DNA of 14,678 nt from Thermotogota bacterium (GTDB lineage: Bacteria > Thermotogota > Thermotogae > Petrotogales > Petrotogaceae), in NCBI GenBank assembly GCA_051748045.1, contig JBNJGY010000046.1, positions 1-14,678 of the forward strand, read 5' to 3'. Position 1 is the stretch's first letter, and the number at the start of each line of letters is the position of its first letter. The notes under the pieces were generated by a model. That model did not search any database. It was not told the origin of the DNA and saw nothing but the letters and a program-made list of their open reading frames with translations. The translations under genes and the position numbers were made by a program. Positions 1 to 14,678 of the stretch are shown one piece after another.

Positions 1-411
1 AATATATGGTTTTTTTGCTTTTGGATATTTTTCTATGATTTCCTCAATTTTAGCATTATATTCATCTATAAAATATTGATTTAATATTTTAGGTGACCTA
101 TCATCTATCCATTTATCATTCAGCATACCATCTCTAAGAACCATAAGACCTGCAATAGCTTTTGTTATATGTGACAGACCTGAATCTTCATCTATATCTT
201 GACCTTCCCACCAAGCTACTATATGTCTCATACAAGCATCGTAATATACAGATGCTCTCACACCCATAACACGATAGTTACTTCTACCATACTTTCTTGC
301 ACCTTCATACATAGCTGTAGCAACTTCCATCATAACCTGTGCAGGAACACAAGACATAGGAACTTTCTTTATCCCAACTGCATCTTTTGGGTTTGTATCT
401 TTAACCTTCAT
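1..411 (-). CDS. DUF5664-type dATP/dGTP diphosphohydrolase domain protein (3' end beyond window edge; absent from ORF track)
   Basis: Hand translation from ATG at 411: MKVKDTNPKDAVGIKKVPMSCVPAQVMMEVATAMYEGARKYGRSNYRVMGVRASVYYDACMRHIVAWWEGQDIDEDSGLSHITKAIAGLMVLRD... It has the NPKD, GAxKYGxxNY, YxxAxxRH and D.DSGLxH signatures of the family. ATGA overlap with the upstream ORF stop; no stop before position 1. Confidence 0.85.
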   Translation of the reverse strand, partial: MKVKDTNPKDAVGIKKVPMSCVPAQVMMEVATAMYEGARKYGRSNYRVMGVRASVYYDACMRHIVAWWEGQDIDEDSGLSHITKAIAGLMVLRDGMLNDKWIDDRSPKILNQYFIDEYNAKIEEIIEKYPKAKKPYI

Positions 412-728
412 TTTACCCTTTCAACTTTATAATTATTGTCTTTTGAATAAGCATAGAATTTGAAAACCCTGTCTATATTATATTGTTCTTTTATATATTT
501 TCTATCTTTATCACATTGGTTGTATGCCTTCCCTCTATGTTTCTTAGAATCGTAAGTTTTTACCTCGAAAGCATACGCATAATCTCTGAATATATCTATC
601 ATGAGATAATCAGCTTCTCCATGTTTACGACATTTCAAATTATAATCCCATTCTCTTAGATGAATAGAATCAGGATGATTTTCTTTACATCGTTTCTCTA
701 ATTCTGAAATTATATCGTTATGTTTCAT
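408..728 (-). CDS. PD-(D/E)xK superfamily nuclease (possible Holliday junction resolvase-like)
   Basis: GEADYLMID...AYAFEVKT gives a D...ExK catalytic pattern in a 106-aa protein; translationally coupled to its neighbours. Confidence 0.65.
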   Translation of the reverse strand: MKHNDIISELEKRCKENHPDSIHLREWDYNLKCRKHGEADYLMIDIFRDYAYAFEVKTYDSKKHRGKAYNQCDKDRKYIKEQYNIDRVFKFYAYSKDNNYKVERVK

Positions 729-730
729 CT

Positions 731-1321
731 TTAATCTTGTTTTATGTCTTTAAACTTATCATTTTTGTTAAGTTCAAGGCACTCTAACAAGATATTTTTT
801 ATACCTTTAGTTTCTTCTACAGAACTATAAAAAAGTCTAGATAATGTATCGTCTTCTATCTTCACCTTTTCGTAATGTTCTAACCATTCATCTATATAAT
901 CTATCATAGATTTATATGTAACAAGATATATATTTTCTTTATGATTCTTTATTATATCAGTTACTAACGATGGTGCATAAGTATGTCTGCCTATAGCATA
1001 TTTCATAGCTAAATTGATAATTTCATTGAAATCTCCTACAGAAATTTCAGTTGTTTCTTCATTATTATCATCTTTCATTATAGGAGAATAAAAATTTAAC
1101 CATTTTTCAAAACTCTTCATAAATATATCGTTATAATATGGTTCTTTTAATAACCCCTGATATTGAAATTCATCTTTGAAACACTCTATATCAGATGATT
1201 TCAAAACATCTTTATTCCTATAGATAACTTTCACTATATAATGAATATGATCATTATCTACAAAACATTTTCTATAAGAAAAAACCAACAAAGCTCGTAA
1301 ATTATCTTTTTTTATTTCCAT
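731..1321 (-). CDS. hypothetical viral protein
   Basis: 196-aa ORF in operon context. The C-terminal half has AMKYAIGRHTY, resembling an AxRYALGRxTY motif I recall from uncharacterised phage proteins. Confidence 0.6.
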   Translation of the reverse strand: MEIKKDNLRALLVFSYRKCFVDNDHIHYIVKVIYRNKDVLKSSDIECFKDEFQYQGLLKEPYYNDIFMKSFEKWLNFYSPIMKDDNNEETTEISVGDFNEIINLAMKYAIGRHTYAPSLVTDIIKNHKENIYLVTYKSMIDYIDEWLEHYEKVKIEDDTLSRLFYSSVEETKGIKNILLECLELNKNDKFKDIKQD

Positions 1322-1339
1322 TTTGAAAGTGAATGAGGA

Positions 1340-1393
1340 AGCACCACCTCGTTTTTATATATAATAGGCGGTTAAAAATGGAGAGGTGGTGCT
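1340..1393. repeat. GC-rich inverted repeat/hairpin in intergenic gap
   Basis: AGCACCACCTC (1340-1350) and GAGGTGGTGCT (1383-1393) are perfect 11-bp reverse complements; inner GTTTTTA/TAAAAAT can extend the stem. Confidence 0.85.
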
Positions 1394-1401
1394 GTAGGAA
1401 T

Positions 1402-1791
1402 TTATAATAAAATATATTTATCGTTTTTAATAATATCTTCTTCCTCGTTATATTCAGATATTACTTTTTTAACTTCATACCCTCTATCTAACAACGATAA
1501 AACCAAGAAAGTATCTGTAAAATAGGTACTAAACAACAAACTCATTTTGTTTGTTATCATTTTCATCAAACTTATCTCTGAAACTGTATATTTAGTTTGG
1601 TGTTTATCATCTAGCAACAGCTCTTCATCCATAAGTTCGTTTTTCAAAATAGCCCATTCTTCCTGAGCTTCAATAACATCATATTCAGATAGTTTAGTTT
1701 CAATTACTATAATTTTATCTTTAAATCTATTTGGTCTGAATTTTTTTTCTACTTCCTTTAGTTCCAAATGTATATGGTTATATGTTCCCAT
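1402..1791 (-). CDS. hypothetical protein
   Basis: The track's GTG start at 1806 lies inside the AGGTGA SD motif (1803-1808); ATG at 1791 is the more likely start. Has its own upstream promoter. Confidence 0.65.
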   Translation of the reverse strand: MGTYNHIHLELKEVEKKFRPNRFKDKIIVIETKLSEYDVIEAQEEWAILKNELMDEELLLDDKHQTKYTVSEISLMKMITNKMSLLFSTYFTDTFLVLSLLDRGYEVKKVISEYNEEEDIIKNDKYILL

Positions 1792-1796
1792 TTTAT

Positions 1797-1846
1797 TTAA
1801 TTTCACCTAAAATAAAAGAAAGATAAAGAAATATATAAATATTTCG
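1797..1846 (-). promoter_or_regulatory. archaeal-type promoter (BRE-TATA) plus SD
   Basis: Minus strand CGAAATATTTATATA followed 24 nt later by AGGTGA; 43/48 identical to 8611-8658. Confidence 0.8.
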
Positions 1847-1847
1847 T

Positions 1848-2021
1848 TTATTTTTTATCTTTATTGTTATCTATATTTTTCTTTACCTCTTTTTGATTTA
1901 TTTCAATTAAATTTTGTTTCAAAAACTTTATTATGTTACTTGCATATTTAAATGGTACATCACTTAAATATTGTAACAGTTCATTTACTTTCTTTTCCGA
2001 AATTTTATATTCTTTTTCCAT
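1848..2021 (-). CDS. small hypothetical protein, 57 aa (not in track)
   Basis: MEKEYKISEKKVNELLQYLSDVPFKYASNIIKFLKQNLIEINQKEVKKNIDNNKDKK*; fills the gap on the coding strand with typical composition. Confidence 0.65.
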   Translation of the reverse strand: MEKEYKISEKKVNELLQYLSDVPFKYASNIIKFLKQNLIEINQKEVKKNIDNNKDKK

Positions 2022-2049
2022 TTTTTACATTGTTTATTTATTATTTTTA

Positions 2050-2178
2050 TTAACCCAACATATTTTCTATTTGTTCGTGTGTTTTAATTTCATCAGGATT
2101 TACACAATCATCACAGACAAAACCTTCTTGAAATATATAACCCATACTTTTTTCCTTTTTACATCGTTTACATTCCAT
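2050..2178 (-). CDS. Zn-finger microprotein, 42 aa (not in track)
   Basis: MECKRCKKEKSMGYIFQEGFVCDDCVNPDEIKTHEQIENMLG*; two CxxC pairs; starts 2 nt after the HNH stop. Confidence 0.7.
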   Translation of the reverse strand: MECKRCKKEKSMGYIFQEGFVCDDCVNPDEIKTHEQIENMLG

Positions 2179-2180
2179 TT

Positions 2181-2612
2181 TCAATAATCTTTAGATGATA
2201 ATTTCCTTAAAACATAATCTCTAGATTCTTTATCCCAATGATTTATAGTGAATAATAATTCTTTATATTCTTCTTCTGTCAATCTTCCCTTCCGAACATT
2301 ACATCGTTTACATATAAGTTCTACATTATATTCATCATCTATCCTACCACCTCTTGCTACAGGTAGGATATGGTCTAAGGATATGTTATCTTCTATAAGC
2401 CATTCACCACAATATTTACATTTCCTATAGTTATGCAAAATATCATCAACAATATATTTTATATATTGTTCAGGAATATCATAAGATTTATTCCAGTTAT
2501 ATACTTTGCTCTGTAACCTCGATATAATCTTCTCTATAGTTTTATTGTGTTTTCTGGGATATTTATCTTTCAAAATTTTCCTTAGATATTTTTTAGTGTA
2601 TATTGCCATCAT
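2181..2612 (-). CDS. HNH endonuclease (Zn-binding, McrA-like type)
   Basis: CKYCG...SLDHILPVARGG...NVELICKRCNVRKG: CxxC, DH, N and CxxCN pattern. Confidence 0.9.
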   Translation of the reverse strand: MMAIYTKKYLRKILKDKYPRKHNKTIEKIISRLQSKVYNWNKSYDIPEQYIKYIVDDILHNYRKCKYCGEWLIEDNISLDHILPVARGGRIDDEYNVELICKRCNVRKGRLTEEEYKELLFTINHWDKESRDYVLRKLSSKDY

Positions 2613-2752
2613 ATATAAATGTTTACAAGTTTAGCATCTTCTGTAGATTCTCTGTCGTATTGTATCAAAAAAGCGTTAAACTTTTGCTCTAGCTGTGTCA
2701 TCCGAAGTTCTAAATTTGATATCCTCTCCTCTTGTGTTTTATTTTTCACCAT
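2609..2752 (-). CDS. small coiled-coil protein, 47 aa (not in track)
   Basis: MVKNKTQEERISNLELRMTQLEQKFNAFLIQYDRESTEDAKLVNIYI*; GAGGT SD upstream; ATGA overlap with the HNH start. Confidence 0.7.
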   Translation of the reverse strand: MVKNKTQEERISNLELRMTQLEQKFNAFLIQYDRESTEDAKLVNIYI

Positions 2753-2756
2753 CTTC

Positions 2757-2800
2757 TACCTCGTTAAAAACTCCACAATACCTCGTTAAAAACTCCACAA
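2757..2800. repeat. perfect 22-bp tandem duplication (2 copies)
   Basis: TACCTCGTTAAAAACTCCACAA at 2757-2778 and 2779-2800 with no spacer. Confidence 0.95.
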
Positions 2801-2931
2801 ATACATTTACCTTTTTTACAAAATAAATCACAAGGACATATAGTTTTATCGTTTTTCATTATATTACAAGGACAATGTTTACCTCTATATTTCATTAACT
2901 TATCTAAATCTACTTTAAATTTTTTTATCAT
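2764..2931 (-). CDS. ferredoxin-thioredoxin reductase catalytic-chain-like mini protein, 55 aa (not in track)
   Basis: MIKKFKVDLDKLMKYRGKHCPCNIMKNDKTICPCDLFCKKGKCICGVFNEVLWSF*: CPC...CPC...GxCxCGxF matches the FTR-c cysteine signature; ATGA overlap with the upstream ORF. Confidence 0.75.
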   Translation of the reverse strand: MIKKFKVDLDKLMKYRGKHCPCNIMKNDKTICPCDLFCKKGKCICGVFNEVLWSF

Positions 2932-3146
2932 TTAAAATTCACCTTTATAAATTCGTTATCTTTTATCTGTTTGAAATAACAGTCAAAGTTATTTATATCA
3001 CTTTGCATAACTTCATCTGCTATCAACCCCTCTTCGATTTCATCACAAACCCCTTCTAACTCGTCTGTATCGTTATTGAAATAACCTTCTGCAACTTTCA
3101 GATATTCTCCATCCCAAAATAATATATAACTCCAATACATTTTCAT
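2928..3146 (-). CDS. small acidic hypothetical protein
   Basis: 72-aa ORF with 4-nt overlaps at both ends. Confidence 0.65.
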   Translation of the reverse strand: MKMYWSYILFWDGEYLKVAEGYFNNDTDELEGVCDEIEEGLIADEVMQSDINNFDCYFKQIKDNEFIKVNFK

Positions 3147-4291
3147 TCAAAAATATTATATTTCTCTAATTCCTTTATATAATCTTTATGTCTTGAATAC
3201 ATCAGATCCATAATTTTATAAAATTCCTTTTCTTTGAAGTCTGTATATAACTGTACTATTTTAGCGAAGTTTATAAATTGTGTGTTCCATCTACCGATTT
3301 CTTCGTTATTTGAAACTTTGAAATTATATTTCGATAAATCAAATTTCACAACTTCATCAGCTAAGTTATCTCTGAGATATATAAGTTTACCTACAACCTT
3401 TTTATAATCTTCTATGTTATCTATAATAATTTGCCTTGCATCGTATTGTGCATTCACGAAATTAGGATCGTTTACCTGACCTTTCAACAACACAGGAAAT
3501 ATCCTATATAATACAGAATCTAAAAACATCGTATCAAAAAAAGGTATGCCTTTATTCATATAATATGAAGGTAAATTGTAAAACACAGTAAACCCATAGT
3601 TAGATGTATCATATACAGGATATGTGACCTCACTTCCTGTTGTTTTATGTTGATAGGTATTATTCTTAGGGTCTCCGTTTCTTAAAAAGAATTTCTGTAA
3701 TTCATCTCTCTCTGCACCTGCATATCCTGAGACTTCGTTAAAATATGTAAACCATTCATCTATCAATGTAGCTAATTTAGCTGCACTAGCGTCACCTACA
3801 TTAGTACCATGACCTACAAGACTTATGATATTATTAGCAACTGCATCTTTTCCGAACCCTTGTCTTGTGCTTATCCTGAAAAATGATTTAGTTGTAGCTG
3901 TTAATATACATATAAGTTTACATAACAACAAATCATCTGAAGATGTATGTTTAGCAGGAAATATATAATCAACTAAAGTCTTTGTATCTAAAGTATCGTC
4001 GGCTTCCATCTTTTTGGAATCTGTACCAATAACAAGATGATATACTTTACCTCTGAATATAATCTTTTTAGATTGTGTGATTTTAAAAGGCATCTGATGG
4101 ATAATCTCAGAAGGTACAAAATATACTTTCTTGGATTTGAAATCTTTTAATTCAAATCCTTCATATCCTACCTTATTATCATCTCTTATCACCCTCTCAT
4201 CGCCCCTTAAAAAATGTGGTTTAAACACATCTCTATAAACAGCATGATTGAACTTCTTAATTGCATCCGAATGAAACATCAACTTTTCCAT
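3143..4291 (-). CDS. divergent AAA+ ATPase, MCM-like putative replicative helicase
   Basis: Walker A-like STRQGFGKD, ASAAKLA (cf. MCM SSAAGLT), Walker B-like FTYFNE, sensor-1-like FYN, Arg-finger-like VLYRIF (cf. LLSRF), all in the expected order. Confidence 0.6.
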   Translation of the reverse strand: MEKLMFHSDAIKKFNHAVYRDVFKPHFLRGDERVIRDDNKVGYEGFELKDFKSKKVYFVPSEIIHQMPFKITQSKKIIFRGKVYHLVIGTDSKKMEADDTLDTKTLVDYIFPAKHTSSDDLLLCKLICILTATTKSFFRISTRQGFGKDAVANNIISLVGHGTNVGDASAAKLATLIDEWFTYFNEVSGYAGAERDELQKFFLRNGDPKNNTYQHKTTGSEVTYPVYDTSNYGFTVFYNLPSYYMNKGIPFFDTMFLDSVLYRIFPVLLKGQVNDPNFVNAQYDARQIIIDNIEDYKKVVGKLIYLRDNLADEVVKFDLSKYNFKVSNNEEIGRWNTQFINFAKIVQLYTDFKEKEFYKIMDLMYSRHKDYIKELEKYNIFE

Positions 4292-4295
4292 CTTT

Positions 4296-4568
4296 TCATA
4301 TATCTATATTATCAAACATTCCAGATTGAGTTGTTTGTACTTTTTCTTTTTTCCTTTCAACTTTTTCAGTTTTACTTTGCATACTTCTAAAATATAGACT
4401 TTCGTTTATAGGATTAGAAGTTACAACTATATCAACCTGTACACCTATCTTAGTTGGTGTGAATTTCACACCCATATAATTATTAACCCTCATAAAACCT
4501 GAATGTATAGTTTTATGCAAATCTTTTATCTTTTTCCAACTTATAAAACCTGTCGCCATACTTTCCAT
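4296..4568 (-). CDS. hypothetical protein
   Basis: 90-aa ORF directly upstream of the ATPase, same strand. Confidence 0.6.
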   Translation of the reverse strand: MESMATGFISWKKIKDLHKTIHSGFMRVNNYMGVKFTPTKIGVQVDIVVTSNPINESLYFRSMQSKTEKVERKKEKVQTTQSGMFDNIDI

Positions 4569-4607
4569 TTTTAACCATTTTAAATAATAAAAAAAAATAT
4601 AAAAAAA

Positions 4608-4835
4608 TTACTTTATAATTATTGCTAAAGCCAATATAAAAGCAATTGACATAATTAAACCATAATATACAATTAATGGTGCAAAGACCAACCACCAGCT
4701 CATATTATATCCTACAATAGTTTTGGTAAACAACAAAATTAAAGTTAAAACTAAAAGGACTATATTTACAACATAAGTTTTATGTGTTTCTGATTTTTTC
4801 ATCAGTATATCTAAATCTTCTTTCACCATTTTCAT
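4608..4835 (-). CDS. small two-TM membrane protein
   Basis: Two hydrophobic segments joined by KTIVGYNMSWWLVFAPL, like the K...WSWWxVxxPL pattern of small phage 'transmembrane Fragile-X-F'-like proteins. Confidence 0.7.
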   Translation of the reverse strand: MKMVKEDLDILMKKSETHKTYVVNIVLLVLTLILLFTKTIVGYNMSWWLVFAPLIVYYGLIMSIAFILALAIIIK

Positions 4836-4836
4836 T

Positions 4837-5358
4837 TTATTTCAAAGTTTCCAAAACTTCTTTGCCTAAAATATTCTCATAGGTGTCTTTTTTTCCATTG
4901 AAAATGACTATATCACTTGGTTTCTTTTTCTCTGCTAAATATATCTTTAATAGTTGTTCTTTTGTCATTGATGCATCTGTATCTGTATTTTCAAATGTGG
5001 TATTATTTTTAAAGAACAACTCTTCACCATCAATAAAAACTTTTATGTTAGTTCTACCATTATCTGCTATAGTTTTCTTGAAAATAACTTGTTTATCAAT
5101 GTAATTTCCATTTTCAATTAATTTTTTTGATGGTACAGCTGACATCCTTACATATACAACTTCGTTATTATAATCTGCCTTTACATTGTATGCGTCAAAT
5201 GTCTTACCTTTATACTCTATGTTTTTAACATTTATTCCATCTAAAATTGTCACTATAACCTCTTCATCTTCACCTAGATTGTTTCCAATCCTAATTTGTG
5301 GATATTTTAATGGTACATCCACACCATCCTTTTTATAACTTCTTTTTACTTTTACCAT
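4837..5358 (-). CDS. hypothetical protein, possible OB-fold ssDNA-binding protein
   Basis: The ORF is clear. Function is guessed from a beta-strand-rich pattern with aromatic/basic residues and its place in the replication operon. Confidence 0.35.
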   Translation of the reverse strand: MVKVKRSYKKDGVDVPLKYPQIRIGNNLGEDEEVIVTILDGINVKNIEYKGKTFDAYNVKADYNNEVVYVRMSAVPSKKLIENGNYIDKQVIFKKTIADNGRTNIKVFIDGEELFFKNNTTFENTDTDASMTKEQLLKIYLAEKKKPSDIVIFNGKKDTYENILGKEVLETLK

Positions 5359-5364
5359 TTTAGT

Positions 5365-5724
5365 TTAATTTTTATCATATTTTAGATGATATTCATATAT
5401 CATTTTCAGAATTTTTTTATCTGCTTCTGCAACAGCTAACTCATATCTGATTTCATTTAATCTGTTCTTTTTAGCTTCATATTCTACATCTTTTTTCAAC
5501 AACCTCTTTTCTTCTGCTTTCCTTTGAGTTGCATTTTTCAAAGTTGTATCAGATGCAACCTTTACCTTTATATTTGTTTCTGTTTCAGAAATTTGCTCTG
5601 AAAGTTGTATCTTCTCTTCTGAAAGTTTAGTTAAATTCTCTAAAGATTGTTGATATAACTCTATAACCTCTTTCATATCGGTTCTAAATAATTTTTTTAC
5701 ATCTAAATTCATTTTAATTTCCAC
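5365..5724 (-). CDS. all-helical coiled-coil protein
   Basis: 119 aa with heptad-like E/K/L periodicity; overlaps the upstream ORF by 11 nt. Confidence 0.6.
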   Translation of the reverse strand: MEIKMNLDVKKLFRTDMKEVIELYQQSLENLTKLSEEKIQLSEQISETETNIKVKVASDTTLKNATQRKAEEKRLLKKDVEYEAKKNRLNEIRYELAVAEADKKILKMIYEYHLKYDKN

Positions 5725-6058
5725 CTTTCAATTTAGCTAAAGCTTGTTTAAGTTTATCGTTTGTTTCTTCATCTATAGATTTAGATTTCTCTAAACTTTT
5801 CTTAGCTTTTTCAGTTGTTTCTACAATTAATTCAGTTCTATCTTCATCTAACATTCTGAATATCTGTATGCTTTGTTTCAAAAATTTAGTAAACTCTGCG
5901 AAGAATTTATCTTGTTTACCATATTCATAGGTTCTGTTCAGAACCATACCTATGAAAGCACCATAAGAATGTTCGTTTTTCTTTGCTTTCAGATCTAACC
6001 ATTGTACTTCATCTTGTGTAAGATTGAAGTTCTTACTTTTAAACTTTTTTTCAGCCAT
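5714..6058 (-). CDS. ribbon-helix-helix-like DNA-binding protein with coiled-coil tail
   Basis: N-terminal KSKNFNLTQDEVQWLDLKAKKNEHSYGAFIGMVL fits the CopG/Arc strand-helix-helix pattern; first gene of the left operon, with AGGTGA SD. Confidence 0.6.
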   Translation of the reverse strand: MAEKKFKSKNFNLTQDEVQWLDLKAKKNEHSYGAFIGMVLNRTYEYGKQDKFFAEFTKFLKQSIQIFRMLDEDRTELIVETTEKAKKSLEKSKSIDEETNDKLKQALAKLKGGN

Positions 6059-6064
6059 TTCATT

Positions 6065-6105
6065 TCACCTGTTATATGTGTAAGATGAGATAGTATATAA
6101 ATATT
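6065..6105 (-). promoter_or_regulatory. promoter plus SD for the leftward operon
   Basis: AATATTTATATA (6094-6105) with AGGTGA (6065-6070) at the same 24-nt spacing as two other promoters. Confidence 0.8.
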
Positions 6106-6289
6106 GTGTTAAGTTTTTGTATGTTTCTTAATATATACATTATACAGAATTATCTAAGAGGTAACTACTAGTCCCACCCACCCACCAAAAAAAACTTGTT
6201 TACAGTTAATGCGTGAATGGAATGTGTGTAAAGGAAAGAATGTAAAAATACTTTTAAATTACTGAAAATTTATCTATTTTACCTATTTT

Positions 6290-6364
6290 TAATTAATTAT
6301 TATGTAATATGAATGAATAACTAATTTATTAGTTATTTATGAAATATTATATGATAATTAATTA
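6290..6364. repeat. 75-bp imperfect AT-rich palindrome
   Basis: Outer arms 6290-6310/6344-6364 pair at 19/21; inner arms AATAACTAAT (6316-6325)/ATTAGTTATT (6328-6337) are perfect. Confidence 0.85.
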
Positions 6365-6418
6365 CATAGTTATTTACATACTAATTTACTACCCACCCAC
6401 CCTCCTAATACTAACTAA

Positions 6419-6433
6419 TATATAAATATTTCG
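6419..6433 (-). promoter_or_regulatory. archaeal-type promoter with no obvious downstream CDS
   Basis: Minus strand CGAAATATTTATATA, identical to the 15-mer at 1832-1846. Confidence 0.65.
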
Positions 6434-6642
6434 ATGAAATTTTGTATGTGTTTTACTATATATATGATATATTCAGAATTATCACTTTATTTTATATCTT
6501 AATTTGCTTTCTCGCTCACACATCTTTATTCTAAGAGCAAGAAAATTAAAATAGGTATAATTACATTCTTTTTTATTTTCTGTTCGTTAGAGAAGAGTTA
6601 TTTAGGTAAAATCTAAACTAATTACCTATAATTTAAAACTTG

Positions 6643-6670
6643 GTCTCAAATATTGTTTATTATTTGAGAC
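6643..6670. repeat. perfect 10-bp inverted repeat with 8-bp spacer
   Basis: GTCTCAAATA-ttgtttat-TATTTGAGAC. Confidence 0.9.
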
Positions 6671-6737
6671 ACATCAGAATATTTTACAGATTTATAAAGG
6701 TTTTGGTTATACTTAAAACCATATAAAATTTTATAGT

Positions 6738-6749
6738 AATATTTATATA
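6738..6749 (+). promoter_or_regulatory. promoter for the rightward operon
   Basis: AATATTTATATA about 30 nt upstream of ATG 6780. Confidence 0.75.
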
Positions 6750-6779
6750 TCAAAACTTCTAATATGTATATAGATTGAA

Positions 6780-6950
6780 ATGAAAGATTCAGAGAAAAAG
6801 GAAAAGATAAGATTTATTTTTGAACAGATAATGAAAACTTCTAAAGAAATTCTAAGTTCTGAAAGTAACCATCAGAAAAAGTTAGAAAAGAAAATCTTAT
6901 ACCAATACATAAATGAATTAGATGATGAATTATCAAGAAAAGATATATAA
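6780..6950 (+). CDS. small helical protein, 56 aa (not in track)
   Basis: MKDSEKKEKIRFIFEQIMKTSKEILSSESNHQKKLEKKILYQYINELDDELSRKDI*; follows the promoter and overlaps the primase start. Confidence 0.65.
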   Translation: MKDSEKKEKIRFIFEQIMKTSKEILSSESNHQKKLEKKILYQYINELDDELSRKDI

Positions 6951-7794
6951 TTATATTCAGAATAGGAAACTCATACAGCTTGTTACTGTAAAGGAGAGTA
7001 GAAGACATTATAATAAAATAATGAAAAACGCTACTCATAGAGAAGTTGCACCTGATGAAATTATAATTGAATTTGATACAGATAACGAAATTTTAATGAA
7101 GAAATTATTCAAAAAAACTATATCACGATTAAATGCTAATTCTTATAATTATTTTGTTTTTGATCATTATGGTCGTTCTCCTCATATACATTTATATAAC
7201 TTTAGAGGGTTACTAGAGCAAACCGATATAGTTAGAAGTGCATATAAAAAGATGTTTATAGAAAGATATGCACCTTATAAAGAGGTTGATGTGAGCTTGA
7301 ATACAACAAGAGAACATTTAGTTGCATTTGAATTTAGAAAACATTATAAATACAACACAATAAAAGAATTAATATATACAAATACAGGTATTATTTCTAA
7401 TAGATTAGAAGTTGATATACTTGCTAAAGCCTATAAAGAAGAAAGGCAGATAATACAAGAAATGATGAAACGAAAAGATGAAGGTGAAAAAGATTATAGA
7501 TGGATAGTTGCATGGGCTTTATCTCAACCTTTACCAGATGGTAATAGAGATAAATATGTATATAAAAATATAGCTATAGCTATAATAAACCATAAACTAG
7601 ATGACGAACCTATAGTTGAAAATTTGGCTTCTTTAAATTCTCATAAAGTAAGAGGTCAGATGTCAGGTTGGTTATCTTGGGCTAAAAATAAAAAAAGAAC
7701 TGTTTCGCCTTCCGAAATATATAAATATTGTGATGAACACGATATAGATTATTTTGGTACAAAAAAACGATGGCAAACTCTCTTGAAGATATAA
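6922..7794 (+). CDS. archaeo-eukaryotic primase (AEP) superfamily protein with helical C-terminal (PriCT-like) domain
   Basis: Motif I-like EIIIEFD, motif II GRSPHIH, motif III VDVSL; C-terminal PDGNRD recalls the GxR(N/D) of PriCT domains. Confidence 0.75.
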   Translation: MMNYQEKIYNYIQNRKLIQLVTVKESRRHYNKIMKNATHREVAPDEIIIEFDTDNEILMKKLFKKTISRLNANSYNYFVFDHYGRSPHIHLYNFRGLLEQTDIVRSAYKKMFIERYAPYKEVDVSLNTTREHLVAFEFRKHYKYNTIKELIYTNTGIISNRLEVDILAKAYKEERQIIQEMMKRKDEGEKDYRWIVAWALSQPLPDGNRDKYVYKNIAIAIINHKLDDEPIVENLASLNSHKVRGQMSGWLSWAKNKKRTVSPSEIYKYCDEHDIDYFGTKKRWQTLLKI

Positions 7795-8579
7795 TTAAAA
7801 AGGAAAGAATGAAAAGTAAAGATGTAAAGAAAGTAATGGTAGTATCAGACCACCATATACCTTATATAGACTATAAAGCTGATGCTGTAGCAAAAGGTTA
7901 TGCAAAGCAATACAAACCAGACTATTATGTAATCAACGGAGATTTAAACGATTGTTATTCTATAAGTATATTTGACAAAAATCCAGAAAGGAAATATACC
8001 ATAAAACAAGAAATAGACCAAACAAAAAAATATTTAAAAGGATTGAAAAATACATTACCTAAAAAAACTAAAATGTTTTATAACGAAGGCAACCATGAAG
8101 CTAGAATATATAAAAAGTTGTGGAAAGATCCTGAGATGTATGATTTGTTGAGTGGATATGTAAACATGAAAACTTTATTAGAGTTAGATAAGTTAGATAT
8201 AGAACATAGAGGTATAGATTTAGATTATTGGAAAAAAGATAACGGACATCTAAAGTTAGGTGATGTACTTATCATGCATGGAGATAACAGACTTAATGGT
8301 GCTAAAGGTGGTATGAATGCAGCAATAAACACAGCTAAAAATATGCGACAGAATACAGTTATAGGTCACACACACAATTTAAATCTAAAATATGAATCTA
8401 ACCCATATAACGATATATTTGGTGGAAATTCAGGATGTCTTTGTCAGATGACTGGAACTGCTAATTGGCAACAAGGATTTTTTACATTTGAGATTATAGA
8501 TGGGAAAAGTGTAAATCCTAGAACTCATAGAATTATAGATGGTGTCTTATATGAAGATGGTTATATATATAAAGCATAA
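7770..8579 (+). CDS. calcineurin-like metallophosphoesterase
   Basis: All five motifs present: SDHH, GDLND, GNHE, HG, GHTH. Confidence 0.92.
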   Translation: MANSLEDIIKKERMKSKDVKKVMVVSDHHIPYIDYKADAVAKGYAKQYKPDYYVINGDLNDCYSISIFDKNPERKYTIKQEIDQTKKYLKGLKNTLPKKTKMFYNEGNHEARIYKKLWKDPEMYDLLSGYVNMKTLLELDKLDIEHRGIDLDYWKKDNGHLKLGDVLIMHGDNRLNGAKGGMNAAINTAKNMRQNTVIGHTHNLNLKYESNPYNDIFGGNSGCLCQMTGTANWQQGFFTFEIIDGKSVNPRTHRIIDGVLYEDGYIYKA

Positions 8580-8610
8580 TATATATTTTAAAATCTAAAA
8601 TTAATCAACA

Positions 8611-8658
8611 AAATATTTATATACTTCTTTATCTTATCTTTATATTAGGTGAAATTAA
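8611..8658 (+). promoter_or_regulatory. archaeal-type promoter plus SD
   Basis: AATATTTATATA (8612-8623), AGGTGA (8647-8652), ATG at 8660. Confidence 0.82.
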
Positions 8659-8659
8659 T

Positions 8660-8929
8660 ATGAAGGTGGATAACAAAAAATTAATGGATGTGTTGGGTTT
8701 TTATGCTAACCCTTTAGTTTCCGATTTGAAAAAGGTAAAAGTTCCTTTTAATGTTTTTGATTGTTCTGAACAGACAGTTAGATATTATGTAAAATGGTGT
8801 CTAAAAAATGATTTATTGAAAAAATCTCATATTCAAGTAAATAAACGAATGATTTTATTAGAAATTACATTAAAAGGTATTAATGTTTTGAAACTCATAA
8901 AAGATTTGAATAAATTAGTTGGTTTTTAA
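8660..8929 (+). CDS. winged-HTH protein (MarR/ArsR-like)
   Basis: SEQTVRYYVKWCLKNDLL recognition helix followed by a wing and LEITLKG. Confidence 0.7.
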   Translation: MKVDNKKLMDVLGFYANPLVSDLKKVKVPFNVFDCSEQTVRYYVKWCLKNDLLKKSHIQVNKRMILLEITLKGINVLKLIKDLNKLVGF

Positions 8930-8930
8930 A

Positions 8931-9872
8931 ATGGAAGATTTTAAAAGGTATCATAAAATTAAAATATTGGGAGATGAAGAAAATAAAGATATTTTTTCTT
9001 ATAAAGATGATTGTATATATAAAGAAGAGAAAATAGATGGTGCAAATTTTAGATTTCTTATTAATGATGGTAAAATTATTTTTGGTAGTAGAACAAGACA
9101 ATTAACATCTGATGATGGTGAAGATGGTGATATAGATAAAAACTTTAGAAGGTGTGTTGATTATATAAGAGAACAAACACAAGATTTAGACTTATCAAAT
9201 CACGAAGGGTATATTTTTTATGGGGAGAATTGTGTCAAACATACTTTAAGTTATGATTGGGATAATATACCACCTTTTTTAGGATTTGATGTATATGATA
9301 TGAAAAATGATAGATATTTGGTTTTTGATGATGTAGTTAATTGTTTTATGGCTTTAAAATTACCTACAGTACCTTTGATAGAGATTGTAAAATCTTCTGA
9401 TATAAAGCTACCTATTAAAGATAAAGATGTACCAGTTTCTTGTTATGCACCTAAAAGTAATCCAAAACAACAGGCAGAGGGAATTGTTTTTAAAAATTAT
9501 GATAAACAGATATTTGCTAAATATGTAAGAGATGAATTTAAAGAAAAAAATGCAAAAGTTTTTGGTGGTAAACCTAAATATAATAAACAAGATGATACAA
9601 ATAATTCAGAAATTGTATTTAAATTTTGTACTAATCAAAGAATAGAAAAGTGTATATTTAAACTTTTAGATGATGGTAATAAATTAGAAATGAAGTTAAT
9701 GGAAAAATTACCTAAAATGGTATATAAAGATATTATGGAAGAAGAGTGGAGAACAATATGTTTTAGTAAATGGAAAGTAGATTTTAAACTTTTGAATAAA
9801 CTCTTCATCAAAAGATGTGTAGCTGTTTTAAAACAAGTTATAGAAAATAATATGATAAATGAAAATGTGTGA
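8931..9872 (+). CDS. ATP-dependent RNA ligase, Rnl2-like
   Basis: Motif I EKIDGAN, SR, motif III YGE, IIIa FLGFD, IV EGIV, V AKY, plus a helical C-terminal domain. ATG 8931 preferred over the track's start at 8919. Confidence 0.88.
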   Translation: MEDFKRYHKIKILGDEENKDIFSYKDDCIYKEEKIDGANFRFLINDGKIIFGSRTRQLTSDDGEDGDIDKNFRRCVDYIREQTQDLDLSNHEGYIFYGENCVKHTLSYDWDNIPPFLGFDVYDMKNDRYLVFDDVVNCFMALKLPTVPLIEIVKSSDIKLPIKDKDVPVSCYAPKSNPKQQAEGIVFKNYDKQIFAKYVRDEFKEKNAKVFGGKPKYNKQDDTNNSEIVFKFCTNQRIEKCIFKLLDDGNKLEMKLMEKLPKMVYKDIMEEEWRTICFSKWKVDFKLLNKLFIKRCVAVLKQVIENNMINENV

Positions 9873-9966
9873 AGGTTGTGAATATTCGGAAGTTGAAGGT
9901 ATATATGTAGTGTGTAGTTGTTCAGACAAATGTCCTTATCAAGAAGATATAAAAAATGAAATGTAA
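9859..9966 (+). CDS. Cys-rich microprotein, 35 aa (not in track)
   Basis: MKMCEGCEYSEVEGIYVVCSCSDKCPYQEDIKNEM*; overlaps the ligase stop. Confidence 0.55.
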   Translation: MKMCEGCEYSEVEGIYVVCSCSDKCPYQEDIKNEM

Positions 9967-10054
9967 GATATGTGGTAGGGTAATAAGAGAATATGAAAAT
10001 TCTGATATGTGTGATTTCTGTCAGGATAGAATGGAAGATTTTAAGGATGATTAA
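9956..10054 (+). CDS. Zn-finger microprotein, 32 aa (not in track)
   Basis: MKCKICGRVIREYENSDMCDFCQDRMEDFKDD*; CxxCG...CxxC; stop is 1 nt before the next ATG. Confidence 0.65.
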   Translation: MKCKICGRVIREYENSDMCDFCQDRMEDFKDD

Positions 10055-10055
10055 A

Positions 10056-10523
10056 ATGATAAAAACATATAAATTTAATTTGGAAGAAGGAGAACTTCTT
10101 TATATTCGTGAGAAGTTAAACCCAGAAGTTCAAGAAATGTTCATGGAATTAGAAGGGTTTATGGATATGAGAGAACATTATATAAAAGTCACACAAAAGT
10201 TATTTGAGAAAATCATGTATTACTTAGACAAGAATGGTAATTATAATTTGAAGGAGAAATTACAAAGTTCGTATAATCTCCAAGAATCAGATAAATATTA
10301 TTTTGTAAAGCAAATGTTTTATCTGATATATAGATGGACAGATGCAGGTAGGAAAAATTATTGTAATACAAATAATGCAACATCAGACCAAATATTAAAA
10401 AAGTGGTTGGATTTAGCTAAAGAATTGAAATTCTTTGATGGTAACTTTTTTAATTCGGATGATTATAAATCAGAATATGAAATCTTTTTAAAGAATTGGG
10501 GTGATAAAAGTGTTTCCTCCTAA
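10056..10523 (+). CDS. hypothetical protein, 155 aa
   Basis: In-frame ATG at 10056 directly follows the Zn-finger stop; the track's 9993 start overlaps that microprotein. Confidence 0.65.
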   Translation: MIKTYKFNLEEGELLYIREKLNPEVQEMFMELEGFMDMREHYIKVTQKLFEKIMYYLDKNGNYNLKEKLQSSYNLQESDKYYFVKQMFYLIYRWTDAGRKNYCNTNNATSDQILKKWLDLAKELKFFDGNFFNSDDYKSEYEIFLKNWGDKSVSS

Positions 10524-10617
10524 ATTTACAATAGAAAGAATTATATATCATTTGTGTTATATTATAATTATAATAAATATTTATTACAAAGGTGAACAAA
10601 ATGGTAAAGTTAGATAA
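10510..10617 (+). CDS. possible 35-aa hydrophobic peptide
   Basis: GGTGA SD at 10500-10504, then GTG: MFPPKFTIERIIYHLCYIIIIINIYYKGEQNGKVR*; overlaps both neighbours. Could instead be a non-coding promoter gap. Confidence 0.3.
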   Translation: MFPPKFTIERIIYHLCYIIIIINIYYKGEQNGKVR

Positions 10618-10789
10618 TATAAAATATATAAAGGTAGCAAACGAAATTGGTGAAGTTGAAGTATCTTTGAATTTAGAAGATTTAGAAAGAGCAGAGATAA
10701 CACATTTAATGATACAAGCTTTAAAGGGGTTAGGTTATGAATGGTCTGAATTAGAAGCCATTTGGGAAGATGATGTTATGAACCATTAA
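10601..10789 (+). CDS. small acidic hypothetical protein
   Basis: AGGTGA SD at 10590-10595 favours ATG 10601; stop is 1 nt before polB. Confidence 0.65.
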   Translation: MVKLDNIKYIKVANEIGEVEVSLNLEDLERAEITHLMIQALKGLGYEWSELEAIWEDDVMNH

Positions 10790-10790
10790 A

Positions 10791-13670
10791 ATGAAAGATG
10801 TTTTAGTTTTCGATATAGAAACAGAAACATTTGGAAAACCTAATCCTCACAAAGATAAACTTAAATTTATAGGGTTTCAGTTTCCTAGTGGCACTAAATT
10901 AATGTATAATTATTTACAAAAAGAAGCCATACAATCTATTTTCAGAAGGTTCAGAAATATTTCAGGTCACAACATAAAATATTATGATGTACCTATTTTA
11001 GAGAGATTTGGGATAGAGTTTAAAACATTTACAAATAAAAGACATATAATGTTAGATACTTATGAGATTCTAAGTAAAAGAGCTAAATCTTTAATGAGAT
11101 TGAATTTAGGTAAAGGTGAGATGTCTTTAAGACAACTTTGTAAAAGATTTGGTTTATCTTCTAAAGGTGATATGGATTATAATATATTAAAGAAAAATAG
11201 CTGGAACAAAGAAGAGTTAGCTTTAATTAAAGAATATTTATATGGAGATCTACAAAGTTCAACTGAGTTGTTGGATTATTTAGAAAATTATTTTCATGGA
11301 TTCAAACATTTTCTTTCACGAAAAGATGTAAAAGAGTTAAAATGGCTGACATCATCATCAGGTAGTTTTGCATATAAAGCTATATGTCATAGAACAGGTT
11401 TGCCTGAAATATATGATGATAGAGCTAAAAGACAGAAATTCAGAGCTGCAATAAGTTGGGTAAGAAACGATATAAAATCAGCAGAGAATGTGGTAGCTGT
11501 AGATTTCAAAAGTTTATATCCACACATGATGATAGGTGGTAATTTATATACACCAGCAAAAGAAGGAGAAGATTTTTGGAATGGTATGGGTGTATATTTA
11601 CCATATTTAGAAGATAGAGAACATGGTATAAGAGGTAAATATAGTAGAAAAAGAGGTAAAGTTGAAGAGTTTTTAAAAGAGTTATTTGATAGTAGAAACG
11701 AAGATAAAAAAGAGATGAAGAAATTAGATAAAAATTCAGATAGATATAGATTTTTAGATAAAATACAATATGCTAAAAAGATAATTTTGAATACAAGCTA
11801 TGGAATAGCAGGAAATCCTACATTTAAATCTGTATATGATGTTATAAGAGCAAATGATATTACAGCTATGGCTAGAAGAAGTTTAGTTCATGCAACAGAT
11901 GTATATGAGTCTTATGGATATGAGTTAATCTATCGACATAGTGTAGATGGTGATTCTAAAACATGGTATAAAGTTGAAAATAAAATTAATGAATTTACTT
12001 TCAATGAGTTTTGGAATTTATTTAAAAATAACAATATAATAAGAAAAAATGGTAATGAATATATATATTTAAAAGATGTAGAAACTTTAACTATGGATAA
12101 AGATTTAAATATAGTTTGGAAACCATTGAAATATATAATGAGACATTTAAATGATGTAGATTGTTATAAAATAAACATCAACAACCAGAATAGTTTAATT
12201 GTTACATCAGACCATAGTGTTATGAATATAGAGAATTATACACATAAATTAACAGAAGTTAAACCTGAAACCCTGTCTAAGGTAATTTTAAATAGTGGTT
12301 TTGGTAAAAAACAACAAGTTGAAATAAATCATCAATTTGAATTTTTTGGTTATTGGATTGGGAATGGTTGGTTTAGAAAAGATAATTATATTGGTATATC
12401 TACAGGTAATGACAAAGAAGAGTTATTAGAAAAATGTTTAAATTATGTTACAGAGTTAAAGAATAACAACATTTATCATAGTCATAAAGGTAATATATCT
12501 TTATGTAATACTAAGTTTGTTAGATATATGAAATCTTTAGGATTTATAAGTGGTTCAAAGAAAAAGAGAATACCTGAGATGGTATATGAATCATCTTTCG
12601 ATGATAGATGTAGTTTTTTAAGAGGTATGTTTAGTTCAGATGGAACTGTTGTAAAAGGAGTTCCTAGATATACTACTGTAAACGAAAAATTAGCTTATGA
12701 TTTAAAAAAATTGTTAATGTCTGTAGGTATAGGTTCTAGTGTTATAAAAGAAAACAAAACTAACAAATATAATAATAAAGATAGTGGTACATATTCATAT
12801 CATATAAGAATATTAGCTATGAAAATAGATATTTATAAAAAAAACATAGGTTTTATATTTAAAAGGAAAACAGATAAAATCAAAGATAGTTCTAATATAT
12901 CGTATTCTTTTAAAAGAATATCCACAGAAAAAGCTAATTATGATGGATATGTATATGATGTTGAAGTAGAAGATACACATAACTTTTTTGCTAATGATGT
13001 ATTGGTACATAACACAGATTCCTGCTATATAATAGATAAATATAACGATAAAGATAAAGTTTTAGCTATAGCAAAGGAAATATCTGAAATACAAAGAAAG
13101 AGTTTTAATATAGATATAGAAACCCATGAGTTAGAGTTTGATGGTGAATATATAAAATTTTGGCTTATACAAAACGATGATGGAGAGAATCTAAAAAACA
13201 GAAATATAGGTTTAAAACCTGATGGTACATTTAGTTATACAGGTATAAAGTTAGCTAGTGTAAATACATCAGAAGCTTCAAAAGAAGTTTTCAATAAACA
13301 CATTTCAAAATATTTGAAAGAAAATCTACCTGATGAATTATATATACCTGTTCCGAAACTTATGAGTTGGATGAAAGATGTTATAAAAGATGATCACACT
13401 TTATTAGAAAAACGATATAAAGTATATGATATATCACAGTATAAAAGTAAAACATCCTTACAAGCACAGATATCTAAAAGATATGGAGATGGGATTCATA
13501 ATTTAATTTTGAATAAATATATAGGTGCAGGTAAATCTAAAAAATATGCTAAGATTTCAGAACTAAAGAAATCATTTGGCGATAAATGGATGGATGTGAT
13601 AGATTATAAATCATATTTAAAAGAGTTAATTGAATTTATAAAACCTAAAATGAGGAAAACGATAAAATGA
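10791..13670 (+). CDS. polB: family B DNA polymerase with intein (959-aa precursor, 601 aa spliced)
   Basis: ExoI FDIET, ExoII GHNIKYYD, ExoIII YLYGD, motif A DFKSLYP, motif B KIILNTSYG, motif C YRH/TDS split by the intein. Confidence 0.95.
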   Translation: MKDVLVFDIETETFGKPNPHKDKLKFIGFQFPSGTKLMYNYLQKEAIQSIFRRFRNISGHNIKYYDVPILERFGIEFKTFTNKRHIMLDTYEILSKRAKSLMRLNLGKGEMSLRQLCKRFGLSSKGDMDYNILKKNSWNKEELALIKEYLYGDLQSSTELLDYLENYFHGFKHFLSRKDVKELKWLTSSSGSFAYKAICHRTGLPEIYDDRAKRQKFRAAISWVRNDIKSAENVVAVDFKSLYPHMMIGGNLYTPAKEGEDFWNGMGVYLPYLEDREHGIRGKYSRKRGKVEEFLKELFDSRNEDKKEMKKLDKNSDRYRFLDKIQYAKKIILNTSYGIAGNPTFKSVYDVIRANDITAMARRSLVHATDVYESYGYELIYRHSVDGDSKTWYKVENKINEFTFNEFWNLFKNNNIIRKNGNEYIYLKDVETLTMDKDLNIVWKPLKYIMRHLNDVDCYKININNQNSLIVTSDHSVMNIENYTHKLTEVKPETLSKVILNSGFGKKQQVEINHQFEFFGYWIGNGWFRKDNYIGISTGNDKEELLEKCLNYVTELKNNNIYHSHKGNISLCNTKFVRYMKSLGFISGSKKKRIPEMVYESSFDDRCSFLRGMFSSDGTVVKGVPRYTTVNEKLAYDLKKLLMSVGIGSSVIKENKTNKYNNKDSGTYSYHIRILAMKIDIYKKNIGFIFKRKTDKIKDSSNISYSFKRISTEKANYDGYVYDVEVEDTHNFFANDVLVHNTDSCYIIDKYNDKDKVLAIAKEISEIQRKSFNIDIETHELEFDGEYIKFWLIQNDDGENLKNRNIGLKPDGTFSYTGIKLASVNTSEASKEVFNKHISKYLKENLPDELYIPVPKLMSWMKDVIKDDHTLLEKRYKVYDISQYKSKTSLQAQISKRYGDGIHNLILNKYIGAGKSKKYAKISELKKSFGDKWMDVIDYKSYLKELIEFIKPKMRKTIK
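11940..13013 (+). mobile_element. intein (358 aa) with LAGLIDADG homing endonuclease domain, at the pol-c site
   Basis: Block A SVDGDS, block B VTSDHS, blocks C/E FFGYWIGNG and FLRGMFSSDG, block F/G VYDVEV...VLVHN followed by Thr(+1). Confidence 0.95.
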
Positions 13671-13942
13671 TAATAAAAGATGAAATTTTGTATTATATAG
13701 TATCTGATAGTTTGATATATAAAGAGAAAAATGAGAAGATACCTTTATATAGAGTAGAGGAAATTAAGAAAGCTATAGATACTACAATAGGATATGCTGG
13801 TAGTATTATGAACAAAATGGTAGAAAAAGACATTCTGATGTCTATAAAACATGGCAACAAGAAATATTATAGATTGTGCGATGAATATATAAATAGATAT
13901 TTTTACGATTTTATATTCAAATATAAAGATGTAAAAAAATGA
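13667..13942 (+). CDS. winged-HTH protein
   Basis: VEEIKKAIDTTIGYAGSIMNKMVEKDIL then wing GNKKYYRL; ATGA overlaps at both ends. Confidence 0.7.
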   Translation: MIIKDEILYYIVSDSLIYKEKNEKIPLYRVEEIKKAIDTTIGYAGSIMNKMVEKDILMSIKHGNKKYYRLCDEYINRYFYDFIFKYKDVKK

Positions 13943-14229
13943 ACCTTCATTCTTTAGAATATGGTTATAATTTTATAGGTTCTTTAACTAAACAAAGGTT
14001 AAATATATGGTATGCTATATATAGATTTTCTGATAACAACCAAAGTTGGTATGGAAAATATGTAAATTCGACAAGAAACACAGTTAGATTGAATGTAAAT
14101 TGGTTAATTGAGAAAGGTTTTGTAGTTTATTATACAGATGTATATAAACATTTTAAATATCTGAAATGTACAGAATTAGGTAAAATTTTGATAAAGAAAC
14201 TTATAGATTTAGATGATTTAGTTAAATAG
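13939..14229 (+). CDS. winged-HTH protein (MarR-like)
   Basis: LTKQRL...STRNTVRLNVNWLIEKGFV...LKCTELG. Confidence 0.7.
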   Translation: MNLHSLEYGYNFIGSLTKQRLNIWYAIYRFSDNNQSWYGKYVNSTRNTVRLNVNWLIEKGFVVYYTDVYKHFKYLKCTELGKILIKKLIDLDDLVK

Positions 14230-14479
14230 GGCTTATATATTGTAATAAAGCAATTAAAACAGCTAACAAAGCTATAGCACCAGAAACAATTTTATAAACA
14301 AAGTCTTTATCTGCCTTTTGGTTTAATCGTGAGTTCATAGATTTAAACTCTTTAGAAAGGTTATCATTTTGTTTTTTTATTTCATCTTTTACATCGCAAA
14401 CAGACTTATCAATATTGTCCAATTTCTCTTCCATTTTTCCTATTTTTACGCATATATTGTTGTCATCATATTTTTCCAT
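14222..14479 (-). CDS. coiled-coil protein with C-terminal TM helix (XhlA/holin-like)
   Basis: Heptad region followed by IVSGAIALLAVLIALLQYI; convergent with the early operon, 8-nt overlap. Confidence 0.55.
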   Translation of the reverse strand: MEKYDDNNICVKIGKMEEKLDNIDKSVCDVKDEIKKQNDNLSKEFKSMNSRLNQKADKDFVYKIVSGAIALLAVLIALLQYISPI

Positions 14480-14495
14480 TGTATTATCACTTTTT

Positions 14496-14678
14496 TTAAT
14501 TGTATTTACTTAGAAAGTTTTGTATATCTTTTATAGATTGTTTTGCATGGTTTATAACTTCATTAGATGATAATTTGCCATCTTTGTTTTCATCTGCAAT
14601 TTTTATATATCGTTTTAATAATAGCTGTAAACAAATATAACTTAATTTTCTTAGTAGTTTTAATATTATTTGTTTCAT
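14496..14678 (-). CDS. small protein with a single EF-hand-like loop (start at window edge, may be incomplete)
   Basis: DENKDGKLSSNE matches Dx(D/N)xDGx(I/L)xxxE; amphipathic/hydrophobic N-terminal helix. Confidence 0.6.
   Translation of the reverse strand: MKQIILKLLRKLSYICLQLLLKRYIKIADENKDGKLSSNEVINHAKQSIKDIQNFLSKYN

Follow-up and report, generated by a model that had tools for sequence, protein, structure and literature searches.

The 14,678-nucleotide stretch of DNA analysed here (the window) encodes a family B DNA polymerase (PolB) that is probably an active, primer-dependent replicase of a tailed phage, with the residues at the primer terminus exchanged as a set. Established for this enzyme were its sequence states, their conservation in a clade, their co-variation, the modelled fold of a relative of 49% identity, and the gene neighbourhood. 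Sequence conservation and the precedents of piPolB and the Rhodothermus phage RM378 PolB suggest that the enzyme is active, and its primer-terminus contacts are likely to be altered, as the changed residues are primer contacts in RB69 and KOD. Support was found neither for changed fidelity nor for lesion bypass or altered substrate choice, which the original prediction had also considered. Few PolB signatures are as conserved as motif C and KxY, and PolBs are classed as active or dead by these motifs.

The polymerase gene and the intein in motif C

The ORF at 10791..13670 (+ strand) gave a 959-codon translation with zero internal stops, corresponding to an intein-containing PolB precursor of 959 aa, or ∼601 aa once spliced. 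The precursor matched the curated Pfam profile DNA_pol_B (PF00136) with 53.3 bits at a cut-off of 23, and a homologue search returned 579 relatives at E ≤ 1e-3. The exonuclease domain and motifs A and B lie in the N-extein (residues 1–383; 10791..11939, +), which ends after the first half of motif C. Translation and family alignment placed Exo I as FDIETE (D8 and E10; 10809..10826, +), whose family columns D9/E11 in the numbering of the relative P0002 are invariant, Exo II as NIKYYD (N61 and D66; 10971..10988, +), Exo III as YLYGD (Y149 and D153; 11235..11249, +) and motif B as KIILNTSYG (K330, N334, Y337 and G338; 11778..11804, +). Motif A, DFKSLYPH (11502..11525, +), was placed by alignment to KOD: its D238 is the metal-binding Asp, and its Y243 falls on the Tyr with which KOD discriminates between sugars, these roles belonging to D404 and Y409 in KOD (PMC5718519, in excerpt). 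All five motifs are those of RNA/DNA-primed family B enzymes, for which the patterns are DxE, Nx2-3F/YD and Yx3D in Exo I–III, DxxSLYPS in motif A and KxxxNSxYG in motif B; motifs A and B were aligned to both KOD and a Pyrobaculum PolB. In the family alignment D9, E11, D70, Y153, D157, D242, K332, N336, G340, T386 and D387 (P0002 numbering) were invariant in 74/74 sequences, and the Exo, motif A and motif B residues of the window PolB fall on invariant columns of it, confirming that these motifs are intact, as predicted.

Motif C, in contrast to the YxDTDS with two aspartates of canonical enzymes, reads YRH|TDS after splicing. Its N-terminal half, Y381-R382-H383 (11931..11939, +), has His at the first-Asp site, and its C-terminal half, T742-D743-S744 (13014..13022, +), keeps the second Asp, D743, an invariant metal ligand. 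A phmmer alignment against PDB sequences placed Y381 on Y538 of KOD/9N (YSDTDG), so that H383 replaces D540; junction DNA and alignment thus both bear out the predicted YRHTDS. According to the excerpted account of KOD in its ternary complex, D404 and D542 bind metals A and B, and the ligands listed do not include D540 (PMC5718519), in agreement with the earlier assignment of the motif A Asp and the second motif C Asp as metal ligands.

The two halves of motif C are separated by a 358-aa intein, S384–N741 (11940..13013, +), with Ser1, a TxxH block T-S-D-H, a LAGLIDADG homing-endonuclease domain and a terminal His-Asn. Its limits, with T742 as Thr+1, follow from the junction DNA, which reads TAT CGA CAT (11931–11939) | AGT GTA GAT GGT GAT TCT upstream and GTA CAT AAC (to 13013) | ACA GAT TCC (13014–13022) downstream. 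Pfam recognized Intein_splicing (62.1 bits, cut-off 35.8) and LAGLIDADG_3 (56.1 bits, cut-off 22.5), and the hallmarks of a class 1 intein are present (S384, T-S-D-H inside LIVTSDHS, VHN741 and T742 at +1); judged by its sequence, the intein should be able to splice. The junction in motif C is presumably the site of the 'pol-c' inteins of Thermococcales polymerases. The same-site intein of a relative (P0060) is 51% identical to that of the window, and family-wide 14 other inteins occupy the identical motif C site, each preceded by Asp. Two intein sites are common to the window PolB and the ∼600-aa phage PolB family.

Primer-contact residues, clade conservation and co-variation

Downstream of motif C, the strand L801–G807, LKNRNIG (13191..13211, +), has K802-N803-R804-N805 in place of the KxY (KKRY) primer-terminus motif. 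With the family profile aligned to KOD, these four residues map onto K591-K592-K593-Y594, the register being that of a gapless alignment across a hairpin of variable length among members. LKNRNIG is therefore the KxY equivalent, as predicted, with the refinement that the Lys kept is the first of KKxY (KOD K591) and that the Lys of KxY, K592, is replaced by Asn. The strand T817–N825, TGIKLASVN (13239..13265, +), where GIKLASVN had been read in place of the usual GxExxRRD, was aligned by the profile to KOD R606-G607-L-E609-I-V-R612-R613-D614; both primer-contacting arginines (R606 and R613 equivalents) are gone from it, and a Lys stands at the E609 site. Four canonical primer contacts, the equivalents of K592, Y594, R606 and R613, are thus missing. 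As far as excerpts of the structural literature tell, RB69 Y708 forms a hydrogen bond to the primer 3′ terminus while K705 and R707 bind the backbone (PMC3564110), RB69 K706, the equivalent of phi29 K498, contacts base n−2 and its K706A mutation nearly abolishes synthesis (PMC4333401), and in KOD two arginines, R606 and R613, touch the primer close to the active site (PMC5718519).

To place these residues in the family, 117 members of at least 540 aa from the best 150 of the 579 matches were compared. The first-Asp position was Asp in 101, His in 10 and Phe in 6 of these 117, and the 101 canonical members keep Asp, Lys-Lys-x-Tyr and K-G. Nine His rows, including the window, formed one clade nested among Asp rows in trees built after removal of the trait columns (FastTree SH-like 99; IQ-TREE SH-aLRT 100 with 44 rows), and identities within the clade ranged from 37 to 50%. 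Y-x-H-TDS, [K/R]-x-R-N and T-G were found in 9/9 clade members, whose K-[NAGQ]-R-N pattern is without the Tyr, and three additional sequences (P0057, L011 and L012) carry the same motif set. Eight of the 14 clade-diagnostic positions fall in the stretch from motif C to the T-G-x-K strand. HTD and KxN are hence conserved throughout a supported clade, and close homologues share HTD rather than all having DTD/KxY, which sustains the view of an atypical lineage and not of an error or a singleton. A 'Tyr-TDT' variant that had emerged from a motif-pattern tally was dismissed, the full alignment showing ordinary Y-T-D-T-D-S rows.

Presence of the first Asp went together with that of KKxY's second Lys: both were present in 101/101 rows and both absent in 16/16, and their co-loss was seen in 4/4 independent contrasts (sign test p = 0.125). 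The RM378 PolB (IYSHTDS, EINRY) and the L005 group (IYVHTDS, SKARN) obey the same rule. The latter is a second HTD group, consisting of 848-aa PolBs of 23% identity on large phage contigs (L005, L013, L014 and L016); a long branch splits it from the mini-PolB clade of the window in the free tree, and a single clade is compatible with the AU test (p = 0.395). From this co-variation a direct Asp–Lys contact in canonical PolBs may be expected, predicting a structural pair in model enzymes such as RB69, phi29 or KOD. A stated contact of this kind (RB69 K706/D621; phi29 K498/D456/Y500) was not found in the literature excerpts consulted, including that of PMC3792054, and, among the papers listed on DNA polymerases with an 'HTDS' motif, nothing was relevant by title or abstract.

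No close relative of the family was found among 50,697 phage records; the C-extein alone gave zero matches in these records and only a spurious E = 5 row in the PDB. The N-extein matched a single weak locus of 38 residues (L001) among viral contigs, which was left aside.

The fold was approached through P0002, the closest intein-free relative (49% identical to the window PolB), which was modelled in place of the spliced protein. Its AF2 model (pLDDT 95.1) had the 9N, KOD, Tgo and Pfu polymerases as top Foldseek PDB matches (E 8e-25 to 1e-20, TMq 0.6–0.69, probability 1.00), and no phi29-type polymerase was among the 50 matches listed. The family profile matched Tgo residues 134–676 at E 1.4e-46, and the motif A–B and B–C spacings, 92 and about 55 residues, are those of KOD.

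Phage context and alternative readings

An AEP-like ORF lies beside the PolB gene in the window and in two further genomes (G001 and L010). The ORF of the window (290 aa; 6922..7794, +), which adjoins the HTD PolB, probably encodes an AEP-type primase(-polymerase), as judged mainly from a structural model. E50-x-D52, S86-P-H88-I-H90 and D123, candidates for the AEP catalytic motifs I (DxD/ExD), II (SxH) and III (hD), are invariant in 5/5 sequences, and an AF2 model built from five sequences reached a pLDDT of 76.5. In an unbiased structure search of 48,161 chains the first seven rows were AEP enzymes, with Z scores (LigD pol 9.6, CAPP Prim-Pol 8.8, Prim-PolC 8.3, NHEJ polymerase 8.2, S-2L PrimPol 8.1, RepB′ 7.5 and 7.4) near the range of unrelated matches, and LigD pol and core primase made up two of the following three rows. 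Foldseek gave no match at E ≤ 0.001, all E values being at least 0.027, and Pfam gave none up to E = 5 for the five sequences. A conserved companion gene (382 aa; 3143..4291, −) has homologues in G001 (34% identity) and L012 (32%); its Atlas feature matches include clusters with DUF5906 or DUF927, Pfam and PHROG gave no match, and it possibly encodes an SF3-helicase-like NTPase, a candidate assignment that we treat as a lead.

G001 is a 42,224-bp IMG/VR record with direct terminal repeats, a capsid gene, a portal gene and a terminase-sized ORF, and is rated 37% complete by CheckV despite its terminal repeats. The HTD PolB was the sole polymerase found in it, with neither PolA nor DnaE among the 23 of its 57 ORFs that were scanned against PHROGs, so that a further polymerase or primase may have escaped notice. 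PolB is carried here by a tailed phage and not by a pipolin. The host genome has a separate canonical PolB on another contig (C40). At the start of the window lies a dATP/dGTP diphosphohydrolase N-domain gene (C46:1-411, −; PF18909, 98 bits), which is unlinked to the HTD clade because it has no homologue in G001, as seen when all G001 ORFs of at least 70 aa were compared with the window's genome. RNA ligase and phosphoesterase genes were seen nearby, and Pfam and PHROG identified no base-modification genes in the window.

Several other explanations of the altered residues were weighed. That the His is an artefact, arising from a sequencing error, a singleton mutation or constraint by the intein at its −1 position, has a negligible probability: a single base separates CAT from GAT, but His is found in 9/9 clade members and in more contigs from independent samples, the site is free of an intein in eight of these nine members, and the 14 other inteins there follow Asp, so that this explanation is already refuted at the level of the clade. 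A piPolB-like enzyme capable of de novo chain starts and/or lesion bypass would share with the window PolB the K-x-R pattern (of KTRG) and the loss of Tyr and of the first Asp, and the original prediction, correct in that piPolBs are without the first Asp and a canonical KxY (PMC5695915, in excerpt), had hinted at primer independence. We consider such an enzyme unlikely, as the motif spacings and the P0002 model match archaeal rPolBs and not the phi29 type, the Pfam match is DNA_pol_B, the element is a tailed phage rather than a pipolin, and the probable AEP primase adjoins the gene in three genomes; the AEP-primase-like neighbour and the archaeal rPolB-like fold weaken the hint accordingly. 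His is a good transition-metal ligand, which speaks for a pocket adapted to an unusual substrate, be it modified bases, a different metal ion or an unusual AEP-made primer, as do the PF18909 gene and the nearby RNA ligase and phosphoesterases; with the former having no homologue in G001 and no base-modification genes identified in the window, such an adaptation seems improbable.

A crippled or non-replicative PolB, serving as an accessory, repair-only or structural subunit, would fit the four missing primer contacts, the near abolition of RB69 polymerase activity by K706A and the canonical PolB of the host. It is nevertheless quite unlikely, because the metal-ligand, dNTP-binding and exonuclease residues are all invariant, a homing intein occupies the conserved site of the gene, and the enzyme is the only polymerase found among the scanned ORFs of the terminal-repeat-bounded G001. 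Moreover, the replacing H, R, N and T do not vary among members of 37–50% identity, a pattern that points to selection for some new role of the sites and not to decay. It is conceivable, though doubtful, that HTD with Lys-x-Arg-Asn (and Thr-Gly) constitutes a recurrent, self-consistent alternative way of holding the primer end, used by the mini-PolB clade and the L005 group and echoed by TTD/KTRG of piPolB. If so, catalysis could be distinct, for example in the extension of very short or AEP-made primers, in de novo starts, in lesion bypass or in a shifted polymerase/exonuclease balance, and the co-loss of Asp and the KxY Lys would reveal an unrecognized structural pair in all PolBs.

According to the preferred reading, that of an active, primer-dependent replicase, a phage genome of roughly 40 kb would have this PolB as its replicative polymerase, and the Ser1/Thr+1 LAGLIDADG intein would have to be excised from between the motif C halves. 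The mature ∼601-aa enzyme would start at Exo I and retain the exonuclease site, D238, D743 and the dNTP-binding motif B. In its lineage His stands for the first Asp, the Lys of KxY has given way to a residue that is small or polar, Arg precedes the Tyr site, which itself holds Asn, and, at a second site, Thr stands for the Arg/Lys before a conserved Gly with a new Lys three residues on. The canonical Asp–Lys pair and the hydrogen bond from Tyr to the primer terminus may thereby be replaced by a His/Asn polar network and a Lys-x-Arg phosphate grip comparable to RB69 K705 and R707. Chemistry would proceed on the two retained aspartates, with primers probably supplied by the neighbouring AEP primase-like protein. 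In RB69, loss of a Lys of the K592/K706 type is all but lethal, and a polymerase lineage that has dispensed with it could therefore be weak or specialised.

The first Asp has been exchanged together with the Lys and Tyr of KxY and a pair of basic residues that contact the primer, and the new set is kept under selection in apparently replicating phages; the lineage thus amounts to a natural experiment on the roles of primer-holding residues. Small exonuclease-proficient PolBs with an altered primer grip are also candidates for enzyme engineering. Should the enzyme equal its D/KKxY revertant, the finding would only widen the known tolerance of these motifs.

Comparison with known family B polymerases

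The archaeal PolBs (Tgo, KOD, 9N and Pfu) are the best structural and profile matches of the family and share with it Exo I–III, motifs A and B, the second Asp and the short two-helix spacing of the fingers. In contrast to them, the window family has no N-terminal domain (Tgo 1–133 being without counterpart), and the window enzyme belongs to a phage of a bacterium, has His for the first Asp and replacements at the equivalents of K592, Y594, R606 and R613; its clade has a new Arg at the 593 site and a new Lys at the 609 site. Within the ∼600-aa phage PolB family (e.g. P0008, labelled 'DNA polymerase elongation subunit (family B)' by one source) the window protein is a member by identity (30–50% over the full length) and domain layout, whereas its clade differs from the canonical YxDTDS/KKxY and K-G state by His, K-x-R-N and T-G.

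piPolB is an active polymerase despite SxTTDG and KTRG, and its K623A and R625A mutations impair primer extension (PMC5695915, in excerpt). It resembles the window PolB in the replacement of the first motif C Asp (by Thr) and in a K-x-R-containing motif at KxY, with the register of KTRG against KKxY assumed. However, SxTTDG there stands against YRHTDS here, KNRN shares only K-x-R with KH-X8-KTRG and has no KH 10 residues upstream, and piPolBs possess TPR1/TPR2, cluster with protein-primed PolBs and reside in integrated pipolins; the window enzyme is rPolB-like in fold, judged by the P0002 model, and has a primase-like neighbour. Among other PolB groups, a hydrophobic residue replaces the first Asp in PolB_SITDG (Kazlauskas et al., 2020; PMC7544198), and MotifC and KxY are 'profoundly' different in the crAss-like and HelPrimPolB groups; the excerpt of that study does not describe a His/K-x-R-N state among its groups, and some PolBs whose motif C reads HTDS or HTDG, e.g. 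that of RM378, are listed among its supplementary sequences.

A statement on motif C of RM378 was not found in the literature excerpts consulted. RM378 is an isolated phage carrying a His-type PolB (Rm378p092, 522 aa), which has His at the first-Asp position (IYSHTDS) and Asn for the second Lys of KKxY (EINRY) and is a split enzyme, its N-terminal and exonuclease part being separate (PMC3061061, in excerpt). In contrast to the window clade it keeps the Tyr and K-G, and it is ∼30% identical to the family over part of the palm. His at the first-Asp site therefore has a precedent in this PolB, and from its sequence the lineage of the window is a natural variant of a well-known enzyme.

Motif C of the window polymerase and its relatives

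The window covers C46:1–14678 of a bacterial assembly (DnaA, 225.8 bits) that comprises 2.41 Mb with 28% G+C; MCR was not found in it. The gene at 10791–13670 (plus strand) codes for a family B DNA polymerase with an intein, and in its 959-aa translation Pfam places DNA_pol_B on residues 232–375 and Intein_splicing together with LAGLIDADG_3 on residues 429–741. Reading of the DNA at the 5' junction (TAT CGA CAT / AGT GTA GAT) and the 3' junction (GTA CAT AAC / ACA GAT TCC) defined the intein as S384–N741 (358 aa), followed by Thr+1, so that the joined exteins give Y-R-H-T-D-S. Both junctions thus bear out the spliced motif C of the original prediction, which had also located LKNRNIG correctly (13191–13211) and had described Exo I–III and motifs A and B as intact; all of these are present in the translation, and the invariant columns of the family include all Exo residues, motif B and both metal-ligand Asp. 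A phmmer search against the PDB aligned Y381 with Y538 of KOD/9N (motif YSDTDG), thereby placing H383 at the position of KOD D540.

With the N-extein as query, a search through the full set of 1.84 billion representative proteins retrieved 579 relatives at E ≤ 1e-3, of which 83 reached E ≤ 1e-30. Most matches are ∼600 aa long, with inteins in the longer ones, and no close relative of the whole ∼600-aa family was found among 50,697 deposited phage genomes. The family alignment comprises the 117 members of at least 540 aa among the best 150 of the 579 matches (P0001–P0150), and the first-Asp position of motif C is occupied in it by Asp (101 sequences), His (10) or Phe (six). A ‘Tyr’ variant from a regular-expression tally was discarded, the sequences concerned reading plain Y-T-D-T-D-S in the alignment. 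Nine of the His-bearing sequences (the window, P0002, P0003, P0006, P0009, P0010, P0012, P0016 and P0024) formed one clade when the trait columns were removed (FastTree SH-like 99, 117 sequences), a clade also recovered with IQ-TREE (SH-aLRT 100, 44 sequences) and nested among Asp-bearing sequences. The clade conservation of HTD and KxN, for which the original prediction had proposed an alignment of homologues, was found in all nine, their common signature being Y-x-H-TDS, [K/R]-x-R-N and T-G-[IG]-[KR], compared with K-K-x-Y and K-G in the remaining family; the partial or additional members P0057 and those on contigs L011 and L012 carry it as well. As the members of the clade are only 37–50% identical to each other, the signature residues appear to be kept under selection, and judged by these alignments the HTD state is a lineage and not an accident. 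The tenth His-bearing sequence, P0111, has kept the Tyr and is placed elsewhere in the tree. An extra N-terminal extension of 120–190 aa before Exo I was observed in P0021, P0054, P0056, P0061, P0082, P0092, P0097, P0111, P0115 and P0117 (and P0070).

Of the 117 sequences, 16 are interrupted at the motif C junction by an insertion longer than 50 aa, which lies exactly at the D/T site (H/T in the window) in 15 and apparently two residues farther downstream in P0140. Within the H clade of the alignment, only the window sequence carries such an insertion. Its intein is closest (51% identity) to that of P0060, a polymerase that is distant and bears Asp, and this relatedness suggests acquisition by homing. 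Because the 14 other inteins at the exact site all come after Asp, inteins there do not require His, and that of the window did not bring the His about. In the intein endonuclease, the first LAGLIDADG-like motif (intein residues ∼525–540, window ∼12300–12420) reads GYWIGNGWF, with Asn at the usual acidic position, and the second reads MFSSDGT; going by its sequence, this enzyme may have only nicking activity or none at all. The motif C site of P0073 holds a mini-intein of 155 aa and motif A of P0020 a 352-aa insert, and a second large insertion site follows the motif B Asn (15/117 sequences, e.g. P0009, P0011, P0013 and P0027), two sequences having both inserts.

Residue exchanges at predicted primer-contact positions

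A profile built from 74 intein-free members matched Tgo and KOD with E of about 1e-46, and its positions 4–510 aligned to Tgo residues 134–676; family members thus begin with Exo I and have no counterpart of the N-terminal domain of the archaeal enzymes. In the profile alignment, KOD K591, K592, K593 and Y594 correspond to K802, N803, R804 and N805 of the window, and R606, E609, R612, R613 and D614 to T817, K820, S823, V824 and N825, respectively. The reading of KxY as KNRN thus holds in that the Tyr and the KxY Lys are replaced, but the surviving Lys is the first Lys of KKxY (K591) and not that of KxY. Eight of the 14 clade-diagnostic positions lie between motif C and the T-G-x-K strand. In RB69 polymerase, Y708 is described as hydrogen bonding to the primer 3' terminus and K705 and R707 as binding the backbone (PMC3564110), and K706 (equivalent to φ29 K498) as a nearly essential residue contacting base n-2 (PMC4333401). 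For KOD, R606 and R613 are reported to contact the primer close to the active site, and the description of the ternary complex assigns metals A and B to D404 and D542, D540 not being listed there as a ligand (PMC5718519).

In the family alignment, the first motif C Asp and the second KKxY Lys go together: 101 of 101 sequences have both, and 16 of 16 have neither. Their co-loss was seen on the tree in 4/4 independent contrasts, too few for the sign test to reach significance (p = 0.125). In the ‘YGFTDS’ clade, Phe occupies the first-Asp site, the second Lys is lost and the Tyr is kept; the Tyr was lost only once in the family, in the H clade. The same rule is obeyed by two polymerases from outside the family. 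The split PolB of Rhodothermus phage RM378 has a polymerase part (Rm378p092, L017:2656–4224) that reads IYSHTDS and EINRY and so resembles the window PolB in the His at the first-Asp site and the Asn for the KxY Lys, but differs from it in having kept the Tyr. The other, an 848-aa PolB on a 155-kb viral contig (L005:8657–11200), reads IYVHTDS, SKARN and ITG, and its type of signature (IY-x-HTDS, K-A-R-N, T-G) recurs in loci L013, L014 and L016. This very divergent group, with an N-terminal domain and DLSHAYP as motif A, has the identical signature. It stood apart from the H clade on a long branch in the free tree, and a single clade was not rejected by the AU test (p = 0.395); the signature may be either convergent or inherited. 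From the co-variation we infer a putative structural Asp–Lys pair; a literature search returned no statement of such a contact.

Phage context of the HTD polymerase

Phage-type genes on the window contig encode a dATP/dGTP diphosphohydrolase N-domain, an HNH endonuclease, a metallophosphoesterase and an RNA ligase. The first is represented by its N-terminal 137 aa (1–411, minus strand, running off the contig end; PF18909, 98 bits; phrog_2252, 206 bits) and was not matched by any ORF of the related viral record G001. With 42,224 bp and direct terminal repeats, this record (rated 37% by CheckV) codes for proteins of the capsid, portal and tail and has an ORF of terminase size, and the sole polymerase found in it is the HTD PolB P0009; PolA, DnaE and DnaB were not found there. 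As homologues of the capsid, portal and terminase-sized ORFs of G001 (31–43% identity) occur on contigs C104 and C121 of the window's assembly, the phage appears to be split over several contigs, and these two probably belong to it.

Two further ORFs travel with the HTD polymerase. The 290-aa ORF at 6922–7794 (plus strand), with homologues in G001 and locus L010, had no Pfam or PHROG match; its invariant motifs are E-x-D, SPHIH and an Asp, and an unbiased comparison of its model (pLDDT 76.5) with 48,161 chains put AEP primase-polymerases in the first seven places (Z 9.6–7.4), the AEP matches being LigD pol, CAPP, Prim-PolC, S-2L PrimPol and RepB'. The ORF is, with moderate confidence, a probable primase, and it may belong to an undescribed AEP family of phages. 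The 382-aa ORF at 3143–4291 (minus strand), with homologues in G001 (34% identity) and L012 (32%), shows the pattern GFGKD / LIDE / FYN and may be an SF3-type helicase, its sole leads, the DUF5906/DUF927 clusters of the Atlas, being SF3-helicase-like families. The assembly holds a second PolB (C40:5543–6625, minus strand; locus L002:1114–3642), which is canonical (842 aa; YSDTDS, KKRY, VRKD).

Predicted function and known motif C variants

The AlphaFold2 model of P0002, an intein-free orthologue 49% identical to the window PolB, reached a pLDDT of 95.1 and a pTM of 0.89. Its closest PDB matches were the 9N, KOD, Tgo and Pfu polymerases (E 8e-25 to 1e-20, TMq 0.6–0.69), and no φ29-type polymerase was among the 50 structure matches listed. 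The window PolB is probably an active, proofreading, primer-dependent replicase with a rebuilt primer-terminus clamp. Phosphoryl transfer would take place on D238 and D743, His and Asn would replace the Asp–Lys pair and the Tyr hydroxyl, and the grip on the backbone would be shifted to three residues, K820 and, in the manner of RB69 K705 and R707, K802 and R804.

The parallel with piPolB drawn in the original prediction is real as a motif-level analogy (TTD and KTRG). It is weakened by the KH element missing in the window PolB, by the rPolB fold of the P0002 model and by the phage context with a conserved primase-like neighbour, and a primer-independent or bypass enzyme of the piPolB type is an improbable reading. 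That the enzyme is adapted to some unusual substrate or metal is no more probable, and a crippled or accessory enzyme would be slightly less so again, whereas an artefact as the origin of a state shared by a whole lineage is scarcely credible.

A full-text literature search for an HTDS-type DNA polymerase returned nothing relevant. Replacement of the first Asp is described for piPolB, which has Thr (PMC5695915), and for PolB_SITDG, with a hydrophobic residue; the latter source also mentions ‘profound’ motif C and KxY differences in the crAss-like and HelPrimPolB groups (PMC7544198). The portions of its text drawn on here, Figure 4 aside, contain no discussion of a motif C His, but its supplementary sequence table includes PolBs whose motif C reads HTDS or HTDG, RM378 among them, and His at the first-Asp site is therefore already in public data. 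The interest of the window polymerase beside these known variants lies mainly in the clean natural experiment and in the Asp–Lys co-variation.
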